Of a stretch of 64,000 nt of DNA, positions 1 to 64,000 are shown in pieces (position 1 is the first letter of the stretch; each line of letters starts with the position of its first letter). This DNA is from Granulicella sp. (GTDB lineage: Bacteria; Acidobacteriota; Terriglobia; Terriglobales; Acidobacteriaceae). A model generated the notes under the pieces. That model was not told the DNA's origin and ran no database searches. It saw nothing but the letters and a program-made list of their open reading frames with translations. A program made the position numbers and the translations under genes. The stretch lies in contig DAHWNL010000021.1 in NCBI GenBank assembly GCA_027339965.1, positions 1 to 64,000 of the forward strand, read 5' to 3'.

Positions 1-152
1 CTGGACGAACCGATTCGAATTGCTCCCCGCTGATGTCGCTTGCGTAAGCTTTTCTCCGTTCCATCCTTCTTGATTACCGCCCCGGAGAAGCCAACGCATA
101 TGGCTTCTCAGATTCCTGTGCCACATCGAAACCATAGATCGTAAACAGGCTC

Positions 153-2096
153 TTAGTACTGCGGTACGGTGGCGCCCTTTCCGGTGCCTTCCACCACGGT
201 GTAGATGCCATCGACGCCGGGCAAGTGAACCTGCTCCACCTTTCCATCCGGCCAATGAACCTCGACGCGATTGATTCGGGAGGCTGCTCCCAGACCGAAG
301 TGCAATCTTGGATCGGAAGAGGATTCAAAGCTGCCGCCACTGACCACATCGGCCCGCTGGCAGAAGCCGTCGGCGGTGAGGTAGACGGTGGCTCCAATGG
401 CGTCACGCGGGCTTCTGGGTCCGCCCACCAGATGCAAATCAACCCAGTGATTCTGGTTCTTCACCACGTCGCGCAGCAGCGTGGGCGGGCCATCGATGTT
501 ATTGATCACCACGTCAATCTTCCCGTCGTTGAACAGATCGCCAAAGGCGAGGCCACGCGCGGCCTGCGCCTCTGCGAGGCCGGTGCCCTCTACGGCCGGA
601 ACGAGCTCCAGTTTCCCTTTGACGTTGTGGAAGAGTAGCGGGCGTTGCTTCCAGGTGGTTCCCCAGGGGTGTGCGTCGACCTGGGGGTACACGTGGCCGT
701 TGGCCTCAAAGAGATCCAGCCAGCCGTCGTTGTCATAGTCGAAGAATCCGGTCCCCCATCCAAGAAAGGGTATGGTGGGCTGAGCGATGCCGAGCATATC
801 GCTGGCATCGGTGAAATTGTCGCCTCCGTCGTTGCGGTACAGAACTTTGTAGTCGTCGGAGAAGTCAGTGATGAAGAGATCGATGCGGCCGTTGTGCCAC
901 AAATCTCCGGCTGCGATACCCATCGTCGCGGTCTCCCGGCCGCTTCCATTCAATGCGAATCCTGAAATATAGCTGTCATCCTCAAAGCCGCCATGGCCAT
1001 TATTCATGTAAAGGTAGTTGGGAGTGGAGTCATCGGCCACCAACAGATCCATCTTCCCGTCGCCGTTGAGGGGAATGAACAGCGAGGCCAAACCGTAGTA
1101 GTGTGGGGGGTCCGACGTCCCCGTCGCTTTGCTCACTTCGGTAAACGTTCCGTCGCCGTTGTTGCGGAACAGGTGATCCGGTTCTCCCTGCAGTCCGCGT
1201 GGACCACACATCACATCCACACCGCGAAAGCGACACTGCCAGTGATTCACCTCCGCCGACCCCGGGGCCGGCGGATATTTCAGATCGTAGTGCACGTATC
1301 CCGGTACGAAGAGATCCAGCCGCCCGTCGCCGTTGTAGTCTCCCCAGGTGGCCCCGGTGGACCAGTTGCCCAGGGTGACGCCGGCCTGCTCGGCGGTGTC
1401 GGTAAAGGTCCCGTCGTGGTTATTGTGGTAGAGGCGGTTGTGACCAAAGTTCGAGACAAAAATGTCCGGCCAGCCATCGTTGTCGTAATCCGCCACGGCG
1501 ACGCCAAAACCCCAGCGATCGTTGGTGACGCCAGCGTGCTGGCTCACGTCAGTGAAGGTTCCGTCGTGATTGTTGTGGAACAGGGCCGCATGCGGCGGCG
1601 TGCTCTTGCCGGAGAGCGAGTCGTAAGTGGCGCCATTGACCAGGTAGATATCCATCCATCCGTCATGGTCGTAGTCCAGCAGCGCCACGCCGGACCCGAT
1701 GGTCTCTAGAATGTACGGCTTCTGCTTCGTGCCCATCTGCTGCCGCCAGCCGGCCAGCCCGGAGCTCTTGGTCACGTCCCTGAAGATCACCGGTCCGGTT
1801 TTGACGTAGCCTCCCGCGGTAATGGGACGGTGCTCTGCATCATAGACCGGCGCTTGGGGAGCTCCGGTGCTGGATCCTCCCATGGTTGCTGACTGCTGCT
1901 GATCGGACTGCTGATCCTGTGGTCCGCTCCGCCCGGCCGTCCGCAGTCCCCCGGGCAGGGCAAACGCGCTGCTCAAAACCCAAATGGAGAGGCTCCAGCA
2001 CAGCCCCATACGCAAGCCGAGCGCAAAGCGCTTGCTTTTTTTCTCTCGAAGACAACATCTCAACGAGTCACACCCTTGTTTTCTAACTGAGCTCAT
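153..2096 (-). CDS. CRTAC1-family FG-GAP repeat protein with C-terminal ASPIC/UnbV domain, secreted
   Basis: Repeated DYDxDGxxDI/L FG-GAP motifs; C-terminal 'SGGSFESSSDPRLHFGLG...VEVHWPDG' ASPIC/UnbV signature. Start uncertain (2096 or 2009); the track start at 2270 overlaps the upstream gene. Confidence 0.9.
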   Translation of the reverse strand: MSSVRKQGCDSLRCCLREKKSKRFALGLRMGLCWSLSIWVLSSAFALPGGLRTAGRSGPQDQQSDQQQSATMGGSSTGAPQAPVYDAEHRPITAGGYVKTGPVIFRDVTKSSGLAGWRQQMGTKQKPYILETIGSGVALLDYDHDGWMDIYLVNGATYDSLSGKSTPPHAALFHNNHDGTFTDVSQHAGVTNDRWGFGVAVADYDNDGWPDIFVSNFGHNRLYHNNHDGTFTDTAEQAGVTLGNWSTGATWGDYNGDGRLDLFVPGYVHYDLKYPPAPGSAEVNHWQCRFRGVDVMCGPRGLQGEPDHLFRNNGDGTFTEVSKATGTSDPPHYYGLASLFIPLNGDGKMDLLVADDSTPNYLYMNNGHGGFEDDSYISGFALNGSGRETATMGIAAGDLWHNGRIDLFITDFSDDYKVLYRNDGGDNFTDASDMLGIAQPTIPFLGWGTGFFDYDNDGWLDLFEANGHVYPQVDAHPWGTTWKQRPLLFHNVKGKLELVPAVEGTGLAEAQAARGLAFGDLFNDGKIDVVINNIDGPPTLLRDVVKNQNHWVDLHLVGGPRSPRDAIGATVYLTADGFCQRADVVSGGSFESSSDPRLHFGLGAASRINRVEVHWPDGKVEQVHLPGVDGIYTVVEGTGKGATVPQY

Positions 2097-2139
2097 GCGC
2101 GAAGATGGTCTCCGGTCCGGATCGCCCCCGGGAAGAAGT

Positions 2140-3333
2140 TTATCCGATCGGCTTGGCCTGGACATTCTTTCGCGCCTTGATCCGTTGGCAGATGCCCCAG
2201 GCCTGCTTTGCCTGGGTGGGTTGGCCAAGCATCTGGTATGCCTTGCCCAGCAAAAAGAATCCCTGATCAAAATCAGGATCCAGTTTCGTGGACGTTTCCA
2301 ACGGATGCACTGCCTCCCTGGGACGATCCAGGGTCAGGTAACACTGGCCCAACTGGAAGAACGCATCCCGGTAAGACGGATTGACGGCTACAGCCGCCTT
2401 CAGATAAGGAATGGCTTGCGCGGGCCGGTGAGACTCGCGCAGGATCCTGCCCAGCATGTAATTGGAGATGGGGTCGCTTGGATCCTGACTCAAGGCTTGC
2501 TTGAACTCCTCTTCGGCCTGCGGAACCTTGTGCTCTCTGTAGTCGATCAGGCCCAGACTGGAGTGCACGGCCGGGAACTTGGGATTGATGGCCAGGACGG
2601 CCTGAAACTCCTTCATGGCCTTGTCCTCTTCATACATGATGTCGTAGGCCATGCCGAGCATGAAGTGCGCCTCGGCGGAGTTGGGGTCCACGGCCATGAT
2701 CTGATTGAAGACCTGGGTCACGCCGGCATAGTTCTTGGCTCTCCAATAGGCTTGCCCCAAAATATCCAGCGTGGGAAGATCGTCCGGTTGTACCTGGCTG
2801 GCGCGATCCAGGTAGACAGCCGCCTGCGGAAACTGGTTGAGGGCGAAGAGGTCCAGGCCGGTGAGGTCCAGCGACTGAAAGGTGGGAGTCTCTGCTGCAA
2901 AGGACTCCAGCAGCGGCAGCGCCTCCGTGTATCGATGAGCCTGGAAGTAGGCAATGCCCAGATTTCTGCGGGTAATGGGGTCGTTCCGGCGCAGCTTCAA
3001 GGCGCGCTGATAGATCACGATCGCAGCGTCAGTGCGGCCCTGCCGGACGACAGAGATTGCCAGATTGTTGAGTAGCTCCACCGACTGCGGGTCAAGTTTG
3101 AGAGCCTGCCGGAAATCTTGCTCCGCGGCAAGGTTCTCGCCTTGTTGCAACGCTCGCGATCCCTTGGCAACCCATTGCTCGAACTCCTCGCGGAGGGTCG
3201 AAGTCGCGGCTGAACTCTGCTGGGCACGCGCCGAAGTGGACAGCCATGGGACCAGCATGAGCACCCATGGCAGGCAAAACTGGATCGCAAAGGCGATCGC
3301 CCCGGTTCGCTCTGTCGCAAGCAGCCGCTGCAT
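2140..3333 (-). CDS. Tetratricopeptide repeat protein, secreted
   Basis: Many TPR helices (e.g. LLNNLAISV, AHFMLGMAY, VHSSLGLID); signal-peptide-like N-terminus ending ARA-QQ. Start estimated. Confidence 0.88.
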   Translation of the reverse strand: MQRLLATERTGAIAFAIQFCLPWVLMLVPWLSTSARAQQSSAATSTLREEFEQWVAKGSRALQQGENLAAEQDFRQALKLDPQSVELLNNLAISVVRQGRTDAAIVIYQRALKLRRNDPITRRNLGIAYFQAHRYTEALPLLESFAAETPTFQSLDLTGLDLFALNQFPQAAVYLDRASQVQPDDLPTLDILGQAYWRAKNYAGVTQVFNQIMAVDPNSAEAHFMLGMAYDIMYEEDKAMKEFQAVLAINPKFPAVHSSLGLIDYREHKVPQAEEEFKQALSQDPSDPISNYMLGRILRESHRPAQAIPYLKAAVAVNPSYRDAFFQLGQCYLTLDRPREAVHPLETSTKLDPDFDQGFFLLGKAYQMLGQPTQAKQAWGICQRIKARKNVQAKPIG

Positions 3334-4805
3334 GCAAGAAGGCACGGATACCGAATACCACATTCCGGTTCGAGCGGCCAAGCAGGTGGACGGAGTCTTT
3401 GGCTTGCCCCGGCGCAAGCGGATAGGATGTCGAGGATGCTGACTCAGCCCTTTGCTGGATGGCATCCGGCCGGCACCGCAGATGCATAGGATCCGCGTTC
3501 TCCTGGCAGCCAACCCTGGATTCGAAAGATGCAACTTTTCCGTCGCAAGCCTCAACTCATTGCAGGCAGCAGCCACCCAGGGAGCCCGGACAGCGACTCT
3601 GCCGATACCCGCACTGGCAGAGCGGGCGGAAGATTGCTAGGCCGCCGGCATTGACGTCAGCAGTATTGCGGCCGGCAGTTGGACCGCCCAGCCTTGACCA
3701 GAATGGCGTCTGTCCACCGGAGAAGCTGTCCATCCGCTGGGCATACGGCTGTTGCATGCTGACGATGGTGGTCGAACCGCCGCCGCTGCTCATCGGTCGC
3801 CTGGTCTCGGCTGAGGGCGCAAGCACAGACCCGTTCCGTATCGCGGGGAAGAGTGCAGGTCTGGGCGAGCGAACTGTTTCCGCTTGCAACGGAAACGAGG
3901 TCTGTCCGCCCGCTATTCAGGATGAGGTCCCGTTCGCCCGCTCCTGGGAACCGGTTCGCGGATTTGCGTAAGGTCGCGTTCAACATGCCACTGTGGGGCG
4001 CTATCTGCCGAAGGCTCCATGGTCGAGCCGAGGATAGACTGACTATATCCAGCCAGATGCCGGTCGCGTGTGTGAGCGAACTGCCTTACCGAAGTGACGG
4101 CAAATTCCGCCTCCAGCGCTACCTCGAACCATGGTCTGCGGCATCCCGTGATCCACTTAAACCGCTGTGGATCCGGCTGCAAACCCATGACCGCAGGGTC
4201 GCTATGGGCGTCGAATGACAGATTCGCGAACAGGGTCGCTGTGCAGGGTGGAACGGGCGGCTTTCAGACGGATGATCGGCTAAAGCCGGCCTGGCTTCCC
4301 CTCTCGGCCGGCTTGCAGCCATCGCACCAAGGAGTGCGAGAAGCCATGCAGCAGAGCAGCGCTCCACCGTGCCACCTGCGCCATGTGCGTGGTCCTGGAT
4401 AGCGGACAAGCAATGGAAAGACGATATTTTGACATTTTGGGGGCGTATCGATCAGTTCAAAAACAAGACTGCAAACAGGCTCGTTTCATTTCACCCTTTA
4501 AGAGAAAGGGAACCTCCCTGCGTCTGGCTAGCAGAGTGATTGATTTAAAGGGCTTTATAAGAACAATTTTACCATCTTCCAACGGCTTCCAGCGAGATAA
4601 CTGTAACGGAGGAAGGCTTAGAGGGCCATTGCCAACCAATCTCCGGGTCAACTCTCCGTCCGTAGGTTGGTAAATACCCTATGCTCAATCGTTGGTTTTA
4701 GCACCCGCCCTGGGGGCATTGAGGGACGAATGCGGACTCCTTCACTTAAACGAGGATCACGAACAACGAAAAATCTGCCCAAATCGGGGCGAATTGAACT
4801 TTTTC

Positions 4806-4834
4806 TTGACAGGAAGATCAACCCATGACAGCAT
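4806..4834 (+). promoter_or_regulatory. Candidate sigma70 promoter for TonB-dependent receptor 1
   Basis: TTGACA-N17-CAGCAT about 180 bp upstream of ATG 5013. Confidence 0.4.
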
Positions 4835-4856
4835 TTCGTCACTGACTAGTTCAAAC

Positions 4857-4880
4857 TCCACCCATCGATCGATAGGTGGA
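4857..4880. promoter_or_regulatory. 24-bp spacerless palindrome, candidate operator
   Basis: TCCACCCATCGATCGATAGGTGGA, 22/24 self-complementary, just downstream of the candidate promoter. Confidence 0.45.
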
Positions 4881-5012
4881 AAAGGCAATCGAATGTATTG
4901 CCCATCGGATCCAGTTCGTTGATTGCAGACGTTGTGTTTCAGTTTTGCAACCAGGATCGAGGCCGAATAGAGACCTCGAAGGGTAGGAATCCAATTGGAG
5001 AGGTGATTTGGG

Positions 5013-8000
5013 ATGCCAGGCAAAAAGATTCTTTTCTCAGCGTTGATTCTCGTGGCGGCGTGCTTTGCGGCTCCGCTGGTTGGCCAGGAACTCCAGGGAA
5101 CCATTAACGGCTCTATCACGGACAGCACCGGAGCGGCCGTTCCCAACGCCAAAATTACCGTTGCTGAGGAGGAGGGCAACATTGCTCCCCGCACCGTGAC
5201 GTCAAACAGCCACGGCTTCTACACCGTTACCAACCTACCTGCGGGCGATTACACGCTGGTGGTCTCCTCGCCCGGATTCGCGAACTTTCGGGCATCGCAC
5301 ATCGTTCTGTTCGTTTCGCAAACCCGCACGATCGATGCCAAGCTCCCGATAGGCAAGGTCCAGCAGACGGTCAACGTGAAGGAGAACGCTGAGGCGGTGG
5401 ATACCACCACCAGCGCCTTGGAGGGAACAATCTCCGGCACGCAGGTTCGCGAACTGCAATTGAACAACCGTAACTTTGAGCAGTTGGTCACCTTACAGCC
5501 GGGTGTGGTTAGCGCCCTGCCCGACGTGCCGGGCTTTGGCCTGAGCAACACCTCCGCGATCGCGGTGAACGGCGCTCGGGATACGGCCAACAATTGGACC
5601 GTGGATGGTGCAGACGTCAATGATAGCGGCTCCAATGCCACGCTGCTGAATGTACCGAGCATCGATGCCATCCAGGAGTTCACCCTGGAGAGAAGCACCT
5701 ACGACGCTGAGTTCTCTCGCAGTGGCGCCGGCCAGATCCTGTTGGAGACCAAGTCCGGCACCAGCGCCTTCCATGGGGATGCCTACGAGTTCGACCGTAA
5801 CACCATCTTCAACGCCAACAGCTACTTCAACAAGCAGACCACTCCGATCACTCCGCGTTCGATCGAGCACTACAACGACTTTGGGTTCACCATCGGCGGG
5901 CCACTCTACATTCCGCATAAATTCAACGCCAACAAAGACAAGTACTTCTTTTTCTGGTCGGAAGAGTGGCGAAAGGTGAGCGCTCCGGAGACGGCTACAT
6001 TTATTGTGCCCACCGACGCTGAACTGGGTGGCGTGATGGCGGGCAACACCACGGACGACGAAAATGCCGCGCAGGCCTCCAACAACTGCGTCACCTACGA
6101 TAAAAATACCGGGAACAGCACGATCAATCCAGCTTGTTACAGCCAGAACGCAACGGTATACCTGAAGAACATTTACGACAATTTCAAGGCCAACGTACCC
6201 AACAATCCCAATGAGTACACTACAGGGTACACGCAACTCAATAACACTCGCGAGGATCTGGTTCGGTTCGACGCGCAACTCTCCCAGAAGGTACACTTCT
6301 TCGCGCATGCCATTCAGGATGAGACCCCGGAAAACTTTCCCTTGGGGCTCTTTTACGGAGCTGATTTTCCGGGCGTAGCCGGTTCGGCGGTCAATGCTCC
6401 CGGCGAGAATGTGGTCGGCAATCTGACATGGACAATCTCTCCGCGCCTTGTGAATGAGGCCGAGTACGCCTACACGCAGGGAACCATATCTTCGTCCTTC
6501 ACGCCAGGGTCGGTCACGTTGAATCCGGAGGTGACCGGAGGGCTGACCAACAAGACGGAGTATACGGATCCTTATGGCCGCATTCCAGGCATCGGGTTTG
6601 AGGATGGAATCACCGGTTACGGCTACGGAAGCACGCCGTACTTCGAGCGCAATCTGGACAATACGCTATTTGACAACTTCACCATGATCGCCGGGGAGCA
6701 CACGATCCGGTTCGGCGCCACCGTCTCGCAGATGTTGAAGACGGAGAACGCATCCAGCGGTGCTGCGTTTTTTGAGTTCAATACCTGGCAGGACTTCCTG
6801 CTGGGCAACGACTATTACTACACGCAGCAGAGCCGGGATACCATCCCCGACCTGCATTACACCAACTATGAGATGTACATCCAGGACGATTGGCAGGTTA
6901 GCCCCAAGCTGACCTTCAACCTCGGCCTGCGCTATAGCTACTTCCCGTCCCCAGCGGATGTGCTGGACACACTGGTGAACTTCGATCCCAAGTTCTTCAT
7001 TCCAACCAACGCTCCGCAGATCGATCCAACGACGGGTAACTTCGCCACCGAGTCGCCAGCAACCTATGAGAATGGATTGATCTACCCGACGGGAACTGAC
7101 TGCAGCCTGGCGCAGCAGGTGAACTCCGCTCAGGCTACCTGCTCTCCATGGGGGGCACACGTGGATCCGGATCCAAAGGACAACTTCGGCCCCCGCTTCG
7201 GTTTTGCCTACAACCCGTCTGGAGACAACAAGACAGCAATCCATGGCGGATTCGGCATCTTTTACGACCGTATGCTGAACGGCATTTGGGAGCAGAACGG
7301 CTTCCAGGAGTCGCCTGGTCTGCAAGTAGACACCGTCTATCACTCCTCCTTTGACGACCCATCCGGTGCCAACACCCCGCCTGTCTATCCAAACCGGATT
7401 ACAGCCACCGGCACGCCGGTGATGAAGAATCCGAGCTACTGGGACTACAACATCACCCTGCAGCGTCAGATTGCTCCCAGCCTGGTGGCGTCCATCGGAT
7501 ACGTTGGAACCACGGGGCGGCACCTTCTGGGAGAGCGGGAGATCAACCAGCCCACGCTAGCCGCCCGAGAGGCGAACCCGACGGCCTGGGCCACAGCCGT
7601 GATGCCCTATCTGGGCTATGCGGCCTTTGAAGATCGCATCCCAGGGTACAACAGCAACTACAGCTCACTGCAGGTCTCTTTGAATGCCCGGGACTTCCAT
7701 GGATTGACTCTGGGCGTCGCCTATACCTGGAGTAAGACCATGACCAACCTCTCCAACGACCGCGGTCAGGAGTCTTATGACACTTACAATCTGAACCTCG
7801 ATTATGGAGCCTCGGAGCTCAATCAACCGCAGACAGTGAATATTACCTATGTCTATGATCTGCCGTTCATGGCAAGCCAACATGGAGTGCTGGGGCATCT
7901 TGCGGGTGGTTGGGAACTCTCCGGAATCAGCGAGTTTTACTCGGGAATGTCGCAGACCGTCACACAGTATCTGGATAACTTCAATAGCGGCGACTGCTCC

Positions 8001-8438
8001 GTCGCCGCCACCTACTTCACGCCGAATGAGCCCAACAATCCACCCTGTCCGACCACAGGACTCTATCCTGACGGCCTCAATATGGACGCCAGCGATATCG
8101 CTCCGCGCCCGGATCAGATCGCTTCCATCAAGCGGGCCAAGACGCAGTTGAACTGGTTCTCAGCCAGCTCCTTTGCGGACGCCTGGGGTCACTTTGGCAA
8201 CACTTCCAACGGTTCCTTCATCGGGCCCGGCCTTGACCTCTGGGATATTGCGCTGATGAAGAACATTCAGGTGAAGAGCTGGGCGCAGTTCCAGTTTCGC
8301 GCCGAACTCTTCAACGCCTTCAATCACAACAGCTTCAATGGCGTTGGGACGGTCACCGATGCCTACTACAACTTCGGGCAAGCCATCTCCTCGCACGATC
8401 CGCGTGAGATTCAGCTAGGAGGCAAGCTCTACTTCTAG
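5013..8438 (+). CDS. TonB-dependent receptor (Oar-like, N-terminal carboxypeptidase-regulatory-like domain)
   Basis: Signal peptide; 'GSITDSTGAAVPNAKIT'; 'NGRNF'-like plug motif; 'YIQDDW...LTFNLGLRY'; C-terminal 'PREIQLGGKLYF' with terminal Phe; RBS GGAGAGG. Confidence 0.95.
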   Translation: MPGKKILFSALILVAACFAAPLVGQELQGTINGSITDSTGAAVPNAKITVAEEEGNIAPRTVTSNSHGFYTVTNLPAGDYTLVVSSPGFANFRASHIVLFVSQTRTIDAKLPIGKVQQTVNVKENAEAVDTTTSALEGTISGTQVRELQLNNRNFEQLVTLQPGVVSALPDVPGFGLSNTSAIAVNGARDTANNWTVDGADVNDSGSNATLLNVPSIDAIQEFTLERSTYDAEFSRSGAGQILLETKSGTSAFHGDAYEFDRNTIFNANSYFNKQTTPITPRSIEHYNDFGFTIGGPLYIPHKFNANKDKYFFFWSEEWRKVSAPETATFIVPTDAELGGVMAGNTTDDENAAQASNNCVTYDKNTGNSTINPACYSQNATVYLKNIYDNFKANVPNNPNEYTTGYTQLNNTREDLVRFDAQLSQKVHFFAHAIQDETPENFPLGLFYGADFPGVAGSAVNAPGENVVGNLTWTISPRLVNEAEYAYTQGTISSSFTPGSVTLNPEVTGGLTNKTEYTDPYGRIPGIGFEDGITGYGYGSTPYFERNLDNTLFDNFTMIAGEHTIRFGATVSQMLKTENASSGAAFFEFNTWQDFLLGNDYYYTQQSRDTIPDLHYTNYEMYIQDDWQVSPKLTFNLGLRYSYFPSPADVLDTLVNFDPKFFIPTNAPQIDPTTGNFATESPATYENGLIYPTGTDCSLAQQVNSAQATCSPWGAHVDPDPKDNFGPRFGFAYNPSGDNKTAIHGGFGIFYDRMLNGIWEQNGFQESPGLQVDTVYHSSFDDPSGANTPPVYPNRITATGTPVMKNPSYWDYNITLQRQIAPSLVASIGYVGTTGRHLLGEREINQPTLAAREANPTAWATAVMPYLGYAAFEDRIPGYNSNYSSLQVSLNARDFHGLTLGVAYTWSKTMTNLSNDRGQESYDTYNLNLDYGASELNQPQTVNITYVYDLPFMASQHGVLGHLAGGWELSGISEFYSGMSQTVTQYLDNFNSGDCSVAATYFTPNEPNNPPCPTTGLYPDGLNMDASDIAPRPDQIASIKRAKTQLNWFSASSFADAWGHFGNTSNGSFIGPGLDLWDIALMKNIQVKSWAQFQFRAELFNAFNHNSFNGVGTVTDAYYNFGQAISSHDPREIQLGGKLYF

Positions 8439-8491
8439 CATTCCAAGATCCTGTGGAGAAGATGCAACAATCTTGACCAGCAAGTCTCCTT

Positions 8492-8529
8492 CCCCAACGG
8501 GCGAAAGATCGCCCGTTGGGGTTTCTTTT
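8492..8529 (+). terminator. Rho-independent terminator
   Basis: CCCCAACGGGCGA-AAGA-TCGCCCGTTGGGG hairpin followed by TTTCTTTT. Confidence 0.85.
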
Positions 8530-8615
8530 CTGAAGGGACCTGGGCTGGGGCGTGTCTTGGCGTCCCATTTCATCCCAGCGGGCGGACCTGCTGCCAGGGT
8601 GGAGCGGGACGAAGA

Positions 8616-8790
8616 TGACCTGCCCCCTTCTTCTCATCCATTCGTAACTGGAGTTTCCCGGTTTTGGTTTTGCTCTGAGAGTTTATTCTCATCGCGCCGT
8701 TGTCGAGGCCGTGCGGATGTGGGAAGCGCACTTTGCTTTCCACATCCGCACGGCCTGCTCTGTGCCGCAACTCGGCTGCCGGGCGAGTTC
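8616..8790 (-). mobile_element. IS3-family (IS407-group-like) right-end remnant
   Basis: Terminal TGACCTGCCCCCTTCTTCTCATCCA resembles IS407-group inverted repeats; internal palindrome GGCCGTGCGGATGTGG...CCACATCCGCACGGCC at about 8707-8754; no transposase core or partner end. Inner boundary approximate. Confidence 0.6.
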
Positions 8791-8869
8791 GAGGTACAGC
8801 CGGCAAAGCAAAACATAGAGGCCGCTCCGCGGCGGCAACTCGTGTGATCGATGACCGCATAGGAGATCT

Positions 8870-10216
8870 GGCTCTGCGCAAGAATCTGGAAGAGGCCTTG
8901 TCTAGCGGGGATGCTGAGATTCTTTGAGTCCGGCTACACTCGTTCCCATGAGGGAGAACGACTGGACGAGGGTGCTAGGCTGGCCTGGGTATAAGGTGGG
9001 CCGGGCTGAGATCGATGAACCAGCAAAACGACTGAAGCTGTGGGTGCGTCGTAAGCGGGGAAACAAGCGACTGATCTGCTCAGGATGTGGTGAGTTGGTG
9101 AGTGCTATTGCCGAGATCTATGAGCGGGAAGTGCGCGATCTTCCCTGGTCCGAGTGTCGGACTACGGTGGTAGTTGAACTGTACCGTCTGCGCTGCCCGC
9201 GCTGCGGTGTGAAGGCGGAAAGGGTTCCGCTGTTGCCGAGTAAAGCTCCTTTCAGCAAGCGTTTCGAAGATGCGGTGGGGCTGGCATGCGAGAGTGCCGC
9301 GGCGCGGCGCGTGGCGCTTCAATTCGGGCTTTCGACGAACACGGTACGGGCCATTGATCTGCGCTATCTTCAGCGTTGGTCGGAAAGCCGCAGGAAGCCC
9401 GCATTGCGCAACATGGGCGTGGACGAGATTCACTTGGGCAAGAAGCAGAAGTTCATCACCGTGGTGAGCAATCTGGATGCCGGCGAGTCGTTGTGGTTCG
9501 GACAAGGCCGGAAGAAAGACACCCTCGATGATTTCTTTGAGAAGCGGTTGAGTCCATTCCAGCGCAACGCAGTCCAGGCCGCCTGTGTAGATATGTGGGA
9601 CCCTTTCCGTCAAAGTATCGAGCAGTGGCTGCCGAAATGTCGAATCATCTATGACAAGTTCCACATCATGCAGCACGCCAACGCGGCTGTGGACGAGGTG
9701 CGGAGGGCTGAGTTCTTTCGCAAGGGCGGCGCAGCACGTACGGTGGTGAGGGGCAAACGCTGGCTGTTGCTGTCGCGCTGGGTGAATCTGAGCACGCAAA
9801 AGAAGCGCCAACTTAACGCGCTGTTTGCGCTGAACCGTCGAGTGATGAAGGCCTACCTGCTCAAAGAGAGCCTGGACCGGCTGTGGAACTACACCTACGA
9901 AGGGTCGATGTTGCGCTACCTGAAGAGCTGGATCGATCAACTACGTTGGCAGCGGCTCAAGCCGATGGAGAAGCTGGCCGACATGCTGCTGAATCATTTG
10001 GAGGGAATCCTGAACTACTGCCGGACCAAGGTGCGGATGGGAGTTGTGGAAGCGGTCAACGGCAACATCAAAGCGCTGCTCCGCCACGGACGAGGCTATC
10101 GCAACCTCAATTACCTGCTCCTTAAAGCGCAACGGCTAGCCGCCACCAGGACCGAATTCGTGGCTTTTCAGAAAGCCGCGTAAAACGTACATTTTTCCAC
10201 TTTCTTGCTAAGAACC
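8870..10216 (+). mobile_element. Complete ISL3-family insertion sequence (1347 bp) with 8-bp target-site duplication GGAGATCT
   Basis: IRL GGCTCTGCGCAAGAATCTGGAA vs IRR (rc) GGTTCTTAGCAAGAAAGTGGAA; GGAGATCT at 8862-8869 and 10217-10224. Confidence 0.95.
8948..10183 (+). CDS. ISL3-family transposase
   Basis: Zinc-finger CSGC/CPRC; 'VRDLP'; DDE motifs GVDE, CVDMW, YDKFH, VEAVN. Start ATG 8948 (or TTG 8924). Confidence 0.95.
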   Translation: MRENDWTRVLGWPGYKVGRAEIDEPAKRLKLWVRRKRGNKRLICSGCGELVSAIAEIYEREVRDLPWSECRTTVVVELYRLRCPRCGVKAERVPLLPSKAPFSKRFEDAVGLACESAAARRVALQFGLSTNTVRAIDLRYLQRWSESRRKPALRNMGVDEIHLGKKQKFITVVSNLDAGESLWFGQGRKKDTLDDFFEKRLSPFQRNAVQAACVDMWDPFRQSIEQWLPKCRIIYDKFHIMQHANAAVDEVRRAEFFRKGGAARTVVRGKRWLLLSRWVNLSTQKKRQLNALFALNRRVMKAYLLKESLDRLWNYTYEGSMLRYLKSWIDQLRWQRLKPMEKLADMLLNHLEGILNYCRTKVRMGVVEAVNGNIKALLRHGRGYRNLNYLLLKAQRLAATRTEFVAFQKAA

Positions 10217-10239
10217 GGAGATCTTTCGATACGTCGCGG

Positions 10240-10356
10240 CTAAAGCGTTTTGAGTGCAGGTGTAACGCGACGCCTCGACCTCCATGGGCGTTTCCCCAAT
10301 GAAAACGCCACTGCACGCCCTCTCCGGTGTACCCATCAACACTGAAAATGCTATAG
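10240..10356 (+). repeat. ~118-bp palindromic MITE-like dispersed repeat, copy 1
   Basis: Differs from 53172-53289 (inverted) by 6 substitutions and 1 indel; imperfect 17-bp terminal inverted repeat CTAAAGCGTTTTGAGTG / CACTGAAAATGCTATAG. Confidence 0.9.
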
Positions 10357-11118
10357 AAAAGGCCAAAGACGGTGTCTGGGCTCACGCAGAGCCTTCATCT
10401 GAACCGCGGAGTATGGGTCGGTGAACCGAACCCAAAGGGGCCGGCTTATGTCGATGCGGTCGCACTCCCGCTTCTGCAAAAGTCTGTTCGTCCAAATCTC
10501 TTGTACCAAACGGTAAGTAACGCTCAGAGACCCGCGTTCCAACTTTTTTCGTCGAGCAAGCAACTCCTGCTATGCTAAGCTGCTCTCAAGCACAAGGAAC
10601 TTGTTCAACGCCAAGAATCGAAGCGGAACTAAAGACTTCGAATGGTAGACATTTTTCGGAAGTTCGCAAGGATGCAAGCCAGAGAGTCTCTCGTCGGTTT
10701 TCGATCCATGCAGACGGTATGAGTTTCATCTCCTCGGCTCGGCGAGCAACTACGGAAAGGGAGCGCAGTCAACACGGAGCGTGTTGGGGGTTGCGCTTCT
10801 CGTCCCTTGGAGTGCCGTGGGCAGAGAACCAGGCGGCAGAGCAAGCAGCCATCGGTTCCGGCTGATGCCAAAGACGCGCTGTGACCGATGCCGCGCGTCG
10901 ATCGATCATCTCAATGGCAAGCCAACGTTCGCAGGCTTTCCAACGATGTACGTGACTCTGTTTTCTTGAACGTCTCCACCTCCCTCGATCGTCTGGCAAG
11001 ACCGCATCTTTTCCGCACCAGCTCCCGCGAGCCCTCTGTCTCTATGCATCTCCTGCATGGGGACAGCGAGCTCCCAAGGGTAGGAAATGGCGCGCCTAAC
11101 TTTACCTTAGGAGTCTCC

Positions 11119-14100
11119 ATGCGCAATCGTCGCGAATCAAACTCGGGATCTCTCGTCAACGCTCTCTTTGTAATGCTCCTGTTCGTCATGCCGCTTGCCA
11201 CAAGAGCGCAGACGATCACCGGGAACATTGCCGGAACCATCACCGACTCCAGCGGAGCGGTGGTGCCGAACGCAAAGATCACGGCCAAGAATGTCGCCAA
11301 CGGCTTTGTATTCAGCACGACCTCGGACCGGACAGGAGGCTACAGCCTTCGCTTTCTTCCGATTGGCGATTACACGGTAAGCGTGACGGCCAAAGGCTTT
11401 GCGAGTCAGATGTTTGGGCCCTTCTCGCTTGAGATCGACCAGACCGCCAAGGTGGATACGAAGCTGAAGGTCAGCTCGACTGCCACCACCGTGACGGTCG
11501 GTACGAACTACGTGCCGCTATTGAACACGACCAACAGCACCATCGCCACAACGATCGACAACAATACCATCCAGAACATCCCGTTGAATGGCCGCAACTT
11601 TTCCAGTTTGACGATCTTTCTGCCTGGATCGGTGGAAACCGCGCCAAGCGGCATGGTGGGCTCCAACGGCACCGAACGAGACACCAATCAAGCCGGCCAG
11701 ACCTCCATCGACGGTCAACGCAACCAAACGAACAACTACCTCCTGGACGGCATTGAGATCAACGAGACCATCAACAACGTCATCGGCTACAACCCCAGCC
11801 CGGATGCACTTTCACAGGTACAAGTCATCTCCGCCAACGCTCCGGCTGAATACGGCAACGTGAACGGCGGCGACGTGCTGATGGTGCTGAAGAGCGGTAC
11901 GAACAAATTTCATGGCAGCGTCTATTATTTTTTGGAGAACTGGCGCCTGGATGCCAACACCTGGACGAACAAGCACGCAATTCCTATCGTGCCCATCACC
12001 CATTACACGCAGCCCACCTTCGGCGCTACCATTGGGGGGCCGATCTTCAAGAACAAGCTGTTTTTCTTCGCTGATTATGAGGGTCTGCGTCATCCCACCT
12101 CAGGGCCTGGATTGGCGAGTGTAGCCACAGCCGCCATGCGCAAGGGGGATTTCAGCGCGCTCCTGGGCTATGGCACAGGAACTCAGCTCTACAACAACTC
12201 GAATGATTCAACCACAGGGCCGGTGCCTTACGCGAACAATCAGGTACCCATCACGAATCCGGCGGCTGCTTATCTCTTCTCGCACCCAAACATCTATCCA
12301 CTGCCGAATGCCACGCCCATCGACGGCCTCATCGAGAACAATTATGAGGGCTTCACCAAAGGATTTACGCGCAACGATCAGGGCGACATAAAGGTGGACT
12401 GGGAGCCAAATCAGAAAGACACGCTCTCGGTTCGCTATCTGCAAGGCGAAGCCTCGAACGGCACGACGCTGGCCGTGCTTCCAATCACATTTCCTGGCAT
12501 TAATTCCTATCCCACCAAGGGAATTGCCATCAACGAAGTACATGTGTTTTCAACCTCGATCGTGAACGAGTTCCGCGCCGGCTTTACTCGAGTGAGATGG
12601 ATCCAGGGTAATCCTGTCGACACCACTGGAGTCTTCGGCCTCAAGGGGGACTCGATCCTTGGGATCGATGCGGTACAGCCTTTTACAGGGTTCTCTGCTT
12701 TGGACTTCAGTTGCAACGGTACGCCGGGATGTTCCAGCGTAAGCCTGCCCAGCGGCATCGGCAACTCGGTGGTCAATACCCAGATTACGGACAACACCTT
12801 TGAGTACGGTGATGACTTGACATGGGTGAAGGGACACCACAACTTGAAGATGGGCGCACAGTTCCTTCGCTACCAGCAAAATAACTACTACCCTGGAAAC
12901 AGTGGAGCTGACGGATATTTCGATTACTACCCGTGGGCCACTGAGAATGTAGCGACTGGTGAAGCCGGTTACCCGGTGGCGGACTTCGCACTGGACGATG
13001 CCTCCAATATTGGCCAGGGAGGGTTGAACTCTAACGAGCAGGTAGCCGGTGACAACGGGCAGCGCCAATGGAGAGATGCTTATTACTTTCAGGATGATTG
13101 GAAGTTCCGTTCCAATCTCACATTCAACCTTGGCCTCCGCTACGAGTATGATCAGCCGATCTACGAAGTAAACAACAAGGAAGCCAACATCAACTTCGCT
13201 ACCAAGGCAATCGAGTATGCGGGAGTGGATGGCAACAGCCGCGCACTGTACCCCGCGGTCTACACCGAACTGATGCCCCGTGTCGGGTTCAACTATCAGC
13301 CCGTGAACAAACTGGATGTTCGCGGCGGATTTGGGATGACGAACTATCTGGAGGGTACCGGAGCTAACCTGCGCCTTGTCTACAACCCTCCTTTCTGGAA
13401 TGAGAAGATAGGGACCACCCCGACTCCTAACAAGACTGCGGACGGACCATTTTTCCAAGTGCAGCAGGGTTTTTCGTCAGGGTCCGCTCCCACCTTGGCG
13501 GGAAGCACATTTCGTGCATGGTACAAGGTGCAGCCTTCCGTTATCAGCGAGTGGAACCTGGGCGTGCAGTATGCGCTCACGCCCGAGACCAGCTTGAACG
13601 TAACCTACCTGGGCGAGTCTGGAGATCACCTGATTCAGGCGGTTGCGTATAACCAGTTAACAAAGCCCTGCGTCGTGAACGGCGTCATCGACACCAGCAC
13701 CACCTCGCCCGCTTGCGCCACGGCGGACCCAGCCCCTTTTATCAACATTGTTGGCCAGAACGGATCCGTGGTTGGCACCACTAGCGAAGGCATGATGGAT
13801 TACAACGCGCTGCAGGTCACGGTGCGTCAGCTTGTGGTAGGCGGACTGGAATATACGGTGAACTATACCTACGGCCACGCATTTACGGACAGTGACGGCT
13901 TCTTTGCGGTTGCGGATGTCAATGGACCCAGCCCCTATGCGCAGGATGCCTACAACAACCACGCCGAGTATGGTCCGTCAGGCATGGATATTCGAAATAA
14001 CATCAACGGAACCGCCGTTTACACGGTGCCTTATGGCCATGGTCTGCGTTACGGTTCCAATTCAAACGCCATCGTGAACGGCGTTCTGGGCGGCTGGAAG

Positions 14101-14571
14101 GCGGCTGTCTCAGCCGTAGCATATAGCGGATTCCCTGAGACCGCCAATGGCGTCGATAATTCGGCTACCGGAGCCAAAGCCGCACGACCAAATCAGTATA
14201 GAAATCTGAAGATCGTCAACCGTTCCTTGAACCATTGGTTTGGTAACGGTCCGTCAGAGAAGGCCTGCACTGCCAATGGGGTCGACAACGGCGTCTGCGC
14301 CTTTGGCAATACGGCGCTGGGCACCTTTGGGAATGCTCAGGTGAACAGTCTGCGCGCGCCGGGGTTCCAGCAATATGACTTTTCGGTATACAAGCAGTTT
14401 CCCGTCTGGAGGTCTGGAATGCTCACCTTCCGTACCGACTTCTTCAACGCGTTCAACATCTCGAGTTACGGCAATCCGGATAACGGATACGCAGATACCA
14501 ACTTCGGCGACATCGTCACTGTTCGCTCCGTTCCCCGGCAGATTCAGTTCTCTGCCAACTACAGCTTCTGA
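11119..14571 (+). CDS. TonB-dependent receptor (Oar-like)
   Basis: RBS AGGAG before ATG 11119; signal peptide; 'GTITDSSGAVVPNAKIT', 'PLNGRNF', 'YFQDDWK...LGLRYEY'; C-terminal 'PRQIQFSANYSF'. Confidence 0.95.
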   Translation: MRNRRESNSGSLVNALFVMLLFVMPLATRAQTITGNIAGTITDSSGAVVPNAKITAKNVANGFVFSTTSDRTGGYSLRFLPIGDYTVSVTAKGFASQMFGPFSLEIDQTAKVDTKLKVSSTATTVTVGTNYVPLLNTTNSTIATTIDNNTIQNIPLNGRNFSSLTIFLPGSVETAPSGMVGSNGTERDTNQAGQTSIDGQRNQTNNYLLDGIEINETINNVIGYNPSPDALSQVQVISANAPAEYGNVNGGDVLMVLKSGTNKFHGSVYYFLENWRLDANTWTNKHAIPIVPITHYTQPTFGATIGGPIFKNKLFFFADYEGLRHPTSGPGLASVATAAMRKGDFSALLGYGTGTQLYNNSNDSTTGPVPYANNQVPITNPAAAYLFSHPNIYPLPNATPIDGLIENNYEGFTKGFTRNDQGDIKVDWEPNQKDTLSVRYLQGEASNGTTLAVLPITFPGINSYPTKGIAINEVHVFSTSIVNEFRAGFTRVRWIQGNPVDTTGVFGLKGDSILGIDAVQPFTGFSALDFSCNGTPGCSSVSLPSGIGNSVVNTQITDNTFEYGDDLTWVKGHHNLKMGAQFLRYQQNNYYPGNSGADGYFDYYPWATENVATGEAGYPVADFALDDASNIGQGGLNSNEQVAGDNGQRQWRDAYYFQDDWKFRSNLTFNLGLRYEYDQPIYEVNNKEANINFATKAIEYAGVDGNSRALYPAVYTELMPRVGFNYQPVNKLDVRGGFGMTNYLEGTGANLRLVYNPPFWNEKIGTTPTPNKTADGPFFQVQQGFSSGSAPTLAGSTFRAWYKVQPSVISEWNLGVQYALTPETSLNVTYLGESGDHLIQAVAYNQLTKPCVVNGVIDTSTTSPACATADPAPFINIVGQNGSVVGTTSEGMMDYNALQVTVRQLVVGGLEYTVNYTYGHAFTDSDGFFAVADVNGPSPYAQDAYNNHAEYGPSGMDIRNNINGTAVYTVPYGHGLRYGSNSNAIVNGVLGGWKAAVSAVAYSGFPETANGVDNSATGAKAARPNQYRNLKIVNRSLNHWFGNGPSEKACTANGVDNGVCAFGNTALGTFGNAQVNSLRAPGFQQYDFSVYKQFPVWRSGMLTFRTDFFNAFNISSYGNPDNGYADTNFGDIVTVRSVPRQIQFSANYSF

Positions 14572-14652
14572 CCGTTGCGGGCGAAGATTGAATCCAGATC
14601 CGCGCCCTTATACGGAGTGTAGGCGACTTCCAAAGCAGCCTTTGCCCCAAAA

Positions 14653-14702
14653 CTTTTGAGGCGTCTCCACCTCGGTCCACCGGCCAGGAGACGCCTCAAA
14701 AG
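14653..14702. terminator. Probable bidirectional terminator between convergent genes
   Basis: CTTTTGAGGCGTCTCC...GGAGACGCCTCAAAAG, 16-bp inverted repeat. Confidence 0.7.
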
Positions 14703-14897
14703 ATTTCTGACAAAACCGACTCAATCCTCAAAGACCCACGTTCACCGCGTCGGCAAAGGATTTCTGAACGGATGGACATGGGATTGGAGAAGATTGGATC
14801 CCCGTCACTTTGGCAGATAGACATCGGCAGATAGGCATCGGCACCGGATCTGAGGTCGTTTGCCAGAGAGTTGCACGTCGTCCGGCTCAGCAGATTC

Positions 14898-15899
14898 TCA
14901 GCGAAGATTCGGGTTCAGCTTGGTCCATTCGCTGATCTCCGGGATGAGCCCCATCTCGATCACCTCATCACGAAGGTCGCAGAGATGGCGGTAGCTCTGG
15001 GCAAGGTCCCTTTGCTCGTCCTCGGTTCCAGTCACCTGGCATACCTCGGCTCCTTGCGGACTGAGTTTGGTCTCCATGGCCATCACGATGTTCGAGAACG
15101 GGCCTTGATTCACCCATGTCCCTACCGGCCAGCGGAAGGGCTCGCCGCCCATTACGGCTCGCAGCATCTCCAACGACAGGTAGGACGGGCTCTGGAACGA
15201 AGAGCGCCCTCGCAGGTTAATGATGTTCTTCCCACCCTGGATCACCCGCTCCTTAATGCGTGCCCAATCCTCGTTGGTCAGAGCGCTGGTTCCGATGATC
15301 TCACGCAAAGGCTTTCCATCCACCGCGGCTGTTGAGGCAAACACGGCCATCTGCTCGCCGTGGCCTCCGTAGGTGCGGCAGTTCGTAATGCGGTTGCGAA
15401 GCACCTTGAAGTGCTTGCCCAGTTCGCTCTGCAGACGGGTGCTGTCCAGCGCGGCCAAGGTCGTTAGCTGCGAGGGGCGAAGTCCGGAGTAGAGAAGGGT
15501 AATCAGGCCGGTGATATCCGCGGGATTGAAGATGACCACGACGTGTCTAACATCCGGGCACAGGGAGCGAATGTCTTTCCCAAGCTGGGCGGCAATCTCG
15601 GCGTTGCCCTTGAGAAGATCTTCACGGGTCATGCCGGCGCCACGCGCGGCACCCCCGGATGAAACAATATACTGCGCTCCGCGGAGCGCCTCTTCCACTT
15701 TGGATGTGAAGGTGATGTTTACATCGTCAAATCCGCAGTGATACATCTCTTCCGCCACACCCTCCAGAGGAGCGGCGATTGGGTCATAGAGGCACACGTT
15801 GGAACTCAGCCGCATCATCATCGCGGTTTGCGCCATATTCGAACCGATCATACCGGCCGCGCCGGCGATCACAAGCTTGCCATCCGTCAAGTAACTCAC
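14898..15899 (-). CDS. mdh: Malate dehydrogenase (LDH/MDH family)
   Basis: Rossmann GAAGMIG; 'GMTREDLLKGNA', 'NPADIT', 'LDSTRL', 'GGHGE' motifs; GTG start with RBS AGGAG. Confidence 0.85.
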   Translation of the reverse strand: MSYLTDGKLVIAGAAGMIGSNMAQTAMMMRLSSNVCLYDPIAAPLEGVAEEMYHCGFDDVNITFTSKVEEALRGAQYIVSSGGAARGAGMTREDLLKGNAEIAAQLGKDIRSLCPDVRHVVVIFNPADITGLITLLYSGLRPSQLTTLAALDSTRLQSELGKHFKVLRNRITNCRTYGGHGEQMAVFASTAAVDGKPLREIIGTSALTNEDWARIKERVIQGGKNIINLRGRSSFQSPSYLSLEMLRAVMGGEPFRWPVGTWVNQGPFSNIVMAMETKLSPQGAEVCQVTGTEDEQRDLAQSYRHLCDLRDEVIEMGLIPEISEWTKLNPNLR

Positions 15900-16370
15900 A
15901 AGACTTCTCCTTCTCACTCAATACTTTTTTGATCGGAGCCCCAGCGATCGCTGCCGCGAAATCCATGTCGGCCGCAAAGCGAATGCAATGGCTCCTCATT
16001 CCCTCAGGTTCATCGCTCCAGGATGAAAGCCCCTTCGCAGTATAGGACGCCGATCTCATCCGCGCGGCAACCTTGGCGCTTCGAACGGGCTTGTGTTCGA
16101 TATTCGGATGATGCTTGCAAACCCCACAGATTCCGCAGGCTTCCCTAACAGCGAATACGGCCTGAGCCCGCATCGCGGAGCAACCATCCATCAAGGAGAT
16201 GCTCTGGCGGGCAGATCATCGTTAGGCAGAGGGGGAATCTGCTGCGGGCTGGTCCGCCCGGTGATGATGCCATCCAAATATTGCACTGAATCCGACGACA
16301 GGATGGTCTGGCAGTCCTGGCCCCATTCATGCGATCACATCCTGCGGCGACTACCGCCCGGCGATGCTCG

Positions 16371-16739
16371 TCAGCGGCTGAAGGCGAGCTTGAGTCCCAG
16401 TAGAATCAGCAGGGCAGCGCAAGACCGGCGCAGCACGGTATCGGAGAGATGCTGCGCCCAAAGGCCGCCAAACCAGCCCCCTGCGGCAAAGCCAAGCGCA
16501 ACCAGAATGGACAGCTTCACATCCACCTGTCCTTCCTTGTAATACTCCCAGAAGGCAAAGATCCCGATCGGCGCGAGCAGCGTCGCCAGGGACGTACCCT
16601 GGGCGCGCTTCTCCGTCATTCCATAGAAGAAGATCAGCGCCGGGATCAGAAACGCCCCACCCCCAACCCCGATCAGGCCGGAGATTGCGCCAATGGCGAC
16701 ACCCAACAGAAGACCGCCCGCATCCCCTAACAGATTCAT
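16371..16739 (-). CDS. Sulfite exporter TauE/SafE (TSUP) family, half-size
   Basis: 'GLIGVGGGAFLIPAL...AQGTSLA' TauE motif; 4 hydrophobic segments. Confidence 0.88.
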   Translation of the reverse strand: MNLLGDAGGLLLGVAIGAISGLIGVGGGAFLIPALIFFYGMTEKRAQGTSLATLLAPIGIFAFWEYYKEGQVDVKLSILVALGFAAGGWFGGLWAQHLSDTVLRRSCAALLILLGLKLAFSR

Positions 16740-16819
16740 CGGCAGATCTCGTCGGAGCAGAGTATCCAGCCCTGGAGCGGACAGGAGTCGAAACGCCGCA
16801 GGCTGAGCGGAAGATTCAT
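16736..16819 (-). CDS. Candidate 27-aa upstream ORF MNLPLSLRRFDSCPLQGWILCSDEICR
   Basis: SD-like AGAGGT 6 nt before the ATG; its stop overlaps the TauE start (ATGA). Confidence 0.4.
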   Translation of the reverse strand: MNLPLSLRRFDSCPLQGWILCSDEICR

Positions 16820-16861
16820 TCGTCTACCTCTTGCATCAAGATCAGGTCCCCGCAGCATTTG

Positions 16862-16891
16862 AGGCTAAAGAATGGGAACCGGGGGTGTCAA
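16862..16891 (-). promoter_or_regulatory. Candidate sigma70 promoter for the uORF/TauE transcript
   Basis: TTGACA-N18-TAGCCT on the minus strand. Confidence 0.5.
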
Positions 16892-17096
16892 GACACAGAA
16901 CTGCACCGGCACAGGACTGCGCCGAGCCTCCCGCTCCCTGCTCGTACTCCTGACGAATTTGCTCGTATAGTTCCACTTTGCTCCTCCGGTTCGCCAATCC
17001 GCCCTCCGGCTTCGAAATCCGCTCCCAAAACCCAAGTGCGAAATCCCCCCTCCAGGTGGGGCCGATTCAGAGTAGCGAAATCGCCCGTCCCCGGGC

Positions 17097-17196
17097 GGGT
17101 GGCCCATATCTCGTCTCGCCTTGACGTCGGATGGGGCATAGCTCGTCGCATCTCCTCTGCCGCGGGTGCCCCACATCTCGCCTTTTGAGATGTGGG
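17097..17196 (+). repeat. REP palindromes downstream of RAYT
   Basis: GGGTGGCCCATATCTCG... (17097) and GGGTGCCCCACATCTCGCCTTTTGAGATGTGGG (17164-17196). Confidence 0.8.
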
Positions 17197-17206
17197 TTTG
17201 CAGCAA

Positions 17207-17686
17207 CTACTCGGCATAGGTCCAGGTCGAGGCGATCGAAACAATTGCCTTTTCACCGTAAGCCCAGTGCCGGTAGCTGGAGCCGATCCAGTCCTTCGGG
17301 TGCTCGACCAGACCGCGAGTGAACGGGTTGCAGTGGATGTATTGCCGTTTGGCGACGTGCTTCTGCTCGGTGAAGACGCTGAAGTCGTAGAAGCGGCGCT
17401 CCCGGAAGGGTCCTGGGGTCATCTTGCGGGCCACGGAGACCTTGAGCGCCTGCATCACGACGGAGAGCGTGTGCTGAGCGGGTTCGCTCACGAGAAGGTG
17501 AACATGTTCAGGCATGACGACGTAGACGTCGAGAGTGAAGTCGTACCTGGCGCGGATGGTCTCCAGGCAGCGCTCGAAGAGGAGACGCGACCCGGGCGTG
17601 GCGAAGTGCTCGTTTCGGTGATAGCAGGAGAACCTGACGAAGTGATGGCGCCCTCGACCGTAGCGCCGCTCCAACCCTGCTGGCAT
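17207..17686 (-). CDS. REP-associated tyrosine transposase (RAYT, HUH/Y1 family)
   Basis: 'YVVMPEHVHLL' HUH motif; 'YIHCNP...GLV' catalytic Tyr region; 'SSY'; flanked by inverted REPs. Confidence 0.9.
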   Translation of the reverse strand: MPAGLERRYGRGRHHFVRFSCYHRNEHFATPGSRLLFERCLETIRARYDFTLDVYVVMPEHVHLLVSEPAQHTLSVVMQALKVSVARKMTPGPFRERRFYDFSVFTEQKHVAKRQYIHCNPFTRGLVEHPKDWIGSSYRHWAYGEKAIVSIASTWTYAE

Positions 17687-17710
17687 GGGGGGAGACGAAC
17701 ATCCTGCGGA

Positions 17711-17777
17711 CCCACATCTCAAAGTACGAGATGCGGGGCCCCCGAAGTTGGGGTGAGTGTCAGATGTAGGTCACCCG
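17711..17777 (-). repeat. REP palindromes upstream of RAYT (inverted orientation)
   Basis: CCCACATCTCAAAGTACGAGATGCGGGGCCCCC and degenerate AGATGTAGGTCACCC. Confidence 0.75.
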
Positions 17778-18217
17778 CCAGTTCCTCGCTGCTCAGTGGC
17801 TCCCTTTTCCTCCGCCACAGTGGTCTACTCTTACTCCGCCCTTGACGCACGCTATCCCACTCCACGAATGCCCATGAGGGAAGCCCTCAATGGCGTCCTT
17901 TCAGCGCACCGAGTCGAAAGCGTTTCCGCGTTTTGTGGCGCGGGATCGCTCTACGCTTCCTCCTGGAACGCAAAAGTTGAGGAGTTGCGTGTCCTCGGTG
18001 CCTATGGCCTATCGCCGGAAGCTCCCGAATGCGATGCTGCGCTTCGCGGAAGCAGACTCCCCTTCAACAGGAAAACCGGCAGCGCCCACAGAAGATCGTC
18101 CTCGCAGAACCCTTTCCAGCCCATATGCATGAAGTTTCAAACCTTCCCCGGGCAAGACGCCGGTGCACGCCTGCCTGGGAGCGCCCGGCAACCCTGAAGC
18201 GGTCGCAGCGCAGCCAC

Positions 18218-18703
18218 TCAGGAGCTACCTTGGTCTTTGGAGCGCCTGTGCATCTGCTCGCCCAGCTTCTCCAGAAAGCGATTGATCAGCGCGATGCTGC
18301 GGCGCAGCTCCTTATGGCGGAACTGGCTCAGCAGAGAAAACAACCCTGGCGGCTCGATGATCGGCTTGTCATAGCAGCCCAGCGTCTCTCCGGCCGCTCC
18401 TGCAATACACTGCAATACCTCCGGATTGATCGCTCCCAGCATCTTCGTAAGGATGATGCCGTTCCGCATCGCGCGTACCGCCTCATCGCTGCTGGCCGCG
18501 CCCGCCACCGCCTCCACCATCCGGTCTTTGGCTCCCAGCGCTCCGCGCAGCATCTCAAAGACCCCCTGCGCATGCATCTGCTGCAGCATCTCATAGGAGT
18601 CCAGCAGTGCCTCCGCGTACGCCACCGGAGCCTCTTCCAGCCTCCGGCGCAGCTCTGCGCGCGCATCCTGCGGCGGTAACTCCAAAGGAATCGGTTGCGC
18701 CAT
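18218..18703 (-). CDS. DUF1641-domain protein (YjgD/YrhD-like formate dehydrogenase partner)
   Basis: 'MAQPI...' N-terminus; C-terminal 'PPGLFSLLSQFRHKELRRSI' DUF1641-like motif; directly downstream of the fdh alpha subunit. Confidence 0.8.
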   Translation of the reverse strand: MAQPIPLELPPQDARAELRRRLEEAPVAYAEALLDSYEMLQQMHAQGVFEMLRGALGAKDRMVEAVAGAASSDEAVRAMRNGIILTKMLGAINPEVLQCIAGAAGETLGCYDKPIIEPPGLFSLLSQFRHKELRRSIALINRFLEKLGEQMHRRSKDQGSS

Positions 18704-18755
18704 CGTGATCCTCCCTCCCTCTACAGATCTTCCTCAGCCTCGTCGCGAAGACGCC

Positions 18756-21749
<2,994 letters not shown>

Positions 21750-21864
21750 GCGGGCCTCCTCGAGTCGACGCCTGTCCCCTCCGGCCAGCCACGGCCCGCA
21801 GAGACTCCCGGCACTCCGCATCGTAGCACCTCGGCCGCTTGACTACCTACTCACTGAAAGCCCT

Positions 21865-21908
21865 GGGCGCCCCAACATCTCCCCGCGTTCTGCGCGGGGA
21901 GATGTTGG
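21865..21908 (+). repeat. REP-like hairpin related to the RAYT-flanking REPs
   Basis: GGGCGCCCCAACATCTCCCCGCG-TTCTG-CGCGGGGAGATGTTGG. Confidence 0.6.
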
Positions 21909-22019
21909 AGGCCACGAACCTGCATTTGTGCACCTTCACGGCAGCCACAGCCCTGGTCGTTTCTGTGCAGCGGCGTCTGTCCTGGGAACAGCAGGCTCAG
22001 ATCTCCGGAACTCGGAGTC

Positions 22020-22649
22020 CTACCAACCTTTCGAGGCTTCCGGCACATATGGCGAGGCAGGGATGCCGAACCAGCGCAGTTGAGTGGTATACAGGGCTTC
22101 CGACTCGTAGATCATCACAACTTGGCTGAATCCGAGGTGAGGTGGCAACGGAGCGCCCTGCTCTCTCCATGCAAAAGGATAGCGCTGAAGAATCAACCCC
22201 GCTCGGGGAAGATGGTAGAAGGAGCTGATCACCTCCGCGCTCTTCCATCCCCGCTGCTGCATCAGCTTGTAGCTGAAGTAGATGTTCTGCACTGTGTCCT
22301 GAGACTTGCCTTCGACCACGACATCCGCCGCTGGCACTCCCATCTGCTCTGCCAAGACGGCCATCACCTGGCCCTCCACGAAGCTGTTCTCCGTGGGTCC
22401 GCCGGAGAAGAGGATGTGCCCGGCCCGTCCCGCCTTGAACTCCTTGACCCCCTCGCTGACTCGCGCTCGCTCCTCTGCAGATGGCTGGCCGTTGAGTTGC
22501 GCAGGGCAACCCAGCACCAGGACCGTATCGAAGTGCGTCAGCCGGGTGTTGCGGGTCGGAACTGTCTCATAGGTCACTAGAACCGCCAGCACCGTTGCTA
22601 CCACCAGCAACGCGATCCCTGCCAGCAATCGCTCCACCCAGCGCAGCAT
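22020..22649 (-). CDS. YdcF family (DUF218) protein
   Basis: 'VLVLG', 'ILFSGG', 'E.KSQDTVQNI', 'SSFYHLPRA' motifs; N-terminal TM segment. Confidence 0.9.
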   Translation of the reverse strand: MLRWVERLLAGIALLVVATVLAVLVTYETVPTRNTRLTHFDTVLVLGCPAQLNGQPSAEERARVSEGVKEFKAGRAGHILFSGGPTENSFVEGQVMAVLAEQMGVPAADVVVEGKSQDTVQNIYFSYKLMQQRGWKSAEVISSFYHLPRAGLILQRYPFAWREQGAPLPPHLGFSQVVMIYESEALYTTQLRWFGIPASPYVPEASKGW

Positions 22650-22765
22650 ACTCTCTCCCTCGGTGTCGGGCTGCAAAGAAACTCTGGCAAGAGAGAAGCC
22701 CGGAGCGCAGCTCCCGCTCCCCGTGGCGCCAGTGTTTTTGTCTCCCAGCCCCTGGGCCAGCCGTT

Positions 22766-23275
22766 TTAGCTACGCATAGACTGTTCCAGGACCGGGGATT
22801 CACTGCCTGCCGTCAGTCTGCGGTACTCCAGCAGCATGTTGGCGCGCCAGCGCAGGATCATCCCAAAGGCGAGCACAAAGAACAGAGCGCCTGACTGCTC
22901 CACGCTCAGCAACTGGTCGAAGTAGCCATGGGCCAGGATGCGCACGGCGGCCAGCACCAGGATCACCGTGAAGAAGGCCGTCGAGCGCTGCATCATGATG
23001 TCCTTTCCCTGCACCACCAGACGCGAGGTGCGCAGCAGAGGATAGGCGAGGCCCACCGCTCCGATGAGAAACGCCACCACACCCCACGTCCAGGGAAAGC
23101 GAAACTGAGGAACCAGAAACATGGAAAAGCCGCTCGCCATGCCCAGGGGAGGGATCACAATCTTTTTCAGCGTGACTGCCGTGCGGCCCTCGCGTATCCG
23201 CCACACCAGCACGCCGGCCAGGCCCAGCAAACCGCCAATTACCGAGATTTTGTCTGGATGAAACATCCTCTCCAT
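22766..23275 (-). CDS. CcdC-like membrane protein (DUF1453)
   Basis: 'KKIVIPPLGMASGFSMF' and 'FFVLAFGMILRWR' match CcdC family; start estimated. Confidence 0.8.
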   Translation of the reverse strand: MERMFHPDKISVIGGLLGLAGVLVWRIREGRTAVTLKKIVIPPLGMASGFSMFLVPQFRFPWTWGVVAFLIGAVGLAYPLLRTSRLVVQGKDIMMQRSTAFFTVILVLAAVRILAHGYFDQLLSVEQSGALFFVLAFGMILRWRANMLLEYRRLTAGSESPVLEQSMRS

Positions 23276-23458
23276 TGTATCCGGTGGAAGATCGTCGCGG
23301 AACCACTCGCTGCCGGCATCATCACGACCGGCAGCAGCACAAAGAAGGCGCCGCAGCGTCTTCGATCCGCTCGGAGCGGCCAACCCGCTGCAGAGCCGCA
23401 CTCTGGAAGCCGCCCATGGAAGCCGAACCGCTGGGGAGTAGCTGTACAGATCATGCTC

Positions 23459-24289
23459 TCAGGCGGGAGCACGCTCCTCCTTCACCCGAACGCCGGAGAG
23501 CAGATCCTGGGCGGAGAGTTCCGCCAGAGCGTCCAAGAGTTGGACCTGAAAGGTTCCCGGACCACGCGACTGAGCGGCGGCTCGCTCGCCAGAGAGCCCA
23601 TAGGCGGCCAGGGCGGTCGCTGTGGCCAGGACAAAGTCAGCTTCCACGGCCGCGCAGGCCCCAATCACCGCCGTGGCCATGCATCCCGTGCCGGTAACTT
23701 TGCCCATCATCGCGTGGCCGTTGGCCACACGTACACAGCGTGTCCCATCGCAGACTCCATCCACCGGGCCCGTGACTGCGGCCACGCAGTGCAGTCGCCG
23801 GGCCAGTTCCGTGGCAATGCCTGCGGGATCTGCGCGGCCGCCGATGGACTCCACGCCCTTGATCTTCGCTTCGACTCCAGCCGCGGGCCCGGCCAGGACA
23901 GCCATTTCTGCCGCATTGCCGCGAACCACAGCGATCGATAGCTCATTCAGCAGGCGCAAGGCACTCTCCGTGCGCAGGCTTGTCGCTCCAGCGCCAACCG
24001 GGTCCAGAATGATGGGTATGCCAAGCTGGTTGGCGCGACGGCCCGCGATGACCATCGCCTCCACCTGCTCCGGCCACAGCGTCCCCAGATTGAGCACCAG
24101 CGCGCCGGCGGCTTCCACCATCTGCTCTACTTCCTCCTTGGCCTGGGCCATCACCGGCAGAGCGCCCATGCATAGGGTGATGTTAGCCACGCCATTCACC
24201 GTAACGTAGTTGGTGATGTGGTGCACCAGCGGACGCCGAGCTCGCACCCGGGCGACAATCTCCGCAATCTGTGCCTGCGTGATGCTCAT
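23459..24289 (-). CDS. thiM: Hydroxyethylthiazole kinase
   Basis: 'PLVHHITNYVT', 'LNLGTL', 'LDPVGAGAT', 'VTGTGC'. Confidence 0.95.
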   Translation of the reverse strand: MSITQAQIAEIVARVRARRPLVHHITNYVTVNGVANITLCMGALPVMAQAKEEVEQMVEAAGALVLNLGTLWPEQVEAMVIAGRRANQLGIPIILDPVGAGATSLRTESALRLLNELSIAVVRGNAAEMAVLAGPAAGVEAKIKGVESIGGRADPAGIATELARRLHCVAAVTGPVDGVCDGTRCVRVANGHAMMGKVTGTGCMATAVIGACAAVEADFVLATATALAAYGLSGERAAAQSRGPGTFQVQLLDALAELSAQDLLSGVRVKEERAPA

Positions 24290-27200
24290 TTCGTCCTCTT
24301 CTTCTCCAGAATCTCAGCCAGATGCACGGCGCGCCGGGGAGAGTTCTGCGCGATCTGCTCCCGGCAACTGAATCCATCGGCCAGGAGCAGGGTCTCGGCA
24401 GAGGCCTGGCGGACGGCGGGAAGAAGAACGCGGTTGGCCAGCGTCTGCGATATCTCATACTTCTCTCGTTCAAAGCCGAACGGGCCGGCCATGCCGCAAC
24501 AGCCCCCGTCCAGTACCGTAACCTCGGCACCGGTCCGTTGCAGCAGCTCCAACTCTGCCTTCATGCTGAAGACGGACTTGTGGTGGCAGTGTCCGTGGAC
24601 GATCACGTCGCTGCCGGCAAGGTCTGGAGTCTGATACTGCGGAGCCCTTTGCAGTAAAAATTCGCTGAGCAGGAAGGTTTGATCGCGCAGCCTCGCGGCG
24701 CGATGGTCTCGGGGAAAAAAATTGCAAAGTTCATCGCGGAAGACGCTGGCGCAGGAGGGCTCCAGCACCACAATGGGCAGACCAGCGTCGATCTGCGGAG
24801 CAAGAATCCGCAGGATCCGCAGCAGATAGCTTCGCGCCTGATCCAACAGCCCAAAGTCATACAAAGGACGGCCGCAGCAGATATGCCGGCGCGGAACCTC
24901 CACCTGGAAACCGGCCTCGGCAAGCACTCCTCGGGCGGCTTCCAGCGTCTGGGGATGATAGTAGTTGTTCCAGGTATCCGGCCACAGCACCACGCTCTGA
25001 GCGGGCGGCTGGGCAGGGGTTCCAGCAGAGCCGGCCTGCCTAGCCCAGCTTTGAAAGCTGTGCGCGGCAAACTGCGGCAGCCTTCGCTCCGCTGCAATCC
25101 CCAGGACTGCCTTGATTCCATCGCGCACCCCCGGAATCTGCAGGGGCAGGTTGGCCAGCCGGGGTGTCAGCCCGGGAATCAAAGAGGCGATTCGTGCCCA
25201 CTTGTCCATGAAGCCAAAGACGTAATCCCGCAAAGGGTGCGGGTTCGTCTGGTAATAGTGGGCCAGAAACTCGGACTTGTAGGTCGCAACGTCCACATTC
25301 ACCGGGCACTCGCTCTTGCAGGCCTTGCAGGAGAGGCAGAGATCCAGAGCCTCCTTCACGGCCGGGCTCGACCAGTCTCTCTTAAGCAGATCACCCTCCA
25401 GCATCTCCCAGAGCAGATGGGCGCGGCCACGCGTGGAGTGCATCTCTTCGCCCGTGGCCATATAGCTCGGGCACATGGTTCCCGCACCCTCCTTGCGGCA
25501 GGCCCCAACCCCGACGCACCGCAGCGTGGCCTCGGCAAAAGAGCCCTTGCCGCTGGAATCCGCCTCGTGGGCGCGCAGATCGTTGGGAAACGCAAAGAAC
25601 GTCTCCACCGGCTTCGGCTTGTAGCCGGGGCCAATCCGCAGGTTGTCCGCCGGGGTGTAGATCTCCGCCGCCATGCCCGCCGGAACCGAGAGTTTTCCGG
25701 GGTTCATCTGGTTGGTGGGATCCCACACTGCCTTGAACTCGCGAAAGGCCTGAATGAGCTCTGGACCAAACATCTTGGGCAACAGCGTCGAGCGAGCCTG
25801 GCCGTCGCCGTGCTCACCGGAGATCGAACCCCCATGGGCCACTACGATATCGGCGGCTAAGTCAATGAACTCAAGGTAACGAGCTACGCCGAACTCGCTT
25901 TCGAAGTCGAAGTTGATGCGCAGGTGAACGCAGCCCTGGCCGAAGTGGCCGTAGATGGGGCTGCGGTAGCCAAACCGGCTCATCAGGGCAAACAGTTGCC
26001 GTAGATAAGATCCCAGCCGCTCGGGTGGGACGGCGGCGTCTTCCCAACCCTCCCAGCCATGGGGTTCGCCCGGAACAAACACCGTCGCGCCCAGAGCGGA
26101 CTCACGCAGATGCCAGATGCGGAGGGCCTCATCCTCTGCGGTAACGATGGCCGCGGGTCTGGCGGCGAACTCTCTGGCTGCAGCGCAAAAGCGCTCCGCC
26201 TGCTGGAGTGCGTCTTCCGGTGTCCAGGCGCCAAACTCCACCAGAAGAAAGGCTTTCTTGCCCGGCGGCAGCAAGCTGATATCGTCCATCGCCAGACGCT
26301 TGCGGCGCATGAACTCGGTGAGCAGAGAATCGAAGCCTTCCAGCCCGATTGGCTTGTGCTCCAGACTGGCCGGCACATGGTCAGCGGCTTGAAAGGCATC
26401 ATCGAATCCAACCACCACCAGGCGGCGGAAGGGCGGACTGGGCATCAACTCCAACTCCGCCCCAACAATAGTTACGCAGGTTCCCTCACTGCCCACCAGC
26501 GATCGCGCTACATGAAAGCCGTTCTCCTCCAGCAGCCAGTCCAGGTTATAGCCGGAGACGCGGCGCGGAATCCTGGGAAAGCGCTCACGAATCAAAGCGC
26601 CGTAACGATCGCGGATGCGGGCCAGACCCTGGTAGACCTGGGCGCGCCGCCCGCCCGCGGCAAGAATAGCGGCCATATCCTCTGCGCTGGTGGCCCCTAC
26701 CGTCATGCGCGTGCCGTCGTAGAGCAGCACATCCAGGCTGCGAATGTTGTCCACGGTTTTTCCGCCCATCAGCGCGTGGGTTCCGCAGGAGTTGTTGCCG
26801 ATCATGCCGCCGATGGTGCAGCGCGAGTGGGTGGCCGGATCGGGAGCAAAGGTGAGCCCATGCTGCTCGGCGGCCTCGCGCACGCGGTCCAGCACGATGC
26901 CGGGCTCAACCCGGGCTCTGCGGGACTCCGGATCGATGCTCTGGATTGAGCGCATGTACTTGGAGAAGTCCAGCACCACGGCCACATTGCAGCATTGTCC
27001 AGCCAAGCTGGTGCCGGCACCGCGGGAGAGCACGGGGGCTCCAAACTCACGGCAGACCGCCAGGGCGGCTTCCACATCCTGAGCGTCCCGAGGAATCAGA
27101 ACTCCGATGGGAGTCTGCCGGTAGTTGGATGAATCAGTCGCGTACAGAGCCCGTGATCCTTCATCAAACCGAACCTCCCCACGGACGGCTGCGCGCAGCC

Positions 27201-27297
27201 GGGAGGCAAGCTGCTCGGGTCCGGGTGAGAAGCCGCCGCGCGCTGCTGCGCCGGAAGCCTGGCTCACAATAGGAAATGGATGATTCTGCTCTTTCAA
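24286..27297 (-). CDS. FAD-binding and Fe-S-binding oxidoreductase (YdiJ/GlcD-GlcF fusion type)
   Basis: 'RGAGTSLAGQ', 'GGMIGNNSCG', 'SGEHGDG', CVGVGAC, CLSCKACKSECP, CCG domains; TTG start with AGGAG RBS. Confidence 0.92.
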   Translation of the reverse strand: MKEQNHPFPIVSQASGAAARGGFSPGPEQLASRLRAAVRGEVRFDEGSRALYATDSSNYRQTPIGVLIPRDAQDVEAALAVCREFGAPVLSRGAGTSLAGQCCNVAVVLDFSKYMRSIQSIDPESRRARVEPGIVLDRVREAAEQHGLTFAPDPATHSRCTIGGMIGNNSCGTHALMGGKTVDNIRSLDVLLYDGTRMTVGATSAEDMAAILAAGGRRAQVYQGLARIRDRYGALIRERFPRIPRRVSGYNLDWLLEENGFHVARSLVGSEGTCVTIVGAELELMPSPPFRRLVVVGFDDAFQAADHVPASLEHKPIGLEGFDSLLTEFMRRKRLAMDDISLLPPGKKAFLLVEFGAWTPEDALQQAERFCAAAREFAARPAAIVTAEDEALRIWHLRESALGATVFVPGEPHGWEGWEDAAVPPERLGSYLRQLFALMSRFGYRSPIYGHFGQGCVHLRINFDFESEFGVARYLEFIDLAADIVVAHGGSISGEHGDGQARSTLLPKMFGPELIQAFREFKAVWDPTNQMNPGKLSVPAGMAAEIYTPADNLRIGPGYKPKPVETFFAFPNDLRAHEADSSGKGSFAEATLRCVGVGACRKEGAGTMCPSYMATGEEMHSTRGRAHLLWEMLEGDLLKRDWSSPAVKEALDLCLSCKACKSECPVNVDVATYKSEFLAHYYQTNPHPLRDYVFGFMDKWARIASLIPGLTPRLANLPLQIPGVRDGIKAVLGIAAERRLPQFAAHSFQSWARQAGSAGTPAQPPAQSVVLWPDTWNNYYHPQTLEAARGVLAEAGFQVEVPRRHICCGRPLYDFGLLDQARSYLLRILRILAPQIDAGLPIVVLEPSCASVFRDELCNFFPRDHRAARLRDQTFLLSEFLLQRAPQYQTPDLAGSDVIVHGHCHHKSVFSMKAELELLQRTGAEVTVLDGGCCGMAGPFGFEREKYEISQTLANRVLLPAVRQASAETLLLADGFSCREQIAQNSPRRAVHLAEILEKKRTK

Positions 27298-27772
27298 ACG
27301 CGCGCTCCTGACCGGGCTTCGGCGCGGCCTGCGCTCTTCCTGCTTTCCACGCCTTTGCCTGCTGAGATGGTAACTCCGTGGCAGAGCATGCGTCATGGTC
27401 CGGCATCACGTGCTGGATCTGCGCCGCGCTAGGTCATCGCATCAGCGGCCAGAATCGCACGCGCGCCGCTGGCCAGGGAGTTGACATCCATCTTTGCCAA
27501 CCCACACAATCGCTCAGCGCGGCTCCACTGCGAAAGAGGATCGCGCAAACCTTGTGTGGATTGGTTCCGCCGAGCGGCCGGTGACTGGCCGCGCTCTGCG
27601 CGCCATCCTCTCGAAGGCTGCTATGCGGGGCTTGGCAACAGGCAGCTGTCTTCCTTACGGAGGGCGCCAACCGACAACTGTTCCCGGTCATTGTTTCCCA
27701 AGGACCCGGATCCCTGCGCCGGCCTGTGGGCTTGACGCCGGCCAAGCTTGCAGCAAGTGAAAGGTGCTGGCG

Positions 27773-29269
27773 ATGAGTTTCATTCTCGCCCTGGATCAGG
27801 GAACCAGTAGCTCCCGCGCCGCAGTCGTCGACATCCAGGGCAACATTCGCGCAGTCGCGCAGCGTGAGCTTCCGCAGATCTACCCGCAATCGGGATGGGT
27901 AGAGCAGGATCCAGAGACGATCTGGTCCTCACAACTGGCTGCCATCCGGGCGGTGATGGAACAAGCTCAGATCCAAGCCCGAGACATCGCCGCCATCGGC
28001 ATCGCCAACCAGCGCGAGACCACCATCGTGTGGGACAGAGCCACTGGCCAACCCATCTTCAACGCACTGGTCTGGCAGGATCGCCGCACCGCGCCTCTCT
28101 GTGACCTGCTCAAATCACAAGGGCACGAACCCCTCGTTCAGCAGAAGACGGGCCTGATCTTTGACCCCTACTTCTCCGCCAGCAAGATTCGCTGGCTGCT
28201 GGATCATATCGAGGGAGCGCGCGCCCGCGCCAGGCAGGGACAGCTCTGCTTTGGGACCGTGGACACATGGTTGCTGTGGAAGCTGACCGACGGGCAGCGG
28301 CATATCACCGACGTGAGCAACGCTTCGCGCACCTTGCTGTTCAACATCCACACCCTGGATTGGGACCAAGAATTGCTAGCGCTCTTTGATATCCCGCGCA
28401 GCATGATGCCGGAGGTGGCCTCCTGCAGCGGTTGGTGCGCCACATCCGGCGCTCCGCTTCCAGGCGTGCCGATCTGTGGCATCGCTGGCGACCAACAGGC
28501 AGCGCTCTTCGGTCAGCGATGCCTGTGGCCGGGGATGGTAAAGAACACCTACGGCACAGGATGCTTCCTGCTGATGCAGACCGGGGAGACGCCGGTACGC
28601 TCCAGCCACCGTCTGTTGACTACTGTTGCATGGCGGAGCAACGGACGCGTTCAATACGCTCTGGAGGGTAGCGTGTTCACCGGAGGATCAGCCGTGCAGT
28701 GGTTGCGCGACGGGCTGGGGATCATCGGCTCCTCAGCCGAGGTGGAGGCGCTGGCTGGCTCCGTGCGGGATAGCGGAGGCGTCTTTTTTGTCCCCGCGCT
28801 TACGGGCATGGGCGCTCCCTACTGGGATCCCGGCGCGCGTGGCCTGATCGCGGGCCTCACCCGGGCTACCACCAGAGCCCACATCGCGCGCGCGACGCTG
28901 GAGGCGATCGCCTTCCAGGTCACAGACGTTCTCAGCGCCATGCAAGCCGACGCTCAGATGACGATTCAGGATCTGCGCGTGGATGGCGGAGCTTCTGCCA
29001 ACCGTCTGCTGATGCAGATGCAGGCTGATCTGCTTGGGGTTCCCGTCGTGCGCGCCGACGTCACGGAGTCAACGCTGCTGGGCGCAGCGTATCTCGCCGG
29101 TCTCGGTTGCGGCTGTTGGAGCGGAGCCGAGGATCTGAATGCGCTCCGGCATGGCGGCCCAAGGAACCAGGACGCAGCGAGCCTCGTTTTTACCCCCTCC
29201 ATCGGCGCAGCGGAGCGCGCTTCACGGTTAGCGCGCTGGAGAGAGGCTGTGCAGCGCTCGCTCCGTTGA
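27773..29269 (+). CDS. glpK: Glycerol kinase
   Basis: '[12 protein letters not shown]', 'NQRETT', '[10 protein letters not shown]', 'KNTYGTGCF', 'RVDGGA'. Confidence 0.95.
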
Positions 29270-29684
29270 GAGGAACATGATTTGCCGAACTTCCCGGAGA
29301 GTCTGCGCCGGCCGGCGAATGAGCCTCGGCCGAGTGGTGGGTTGCAAAGGAGCAGCGGACGCAGAACTCTAGCTCGAATCCATCTTTGAAGACAGGGCAT
29401 GTATGCCGACTATCTGGAAACGGCTTTGCCTGGTAAAGATCGAAGGACGCCGCGCAGGCAGGGGGCGACGGTAGAAAAGCCTGTCTGCAGGGCAGAGCTC
29501 TTTTGGGGTCTGCGGGAATGACGAATTGGGAGGTGGAATCCATGGCAGCGAAGGAAAGCATCCGGCCACGTTGCGAATGATCCAGACAGCCGGCCTGAAC
29601 GATGGTTGGATGTTGCGCCTTGAGTCTTTGCTTACGGACGATTAGGGTGCGTGATGTCTTTTGATCTTGATCTGTTTCGTCCGG

Positions 29685-29810
29685 CAAAACATTTTCAGTG
29701 CAGGCATGAAGGGACTTCTGGATCTCGATCGGCGCTTCCTGAATGAAAGCCCCGCCGCAGGCCCGCTGGGCCCAAATTCCCAGCACATCTCTGAAGGGAA
29801 AATGTTGCTT
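29685..29810 (+). repeat. Degenerate relative of the ~118-bp palindromic repeat
   Basis: Starts AAACATTTTCAGTGCAGG; internal GGCGCTTCC-TGAAT-GAAAGCCCC hairpin; ends GGGAAAATGTTG. Confidence 0.6.
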
Positions 29811-30090
29811 GGGGAAAGACGACGAGCAACTGTCTTTTGCGCAGCGTGCTTTGCGGCAGGCGCAGTTGGAGTTGGGTTGGAGACAGGCGGCTGTAGCCGC
29901 CGGAGATTTTCCCACCAATTTGGCTGAAGTCGCGGCTCCGTGAGCTTTGCGATGCTTATCCGTGGCCGGTTCGTGTGCGCCTGTTGCGCTGGATTTTGTG
30001 AAGCTCTCCGGGGCAACGCGAAAGTTGCGAAGTTCTTTCATTCCTTTCGCACCGGCTGCTTCTGGCGTATTTTGGAATTCGAGGTGAGAG

Positions 30091-31275
30091 ATGGCGACGC
30101 CTTTGGCCAGATTTCTGGATCTACCCAGGCCGGTGAGGGAAGCACGCGGATGGTTACACACTCCGGCAGAGATGGCGCAACAGCCCGAGACCTGGAAGGC
30201 AACGCTGACCGGCTTTGAAGGGCTGCAGCCCAGAGTGAGGGCGTTTTTGGAAGATGTGGGTGTGCGAGCCGCGAAAGAGCTGCGTCCAGCGGTCACCCTG
30301 ATCGGCGCGGGAAGCTCGGACTATGCTGCCGGGGCACTGGAGTTTGTCCTGCGCCGGGGATGGGCATGTGAGGTCTCGGTGGTGGCCAGTACGGAGATGC
30401 TGCCGAATCTGGACGAGTATGCGGCAGCCGGCCAGAGGTCTTTGTGGATCTCCTTTTCCCGCTCCGGGAACTCTCCGGAGGGTGTAGCCGTTCTGCAGCG
30501 GGCGTTGGCCGGCTATCCGGAGATCGCTCACCTGGTGGTGACATGCAACGCCGCCGGCCGGATGGCGGCTCTCTGCCGGGGTGTGCCGCAGGCTTGTGTG
30601 GTGGTTCTGGACGATGCGGTGAACGACCGCAGCCTGGTGATGACCAGCTCCTTTACCAACATGATCGTGCTCGGGCAGTGCTTGGCCCATGCATGGTCGC
30701 TGGATGAGTATCGGCCGGTGCTGGGCCGGTTGGTTGGCGCGGGTGAAGATCTGCTGAAGCGCGGCTCGGCGATGGCGGAGGAGATCGCGCAGCGCTCCTT
30801 TCCAAGGGTCTGCTTTGTGGGCAGCGGAGCGATGGCGAGCGTTGCGAGGGAGTCCGCGCTGAAGGTGCTGGAGATGACGGCAGGCAAGGTGAGGACGATG
30901 GCGGAGACGGTGCTGGGGCTTCGACACGGACCGATGGCCGCGCTGGATCAGCAGACATTGTTTGTCTGCTTCGTCTCCGGAGAGCAGCGGCGTGGGGCGT
31001 ATGCTCGCGACCTGCTGCGCGAGATTGGCCACAAAAGGATCGCCGCGGAGCGCATCGCCGTGGGACCGGCCAACGCGGAGGGCGAATTTGCCGGCCACTG
31101 TGAACGCTATCTTCCGCTGCATGGAGAGGTTGGGGATCATTATCGTCCAGTGCTGGATGTGCTTTTTGGGCAGATGCTGGGATTGTTCTTTTCCGTGGCC
31201 CACGGTCTGCAACCGGATGCGCCGAGCCCGCATGGCGTGATCAGCCGAGTGGTGCAGCGGTTCCAGATTTATTGA
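30091..31275 (+). CDS. SIS-domain sugar-phosphate isomerase/deaminase, AgaS-like
   Basis: 'HTPAEMAQQP', 'GAGSSDY', 'SFSRSGNSPE', 'MTSSFT', 'GLRHGPM', 'DAPSPHGVISRVVQ'. Confidence 0.88.
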   Translation: MATPLARFLDLPRPVREARGWLHTPAEMAQQPETWKATLTGFEGLQPRVRAFLEDVGVRAAKELRPAVTLIGAGSSDYAAGALEFVLRRGWACEVSVVASTEMLPNLDEYAAAGQRSLWISFSRSGNSPEGVAVLQRALAGYPEIAHLVVTCNAAGRMAALCRGVPQACVVVLDDAVNDRSLVMTSSFTNMIVLGQCLAHAWSLDEYRPVLGRLVGAGEDLLKRGSAMAEEIAQRSFPRVCFVGSGAMASVARESALKVLEMTAGKVRTMAETVLGLRHGPMAALDQQTLFVCFVSGEQRRGAYARDLLREIGHKRIAAERIAVGPANAEGEFAGHCERYLPLHGEVGDHYRPVLDVLFGQMLGLFFSVAHGLQPDAPSPHGVISRVVQRFQIY

Positions 31276-31322
31276 AGCGGCTCGAAATCCTGCTCTTCCG
31301 AAGGCGATTTTGCCGGGAGGTT

Positions 31323-31928
31323 CTAGTGCGATTTCGCAATCTCCTGGTCCAAGGCTTGAAGCTGCTGGGGGGTGAGCTGCTGGCGGATCTGAAGGAGCAT
31401 GTGGGCGTTCTCTTTCTCGAGATTGCCGCGAGCCTGAGAGACCCGGTCGATGGCGGCAAAGACCTTGCTCTCGTTCTGAAGATCGGCATGCGAGAGGGAG
31501 GCGAGGCCGTTCTCCTGCTGCTGATACTTGGTGTAAAGATCCAGCAGAGCCGGTTTGTTGGCTTCGAAGATTGTGTCCATACGTCGTTGCTGATCCGGAG
31601 AGATTTTTAGCTTGCGCATGGTGTGATGGTCATCCCACCAGCGGCCCCCGAGGCCGAGTTGCAGGCCCATGCGGGGCTGATTGGATGAGCGCGAACCGAT
31701 CGCGTTGTCGCGGTGACTCCCGCGCAGGTTGCCGTTGCGGGGCCCCATGATCGACCCGCCGGCGCCGGACATACCCATGGAACGTTGCCCCATCGCCATC
31801 CCTCTAGCAGAACCGCCACGCTGGCCCAGCGCCGGCCATGCGCAGGCGAGAGCCAGACAGAGCCAGACACCGGCAAGAAGAGGAAATCTCTCTCGAGTGG
31901 GACGTCGAGATGGGAGTTGCAGCTTCAA
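31323..31928 (-). CDS. Periplasmic Spy/CpxP (LTXXQ) family protein
   Basis: Signal peptide; 'GRWWDD...LKISPDQQRRMDTIF'; 'IRQQLTPQQ'; start estimated. Confidence 0.8.
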   Translation of the reverse strand: MKLQLPSRRPTRERFPLLAGVWLCLALACAWPALGQRGGSARGMAMGQRSMGMSGAGGSIMGPRNGNLRGSHRDNAIGSRSSNQPRMGLQLGLGGRWWDDHHTMRKLKISPDQQRRMDTIFEANKPALLDLYTKYQQQENGLASLSHADLQNESKVFAAIDRVSQARGNLEKENAHMLLQIRQQLTPQQLQALDQEIAKSH

Positions 31929-31935
31929 GCGGTCT

Positions 31936-32631
31936 CTAATCCTGAACGGATGATGGCTGGCCATCAGAGGCGTTAAGGGAGACCAAGCCAAGGGTCACCG
32001 GATTGTCCGCAGACGGATTGGAAGCGGCCTCGATGGCTTGTAGCATGTGGTTTTCAGCGGCGATCTGGGCAGCGCTTGGTGCCGGCTCAGGAGACCCGCC
32101 GCCGGGAGCCGGCGAGTGGCGCGCGTAGCCCTGCGTAGCGGGATGATGAATAGCCGGTCCACAGTTTGCAGCCGATTGCAGATCGGTGTTTGTTCCAGCC
32201 TGGGCGGTTGTGACGTTTAGAGCGAAGGAGGCCACAGAGGACGCTGTTACCAGCGTTGAGACCGGGGTGGAGACGGGGTTGAGGGGCCAGGACGATTCGC
32301 CCTTGCCGGAAAAGGAGCCGCTGAAGGCATTGCTCAGCGCGATCCCTACGGCGAGTGTCAGGCAGGCTGTGGCCCAGGAAGAGCGAAGCTGCCAACGAGA
32401 TTGCCGCGAGATGGGGGACGGGGCAGGCAGCGCAGCCGAGCGGCGTTCGCTCCAGGCCGTGGCGACGAGCCGAAAGCTCTCCAGGGGAGAGCGGGCCGCC
32501 AGCACGCGCTCGGCGCACTCGGAGCATGTGGCCAGGTGAGCGGCGGGTGCGGCGGCGAGGTCTCCAATAAGGTAGTCCTCAATCTGAGGGGGGGTGAGAT
32601 GGGTGGTCTGAAACTCCGGATAATCGTTCAT
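31936..32631 (-). CDS. Putative zinc-binding anti-sigma factor
   Basis: 'HL...HLATCSEC' (HxxxCxxC) followed by a TM segment; directly downstream of the ECF sigma gene (ATGA overlap). Confidence 0.75.
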   Translation of the reverse strand: MNDYPEFQTTHLTPPQIEDYLIGDLAAAPAAHLATCSECAERVLAARSPLESFRLVATAWSERRSAALPAPSPISRQSRWQLRSSWATACLTLAVGIALSNAFSGSFSGKGESSWPLNPVSTPVSTLVTASSVASFALNVTTAQAGTNTDLQSAANCGPAIHHPATQGYARHSPAPGGGSPEPAPSAAQIAAENHMLQAIEAASNPSADNPVTLGLVSLNASDGQPSSVQD

Positions 32632-33368
32632 GATGCTTCTCCGGCAGTCTGGGAGTGGGGCTGGGCTTGAGATTGGGCCGCGCGGCAGAGTGTCGGCTCC
32701 GCCCGATGGATAGAGCGTGAGATAGGAGCGGGTCTGGGAGCCGCGTGGGCTCCCGGAGCGCTCAACCTGGACGGCATCTGCCTGAGGTGTTGGGACGCCC
32801 CCACCTGGGCGCGCACGGAACGCAAAGCCCGGTGGAGATGAGTCTTTACGGTGTTAACTGGAATATTGGTAGCCGCGGAGATCTCCGCCAGCTCCATCTC
32901 CTGGGCAAACCGCATGAGGAAGACGGTGCGCTGCTTCGGCGATAGATGATTCAGGGCGGCATACACCAAAGATGTCTTTTCCCTCACCAGCAGAAGGTTC
33001 TCCGGAGAAGTCTCCGGACTGGGAAGAAAGTGGGCGGCTTCGCCGATGTCGATGGCGGTTGCTCGGGCTTGGCGCCAGAAGCGAAACTTCTTCAGCCGCA
33101 TCTGATCCCGAATCAGGTTGACGGCGATACTGGTGAGCCAGGTGCTGACGGAGCAGTCGTTGCGGAACCGGTCGCGGGTCTTGTAGGCCTTGAGGAAGCA
33201 GTCCTGGGTGATAGACTCCGCCAGATCCGCGTCGCCGATCGAGAAGGCGACAAAGCGCAGCAGGCGAGGCCTGTACTTTCGTACCAGGCTCTCTATATCA
33301 TCAAGCTCCGAGCCCTCCCCCTCAGCGCGGTGAACTTGAGCGATCGATGCATCCAGAGCTACTTGCAT
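32628..33368 (-). CDS. ECF RNA polymerase sigma factor
   Basis: Region 2 'AESITQDCFLKAY...STWLTSIAVN'; region 4 'LSPKQRTVF...EIS...VNTVKTHLHRA'; start estimated. Confidence 0.92.
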   Translation of the reverse strand: MQVALDASIAQVHRAEGEGSELDDIESLVRKYRPRLLRFVAFSIGDADLAESITQDCFLKAYKTRDRFRNDCSVSTWLTSIAVNLIRDQMRLKKFRFWRQARATAIDIGEAAHFLPSPETSPENLLLVREKTSLVYAALNHLSPKQRTVFLMRFAQEMELAEISAATNIPVNTVKTHLHRALRSVRAQVGASQHLRQMPSRLSAPGAHAAPRPAPISRSIHRAEPTLCRAAQSQAQPHSQTAGEAS

Positions 33369-33650
33369 ATCCGTGGAGACGTGTGCGCCTCCCTCCCAGG
33401 TTACATAGTAAGGATGATATTCCTCACGCCAAAGTTGCAAGCGCGGTTGCAGAAAATGGCGGTTCGCGCACGGCCCACAGCCGGGCGCTTTGGCCCGGAC
33501 CAGCGCCACGGATGGTGCAGGCAGGGCTCCTGTAGCTGCGGGAGGGCCGGCCTGAGACGACTGCCGCTGGGGTTATAGTTGCCGCCGGCAGTCTTCCGGC
33601 CCGGCAGGCCGTTGGTATGGGCGCTCTGAGCCGCCCCAACCGACGACTGT

Positions 33651-34778
33651 CTAACTGGATGCCGGGCGAGCCGGGGTGTTGCTTTCCCCCGGGTCAGGGT
33701 CGGGCGCTTTCGATCTGCCGCGAAGGTCGCCGATCAGGCCGTCGCGGGCGAGGGCCTGGGATGGGACGGAATCCTTCTGGACGATGTACTCATCCAGGAA
33801 GACGGCGACCAGAGCGGCGGTGGGGACGGCCACCATGGCGCCGACCACGCCGGCCAGGGCGGTTCCGGCCAGCAGCGAGATCAGCACCGAAAGCCCCATC
33901 AGATGCACGCGGCTGCGCATGATGCGAGGGGTGAGGAAGCCGCTCTCGATCTGTACATAAATCAGATAAAAGATGAGCACGCCGGCCATCTTGGTCCAGG
34001 AGTCCATGGCGGCGACGCCGGCGGCCAGCAGGACGGTGATGATGCCGCCAGCCACCGGGATGATGTTGAACAGGCCCATCAGCACGCCGAGCAGGAAGAA
34101 GTAGCGCACATGAAGCGCGGCGAAGACGACGGTGCTGGTGATGCCGAGGATGAACATGAGGGAGATCTGGCCGATGAACCAGCGGCTCATGCGAACCTCG
34201 GCAACCTCTAGCGTTCGGGCCAGGCGCTGCCTGGAGTCAATAGCCAAAAAGGAGAGCAGGTAGGAGTACAGGAACTCGCCCTCCAGCATGAAGTAGACGC
34301 ACAGGATGATGGCGGTGAAGAGATCGAAGACGCGTGAGAGCCAGAGCGGCGCTGAGGCTAGAAGGTATTGGGCGGTAGACGCGGCGGCGCTCTCGCCCTG
34401 TTCGGCGATGGAGTCAAAGCCCAGCTTGTCGGCCAGGGGAAGGCTCTTCACCTTGTCCAGAATACGGGGAATGCGCCGGGGAAGATCCGCGCCGAAGAGC
34501 CTGATGTCGCGCAGAACGGGCGGCAGGGCGACAACCAGCAGCAGTGCAACGGCCAGGGAGGCCGAGAGCACCAGGGCAACGATGGCCAAGGGCCGCGATG
34601 GAGACCAGCGGCCGATGCGCAGGTCCATAATGTTCTGCACCATGGGCATCATCACAACGGCGAAGAGGGCGCTGACGTAGACCAGTTCCAGCACCGAGCG
34701 CAGTCGCCAGGCGAGAACCAGACTTAGCGCGACCGCAAAGGCGAAGAGGATGGAGCCCTGAGCCGACGAAGAGCGCAG
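33651..34778 (-). CDS. AI-2E family transporter
   Basis: Multiple TM segments; 'IIPVAG', 'YVQIESGFLTPRIM', 'GVVGAMVAVP'. The frame stays open with a TM helix upstream of 34694; start possibly CTG 34778. Confidence 0.88.
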   Translation of the reverse strand: MRSSSAQGSILFAFAVALSLVLAWRLRSVLELVYVSALFAVVMMPMVQNIMDLRIGRWSPSRPLAIVALVLSASLAVALLLVVALPPVLRDIRLFGADLPRRIPRILDKVKSLPLADKLGFDSIAEQGESAAASTAQYLLASAPLWLSRVFDLFTAIILCVYFMLEGEFLYSYLLSFLAIDSRQRLARTLEVAEVRMSRWFIGQISLMFILGITSTVVFAALHVRYFFLLGVLMGLFNIIPVAGGIITVLLAAGVAAMDSWTKMAGVLIFYLIYVQIESGFLTPRIMRSRVHLMGLSVLISLLAGTALAGVVGAMVAVPTAALVAVFLDEYIVQKDSVPSQALARDGLIGDLRGRSKAPDPDPGESNTPARPASS

Positions 34779-35125
34779 TGCGCCCCTCTCCCCCGGTCCG
34801 GGAACTTCGGTTTGGCTGGGCGGAAGGGGCAGCGGGCACGCTCCTGTGGGCTTCCAGAGCCGTTGCCTGGGATGGGCCGTCCCAAGCGGGTAGGTTCAAG
34901 GCGTCATTCCAGAGGAAGGCGCCCGGGGAGGTAAGGCTCGGCCATACGCGGCGAGGAAGACTGCTTTCTATAGAGATGCTCTCACCGGACACGCTCGGGG
35001 GCAAATCGGCTGGCTGGAGTTGGAGGCGAACGGTGGCGTCTGAGATAAGCCAGAAGGCGGCGGGCTGACGGGGTCCGGAACGGAGGCTGCCGTGGGGCAG
35101 CTATTCCGATTCCTCACGAGGGTGT

Positions 35126-35926
35126 TCAGCGAGTTCGGCGTGGCGGAACAAGCTTGATCTGGAAGATGGTGGGCCACTCCTTGCCGGTGACGAAAAGGCG
35201 ATCGTGCTGGGGATCGTAGGCGATGCCGTTCAGAACGGCCTCGGCGTCCAGCCGTTCCACCGAGGGAAGGATGCCGGTGAGGTCGATCCAGGAGAGGACG
35301 CGGCCGTTGCTGGGAGAGATGCGGGCGATGCGGTTGCTGTGCCAGACGTTGGCGTAGATCTGGCCGTGAATGTACTCCAGCTCATTCAATTCGGTTACGG
35401 GCTCTCCCTGGTCGGTGACCAGCAGGCTGCGGACGGTGTGGAAGTCTCTGGGGTCGCGGAAGCGCAGGGTGGCCGAACCATCGGAGGTGATGATGTTAGT
35501 TGCATCGCGGGTCATGCCCCATCCTTCGCCGCTGTAGTGAAAGGTGGCGATCCGGCGCAGGGTGGCGCGGTTGTAAACGAAACCAATGTGCGACTGCCAG
35601 GTCCACTCATACAGGTTTGGGCCCCAGTTGATGATGCCTTCTCCGAAGTACTCCGGGGGAAGCTCAACATGCTGCAGGACGCGCCCGGTAGCCGGGTCTG
35701 TCACCAGCACCTGGGAGTGTCCCTTGAGCCCGGTGCCCTCATAGAACTTGCCGTTGAGATAGAAGAAGCCCTCCGTGTAGGAGGAGGTGGAGTGAGGAAA
35801 GGTGGCGACAACGGTGTAGCCATAGACGGGGGTGGGGCTCTGGGCCTTGCTGCAGGCGGTAGCCAATGAGACAGGAAGCAGAAGGAAAGAGACCAGCAGA
35901 AGGTTGGCGAGCGGGGTACGACGCAT
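35126..35926 (-). CDS. Glutaminyl-peptide cyclotransferase (lipoprotein)
   Basis: 'PH...YTEG', 'YFGEGI', 'GEGWG', 'SDGS', 'LNELEYI', 'VLNGIAY', 'VTGKEWP'; lipobox LATAC. Confidence 0.93.
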   Translation of the reverse strand: MRRTPLANLLLVSFLLLPVSLATACSKAQSPTPVYGYTVVATFPHSTSSYTEGFFYLNGKFYEGTGLKGHSQVLVTDPATGRVLQHVELPPEYFGEGIINWGPNLYEWTWQSHIGFVYNRATLRRIATFHYSGEGWGMTRDATNIITSDGSATLRFRDPRDFHTVRSLLVTDQGEPVTELNELEYIHGQIYANVWHSNRIARISPSNGRVLSWIDLTGILPSVERLDAEAVLNGIAYDPQHDRLFVTGKEWPTIFQIKLVPPRRTR

Positions 35927-36137
35927 GATCTCAAGGATAACCTGTGCCCTCCGCAGCACGCAGGAGCCCTGGAGAAGCAGCCCGAGGGCGCAGGATCGCA
36001 CGCGAATCCAACCCTTGCCGGATGCTGGGCACGGGCCAGCCGCGGGCGTCCTGATAGAAAGACGCCCATGGCGGCAGGGCCGTCGTGTGCTCGCCGTGGG
36101 GCGCGTGCTCGGCACCGAGGGCGGCTCAGCAAGAGCC

Positions 36138-36845
36138 CTAGTGACCGGTAGCCGGCGCGGCGCTGCGCAATGTTGCCAGGATCGCTTCCGCTGTGTCGGC
36201 GGGCGTTCGTTTCTCGGTTTCGATGCAGTGCGTGGCGATGCGCTGGTAATGAGGGTGGCGGTGGTGAAAGCGGCGCTCGGCCAGATTGAGGTCGGCGAGA
36301 TTGGGGCGGGCTGTGGCGGAGGGGTCCGCGGCCTGCGCCGCGCAACGGGCGACGAGAATCTCAAAGGAAGCAGAGAGATAGATCACGACGGTGTGGGGCG
36401 TCTGTTCCAGCAGCAGACGGTTGCCGAGCTCTTCGGGAGCTCCGCCGCCCAGGGCGATTACCACCTGCCGCTGGCCGAGCAAGGAGGCCAGGGCCGCGGA
36501 CTCGAGATGGCGGAAGTGGGCCTCGCCGTCTTCGGAGAAGATCTGCGGGACGGACCGGTGCTGGCGCATTTCAATCTCGTGGTCGAGATCCAGGAACCGC
36601 CAGCCCAGATGCTCAGCCAGCAGCCTGCCGGTCGAAGTTTTGCCGGATCCCATAAAGCCTGTGAGAACGATGCGGTCGATGCCGCGCAGGGTTTGGATGG
36701 CAGAGTCCGGGTGAGGTGGAAGACTACATGGGGTGGGGCCTTCGGCCCGGGAGCGATCGGATGGAGTGGGTTTGCCGAGGCTGGAGTCTTTGGGCATGGA
36801 GTGGGTGGCGGGGTGGGTAGGTTCGGTCAGGGTTGCTGTACTCAT
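36138..36845 (-). CDS. aroK: Shikimate kinase
   Basis: 'IVLTGFMGSGKTSTGRLLA', 'DLD.EIE', 'GEAHFR.LE', 'ALGGG', 'RP'; RBS GGAG. Confidence 0.93.
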   Translation of the reverse strand: MSTATLTEPTHPATHSMPKDSSLGKPTPSDRSRAEGPTPCSLPPHPDSAIQTLRGIDRIVLTGFMGSGKTSTGRLLAEHLGWRFLDLDHEIEMRQHRSVPQIFSEDGEAHFRHLESAALASLLGQRQVVIALGGGAPEELGNRLLLEQTPHTVVIYLSASFEILVARCAAQAADPSATARPNLADLNLAERRFHHRHPHYQRIATHCIETEKRTPADTAEAILATLRSAAPATGH

Positions 36846-36893
36846 TTTCGTCTCCGGAGTTGCTTGCAGGGGAAGCAAAGTTGGTTTTGCTGC

Positions 36894-36926
36894 AAAAGAA
36901 AACCGCAGACCCTGTGGGCTGCGGCT
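36894..36926 (-). terminator. Attenuator terminator upstream of aroK
   Basis: Minus strand AGCCGCAGCCC-ACA-GGGTCTGCGG followed by TTTTCTTTT, 49 nt before the aroK start. Confidence 0.8.
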
Positions 36927-36955
36927 CGGTGACTAGCTGTTGATCTCTGGGTGAA

Positions 36956-37039
36956 TCAGGAAATCTCACAACGCCGCCGGGCCGCTGGTGGATACCAGTA
37001 GCAGTAGCTAAATCGGCCGGTGGTGGGGCTGAAGCTCAT
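36956..37039 (-). CDS. Aromatic-rich leader peptide MSFSPTTGRFSYCYWYPPAARRRCEIS
   Basis: 27 codons; cluster TTT-AGC-TAC-TGC-TAC-TGG-TAT; lies between the promoter and terminator preceding aroK. Confidence 0.8.
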   Translation of the reverse strand: MSFSPTTGRFSYCYWYPPAARRRCEIS

Positions 37040-37047
37040 TGTGCATG

Positions 37048-37076
37048 ATGCTAGCGCAAAGCCGGAGATGTGGCAA
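37048..37076 (-). promoter_or_regulatory. sigma70 promoter of the aroK leader
   Basis: TTGCCA-N17-TAGCAT, with the leader ATG 8 nt after the -10 box. Confidence 0.7.
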
Positions 37077-37093
37077 GTGCGCCGGCCACCGTG

Positions 37094-37194
37094 TGTTCGT
37101 AGCAAGTGAAAATGTCCGGTTTTCTTAGCACATGAAGTGTCCGGTTTTGTTTTCTGAACCCGCCGCCGTGTCGTTAGCACATGAAATGTCCGGT
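37094..37194 (-). mobile_element. Orphan IS end (IS481/IS1202-like) with three transposase-binding-like repeats
   Basis: 5'-TGT terminus followed by TAGCAAGTGAAAATGTCCGGT, TAGCACATGAAGTGTCCGGT and TAGCACATGAAATGTCCGGT; no transposase nearby. Confidence 0.7.
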
Positions 37195-37481
37195 GGAAAC
37201 AGGAAGGGTGAGGGCTCATCACCCGCCGGGCAAATCCTCGCCCTGGTCCACCGGCTTCCATGCCCACGGCCGGAGTTCACGAGGCAGGCGGGGATGCCCG
37301 GGGCCCAAAACCAGAGGCGGGAGGTTGAGAGGCCGGTCGCGCGGAGCCTACGTACCGATGGCGGTCCGGCAGCACTTTTTGAGAGAGTGCATGCCGGGGC
37401 GGGTGGTCAGCAGTCTCTGGTCCCGTACCTTGTCCTCCCAGCTCTTTTGCCAAAGAGAAGACGGAACCCTGGAATTCAGGC

Positions 37482-37994
37482 TTATCCCACTTTCTGGGCC
37501 TCAGGGGACATCTTGCAGTTTTGCGCATGCGCATGCGCTTCTTGTATCTGTTTCGATGGCCACTCGATCTTTCCTGGAGTGTAGCTTGCGTCGCGGACTG
37601 CATCCCGCAACAGTTCATCTGTTACATAGGCCCCAGGCTTGAGCGTCAGAATTGCTTCTCCCCGCCTCAGGTTGAACTGAACGCTGGCCACCCCAGGAAC
37701 GGTCTTCAGACGGTGAATGATGCCGAAGGAGGTGAACGGGATGGCTACGCCGAAAACCTGAACCTTGACAACGCCGCCCATGGCCATTGCCTGAGGTTGC
37801 CGGAGCGTTGCAGCGCTGGATTTTGACGCAGAAGCATTCGACACGGGCACATAGGCACAGCCGGCTTCCGGCGTGGCCGCTCTGCGCGGCTTCGCGTAGG
37901 CTGTGGCGCAGGCTGAGAATGCGGTTACGACAAGCAGGGCTGTAGCATAGGCAGTAGACTTCCTTGCCGCGGTGAGACTCACTACAAAAGACAT
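37482..37994 (-). CDS. Secreted heavy-metal-associated (HMA)-fold protein lacking the CxxC motif
   Basis: 'VKVQVFGVAIPFTSFGIIHRLKTVPGVASVQFNLRRGEAILTL...LRDAVRDASYTP' follows the HMA pattern; signal-peptide-like N-terminus. Confidence 0.7.
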   Translation of the reverse strand: MSFVVSLTAARKSTAYATALLVVTAFSACATAYAKPRRAATPEAGCAYVPVSNASASKSSAATLRQPQAMAMGGVVKVQVFGVAIPFTSFGIIHRLKTVPGVASVQFNLRRGEAILTLKPGAYVTDELLRDAVRDASYTPGKIEWPSKQIQEAHAHAQNCKMSPEAQKVG

Positions 37995-38067
37995 CCAAGC
38001 ACCTCGCTTCTTGAATTGTGACTCCAAACTCTCTCGAACCTGTGCGCAGTGGGATAACATCTTCGGC

Positions 38068-39108
38068 TCATAGATGGTGTCGGGTGAACCAGACATGGCG
38101 ATAGACCAAAAGCACCCCCATGTTGCGCTCAGAGCCCCCCGCCGGTACGCTCTGGTAACCGGGGACCTCCGCAACCACGGCAAAGCCCCAGTTTTTTCCA
38201 ACGAAGCGGATACCTGGATCGAACTGCAGCAAGGTGCTTCCTGTGCTCACGACCGGATTCATGCCCACAAGGCCATCGCCCTGCATGGGGTTGAATGTGT
38301 CCTGATACAGCGGTTCCAAATCCGGATCTTCTGGCCGCAGGCTCCGTTCTTGGGGCTCCGGCGCGGAGACCAAGGCTGAGGAGCCGGAGGACGAGGAGAG
38401 GGAGGGGGACTCAGAGTCCTTCTCGCTGACGATGAAGTTGGTCTCGAGCAAGAGGTACGTCTCCACGTTCGGAACTCCGGTGTCTCCCAATTTTGGAGCG
38501 ATCCGACGCTGCAAGCTGTCATCGGCGAAATATTCGTTGCCGATATGGTATCCACCTGACACGGTGTGGTGAACAAATCCGCCATAGCCGTCAATTTCAG
38601 CATTCAACGTCTGCCGGGTAAAGATGAGTCCGTTCTTCGTCGCCCAGGCCCCGGAGCCCGGCTGTAGGACTTCGGGAAGGCGGCCGTAGGCGTTGGAGTC
38701 GTTATGTGGACCCACCGGAATCAGAGCCCCAGCGATCGCCGATAGCCGATTGGTGGTGCCAATTCCATCCTGCTCCCAAAACGTATACCTAGGCAGAAAA
38801 CTGATGTCGCCAGGGCCCCAACTGTGCTCTACATGATAGACAGGGGTCGGCGAGCCGATCTGGTTATATTGAAAGGGCGTCTCCTCAACAATGAAGGTGA
38901 TTTTGCTGCTCAGTCCGTACAAGCCTACCGTCTCCGCGATGGCTTCCCGCCGCAGATCGGTTCCGGTAAGAATGAAAGGCTGTATGCGGAAGACCATATC
39001 TCCGGCTGAGATGGGAGACGCCGCGGGAAAAGTCATAGGAGCAGCCCAGACTTCAGGAGCCGCGCAGGTAGACAAAAGAATGAAGAGGAACAAAACCAAA
39101 AAGAGCAT
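38068..39108 (-). CDS. Putative outer-membrane beta-barrel 'transporter' (MetA-pathway/Phenol_MetA_deg-like)
   Basis: Signal peptide; 'GPGDISFLPRYTFWEQD', 'IPVG', 'LQPGSGAW', 'STGSTLLQFDPGIRF'; amphipathic strands. Confidence 0.65.
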   Translation of the reverse strand: MLFLVLFLFILLSTCAAPEVWAAPMTFPAASPISAGDMVFRIQPFILTGTDLRREAIAETVGLYGLSSKITFIVEETPFQYNQIGSPTPVYHVEHSWGPGDISFLPRYTFWEQDGIGTTNRLSAIAGALIPVGPHNDSNAYGRLPEVLQPGSGAWATKNGLIFTRQTLNAEIDGYGGFVHHTVSGGYHIGNEYFADDSLQRRIAPKLGDTGVPNVETYLLLETNFIVSEKDSESPSLSSSSGSSALVSAPEPQERSLRPEDPDLEPLYQDTFNPMQGDGLVGMNPVVSTGSTLLQFDPGIRFVGKNWGFAVVAEVPGYQSVPAGGSERNMGVLLVYRHVWFTRHHL

Positions 39109-39282
39109 TTGTGGCTGAACTCCAGTCAAGTGGGTTGCTATCGGACGATCAAAACCATTGAGCGTGAATGAAAAGCCTCTTTTTCTCGAACGGACCTGGG
39201 AGCATTCGGCTTCCGGTCACCGAACGCGCCGTCACAACGGTGACAGGGGCTACGAAGGCGCTTGAGCAAGCCAGCGTCGCAA

Positions 39283-40188
39283 TCAAAGCCAATCTTCGTT
39301 CCGGGCAACGGCGGGTGAAAAGGACGAGCGACGGGACGTTGAGAGATTGGCCTTCCCTTCGCAATTGAGCGGTTCGGCCGTTGGGCTGGAGGCGCCGGCG
39401 TTTGGCGCGGCTTGCAACAAGGCCGTGCTGCCGGCGTAGAGCTTGACGGTGAAGTACTTTGAGTCAAGCTCCACAGTTCCGCGGTTGTTTCTACCAGTGT
39501 GCGTGAGCGATGTCATATCAAAGCCATAAAGGCCACAGGCGCTGCCGGCGTAAATGCCGACGGACTGCACCGTCGCGGTTCCATTGCAGCGCAGGAGAGC
39601 ATGCCCGCTGATAGTTTCTGCCGACCGTAATCGTTCGAAGACTCCGTTTCTGAAGTCTTTGCCCACAACGTCCATTCCTTCATCTTCTGAGACCGAGGAG
39701 TAGACGTTTTGGCTGGAGTTCAATATCTGATCTCCACCAATCAGCACACGCTCATTCGATAAGTCCATATACGTAGGAGTTATTGGATAGCTGGCTTCGG
39801 ACGTCTCCATGGAACCCGCGAGCGCCCGGACGTACAGCCGGGAAGCGATCACTCCTTGACGGGTGACAATGTCATCAAGCCGGAACTCTAGCACCGACGC
39901 GCTAACGCCCGGGCGTACCGGCTGTGCCTTGACCACATGGCCCAGAACATAGGATCCCTTGGGTAGATCGTGGCCGTGGCCAAGGTAAACCACCTGCATC
40001 GTCCTGGCCTCGATCAAATCGCCCACCTTGGCTTTGTCGGCCCTGATAGCGTGCACGAATTCTATCGGGATGGCAGTGTCGGGGGGCAGTTTCCAGTCAA
40101 GCGTGCTGGTTGTTGCGCCGGCCCTTGCGCCGAACAGAGCCGTCGAGGCTATCACCAGTTCCAGGAATCTTGTTGCGCACTTCGTCAT
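39283..40188 (-). CDS. Secreted hypothetical protein (TrbI/VirB10-like N-terminal beta domain)
   Basis: RBS AGGAGGT; signal peptide; 'LPPDTAIPIEF.HAIRADKAKVGD...LPKGS.VLGHV'. Confidence 0.7.
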   Translation of the reverse strand: MTKCATRFLELVIASTALFGARAGATTSTLDWKLPPDTAIPIEFVHAIRADKAKVGDLIEARTMQVVYLGHGHDLPKGSYVLGHVVKAQPVRPGVSASVLEFRLDDIVTRQGVIASRLYVRALAGSMETSEASYPITPTYMDLSNERVLIGGDQILNSSQNVYSSVSEDEGMDVVGKDFRNGVFERLRSAETISGHALLRCNGTATVQSVGIYAGSACGLYGFDMTSLTHTGRNNRGTVELDSKYFTVKLYAGSTALLQAAPNAGASSPTAEPLNCEGKANLSTSRRSSFSPAVARNEDWL

Positions 40189-40239
40189 GCTCCACCTCCT
40201 TTACTTCTTGAGTGAAGCACGCGATCGCTGCAACAGCTC

Positions 40240-40259
40240 CTTACGTTTTTCTTACATTT
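40240..40259. promoter_or_regulatory. OmpR/PhoB-type tandem direct-repeat box
   Basis: CTTAC-N6-CTTAC (11-bp period) in the divergent intergenic region next to an OmpR-family regulator. Confidence 0.55.
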
Positions 40260-40335
40260 GATTTGAACGGCATCTATCCGTCGCGCTGAGTTGTATTCTC
40301 AAGGTGATGAGTTGGCCATCGGATAGCGAGCCTCC

Positions 40336-41019
40336 ATGCGGTTGTTGATCGTCGAAGATGAGGAAAAGCTTGCAGCCATCGTCGCCCAGGGGCTAGAACA
40401 ACAAGGCTTTGTTGCGGAGGTTGTGCCCAACGGCGATGAGGCGGCGGCGCGGCTTGAAAGACAAGCCTATTCGTTGGTGTTGCTCGATCTTATGCTGCCC
40501 CGAAGGAGCGGAATTGAATTGTTACGTTGGCTCCGCGAAAGAGGCGAGACCTGCCCCGTGTTGATACTCACCTCTCGCGATGGAGTGGAAGATCGCGTCC
40601 GGGGTTTGGATGCGGGAGCGGACGATTATCTCGTAAAGCCTTTTGCATTGTCCGAGCTGCTAGCCCGCGTTCGAGCGCTGTTGCGGCGCTCGGAGCAAAG
40701 GCTGCCCGTGCGGGCGGAGGTAGCGGACCTTCGTCTTGACCTCCAGACGCGCCGAGCGTTTCGGGGAATCAAAGAGCTGGCGTTGACGCCGCGGGAGTTT
40801 GAGCTGCTCGAATATCTTCTTCAGCATAGCCCGGCTGTGGTCTCCCGTGAGATGCTGGCGCGAGATGTCTGGAGAGAGACATCGCGATTTACTCCAATCC
40901 ACAACGTAATCGATGTGCAAATTGCGCGCTTGAGGCGGAAGGTAGACGACCCCTTTGATCGTCGTCTCTTGCAGACGGTGCGCGGCGTCGGGTTCGCTCT
41001 GCGAGAGGAGATAGAGTGA
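40336..41019 (+). CDS. OmpR-family response regulator (CusR/CzcR-like)
   Basis: 'LLIVEDE', 'LDLMLP', 'GLDAGADDYLVKPF'; winged helix 'NVIDVQIARLRRKVDDPF...TVRGVGF'. Confidence 0.93.
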   Translation: MRLLIVEDEEKLAAIVAQGLEQQGFVAEVVPNGDEAAARLERQAYSLVLLDLMLPRRSGIELLRWLRERGETCPVLILTSRDGVEDRVRGLDAGADDYLVKPFALSELLARVRALLRRSEQRLPVRAEVADLRLDLQTRRAFRGIKELALTPREFELLEYLLQHSPAVVSREMLARDVWRETSRFTPIHNVIDVQIARLRRKVDDPFDRRLLQTVRGVGFALREEIE

Positions 41020-42461
41020 TTCAAAGAGCGATTCTTGGACCGGCCCGTCTGCGAACCCGGCTGACCCTTTGGTACACCTCCGTCTTCGGCGCGATTCTGC
41101 TGGTCTTCATCGCCGTGGCCACCTTGCTGCTACGGTGGCAGCTCTTCTCGGAGCTGCTTCGCTATGAGGTTCAGGACATGGAGACCGCCGAAGGATTGCT
41201 CTATTTCACTCCCACCGGCGCGCTTACCATCGACGAAAGGTATCACAACAGCCTGCAAGGCGAGATGCGAGTGCATCGGCTGTTGCAGGTCACGACCCCC
41301 GAGGGGCGCATTCTCTTTCGCAATCCGCGGCTCGCCGGCCTTCCGTTAGGCGGAGCGCCCTTTCCGCGCGAGGGGCTCCACGTCTACGATCCGCGCACCA
41401 TTCGCCTTGCCAATGGCGTGCCTGTGCTGCTCATCAGTCACATGCACTCCATCAACGGCAGGCCGTTGCTGATTCGCATCGGCTACAGTCTGCTCCCGGT
41501 GGAGGAGCAGGTCCGCAGGTCGCGGGACATCCTTGTACTGGCGTTCTTTCCCACCCTGCTGCTGGCGGGCGTTGGGATCTACCGGCTAACGCTCAAGGCG
41601 CTGCTGCCGTTGGAGAAGATGGCGACGGCGGCAGAGCAAATTACCGCGGATCAACTAAGCCGGCGGCTGGCGGTAGAGAATCCCAGTGATGAACTGGGGC
41701 ACATGGCCCGTGTCCTGAATGGATTGCTGGCGCGCCTGGAGGCTTCCTTTGAGCAGCTCAAGCGTTTCACCGCGGACGCTTCCCATGAGTTGCGCACGCC
41801 GCTGGCCTGCTTGCGAGCCGCGGGCGAGGTAGCGCTGGAGAAGCATCGCAGCCCGGAGGAGTATCGCGAGACGGTCGGAAGCATGCTGGAAGAGGTGATG
41901 CGGCTAACGCACCTGGTAGACCGGCTGCTGCTGATCTCTCGAGCGGACGCCGGCCAGATTCCGTTGAACAAAACCACCTTCTGTTGGATGGATCTGGCGC
42001 AGGAGGCCGTAGCGCTCGTTGGAGTTCTGGCCGACGAGAGGCGGCAGAGGATAGACATCTCCGGCGATCCCTCCATCCAGGTATATGCTGACCGGTATGT
42101 CCTCCGGCATGCCATGCTCAACCTGCTGGAGAACGCGGTGAAGTACTCTCCGGAGGGGTCTCCGATTGCTCTACACCTGAGCCGATGCGCAGATCGAATG
42201 GCGGAGTTTTCAGTCATCGATCAAGGACCGGGGGTTCCCGAGGAGGATCGCGAGAGGATCTTCGATCGCTTCTTCCGCAGCGATCCAGGGCGGGCGCGAG
42301 ATGCGGGCGGGGATGGGCTGGGCCTGGCGATTGCCAGATGGGCTGTGGGCGCGAATGGCGGCAGGCTCGGTTTAACCGCCATGGAGACGCGGGGCAGCCG
42401 TTTCTTTATTCAGTTACCCACCCACGACGCATCGCCTGACGCTGGGATGGCAGGGGGCTGA
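41016..42461 (+). CDS. Sensor histidine kinase (CusS-like)
   Basis: Two TM segments, HAMP, H-box 'FTADASHELRTPL', N/G boxes 'NLLENAVKYS', 'DQGPG', 'GLGLAI'. Confidence 0.93.
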   Translation: MIQRAILGPARLRTRLTLWYTSVFGAILLVFIAVATLLLRWQLFSELLRYEVQDMETAEGLLYFTPTGALTIDERYHNSLQGEMRVHRLLQVTTPEGRILFRNPRLAGLPLGGAPFPREGLHVYDPRTIRLANGVPVLLISHMHSINGRPLLIRIGYSLLPVEEQVRRSRDILVLAFFPTLLLAGVGIYRLTLKALLPLEKMATAAEQITADQLSRRLAVENPSDELGHMARVLNGLLARLEASFEQLKRFTADASHELRTPLACLRAAGEVALEKHRSPEEYRETVGSMLEEVMRLTHLVDRLLLISRADAGQIPLNKTTFCWMDLAQEAVALVGVLADERRQRIDISGDPSIQVYADRYVLRHAMLNLLENAVKYSPEGSPIALHLSRCADRMAEFSVIDQGPGVPEEDRERIFDRFFRSDPGRARDAGGDGLGLAIARWAVGANGGRLGLTAMETRGSRFFIQLPTHDASPDAGMAGG

Positions 42462-42466
42462 GGCCG

Positions 42467-43504
42467 CTAAGGCCGCGCTCGTCCCCTGGCGGCCGGCGTT
42501 TGAGGGCGGCCAACGTACGGCTTTGTTCGCATCTCACGGAACAAACGTTCCATCTTCAACCTCCCAGAGCCGCTGCGAGGCCTTTGCATGGCCACCGCGC
42601 GAGCGTAGGCGGCTCGCGCGGTGGAGGCGAGTTGACGAAGCGCCGAACCGAGGGGCGAGCGATGCCGCCATACCAGCGCGATGGTCCTTCGTGGCGCAGG
42701 CTGCTTGAAGCGCCGGATCGACAAAGAAGCGCGCTTCACCTCGGTTGCCACTGCAAGCTCGGGCAGCAGCGTCACGCCTGCTCCACCGGCGACCATTTGC
42801 GCGAGCGTCGAAAGACTGGTGGCTCGAAACTCGAGCTCGTGAGCCTTTGTATGGGAGCAGTATGCGAGAGCCTGCTCGCGGAAGCAGTGTCCCTCGTCCA
42901 GAAGCAGCACGCACGCATTTGTCAGCTCCGCAGGCTCTACGGAGCAGTGCCTGGATCCAAGAGGATGACCTTTGGGCGTGGCGAGCACGAAGGAGTCCGA
43001 GCCGATGATCTCGTAATCGACATCGCCGATGTCCGCCTCCAGCGCCATCAGCGCGGCGTCGATCCTGCCGCTGTCGAGGCTGCTTACCAGGTTTACCGAC
43101 TTATCCTCCACCCAGAGCGTGGTGAGGCACGGATAGCCTTTGTGGAGTGCCGCGGTGATCCATGGCACCAGATAAGGAGAGATCGTCGGGATGACACCAA
43201 TCCGCAGGGCGCCGGAGAGCGGATCCGCATTCCAGCGCGCCACCTGGAGGAGGTCGTCGGCTTCGTGCAGAAGAAGCTGCACACGTTCCAGAATCTCACG
43301 GCCGGCAGCCGTAACCAGGACGCGCCGCCGGTCACGCTCGAACAGGGCCACTCCCAGGGCTTCTTCCATCTGTGCAAGCTGGGCGCTCAGGGCGGGCTGC
43401 GATACATGGCACTGTTCCGCAGCCCTGCGGAAACTGAGTGACTCCGCGACGGCGGCGGCGTACTGTAGCTGCCGCAGCGTGAAGGGATAAGGTTCGAGCT
43501 TCAT
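42467..43504 (-). CDS. oxyR: Hydrogen-peroxide-sensing LysR regulator OxyR
   Basis: LysR HTH; 'LLDEGHCFREQALAYC' retains both redox cysteines; divergent from katG. Confidence 0.9.
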   Translation of the reverse strand: MKLEPYPFTLRQLQYAAAVAESLSFRRAAEQCHVSQPALSAQLAQMEEALGVALFERDRRRVLVTAAGREILERVQLLLHEADDLLQVARWNADPLSGALRIGVIPTISPYLVPWITAALHKGYPCLTTLWVEDKSVNLVSSLDSGRIDAALMALEADIGDVDYEIIGSDSFVLATPKGHPLGSRHCSVEPAELTNACVLLLDEGHCFREQALAYCSHTKAHELEFRATSLSTLAQMVAGGAGVTLLPELAVATEVKRASLSIRRFKQPAPRRTIALVWRHRSPLGSALRQLASTARAAYARAVAMQRPRSGSGRLKMERLFREMRTKPYVGRPQTPAARGRARP

Positions 43505-43539
43505 AACCAAAAACTATCACCTTTATGCAAAAACTGTCT
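43503..43539. promoter_or_regulatory. Candidate OxyR-binding site
   Basis: ATAA-N7-CTAT-N7-ATGC, partial match to ATAG-N7-CTAT-N7-ATAG-N7-CTAT; overlaps the oxyR start codon. Confidence 0.55.
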
Positions 43540-43577
43540 TGGACATATCACGCCGGATTTGACACATTGAAGATTGA

Positions 43578-45788
<2,211 letters not shown>

Positions 45789-46071
45789 GGTGGAAAGCGG
45801 CTACATTTTCCCTTCCAGCGGGGCCTCAACCGGGTGCCAGATTGTCGACTTGGGGACGGTTGAGGCTACGCAAGATGATTCGGACGAGACGCCGAAAGAG
45901 GAGCCGGAAGAGGACCCGAAAGAGGAGCGGCAGCTTTGTCTGGCTGGATCGGCTGTTGCCTTCAAATAGGGTAGTGCACGCAGCCGCTGCGCGTTCTGGC
46001 GAAGATCATGGCGCCAGAAGCGCCTTTGCCCAAAGGGGGCTGGGGCGCAGGTTTGCGCCAGCGCGGCAGGG

Positions 46072-47502
46072 CTAGCAAACGCGGGCGAAGCCGATTCCCA
46101 GCAGCTTGGCCAGTTTTTCAAGCGTACTGGCGAGATGTCCCAGGCCTACGGCGCAGTGATGTGCCGGTCCATGAAGATTCCACTTGTCGACAAAGCTGCG
46201 CGCGCCGATGGGGAACTGATAGCGGCTGTTGGTGTTGCCGATGCGCAGAATCTCTCCCGCGACGCATTCTCCTTCAGCCACCACCAGCTTGAATCTATCT
46301 CGCTCATCCTCAGCAATAGAGAGCAGAGTGACCGGTCCATATCGAACGGACATTTCAACCGAAAGGCCTCGGCCAACCTTGCCGTGGTACACCTGCAGGG
46401 GCCGTATCTTGGTTTTGCCTTCAGCGATTGCAAGATGCCCAGGTCCGTCATGGCCCATCAGGACGATATCGGCGTCATAATCCAGCGCGTAGTACTCGGT
46501 AAAAGACCCTCCCGCGCCCAGGGCATCCATGATCTTCATCGCCATGACGTTCTTCACCTCATACTCGCCGGCGACCGGAGTGTGTTGGCTGGTGAGCAGG
46601 GAAGTTCCTACGATGATTGAGCTCATTGTGTCTTGGTTCTCGATGTTCCCGCTTCCCTTGTAGTAGTAGGCCAGCATGCCCAAACTGTGTTGCCGGACCA
46701 GATCATCGAGGGCGACTGAGGTTCGCGCCGCGCGCACCAGCTCGTTCTCCGGGCAGTCCTGCTGCACATCAAAGTTTGCGCGGATATTCTTGAGCCGGGT
46801 TGCGGTTTCTTCCTGGGATACCGCGGCTCGGAGCGCGCTCAACTCATCCACCTCAAGGATCTCGACGTGAGTCCCAAAGGTGACGCTGACCTGGGTTACA
46901 TCGGTCATTACGTCCAGCATTCCGCTGTAGTAGTGGCCGAGCAGACCCAAGTTTGCTTCCGCCAGAACGGACTTTACCTTGGCCGCAGCGAGCCACTCGG
47001 CGATCTCATCCCACGTTTGGCCGTCGTCCAGGACGCCGGCCACCTGGTGAAATGGGATCCTGGCGCGCTGGAAGACGTTGGCAATCTCCGGCACGGGACA
47101 GGCCGAGCAATAGGCGAGCCACGCTCCGGTCATCGCCTCGCGATTGGGAAGCTGGTTGAATGCCCGGTAGTCGATCGCTGTTTTCGGCTGCAAGTTCAGT
47201 ATGACCACGGGGATGCCGGCCCGTTGCACCAGAGGAAGAACCGTATTGGAGAGAGCATAGGTGGTGACATAGATCAACAAGAGATCGATATCGGCTCTGC
47301 GGCATTGCCGGCTTGCCTCGCGGGCTGCATTCGCGGTATCGATCAAGCCCAGCTCGATCAGCTCAACTCCCGGCTGGGAAAGTTTCGCGGTGACCAACCG
47401 TAGATAGCCTTCAAGCTCCGGACGAAGGTTTTCAAACTGCTCCCAGTAGGCCTGAATTCCGATGCCACAGAGAGCGACTCGAAGCTGATGGTGTGCCGTC
47501 AC
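46072..47502 (-). CDS. L-fucose/L-arabinose isomerase family protein
   Basis: 'GHYYSGMLD', 'PVAGEYE', 'LMGHDGPGH', 'IGNTNSR', 'GPAHHCAVG'; RBS AGGAG before GTG. Confidence 0.88.
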   Translation of the reverse strand: MTAHHQLRVALCGIGIQAYWEQFENLRPELEGYLRLVTAKLSQPGVELIELGLIDTANAAREASRQCRRADIDLLLIYVTTYALSNTVLPLVQRAGIPVVILNLQPKTAIDYRAFNQLPNREAMTGAWLAYCSACPVPEIANVFQRARIPFHQVAGVLDDGQTWDEIAEWLAAAKVKSVLAEANLGLLGHYYSGMLDVMTDVTQVSVTFGTHVEILEVDELSALRAAVSQEETATRLKNIRANFDVQQDCPENELVRAARTSVALDDLVRQHSLGMLAYYYKGSGNIENQDTMSSIIVGTSLLTSQHTPVAGEYEVKNVMAMKIMDALGAGGSFTEYYALDYDADIVLMGHDGPGHLAIAEGKTKIRPLQVYHGKVGRGLSVEMSVRYGPVTLLSIAEDERDRFKLVVAEGECVAGEILRIGNTNSRYQFPIGARSFVDKWNLHGPAHHCAVGLGHLASTLEKLAKLLGIGFARVC

Positions 47503-47602
47503 AATGCTCCTAGCTTGGTACCAGGTGAAGCCGACACGGAAGGGATTCTGCTCAAGCGCCGCTCCCCGCTTCCGCGCGATGGAGAGAATAGCTCATCGGA
47601 AG

Positions 47603-49165
47603 CTATTTTTCGATCACCACCGACACGGCGAAGGGACGCAGAGTGAGGGAGGTTCCCTGCAGATTCGTCGTGCTCCAACTACCTTCTCCTGTAGAAGGAT
47701 CGACGGTTTCCACCTGAGCTCCGGCGGCGTCAGAGGTCAACTTCACCTGAATGTCGCGATCTCGCTTGTTGATGATGAGCAGCTTCTTTCCGTCGCGGGT
47801 CTGGAATGCCTGGGCTGCGATGGCACGGTCTGAGCCGCTGGTCTCCACCATCGCATCACCGAGCGAGAAGTTATCCTTGAGAAGCTTCAAGACCCAGTAA
47901 CGCGCATTGGGCTCGCCTGTATTCCAGTCGATCATGGACACGCTGGGAAACTGCGTGGGGTAGCCCACCAGTTGAGATTCACCGATCACGTCAACGCCTT
48001 CCTTCGCCAGACCGATATACAAGTAGGCATACAGAGCGCCGGCCAGGTTCCAGTATTTTTTAGGAATCCGGCTGCGAATCTGCTCGGCTGTTTCTCCGGT
48101 CCGGTTATCGTTGGGCAGGATGACGCCCAGCTCATCGGTATCCGTCTTCGTCTCTGGAGAAAGCCGCGCACGAATGGCCTGAATGAAATGGACTCGGTCT
48201 AGAAACCCGTCCGCTTGATCGAAGAAGGTATATTGCCAGTCGTCTATCGTCTGGCTCGGGGTGGTTCCCGCATAAAAGTGATAGGAGATGAAGTCCAGAG
48301 GGATTCCGGGACGGTGGTGGGCGTGATTCAAGAAGTACTCAAACCATTGCGGATCGCGGGGTGAGGCAAGAGCGAGTCCGACAAACTTCATCTTGGGGTC
48401 GACTTTCAGGATGGCTGCGGCGATCGCGTCGTATCGCCGGGTGTACTGCTGCGGGGTCATGGAGTGCTCGGCATCCACCTCATTGAGCACCTCCCAGTAG
48501 GGGATCTCGTAATGATAGGGGGATTTGCGGAGGACGCCGTGTTCGTCGGTGAATCCGCCGCGGGTGTACCAGCTTACCAGCCGCGCGTAATAGTCGCCGA
48601 GCTCCTTCATGCTGGGATCGCGCAGATGGGTCCCCTGCTCGTAGTTCCAGTCCACACGGTCAGGATCCGTGGGGTAGGGGACCGTCTCTGGAGTCTTGAA
48701 CATCCATTGCGGAATGGTGCTGAAGTTGACGATTACGGAGTTCCCCGCCGTTGCCGCCATGAAGTCCTCCATCATCGGGTCAATCAGGCGGAAGTTCCAG
48801 GAGGTCGAGGTGGCTGTGGGCGGCTTCAACTCTGCGACCGCCAGCCGAGGATAAGGCAGCCATGGGACGTAGCGGACATAACCGGCCTGCATGCGTTTGA
48901 GTGCTGCAAATGTCTGATCGTGGATCTTGGAGCCGCGGCGCAGCATGGGATTGACCACGACTTGCAGCGTCGGCGTCGACCGCAGGGTCGTCACCGGGTA
49001 GTTCCACTGCGCTTGCACTCGTACAGGGTGCGGCGAAGTGACGGCAGGGCTGCTTTGAGGGTTGGCAGCCGCCTCTCCCTGAGAGATGGCCAGCGGGGAA
49101 CATCTGGAGAGCGGCGTGACCCCGAAGAGGAGCGAAGCCAAGATCAAAATCCAAACAGAGCGCAC
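47603..49165 (-). CDS. Secreted glycoside hydrolase (GH39-like, clan A)
   Basis: 'YWEVLNEVD' acid/base motif; 'LDFISYHFY'; 'TDELG' nucleophile; signal peptide; RBS GGAGG before GTG. Confidence 0.78.
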   Translation of the reverse strand: MRSVWILILASLLFGVTPLSRCSPLAISQGEAAANPQSSPAVTSPHPVRVQAQWNYPVTTLRSTPTLQVVVNPMLRRGSKIHDQTFAALKRMQAGYVRYVPWLPYPRLAVAELKPPTATSTSWNFRLIDPMMEDFMAATAGNSVIVNFSTIPQWMFKTPETVPYPTDPDRVDWNYEQGTHLRDPSMKELGDYYARLVSWYTRGGFTDEHGVLRKSPYHYEIPYWEVLNEVDAEHSMTPQQYTRRYDAIAAAILKVDPKMKFVGLALASPRDPQWFEYFLNHAHHRPGIPLDFISYHFYAGTTPSQTIDDWQYTFFDQADGFLDRVHFIQAIRARLSPETKTDTDELGVILPNDNRTGETAEQIRSRIPKKYWNLAGALYAYLYIGLAKEGVDVIGESQLVGYPTQFPSVSMIDWNTGEPNARYWVLKLLKDNFSLGDAMVETSGSDRAIAAQAFQTRDGKKLLIINKRDRDIQVKLTSDAAGAQVETVDPSTGEGSWSTTNLQGTSLTLRPFAVSVVIEK

Positions 49166-49321
49166 AGCATACCTCCGTGAAGCATCGTTGGGCACAACCA
49201 TGATATGAAAAATAATGCTGTTTGCGCACCTCAAACCCTGTTCGGATAGCATCTACTCCTAATAGGGCGGTAAGCGGTCGGCTTGCCTGCTCTCAATCTT
49301 CCTGCGATAGAGGAGTTTTTG

Positions 49322-50716
49322 GTGACTGAGACCCATTCCGATGCACTGGTGTTTTTTGGCGCAACCGGGGATCTGGCGTACAAGAAGATCTTTCCCGCCC
49401 TGCAAGCGATGGTGAAACGAGGCGCGCTGGCTGTACCGGTGATTGGCGTCGCCAAGGCAGGGTGGAACCTGGATCAACTCAAGGACCGGGCCAAGGACAG
49501 CCTGGAAAAGCATGGCGGGTTGGATGCGGCCGCCTGGGAGAGATTGAGTTCGCTTCTACGTTATGTGGACGGCGACTATGCGGATCCGGCGACCTTTGCG
49601 GCGGTGCGCAAAGAGCTGGGCGGCGCTCAGCATCCGGCGCACTATCTGGCGATTCCGCCCTCATTGTTTGAGAAGGTAGTGGATCAGCTAATGCATTCCG
49701 GGTCTGCCAAGGGGGCGAGGATGATTGTGGAAAAGCCCTTTGGCCACGATCTGGCCTCCGCTCAGGAGCTGAACCATATTTTGTTGCGGGCGTTTCCAGA
49801 GCGGTCCATCTTCCGAATCGACCACTATCTGGCCAAGGATCCGGTGCAAAGCATGGTCTCGTTCCGTTTCGCGAACTCCTTTCTGGAGCCGCTATGGAAT
49901 CGTGACCATATTGACAGCGTGCAGATCACCATGGCGGAGAGTTTTGGGGTCCAGGGACGGGGCGCGTTCTACGACCAGACCGGCGCGATGCGGGATGTGA
50001 TCCAGAACCATCTGTTCCAGTTGATGTGCAATCTGGCCATGGAGTCGCCGGCGCGCAAGGACAGCGAGTCTATACGAGATGAGAAGGTGAAGGTTCTGAA
50101 GGCGATCTCTCCCATCGGGCCGGGGAACCTGGTGCGCGGTCAGTTCCGCGGGTATGAGGATGAGCCGGGGGTGGCCAAGGGATCCAGGACGGAGACGTTT
50201 GCAGCCTTGCGTTTGGAGATCTCCTCCTGGAGATGGTCGGGGGTTCCGTTTTATATCCGCGCGGGCAAGAACCTCCCGGAGACCTGCACCGAAGTGATGA
50301 CGCGCTTCAAGCGTCCACCGATGACCAAGTTCTCTGAGGGCGAGATGCCACAAAATTACATACGGTTCCGAATCAGCCCGGACTCAACCATTGCGATGGG
50401 TGTCTCTGTAGCGGTGGCTGGAGATGACTCCCGGCGGAAACCCACCGAGTTGGTTGCCAGCAGCGAGCCTTACCCGGAAGACATGGAGCCGTACGAGCGT
50501 GTATTGACCGATGCGCTGATAGGAGATTCGAGCATCTTTGCGCGCCAGGATTACGTGGAGGAAGCGTGGAGGATTGTGGACCCGGTGCTCAGGGACGGAA
50601 CCCCGGTGCACCCGTACGAGGTGCACTCGTGGGGGCCGCCGGAGGCGATGAAGCTGGCGCCTCCGGGGGGATGGGTGGATCCGTTGCTCGGTGCTTGCAT
50701 TCCGGCGGGCGCTTAG
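49322..50716 (+). CDS. zwf: Glucose-6-phosphate 1-dehydrogenase
   Basis: 'FFGATGDLA', 'VEKPFG', 'RIDHYL', 'RDVIQNHL', '[12 protein letters not shown]'; RBS GAGGAG. Confidence 0.95.
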
Positions 50717-50752
50717 ATCCGTTGGGCGCAAACCTTGCGCTCCGAAAAGCTC

Positions 50753-51598
50753 TTACAGGCTGCCCAGGGAAAAGTAGTCCCGCAGAGCGATGATGAACCA
50801 GAGAACCGGCGCTGCGACCAGGAGGGCATCGATGCGGTCCAGCACGCCGCCGTGGCCAGGGAGCATGGAGCCGGAGTCCTTGACTCCGGCTCCCCGCTTA
50901 AGGGCTGACTCGAGCAGGTCGCCGAACTGGGCGGCTGCGTTGAGCAGCACGGCGAGCAGGAGGAAGATCCACCAGCGTTCTGTGGTGTGAAGCCGGGTAA
51001 AGCTGGAGTTCTGTTGGGTGAGCCAATCCCCCAGCAGAACCAGGCCCATGCCGAAGAGGCAGGAGGCCGTCAGCGAGGCGATGGCGCCCTCCCATGTCTT
51101 GTTGGGCGAGAGGCGGGGCGCAAATTTGTGGCTACCAAAGCGTCTGCCGACATAGAGCGCGGCGACATCCCCTGACCACACACAGAGAAAGAGGAAGAGC
51201 AGCAGCGCGGTGCCGTTCTCTTGATTGAGAATCTCCGGCAGAAGAGCCAGAGGATAGGCGATATAGATCACCAGAAGGAGGCCTGCGGAGGTTTGCCAAA
51301 GGACATGCTCCAATTTGGTGCGGAATGCCGCAACCGCGAAGAGCACCAGGGTAAGGAAGGCCACCACCGTGAGCCTGTCGGAAGGGTGGAAGAAGACGCA
51401 GAGGAAATAACAGGCTACGGCACAGAGAGACCACCAGAGCGGTATGGGGCATCCGCCGGCGGCAGCGAAGGTTCGGAACTCTGAAGCGGCCAAGCCGGCG
51501 ACGATGGCCGCCAGGAGGGTGACCATCCATAGCTTGCCAAAGAAGATCAGCGCCAGGACACAGGCAATGAGGACAACAGCGGTGAGGATGCGCTTCAT
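50753..51598 (-). CDS. cdsA: Phosphatidate cytidylyltransferase
   Basis: 'SPNKTWEG', 'GDLLESALKRGAGVKDSG..LPGHGGVLDRID'. Confidence 0.96.
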   Translation of the reverse strand: MKRILTAVVLIACVLALIFFGKLWMVTLLAAIVAGLAASEFRTFAAAGGCPIPLWWSLCAVACYFLCVFFHPSDRLTVVAFLTLVLFAVAAFRTKLEHVLWQTSAGLLLVIYIAYPLALLPEILNQENGTALLLFLFLCVWSGDVAALYVGRRFGSHKFAPRLSPNKTWEGAIASLTASCLFGMGLVLLGDWLTQQNSSFTRLHTTERWWIFLLLAVLLNAAAQFGDLLESALKRGAGVKDSGSMLPGHGGVLDRIDALLVAAPVLWFIIALRDYFSLGSL

Positions 51599-51715
51599 GA
51601 TTCTTGTTGAGGATACACGGTTTACCGGATCTTCCGCGCGAATGAGCGCCCAGCGGCGCAGACGATGGAATCGGCCGCCCGGGGGCCGCTTCCTTGGAGG
51701 GACGCCCGTGGGCTA

Positions 51716-52879
51716 CTAATAGGCGGCAATGGAAAGATTGGTGTCAGCGTTGGTCCAGGCGGTGGACGTGAAGGTGGCGACGGGCGCGATGTTGCCGTCG
51801 CCCTGGGTGGAGAACTTGAGAACCGTGGGGTTGGCTGTGCTGCCGCAGGTGGCGGTGGAGACCACGTAGAGATAACCCTCGTTATCCAACGCGATACCGC
51901 CTACGCAACCCAGTTGCGTGTTGCTGCCGGTGATGTCGCGCAGGGGAGAGGCATTGCCGGTGGCGCCGGGAGCGAAGATCAGGATGCTGGAGACCCCGGA
52001 GACGACGTTGGTGACGTAAAGGTTGCCGGCTGGGTCCGTGGCCATGCCCCGGGGAGTTCCAAAGGAGAGCGTGGTGAGGGCGCCGCTGAGGGTGCGCGAC
52101 GGCGCGACGCTGCCTGTGGCTCCCGGAGCGAAAACCACAATCGGCGCTGTGGGAGCCGGAGCGGATATATCCGGAGACGCCGTGTCGGCGACGTACAGAT
52201 TGCCTTTGCGGTCGACCGCCGGGGCGTAAGGAAGTTCAAGTGTGGTTACATCCGCTGCCTGGGTGCCGATGGGAAGAAGAAGGTCTGGGGCGACTGAGCC
52301 ATTCTGCGAGTAGCCGAAACCTGCGACGCCGTAGCCAAATCCGGCCGCATAGATGTCGCCGGCCGCATCCACGGCCAGGCCATTGATGCCGGTGAGCCCG
52401 GTGGTGGAGTTGAAGGGAATATCTCCAATGGGCTGCGCGTTGTTGGAGGAGCCAACGGGGAACTCAAGGATGGCGCTTCCGCTGGAGCCCTCGGCCGCGC
52501 TGGTATAGATATCCCCGTAGCCATCGACGGCCAGGTAGGCCAAAGATGTGGTCTTCGAGTTCTCAATGGTGGAGAGCGGGGCTGTGACTCCTGAGGAGGA
52601 TGTGGAGAACTGCAAGATCTCCCCCGAGGCGGCCGTGCTGCCGGAGGCGGCATTGTTCTGGATCACGTAGACGCCCACGGCAGGTGCTGCGTGGATATTG
52701 CCGAAGGTCGTGCCATCGCTGGAGCAGCCGGCGAGAGGCAGAACCAAGCCTGCGAGCAGCAGGCCCACAGATTGCGGTCGAAGCGCGGAGGCCAGCCATG
52801 GTTTGAAGGCGAAACAGGCTCGAAGTGGCCAAGAAGAGCCGAGTGGGGGCTGCGCAGCGTTGAATACGGATCGGTTCAT
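51716..52879 (-). CDS. NHL-repeat (beta-propeller) lipoprotein
   Basis: Lipobox LAGC; repeats 'AVD..G.IY/LYV' and 'VFAPGATG.VAP.R.'; RBS AAGGAGG. Confidence 0.8.
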   Translation of the reverse strand: MNRSVFNAAQPPLGSSWPLRACFAFKPWLASALRPQSVGLLLAGLVLPLAGCSSDGTTFGNIHAAPAVGVYVIQNNAASGSTAASGEILQFSTSSSGVTAPLSTIENSKTTSLAYLAVDGYGDIYTSAAEGSSGSAILEFPVGSSNNAQPIGDIPFNSTTGLTGINGLAVDAAGDIYAAGFGYGVAGFGYSQNGSVAPDLLLPIGTQAADVTTLELPYAPAVDRKGNLYVADTASPDISAPAPTAPIVVFAPGATGSVAPSRTLSGALTTLSFGTPRGMATDPAGNLYVTNVVSGVSSILIFAPGATGNASPLRDITGSNTQLGCVGGIALDNEGYLYVVSTATCGSTANPTVLKFSTQGDGNIAPVATFTSTAWTNADTNLSIAAY

Positions 52880-53171
52880 GCCGCCTCCTTGGAGGAGTTC
52901 CAGCGAGAACGTTCAGGGCTGGTTCCCAGCCGGTGTCCTGAGGCCTTCGATCGCTCTCCGAGCGTCTTTCCTTCCCAGAGATCTTCACGGGCTGTCGGCA
53001 CCGCGGGGAAGAGGCTTAGGGAACGAAGCTGGGGTTAGTTCCTCGTTGAACTCTTATTTAAGCACACCTTCAGGAAGTGGGGATACGGAATCTGCGGGTG
53101 TAAGCCGCGAGGGAACAGGGTCATACTCTCAGCCGCGCTTCGGTCCTACAGGATAGGGGGTGTACCTTGCT

Positions 53172-53289
53172 CTGTAGCATTTTCAGTGTTGCTGGGTACA
53201 CCGGAGAGGGCGTGCAGTGGCGTTTTCATTGGGGAAAACGCCCATGGAGGTCGAGGCGTCGCGTTACACCTGCACTGGAAATGGTTTAG
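53172..53289 (-). repeat. ~118-bp palindromic MITE-like dispersed repeat, copy 2
   Basis: About 94% identical to 10240-10356; its terminal CTAA contains the uppS TAA stop codon. Confidence 0.9.
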
Positions 53290-54212
53290 CGGGGAAGCAG
53301 TTCGACCGGAACATCCAGAGTGGAGGGAAGGGTGTCGGAGAACGCCTCGTCGGAGGAGTCGCCGAGACCGCCGAAGCGGCGTTCGCGCTGCTGATAGTCG
53401 GCGATGGCTTCCAGGAGGTGAATACCGCGGAAGTCCGGCCACAGGCGGTTGGTAACGAAGATCTCGGCGTAAGCAATCTGCCAAAGGAGGAAGTTGGAGA
53501 TGCGCTGCTCGCCGGAGGTTCGGATGACTAGGTCCGGATCGGGCATCTGCGCGGTGTAGAGGTGGGCGTCGAGCTGAGGTTCGTCGATGCGGTTCTTGAT
53601 GGCTTCATCCATGCCCTCGGCGGCGAGCATGTCTTCGACGGAGATGCCGCGCTGGTGAGCCTCCAGGATGAGTTTATGAATCAGGGCGCGGGCGGCATCG
53701 ACGATCTCAGAGCGAGAGCCGTAGTTGAGCGCCAGGGTAAGAGTGGTTCCGGTGTTTCGGGCGGTTTGCTCGGAGGCCCACTGCATGGTTTCCTGGACTT
53801 CTGTAGGAAGTTCGTGGGTGCGGCCGATATAGGCCACCCGGATATTGTTGTCATTCATCCGCTTGACGTTGGAGACCAGATAGCTGCGCAGCAGCTTCAT
53901 GAGGAAGTTCACTTCATTGCGCGGCCGGCGCAGGTTGTTTTCCAACGAGAAAGCGTAGAGGGTGATCCAGGGAAGATCGATGCGGGAGGCGGTCTCCACA
54001 ACGTACTGAACGCATTCAGCGCCCTGTTGGTGACCGAGAAAGCGCTTGAGGCTTCTCTTGCCGGCCCAGCGGCCGTTGCCATCCATGATGATGGCGATGT
54101 GTTGCGGCATGCGCGCCGGATCGAGCGCGTCATAGGCCGCGCGCTCTTCGGGTGTGAGTTCGTGAGCCCGGTTGGAGCGCTGATAGACGCGGCTGGGATA
54201 GGTTTCGCGCAC
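53286..54212 (-). CDS. uppS: Isoprenyl transferase (undecaprenyl-diphosphate synthase)
   Basis: 'HIAIIMDGNGRWA', 'YAFS.EN', 'ALNYGSR', 'PDLVIRTSGEQRISNFLLWQ', 'RRFGG'. Confidence 0.96.
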   Translation of the reverse strand: MRETYPSRVYQRSNRAHELTPEERAAYDALDPARMPQHIAIIMDGNGRWAGKRSLKRFLGHQQGAECVQYVVETASRIDLPWITLYAFSLENNLRRPRNEVNFLMKLLRSYLVSNVKRMNDNNIRVAYIGRTHELPTEVQETMQWASEQTARNTGTTLTLALNYGSRSEIVDAARALIHKLILEAHQRGISVEDMLAAEGMDEAIKNRIDEPQLDAHLYTAQMPDPDLVIRTSGEQRISNFLLWQIAYAEIFVTNRLWPDFRGIHLLEAIADYQQRERRFGGLGDSSDEAFSDTLPSTLDVPVELLPR

Positions 54213-54471
54213 GGGTCAATCTCTAGGATATGACGATAGCTGAAAACGGAGAAGGAGAAAACAGGTGTGCAGAAGAGGTTCGAAGCCAGGCAGGGGCGAA
54301 AAGCGGCCAGATGAGGAAGGGGTGGGGTCCGCAGTTCGATGAGAGAGCGTTGCGGGACGGCGAAGCTTGCCGCTGGTGGCCGGGTGGAGAGACACCGCAG
54401 CTCCTCACCCTGAGGGGTGTGGAGCTGCGGTGTTGGAGAGTCGCGGAGGAGCCGGCCTGCGGTGGCCGGGC

Positions 54472-55101
54472 TCAGGCCATGCGCCGGTTATGGCTCTGGG
54501 ACAACTCGCGTACGTGATTGAGAAAGATCGCCTTCTGGGTGGAACTCAGGTGCGGCGCGTACTTGGCGATCTCGGCCAGGAAGGGATCGTTGAGCAGAAC
54601 AGCGGTCTCGTCACGGTGCCGGGTGGGAGCGTCGCGGAGCAGGGCGGAGATATCCACCTGCAGGGCGCGTGCCAGGCGATCCAAGGAGGAGAGCGTAGGC
54701 ATGGCCTTGCCGTTCTCGATCTTGGAGATGTAGGTTCGGGGAACGCACATCCGCGCGGCGAGCTGGCGCTGGGAGAGATTGCGCACGTGGCGAAGATCGC
54801 GCACCGCGGCAGCAACCTGCGGGCCGGCTTCGCCAACCTCTGATGGCGAAGCCGCCACCAGGGCGACGGCGGGCATCACCTTGGGAGGTTCGGGGAGGAG
54901 CGACTTCTTGCACCGCCGGCAGGCGTCCGAAGCGGTGCGGAATTGCACCAGCTTGCAGGCTTCACATCGTACGACCTCTCGCGCTGCCTGCGGGATCTCA
55001 GGGGCGGATGCTGCCACCGCCGTGTTGGGAACTGCCAAGGGCTGAGCCTCTTGAGCCTCTGTTGCGCGCATCGCGCGTACAGGCTGCATAAGGGTTGCCA
55101 T
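54472..55101 (-). CDS. XRE-family HTH transcriptional regulator with N-terminal zinc ribbon
   Basis: CEAC...CRRC motif followed by 'LSQRQLAARMCVPRTYISKIENGKAMPTLSSL'. Confidence 0.88.
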   Translation of the reverse strand: MATLMQPVRAMRATEAQEAQPLAVPNTAVAASAPEIPQAAREVVRCEACKLVQFRTASDACRRCKKSLLPEPPKVMPAVALVAASPSEVGEAGPQVAAAVRDLRHVRNLSQRQLAARMCVPRTYISKIENGKAMPTLSSLDRLARALQVDISALLRDAPTRHRDETAVLLNDPFLAEIAKYAPHLSSTQKAIFLNHVRELSQSHNRRMA

Positions 55102-55338
55102 AAGATTTGTATTGCGGACGGCTGCCAGAGCGGGCGACCGACCACTTGTGTCCGATAACGAAGACAAGCGATGAGCTTAGAGTGACACCCCGCATCCAAA
55201 GAGTCAAGGAGTATTCCCGGAGATTCCGCCGGAAAGATGGTAAAAAATGGCATCGGAACCAAAGTAGTACACGATTTCTGCTAAAGAAATGGAAGCTGGA
55301 GCCGGGATCACCGCCAGGGACCACGAGGGAGCGATTTG

Positions 55339-55941
55339 ATGCAGAGCCAAGAGAGATTCAGCGCCGTACAGGCGGAGGCGTTGTTGAGAGAGTGGACGCA
55401 GAGCGTATCTTTGGTGAAGCATGGGCTCGCCGTAGCGCGATGCACAGAGAGCTACGGGCTCCGCAAGGCTAAGCTTTGTGGGATGAACTGTGAGGAGTCG
55501 GCCCGGCTGGCAGAGGTCTATCGTTGCGCGGGGCTGTTGCACGACTTCGATTATGAGCGGCACCCCACTCCGGAAGAGCATCCTTTTATGGGGGTGAAAT
55601 TTCTGCGCGAGCAGGGTTGGCCCGAGGAGATTCTGCACGCCATTCTGGCCCATGCGGAGTACTCCGGCGTAGTTCCGGAGAGTCACCTGGACAAGGCCTT
55701 GTTTGCCAGCGATGAGCTGGCCGGGTTTCTGACCGCATGCGCTTTGGTAAAGCCGAGCCGGGCGATTGCCGATGTGGAGGTGGCTGGCGTGGTGAAGAAG
55801 ATGAAGGACAAGGCGTTTGCACGGGCGGTCCAGCGCCAAGACATCCTCCGCGGAGCAGAGTTGCTGGGAGTTCCTCTGCATGAGCACATCGGCAACTGCC
55901 TGCGCGCGATGCAGGCTCACGCCCAGGAGTTGGGGCTGTAG
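55339..55941 (+). CDS. HD/HDIG-domain metal-dependent phosphohydrolase
   Basis: 'SLVKH', 'AGLLHDFDYE', 'LFASDELAG', 'KKMKDKAFAR'. Confidence 0.9.
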   Translation: MQSQERFSAVQAEALLREWTQSVSLVKHGLAVARCTESYGLRKAKLCGMNCEESARLAEVYRCAGLLHDFDYERHPTPEEHPFMGVKFLREQGWPEEILHAILAHAEYSGVVPESHLDKALFASDELAGFLTACALVKPSRAIADVEVAGVVKKMKDKAFARAVQRQDILRGAELLGVPLHEHIGNCLRAMQAHAQELGL

Positions 55942-55982
55942 CGCAGCCTCCGCGCGGCAGGATCCGGGATTGAGATCTGCTT

Positions 55983-56657
55983 TCAGCCCTCGGCCAGCGC
56001 CGCCCAGCCAATGCGCACCACGCCAGCCCCGGCGAAGGCGGTATTGATGGAGCGAACCGTGTTGGGGAGATCGACGGCTCGAGTAAGATCCTCGATGACG
56101 ATGGATGCGAAGCCGAGACGGGCCGCAGCCACTGCGGAGAAGCCCACGCAGAAGTCATAGGCCAGGCCGCAGAAGAAGAGGCGGGTGATGCCGCGTTCCC
56201 GCAAGTAGCCTGCCAGGCCGGTAGGAGTCTGGTGATCGTTCTCCATGAAGGCTGAGTAGCTGTCAATCTGCGGGTGAAGTCCCTTGCGCAGGATCAGTTC
56301 AGCGTGAGGGATGGAAAGGCCGGGGTGGAGCGCGGCTCCGGCCGTGTCTTGGATGCAGTGGTCCGGCCAGAGTTCCTGAACTCCGTAGGGAGTGTGGAGA
56401 ATCAACCTTCCCTCCGGGGCAAGGGCCGGAGTTTGCGTCGAAGGAACTCTGCCCTGGTGAGTGCTCGCGAAGGAGATGTGGCCGCGAGGGTGCCAGTCCT
56501 GGGTAAGAACGACGTGCTGGAAGCGGAAGGCGACGGTGTTGATGCCGGGCAGAATGGCGTCAGCGCCAGAGATGGCCAGGGCGCCTCCAGGGAGGAAGTC
56601 CCTTTGCATATCGATGACCAGCAGAGCGTCGGTCGGGGTGAGGGACCAGGCTGTCAT
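55983..56657 (-). CDS. pncA: Nicotinamidase/pyrazinamidase
   Basis: 'LLVIDMQRDF.PGGAL', 'TQDWHP', 'WPDHC', 'DSYSAF', 'GLAYDFCV'. Confidence 0.93.
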   Translation of the reverse strand: MTAWSLTPTDALLVIDMQRDFLPGGALAISGADAILPGINTVAFRFQHVVLTQDWHPRGHISFASTHQGRVPSTQTPALAPEGRLILHTPYGVQELWPDHCIQDTAGAALHPGLSIPHAELILRKGLHPQIDSYSAFMENDHQTPTGLAGYLRERGITRLFFCGLAYDFCVGFSAVAAARLGFASIVIEDLTRAVDLPNTVRSINTAFAGAGVVRIGWAALAEG

Positions 56658-56829
56658 ACACTCAAGCGTACTATTTTGAGCAAGGCTGGTGCGGGATGGT
56701 CTCTGTGCGGGAGCGGCTTGAAGTTCTGGGTCCGGCAGATTGCGATCTTCTGCCGAGCGGTTGGATGCCGGCAGCGCGACGAGGGCGATGGCGGCGGGAC
56801 GAGCGGATGCACCAAGGAGTGAAGCTGAC

Positions 56830-57693
56830 TTGATCAAGGTGATTGAATCCCCGCGAGATGCATGGCAGAGCCTGCGGAAGGTGATTGAGCCGGAGGTGAA
56901 GTCGGAGTATCTGCGCGCGCTGATTGTGGCCGGATTTCGCCATATTGATGCGGTGGGGTTTGTCTCCCCGCAGGTGGTGCCACAGATGGCTGACTCCGAG
57001 CGGGTGCTGGAGTATCTGGATGCTCCGGAGGAGGTGGAGGTGATTGGACTGGTTGCCAATGCGTTGGGCGCTGAGCGTGCCCTGAAGAGCGGCCGGGTGA
57101 CGACCCTGGCGTTCCCATACTCGATCTCGCCGCAGTTTCTGGAGCGCAATCAGCGGCAGGCGCCGGAGGATGCTCTGGACGAGCTGGAGAAGATCGGAGA
57201 GCTGGCTTACAAACATGGGCAGGATATGGTGGCGTACGTCGCCATGGCGTTTGGAAACCCATTTGGGGATGCGTGGGACGTGGACGAGGTGGTGAGCGCG
57301 GTGGATCTGCTGGTGGATCTGGGCGTGGCCCAGGTTTCGCTTTCCGATACGACAGGTACGGCATCCCCAGAGCTGGTGCGGGATGTGCTGCGGCTGGTGC
57401 TGGACGTGCACCAAGACCTGGAAGTGGGGGTCCATTTGCGCGCGCGACCGGCGGATGCGGCAGCCAAGGTCCGCGCGGCCTATGAAGGAGGGTGCAGGCG
57501 ATTCGATGCCACGCTGGGAGGCGTGGGAGCCTGTGTGTATGCCCAGGACCCGGGGGTAGCCAATCTGGCCACGGAGACGTTGTTGGACGTGTTGCAGGGG
57601 GTGAACGCGGAGCTGCCGGCGTTGGGAGCCCTGGAGCCGCTGGCAGGCATGAGTCTTGAGCTGGAGCGGCGTTACGGAGCTCCGCGACAATGA
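56830..57693 (+). CDS. Hydroxymethylglutaryl-CoA lyase family protein
   Basis: 'ESPRDAWQ', 'FVSP..VPQMADS', 'SLSDTTG', 'GVHL', 'FDATLGG.GAC', 'NLATE'; TTG after AAGGAG (alternative ATG 56788). Confidence 0.88.
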   Translation: MIKVIESPRDAWQSLRKVIEPEVKSEYLRALIVAGFRHIDAVGFVSPQVVPQMADSERVLEYLDAPEEVEVIGLVANALGAERALKSGRVTTLAFPYSISPQFLERNQRQAPEDALDELEKIGELAYKHGQDMVAYVAMAFGNPFGDAWDVDEVVSAVDLLVDLGVAQVSLSDTTGTASPELVRDVLRLVLDVHQDLEVGVHLRARPADAAAKVRAAYEGGCRRFDATLGGVGACVYAQDPGVANLATETLLDVLQGVNAELPALGALEPLAGMSLELERRYGAPRQ

Positions 57694-57746
57694 CGGACAA
57701 GAAGGAGAGGGAAGGAGCGTAGAGGCCGTTCTTTTAGACTGAGGGC

Positions 57747-58238
57747 ATGAGCGATTTGAGGAACTTCCCCGTGGATGATGTGGTAGCGAAGGGCTATGCC
57801 GAAGCCCCGATACGGGTGCGCTATGCGGAGACGGATCAGATGGGTGTGGTTTACCACGCCAACTATCTGGTGTGGTTTGAGGTGGGACGGGTGGAGTTCA
57901 TTCGGCAGTTGGGGATGGACTACAAGGATATGGAGAGGGACGAGGGAGCGTTGATCGCCGTGGCAGAGGCGACGGTCCGGTACAAGGCTCCAGCGCGCTA
58001 TGACGATGAGCTGGTGGTCCGGACCTCGCTGGCGGGCTTGAGAGACTCCATCGTTCGATTTCGCTACGTAGTGCTGCGAGTTGCCGATGGGGTGGTCTTG
58101 TGCGAGGGGGAGACGGTCCACTTTGTGGTGGGCCGAGACATGAAGCGCCGCTCCATGCCCGCCAAATATACAGAGTGCTTCCAGGCGATGTTGCTCCGGC
58201 CAGGGATGAAGGCCTTCGCAGAGACTCCTCAGGAGTGA
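57747..58238 (+). CDS. Acyl-CoA thioesterase (YbgC/4HBT family)
   Basis: 'RVRYAETDQMGVVYHANYLVWFEVGR'. Confidence 0.93.
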   Translation: MSDLRNFPVDDVVAKGYAEAPIRVRYAETDQMGVVYHANYLVWFEVGRVEFIRQLGMDYKDMERDEGALIAVAEATVRYKAPARYDDELVVRTSLAGLRDSIVRFRYVVLRVADGVVLCEGETVHFVVGRDMKRRSMPAKYTECFQAMLLRPGMKAFAETPQE

Positions 58239-59008
58239 CGCTTGCGGTCCAGATCCCAGGCCTTGGCGTACTTCCAACTGGTGTAGCCGGCGTGGTAGAG
58301 GTGCTGCAGCAGGCCCTCGCGTCCGTCCAGGAAGCCCAGGCGGAAGACGTAATTCCACTTGAAGGTGAGCACCGGGATGAACAGGACATGGGCAAGAAAG
58401 GCAAGAATGCCTGAGCTGGTGCGGCCCTGGTCCACAAGAAGCTGCGCTCCCAGAGAACTGTACCGGTCCATGTGCTCGATGTAGGATTCGAGCGTCGGAT
58501 AAGCGTGGTGGATCAGATCGGATTGGAGCGTGGCCGTGGGGCCGTGGAACTGGATGGTCTCATGCACCGGCCGCGGTTCGAAGGCGGCATGCTGGGAAGG
58601 GTTGCGGCGGAAGAGGCGAAGTTTTGCGTCCGGGTAGAAGCCTCCGTGGCGCATCCAGCGGCCCAGGAAGAGGTTGCGGCGCTTGAGGTAGAAGGCATCC
58701 ACCGAGGGTGTTGACGAGAGAATCTGGCGAATCTCCTGCTGAAGCTCCGAGGAGAGCTCTTCATCCGCGTCCAGGCTCAGAATCCAATCGCCGGTACACT
58801 GCTCGATGGCGAAGTTCTTTTGTTCGGCGAAGCCGGGCCAGGGACGCTCCAGTACGGTGGCGTTGAACTGGCGGGCGATCTCGACGGTGCGGTCGGTTGA
58901 GCCGGAGTCCACCATGACAATCTGATCTGCCCAGCGAACGCCCGCCAGGGTACGCGCCAGATTCGCTTCTTCGTTAAAGGTGACGATTGCGACAGAGAGG
59001 AGCGGCAT
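58229..59008 (-). CDS. Glycosyltransferase family 2 (KdtX/LgtF-like)
   Basis: 'VDSGSTDRT', 'QKNFAI', 'WILSLDADE', 'RLGFLDG'. Confidence 0.92.
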   Translation of the reverse strand: MPLLSVAIVTFNEEANLARTLAGVRWADQIVMVDSGSTDRTVEIARQFNATVLERPWPGFAEQKNFAIEQCTGDWILSLDADEELSSELQQEIRQILSSTPSVDAFYLKRRNLFLGRWMRHGGFYPDAKLRLFRRNPSQHAAFEPRPVHETIQFHGPTATLQSDLIHHAYPTLESYIEHMDRYSSLGAQLLVDQGRTSSGILAFLAHVLFIPVLTFKWNYVFRLGFLDGREGLLQHLYHAGYTSWKYAKAWDLDRKRHS

Positions 59009-59074
59009 GGGGGAAGGAGGATCTTTCCAGGAGGAGTGCGGTCCGGTGGTTCCCTTGCGGACGCTCGTTACGAG

Positions 59075-59189
59075 TCAGAAGGGCTTCGGCGTGATGGGGA
59101 GCGGCCCCTTCGCTTCCTTGGGGCGTTTTCTCCATGCGAAGTTCGCGGTGCGTTCTGGCCACGGAGTCTCCACTTGGAAAATACCTTAG
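59075..59189 (-). repeat. Degenerate relative of the palindromic repeat at the cyaY stop codon
   Basis: Minus strand begins CTAAGGTATTTTCCAAGTG (contains the cyaY TAA); internal GAAAACGCCCC; far boundary approximate. Confidence 0.5.
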
Positions 59190-59518
59190 AGGGTCATCTC
59201 TGGATCGCGGAGCTGTTCACGAAGCAGGCGCTGCGTCAGGCGGTGCAAATCTTCGCCGGTCTTGGGCAGGGTGAAGGCGTTGGCCGCCGGATTCCACTCC
59301 AGCTTGTAGGAGGTGGAGAGCGCGGAGATCCAGATCTGCCGGACAGGGGTGTTGGGAGTAAAGACGAATCGATCCTGGCTCTCCTCGAAGAGAACATTCA
59401 AAACGCCGTTCTTCTCGTCGGTCTCAAAGCCGCCCCGCTCTTCAGCACGGAAGAGCGCCTGTTTGAGAGATCCCAAGGCTTTGTCCGACTCCTGGCGGAA
59501 GGTGGTTTCATCAATCAT
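59186..59518 (-). CDS. cyaY: Iron donor protein CyaY (frataxin-like)
   Basis: 'DE..F....D.AL', 'NGVL...F', 'PNTPVRQIWISA'. Confidence 0.9.
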   Translation of the reverse strand: MIDETTFRQESDKALGSLKQALFRAEERGGFETDEKNGVLNVLFEESQDRFVFTPNTPVRQIWISALSTSYKLEWNPAANAFTLPKTGEDLHRLTQRLLREQLRDPEMTL

Positions 59519-59524
59519 TCTGTC

Positions 59525-60571
59525 TTAGTGTAACGGCGGATCGGGTTCAGTGTCGCGGATGTTGGAGCAGGCAATGGGGCCGGAGAGAGGTTCAAACTGC
59601 AATGCAGCTTTGGAAAAGGAGAGCGGCTGGCAAAGGAAGGTGCGCAGGTGGGAGTCTTCGAAGATCTTGGTATGCGCAATGGTTTTGCCCCGCTCGCCGC
59701 GCTGTTGGTAGCCGGTTGCGGTGACGAGAAGGAACCGGTGGCGGGGATCAGAGGGATCGGGCTGAAGCCAGCGCCGGGTGATCTCGCAGGGATCTTGCGC
59801 GGCGTCATCACAGGATCGCTGACGGGAGGTGAAGCCGGCAGTGATGATCGCATGGCCCGAGAAGATTTGCAAGCGGACCTCGGTCTCCTTCAAGTCTCGA
59901 TTGGGGCCTGCGGTGATGGTGTGGTAGACCGCAGTGTAGCGGAGCGGATCGACCAAAGAGCGGCTGGCGAGCAGAAATCGCTGAAGGCTGTCGGAGGGGC
60001 TGCCGTAGCTGGTGGCATCGATCAGGGTGGCGATGCGATACCATTGGGCCGGCGGTGGTGACTGGCTCTTTTCGGCCAAATCCGCCGGACTTTGCCCTTT
60101 TGTCGCGGCTTGCAGCCTGGCTGGGCGGGGTAACAGAATGGCGCTGACGATGTGATGGTCCAGTTCCACTGTGAGAATGGCATCGAGCCTCCCGGAATCA
60201 CCCAGAGGAAGGAGATCGAGGCGAACCGAGTGAGGGGTCGGGATGGAGCCCTGTTCGAGATACCACGCGGGAGCTCCAACGGCGACCAGCGCCCCGGCGC
60301 GCGTAAGGTCATGGGAGTCTCGCAACTGGGCGGCCAGAGCCTGCGGAGCCGGGACGGGGACATTGTCGGTCACAAACGTAAGCGCGCCTAGGTCAGGGGA
60401 TGCAGGAAGAACCGGGCGGGGCGTGGCGAACTTCGAGGGCGGGGCGGTGGGTGGGGAGGAGCCCATGTCGTGGCGCTGCGCCGAGGCTATGCCGGTGGTC
60501 ACAAACAGCATCCAGCACAGAGCCCAGCACCTAGCCAGGAGGAGTGCGGCGGATGAACGAGAAAGTTGCAT
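59525..60571 (-). CDS. Secreted hypothetical protein
   Basis: Long ORF in the ssb-cyaY run, signal peptide ending ASA-Q; start estimated. Confidence 0.65.
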   Translation of the reverse strand: MQLSRSSAALLLARCWALCWMLFVTTGIASAQRHDMGSSPPTAPPSKFATPRPVLPASPDLGALTFVTDNVPVPAPQALAAQLRDSHDLTRAGALVAVGAPAWYLEQGSIPTPHSVRLDLLPLGDSGRLDAILTVELDHHIVSAILLPRPARLQAATKGQSPADLAEKSQSPPPAQWYRIATLIDATSYGSPSDSLQRFLLASRSLVDPLRYTAVYHTITAGPNRDLKETEVRLQIFSGHAIITAGFTSRQRSCDDAAQDPCEITRRWLQPDPSDPRHRFLLVTATGYQQRGERGKTIAHTKIFEDSHLRTFLCQPLSFSKAALQFEPLSGPIACSNIRDTEPDPPLH

Positions 60572-60764
60572 GAGGAAAGGGCGGGGCTCCGCAGAATGAG
60601 TGGACTGCGGTGAGGAGTCTACACATGGATGCCGATGGCTCGCAACTTGCATCAAGATCTCATCGCGGTCCCATCGACCTCCAATGCTTCCCCGGCTGGA
60701 TGGCGCGATGGCTATTTGAGTCTCGGTTCGTGAGGCCATATTATCTGCAGGGAACAGGCGTGAG

Positions 60765-61223
60765 CTAAAAGGGAATATCCTCATCCGTGATGCCCTGGTC
60801 GGCGTAATCGCTCTGGGCCACGGGAGCCGTGGAGGTTGAAGAGCGGGAAGCGGAGTATGCGGAGCTGCCGCTCTCGCTTCGTCCCGCGCCGCCGCCCAGC
60901 AAGGAGAGCTCATTGACCAGAATCTCGGTGCGATACTTTTTCTGGCCGGACTCCTTGTCGTCCCAGGAACGGGTCTGGATCTTGCCTTCAACAAAGATCT
61001 GTGTGCCCTTTTTGACATAGTCGCGGACGACCTCGGCGGTCCGCTGGAAGGCGACCAGATTGTGCCACTCGGTCTTATCCGTCCAAGTGCCCTGGGCGTC
61101 CTTGGCGCGCTCAGCGGTGGCCAGCGAGAAGCTCGCGACCGTCATGCCGTTAGGAGTGGTGCGGATCTCGGGATCTTTACCGACGTTGCCGAGAAGAAAG
61201 ACTTTGTTGACGCCCTTAGCCAT
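60765..61223 (-). CDS. ssb: Single-stranded DNA-binding protein
   Basis: 'VNKVFLLGNVGKDPE', 'TEWH', C-terminal 'DEDIPF'. Confidence 0.97.
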   Translation of the reverse strand: MAKGVNKVFLLGNVGKDPEIRTTPNGMTVASFSLATAERAKDAQGTWTDKTEWHNLVAFQRTAEVVRDYVKKGTQIFVEGKIQTRSWDDKESGQKKYRTEILVNELSLLGGGAGRSESGSSAYSASRSSTSTAPVAQSDYADQGITDEDIPF

Positions 61224-61284
61224 GAAACTGCTCCGTGTGGTGGATGATGGAAAGTTTATAGCACGAGTGACCGGGATCGCTTTC

Positions 61285-61299
61285 GTTCGCGTCCGCTTC
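61285..61299. promoter_or_regulatory. Candidate LexA box upstream of ssb
   Basis: GTTC-N7-CTTC, one mismatch to GTTC-N7-GTTC. Confidence 0.5.
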
Positions 61300-61809
61300 G
61301 GCTATCTTTTGCAGGCTGACCGCTTCAGACGCTGCCAGCCGTGCGGCAACAGGACGGCTGCAGCGAACTCACGGTTCAATACAAACGGAATCATACTATA
61401 ACGATGCCACTTGGTTGGAATACACCCTGCGAGCCGATGGCAGATGGCGAAATTTGGATGAAAACGTGTGGCGACGAAGATGGCCAGGTAGAGCGACAAG
61501 CGGATGCCGGGAGGATAACGCCATGGCTGGACGCCTGATCTGGCAAAATTGCGCCGTTGGCGAGACGAGAGCATCCACCATTTGCTCCCCCGAGAGGATG
61601 TTCCGTTCATCCGCTGCCTGCTTCCCAACTCCTCAAGAGTTCTCAATCAGATAAGAAAGTCTGTACAGACGGGCCCGCGAGTTCCTGAAAAGCGGGCGGA
61701 GAGGAGTTTGCAATCGGAGAAGACAGGGGCTAACGTAGGCAGGGGGAGAGCAGCCCATGGGGAAGGTTCTCGACACGCGGAGTTGCAGCCGTACTGAAAA
61801 GGGAGCCCT

Positions 61810-63882
61810 ATGCGGAGTTTGAACTTGTTGCGCTGGTCTGTGGCGTTGTTCGTGGTTAGCGGGGTAGGGATAACGGCTGCACCGCAATCGCCTGCGGGCC
61901 TGCAGAGTCCTCCGGGCTCCAGTCCGCGGAGCGCTCAAGCCAGGGAGACGGAGGTGCATACGCGCGTGGTGACCATCGCGCCTGCCTCCAGTGCTTTGGT
62001 GAAGTCGCAAGAGATTGACCAAGCGGCGGAGCCGCCGATCTCGCATGCGGACAAGATGATGTTGATCCAGAGCCGCATCAAGTACGTGTTTGTCCTGTTC
62101 CAGGAGAATCGTTCCTTTGACTTTTACTTTGGAACCTACCCTGGCGCCGATGGCCTTTATGCAGGACCGGATGGCCCCAAGGATGCGGCCCAGGTTGCCG
62201 GATACACCCAAACCATCGTCAACACGGATGGAACGCTGGGAACCATTGTTCCGTTCCGCATCCCGGAGACGGTGATCAACAACCGAGGGCAAAAAGTACC
62301 GCTTTATCCGGCCGATATTGCGTCAGTGAATCACTCTCATGTCGCCATCGCGCGAAAGATGGCCATGGATGGCAGCGGGGTCGCGCAGAACTCGGCCTAC
62401 GCTTTGACCGAGGAGGGTGTGACGATCAGCGCCGGCAGGCCATCCAAGGTTCCAACGCTGGAGCGCAAACAGTTTGGCGAACTGGTGATGAGCCATGTGG
62501 ATTGCGATACGGTGCCTTTTTTATGGCGCTACGCTGACCGTTTCACGCTCTTCGACCACTTCATGGATACGATTGTGGGGCCATCGACTCCCAATGCCAT
62601 CGCGATGATCGCCGGTCAGGGTGGAGAGACGCAGTGGATGCTGCATCCGGAGCAGGCGGCTCAGGGTGGACGCGGTCCGGGAGCCACCGTGCCGATGGTG
62701 ACGGATGCGCAGCCCTACTGGGGATCGATGCTGGATACCGCGGACCGTCTGCATCAGCCGCAGGCAAATCATCCCTTTGGCGGGATCTCAAAGAACCTTA
62801 CCTTTGCCAGCCTGCCTCTGTCGTTCATGGGCAGCTCCATCAAGACGACCACCGCGGCTGACTACGATCCAGCCTTTGATCTGCCGGATGTGCAGGAGGA
62901 CATTGCGAAGATCGCCGGGCACGGGGTGAGCGCGGTGGACTGGGGTTGGTATCAGCAGGGGTACGACCACGAGCAGAACGATCCCCAGGGGAAGACCACC
63001 CACGACGGTTATGTGGCGCATCACGATGCGCCGCAGTACTTTGGTTATGTCGCAAATAATCCGCTTTCCACAGAACGCCTGCATGGCCTGAGTGATTTTT
63101 TCCGTGACATCCAGGAGCGAAGACTGCCCACGTCTGGCGTTTTCTACGTCCGTGGGGGGTACGGCAACATTGAAGGTTGGCATCCCCAGGATCCAGACCC
63201 CAAGCTGGCCAAGGTGTTCTTTGGAAACGACGATCATCCGGGGTACTCGGACTCCCAGATCAGCGAGGGGCTCCTGGCCCAGGAGATCAATGCGATCGCG
63301 GAGAGCCCTTACTGGAGCCAGAGTGCAATCATCATCACTTACGACGAATCGGATGGTGAGTACGACCACGTTCGCCCTCGAGTGCGTTCGCATGATGCCG
63401 CCGGCCTGCCCCTGGAGCAGGGGCCCCGGATTCCGGCGATTCTGATCTCACCCTATGCGGTGGCTCACGGGGTCTCGCATGAGCCCGACGAGCACAGTTC
63501 CGTGATCAAGTTTGTGGATGAGTTGTTTGGCCTGATTCCGCTGGCGGATCTTCCCGACGAGGTCAAGGGGCGCGAGCTGGGCAAAGAGAAGCTGGGCCAG
63601 CCGTATCTTGGTCCTGCCGACGACCATGTGCCCGGCGTAGGAGATATGAGCTCGGGCTTCGACGTGCTTCGGCTGGAGGGGAAACGGCCGGCGCTGAGCG
63701 CGGCCTATGCCGAAATCCCGGTGAGCGAGATTAAGAGCTTCCCCCATGACCAAGGAGAGGGTTGCCGCGTACTGCAGATTCAGCCGACGGACAGCGGACG
63801 GCCGAATCCGGTTCCCGAGGACTTCAATCCGCGGCCGGACTCTTCCCCCGGCATACCGACGGCGGGAGGCTGGACGCCATAG
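61810..63882 (+). CDS. Secreted phosphoesterase/phospholipase C (AcpA-like, alkaline phosphatase superfamily)
   Basis: 'YVFVLFQENRSFDFYFGTYPG', 'GPSTPN', 'DDHPGYS', 'TYDESDG.YDHV', 'GPRIP.I.ISPY'. Confidence 0.92.
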   Translation: MRSLNLLRWSVALFVVSGVGITAAPQSPAGLQSPPGSSPRSAQARETEVHTRVVTIAPASSALVKSQEIDQAAEPPISHADKMMLIQSRIKYVFVLFQENRSFDFYFGTYPGADGLYAGPDGPKDAAQVAGYTQTIVNTDGTLGTIVPFRIPETVINNRGQKVPLYPADIASVNHSHVAIARKMAMDGSGVAQNSAYALTEEGVTISAGRPSKVPTLERKQFGELVMSHVDCDTVPFLWRYADRFTLFDHFMDTIVGPSTPNAIAMIAGQGGETQWMLHPEQAAQGGRGPGATVPMVTDAQPYWGSMLDTADRLHQPQANHPFGGISKNLTFASLPLSFMGSSIKTTTAADYDPAFDLPDVQEDIAKIAGHGVSAVDWGWYQQGYDHEQNDPQGKTTHDGYVAHHDAPQYFGYVANNPLSTERLHGLSDFFRDIQERRLPTSGVFYVRGGYGNIEGWHPQDPDPKLAKVFFGNDDHPGYSDSQISEGLLAQEINAIAESPYWSQSAIIITYDESDGEYDHVRPRVRSHDAAGLPLEQGPRIPAILISPYAVAHGVSHEPDEHSSVIKFVDELFGLIPLADLPDEVKGRELGKEKLGQPYLGPADDHVPGVGDMSSGFDVLRLEGKRPALSAAYAEIPVSEIKSFPHDQGEGCRVLQIQPTDSGRPNPVPEDFNPRPDSSPGIPTAGGWTP

Positions 63883-64000
63883 TGCCCCAAGAGATCAAGC
63901 GTGGCGCATGGGGCACGCTGGCGATGACCGTCGCGGTGGCCTGCGCTTTGGCGTGCGCCTCCGGGGTTGCCATCTCCAAGAGCGTCACGCCGGTCTCGAC
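63882..64000 (+). CDS. 5' fragment of a secreted protein, truncated by the window edge
   Basis: GTG overlapping the upstream TAG; open frame with hydrophobic signal-like stretch 'TLAMTVAVACALACASG'. Confidence 0.5.
   Translation, partial: MPQEIKRGAWGTLAMTVAVACALACASGVAISKSVTPVS

Follow-up and report, generated by a model that had tools for sequence, protein, structure and literature searches.

The aroK gene lies on the minus strand of the window (the whole stretch of 64,000 nucleotides of Granulicella DNA that was analysed), and upstream of it a short open reading frame (ORF) with a dense cluster of codons for aromatic amino acids is followed by a GC-rich hairpin and a U-tract (Table 1). An original prediction, made from the letters of this DNA, had described these parts as a leader-peptide attenuator; when we re-read the sequence and refolded it, the promoter, the 27-codon ORF, the antiterminator and the terminator were all found in the positions assigned to them in that prediction, and the leader peptide is indeed the tail of a 103-aa ORF with a GTG start. 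The promoter is the sole promoter-like site recognized by a promoter scan within 36000-38000; shuffled sequences contain 0.4 ± 0.7 such sites, and the promoter alone is weak evidence. The leader ORF (37039-36956) translates as MSFSPTTGRFSYCYWYPPAARRRCEIS. Its ATG at 37039 is 8 nt past the −10 box, and its stop codon is 27 nt past the GCGGC core of segment 2, within the long inner hairpin (36979-36929) that is closed by the antiterminator and is possible in both states of the RNA. The Shine-Dalgarno (SD) element of aroK is ~40 nt beyond the U-tract, and in close homologues a GGAGACGA-type word precedes the aroK start.

Table 1. Features of the aroK locus and its neighbours, in window coordinates.
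Feature	Position	Strand	Evidence or remark
Sigma-70-type promoter, TTGCCA-17-TAGCAT	37048..37076	-	Homologous leaders have TTG[C/A]..TAnnnT boxes in the same place
Leader ORF, 27 codons, probably leaderless or nearly so	36956..37039	-	Conserved in 15/30 aroK loci
CGA-TTT codon pair (Arg9-Phe10)	37010..37015	-	14/14 distinct protein-fetched aroK leaders
Control codons Phe10-Ser-Tyr12-Cys-Tyr14-Trp15-Tyr16 (segment 1)	36992..37012	-	Codon table, stall-zone models
1:2 protector hairpin hiding the GCGGC core; possible pause hairpin	36981..37002	-	Folds, covariation
2:3 antiterminator, GCGGC (36985-36981) with GCCGC (36925-36921)	36921..36985	-	Pairing models
3:4 intrinsic terminator, stem 36926-36901, U-tract to 36894	36894..36926	-	Minimum-energy fold
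Shine-Dalgarno GGAG of aroK	36852..36855	-	Read from sequence
aroK, shikimate kinase, 235 aa	36138..36845	-	Pfam SKI, E 9.5e-41, above cut-off
Glutaminyl cyclase gene, downstream	35126..35926	-	PF05096
AI-2E family transporter gene	33651..34694	-	PF01594; follows aroK in many relatives

AroK contains a P-loop together with DLD, FR, GGG, RP and RxPHY words, which we take to be shikimate kinase motifs; its scores with the NCBIfam shikimate kinase models are all below the equivalog cut-offs, and its one match in the genome is itself. In the window the glutaminyl cyclase gene lies between aroK and the AI-2E transporter gene, which may also be under the control of the attenuator. No NCBIfam match was found for the leader ORF. 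A scan of 36700-37600 against Rfam gave five matches (best E = 3), none to a leader family and all far below gathering; there was no match at the gathering score to the Rfam leader families (Trp_leader RF00513, Phe_leader and others). The T-box fold (RF00230) was found neither at the leader nor elsewhere in the genome (98.86% complete), in which TrpR and TRAP were not found either.

Upstream of the leader promoter, the sequence is a different one in almost every relative. In the window, two to three copies of a 21-nt repeat (37110-37194) lie directly upstream of the −35 box, and a further copy is present at G000:C50:92566 (G000 being the window's genome), where the flank resembles by eye the DNA upstream of the leader of another locus (L003); these repeats are possibly remnants of insertion-sequence ends. 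Among the contigs of three RNA runs, one 56-nt piece matches the repeat upstream of the leader and none matches the leader itself, a blank that carries no evidential weight. A separate terminator-like hairpin upstream of the repeats (37206-37224, minus strand) probably insulates the aroK promoter.

How often such a leader could arise by chance was assessed with the set of 42,309 ATG-started ORFs of 10-45 codons in the whole genome. Only 3 of these have both a promoter-like site 5-12 nt before the ATG and at least 4 Phe, Tyr or Trp codons in 7, and among the three only the aroK leader reaches 5 in 7. A filter blind to codon identity (promoter, ATG, short ORF, hairpin and U-run) leaves 6 candidates genome-wide, two of which are the aroK leader and its paralogue. 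Since both filters leave so few candidates, a chance origin of the leader is disfavoured. At G000:C13:16848 (plus strand) a promoter is adjoined by a short ORF in which two His codons stand close to the end, with a hairpin and a U-run, before a gene that resembles histidyl-tRNA synthetase; it is a possible candidate for a His leader.

The leader in relatives and its other copies

We searched 61 genomes with AroK and read the best 30 loci, which were fetched by protein similarity alone and all belong to the window's genus (the window's own locus is included). The ORF, the GCGGC core and the terminator occur together in 15 of these loci, while the other 15 are without the core-terminator arrangement. 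The two groups differ also in the coding region: in 14/15 leader-bearing loci AroK has an SD-led start codon located 31-66 residues ahead of the P-loop, while an SD-led start of any kind is found in 3/15 leader-free loci, and an N-terminal extension, which in the window consists of ~55 residues rich in Pro, Ser and Thr (36680-36845, minus strand), has variable length in the relatives with a leader and is mostly absent in those without. In the leader-free loci an ECF sigma gene pair often lies shortly before aroK.

Homologous leaders in the Acidobacteriaceae/Terriglobia head aroK, DAHP synthase, trpB or chorismate mutase genes. A pattern search of 401 genomes of the family recovered the element in other genera, before aroK and DAHP synthase, and a covariance model built from 19 copies gave matches in 43 of 150 genomes sampled from the family and in 6 of 150 sampled from the phylum; these are lower bounds, because the filters were strict and the model is biased to the aroK copy. 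One phylum match outside the family (E 4.5e-4) precedes ORFs that resemble chorismate mutase and prephenate dehydratase. Scanning species-representative genomes gave 110 exact matches, of which the 80 with titles are all from Acidobacteriota, including Granulicella, Edaphobacter and Terriglobus; the aroK copy is carried by Granulicella mallensis, Edaphobacter aggregans DSM 19364 and Terriglobus albidus DSM 26559. Altogether we collected 135 distinct leaders (53 before aroK, 52 before DAHP synthase, 21 before trpB, 3 before chorismate mutase and 6 unassigned), and thus every leader with an assigned next gene (129/129) precedes a gene of the aromatic pathway.

The 14 distinct leaders fetched by protein all keep Phe, Tyr and Trp codons. 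Arg9 (CGA), Phe10 (TTT) and Trp15 never change, Tyr12 shows synonymous changes only (TAT/TAC = 9/5), and Tyr14 is replaced by no residue other than Phe (3/14); Tyr16 is replaced by Trp in two leaders and by Phe in one, and Cys13 once by Tyr and once by Ala. Substitutions are therefore mostly synonymous or aromatic-to-aromatic. Past the control codons, frame shifts are found in several homologues while the RNA core is undisturbed, such that the core is in frame 0, 1 and 2 in 108, 19 and 8 of the 135 leaders. The aromatic content falls after the control codons from 0.30-0.39 to 0-0.09 over the 135 leaders, a count that is partly circular because 95 of them were fetched by patterns containing the control codons (14 were fetched by protein and 26 by the model). 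The aromatic codons are fixed 12-27 nt before the GCGGC core, and the length and N-terminus of the leader vary freely. The pattern of substitutions and frame shifts matches what is expected if codon meaning counts up to Tyr16 and RNA structure beyond it. The comparison of upstream regions that had been proposed as a check of the original prediction shows the Phe/Tyr/Trp cluster conserved in the leader-bearing loci, and the terminator and protector stems covary.

Two further biases accompany the control codons. CGA-TTT makes up 71 of the 88 Arg-Phe pairs in the leaders and is in frame in 71/71 cases, at a distance from the core that varies; 34 of the 71 come from rows fetched by a pattern that fixed TTT and left CGA free. 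In long ORFs CGA represents ~9% of Arg codons. A tRNA-Arg(UCG) was not called in the genome, where the sole called reader of CGA is tRNA-Arg(ACG), which decodes this codon by slow wobble; CGA-TTT is possibly a slow step before the control codons. Cys is found two codons before Trp in 34 of the 53 aroK leaders and is confined to aroK copies, while the aroF leaders scored (46) and the trpB leaders scored (21) have Arg at this position without exception. Both the codon pair and the Cys may be inherited accidents or tuning.

The original prediction had also proposed a leaderless start, and the homologues support it in outline. A TAnnnT box 3-12 nt before the start codon is found in 125/135 leaders vs 37/1500 control ATGs, the former share being somewhat inflated by a start picker that favoured starts with a −10 box. 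In 102/135 leaders the −10 box is 8-10 nt before the start, and this usual spacing allows a 5' end 0-3 nt before the start codon; an SD-like word is present in 2/135 leaders. In the alignment A2 (101 rows, one of which is a partial, terminator-only match) the start codon is aligned in 87-89 rows, directly after the −10 box. The best reading is that the leader mRNA would be leaderless or near-leaderless.

The window's genome has a second copy (locus L055, G000:C54:24705-24876, plus strand; E 3.7e-9 with the covariance model), whose leader reads MKLLYSPRFTPSLRYWPWPAASVE. It lies directly before trpB and heads the operon trpB-trpA-CM-aroF-proB-proA-tyrA, in which all gene names other than trpB and DAHP synthase were read from translations; proB- and proA-like genes thus sit inside an aromatic operon. 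At least one copy of the leader is present in 34/36 genomes of the genus. The copy at aroK is found in 14/36, of which 12 carry another copy at a different locus; the 32 non-aroK loci of the genus that were read comprise 26 before trpB, one at a contig end and 5 unparsed. Nearly all genomes of the genus thus have the trpB copy, to which the aroK copy has been added in some, or else the others have lost it; it is present in Edaphobacter and Terriglobus as well. The AroK tree requires at least three changes of leader label and leaves gain vs loss unfixed (L066 was scored there as lacking the leader though it carries one); it places the window's protein among the Acidobacteriaceae, with G. mallensis beside a genome of the same genus.

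No copy was found in the window's genome upstream of two extra DAHP synthase paralogues, both chorismate-binding genes or prephenate dehydratase. These extra paralogues (G000:C81:1081-1962 and G000:C70:133071-133952) are shorter, being without the N-terminal ~80 residues, and each heads a duplicated cluster of secreted-looking proteins. A few loci depart from the general pattern: L082 (G166:C7:211130-211311) matches the model, but the ATG upstream of its control codons is in a different frame from them, and no gene of the aromatic pathway was noticed downstream; the leaders of L074 and L079, both before chorismate mutase, are without Trp; L037 and L040 carry ~270-290 nt of extra, repeat-like DNA between terminator and aroF that is absent in close relatives.

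RNA helices and ribosome-stall models

The terminator hairpin is part of the minimum-energy fold (z = −3.22; 2/200 shuffles fold as well); it escaped a simple scan for terminators, probably owing to a bulged C in its stem. In A2, which was fitted to the terminator and to one (shifted) register of the protector but not to the antiterminator, 98.1% of the terminator cells are paired with 47 two-sided changes (0/500 shuffles as high). The protector, in a register that pairs the Tyr-Arg/Cys-Tyr-Trp codons with the bases that follow, is 82.9% paired, with 17 two-sided cells vs 3.7 in shuffles. The five core pairs of the antiterminator are formed in 99.4% of cells, yet they are invariant and so without covariation; its extension is 33-64% paired in fixed columns and covaries weakly (score 0.053, with 14/500 shuffles reaching the paired share). 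When the arms of homologues were crossed, the native pairs won in 119/135 leaders for 3:4, 107/135 for 2:3 and 84/135 for 1:2, vs 44/135 for the non-pairing 1:3 control. All the shuffle, covariation and crossing counts are inflated, because the homologues are related.

Some details of the predicted pairings had to be revised. The antiterminator, which had been thought to take most of the 5' arm of the terminator, takes only 5 of its 11 pairs, or about half. That the control region sequesters GCGGC holds for a short hairpin centred on the Trp codon (37002-36981), which is the conserved protector; the longer CCGGCCG/CGGCC pairing appears in the centroid fold of this copy but is absent from the consensus fold of 19 homologues. 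The general claim of a trpL/pheL-type architecture is upheld by the conservation of the leader, the covariation of terminator and protector, the invariant antiterminator core and the copies at other aromatic-pathway genes. The locus thus combines a short upstream ORF with clustered end-product codons, an intrinsic terminator between leader and first gene (identified computationally), an antiterminator mutually exclusive with it, and a 1:2 hairpin that overlaps the control codons and hides segment 2. At the level of sequence comparison we regard the helices, the parts, their order, their mutual exclusion and their conservation as established.

In the stall models the ribosome was represented by deleting the transcript as far as 8 or 12 nt beyond the first base of the A site (the narrow and wide footprints below), in line with the size of the ribosome footprint. 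In partition-function runs on the window's copy, the cases in which the antiterminator won (codons 11-14) depended on base pairs between the liberated 5' end and segment 4, and for this reason we adopted constrained-energy runs with the 5' end dropped, applied to the 135 leaders. Over these leaders the terminator is favoured by 11.2 kcal/mol when no ribosome is present; this energy gap narrows to 8.1 kcal/mol for an A site 27 or 36 nt ahead of the core and to 4.0-4.7 kcal/mol for one at 9-21 nt. The approach follows the scheme of PMC1183508 as outlined there. For the window's copy the gap with the narrow and wide footprint is respectively 7.4 and 4.0 kcal/mol at Phe10, 1.3 and 0.8 at Tyr12, 0.8 and 1.3 at Tyr14, and 1.3 and 3.6 at Trp15; at Tyr16 it is 1.1 with the narrow footprint, while the core is blocked with the wide one, and from Pro17 on the modelled ribosome covers GCGGC. 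The gap is never negative, as at equilibrium the terminator of this copy is ahead by ~1 kcal/mol even with a ribosome on the control codons; read-through would therefore have to be kinetic, with segment 3 emerging first and being captured. In these models Tyr codons are in the best stall zone, Trp is inside it or marginal and Phe is at its edge (Phe is within 30 nt of the core in 53/53 aroK leaders, and 9-24 nt before it in 17/53). It follows that Tyr would be sensed best, Trp probably and Phe weakly, and the response is expected to be strongest for Tyr, probable for Trp and weakest for Phe.

Proposed mechanism and its alternatives

We propose, with good though not complete confidence, that the leader is a ribosome-mediated transcription attenuator that would raise transcription of aroK when charged aromatic tRNAs are scarce. 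Transcription would start at the AUG or within ~3 nt of it, and the ribosome would load without an SD. The 1:2 hairpin would form first and may pause RNA polymerase. With Tyr, Trp and Phe plentiful, the ribosome would pass Pro17 and cover GCGGC, and the terminator would form, releasing an RNA of ~146 nt that ends near 36895. A stall on Tyr12, Tyr14 or Trp15 (less surely on Phe10) would instead block segment 1, leaving GCGGC to capture the emerging GCCGC while polymerase reads into aroK. Together with the trpB paralogue, the aroK leader would form a two-locus, ribosome-read regulon in a genome in which TrpR, TRAP and T-boxes were not found. The parts of this proposal are not equally firm: that the element is a ribosome-coupled switch we hold to be highly probable, that the switch responds chiefly to shortage of aromatic amino acids is likely, and whether one leader senses Phe, Tyr and Trp all three is evenly balanced: codons of all three types are kept, but Phe10 is at the edge of the modelled stall zone and a Phe-Tyr-Phe leader in C. 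glutamicum is reported to be indifferent to Tyr supply (PMC11802643).

Different inputs to the same switch may be considered in this light. Six of the seven control-region codons are UNN, with the slow CGA just before them, and the tRNAs that decode the U-initial ones (Cys13 and the five aromatic codons) are modified by MiaA/MiaB; both miaA and miaB are present in the genome. The main input might accordingly be general decoding speed or tRNA modification (the state of A37, or the supply of Cys or Arg), a view that also draws on the CGA-TTT bias, on the CGA reader without a called tRNA-Arg(UCG), on the Cys of the aroK leaders in place of the Arg of aroF and trpB leaders, and on the report that in P. 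aeruginosa loss of MiaA relieves trp attenuation (PMC13434334). However, Arg-to-Cys needs only a single substitution (CGC to TGC), with which the protector retains a G-U pair, and may be a single inherited event; every assigned target is an aromatic-pathway gene, and any aromatic attenuator is incidentally sensitive to modification. We consider this input unlikely to be the main one. It is most improbable that the ribosome is stalled by the nascent peptide in the tunnel together with a small molecule, in the manner of TnaC. The leaders do share an F-[ST]-Y-[RC]-Y-W word with Pro often next, but the residues after Trp mirror the control codons in the 1:2 hairpin, the frame shifts after the control codons and the freely varying length and N-terminus speak against a conserved peptide, and a ribosome stalled beyond Pro17 would sit on the core and so promote termination.

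Nor does the evidence favour a leader in which translation plays no regulatory part. Nucleotide identity is high across the control region, third positions included, as would be expected of a riboswitch or protein-binding leader with an incidental ORF; but the start codon is aligned in most rows of A2, substitutions respect codon meaning, the CGATTT word is always in frame, the Rfam scan gave nothing better than E = 3, and neither a T-box nor TRAP was found, so that we judge an RNA-only switch very unlikely. Finally, equilibrium favours the terminator in nearly all models, and trans-acting roles of leader peptides have been reported in the case of S. meliloti trpL (PMC7298713); a constitutive terminator could likewise free a small RNA or peptide with a role of its own, or merely dampen aroK. 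This would account neither for the invariant upstream GCGGC, which duplicates the 3' arm of the terminator, nor for the fixed placement of the aromatic codons before the core, and we give it very little credence.

Returning to the attenuator, a broader reading can be put forward tentatively, as a possibility that we think rather doubtful as a whole. The leader would act as a leaderless OR gate for Phe, Tyr and Trp, and the aromatic regulon of the Acidobacteriaceae would have been built by duplicating this RNA module, in place of repressors, at the heads of DAHP synthase, trpB, chorismate mutase and shikimate kinase genes, with the copies retuned by codon changes. In this same tentative scheme the in-frame CGA-UUU would serve as an intrinsic timer for ribosomes that initiate at the extreme 5' end. 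There are 3.1-3.3 Phe codons per leader before trpB and aroF vs 1.8 before aroK, and Cys in place of Arg could add a sulfur or tRNA-modification input to the aroK copy.

Relation to known systems and significance

The E. coli aroL gene encodes a shikimate kinase that is repressed via TyrR and TrpR. The same step is subject to repression by aromatic amino acids as is proposed for the aroK locus, but through protein repressors acting at the DNA and not through attenuation, and no TrpR match was found in the window's genome. The E. coli trpL and pheL leaders share with the aroK leader the 1:2, 2:3 and 3:4 helices, the control codons in segment 1 and an intrinsic terminator before the first gene (PMC1183508, PMC3082878); they respond to one amino acid each and control branch-specific operons, unlike what is proposed for the aroK leader. 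Both of these E. coli leaders are SD-led, and the aroK leader differs further in that its stop codon is inside the inner hairpin of the antiterminator.

The closest functional precedent is the aroR leader of C. glutamicum, likewise one in which mixed aromatic codons control a common-pathway gene. This leader precedes aroF (DAHP synthase), has Phe-Tyr-Phe and is reported to respond to Phe only, Tyr supply being without effect (PMC11802643), while another account words it as control by Phe and Tyr (PMC7356990); it is also treated in PMC4046766. By contrast, the aroK leader retains all three types of aromatic codon, the gene that it precedes encodes shikimate kinase, and its paralogue stands before a trp/aro operon; the two are likened by description only. 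Acholeplasma uORFC-13-1 is also a predicted uORF with a terminator before a shikimate-pathway gene (aroF), but as described it has an RBS and a Phe-coding U-run, belongs to another phylum and concerns DAHP synthase only (PMC8632094). The mycobacterial polycysteine "ribulon" resembles the system proposed here in having leaderless sensory ORFs at several loci that respond to one amino-acid signal; according to the same account those attenuators unmask a ribosome-binding site and sense Cys (bioRxiv 10.1101/834739), whereas the aroK leader works with an intrinsic terminator in the proposed scheme and is related to its other copies by duplication.

No paper on this leader family or on an aroK leader peptide was found in a literature search that took in a minority of subscription journals. 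In the supplement of PMC2965389, as far as its rows were covered, all 8 "shikimate" rows are bare gammaproteobacterial aroK/aroL terminator candidates with none annotated as a leader peptide, and the element is absent from 14/20 "deoxyheptonate" places and 30/62 Ellin345 rows examined. The mechanism as such would be that of the textbooks; what appears new, as read from the sequences, is a leader that is probably leaderless, carries three types of control codon, has shikimate kinase as its target and seems to have been duplicated into a small regulon.

These results provide a concrete candidate mechanism for the regulation of aromatic amino-acid synthesis in an abundant, poorly studied soil lineage, and would place attenuation at shikimate kinase, a target for which we found no published leader peptide. 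Cultured carriers of the aroK copy exist (the Granulicella, Edaphobacter and Terriglobus strains named above). With more than 130 leaders, and many paralogue pairs within one genome, the family offers a natural series on the relationship between the position of the control codons and the amino acid sensed, and the same series bears on how leaderless initiation couples to attenuation.
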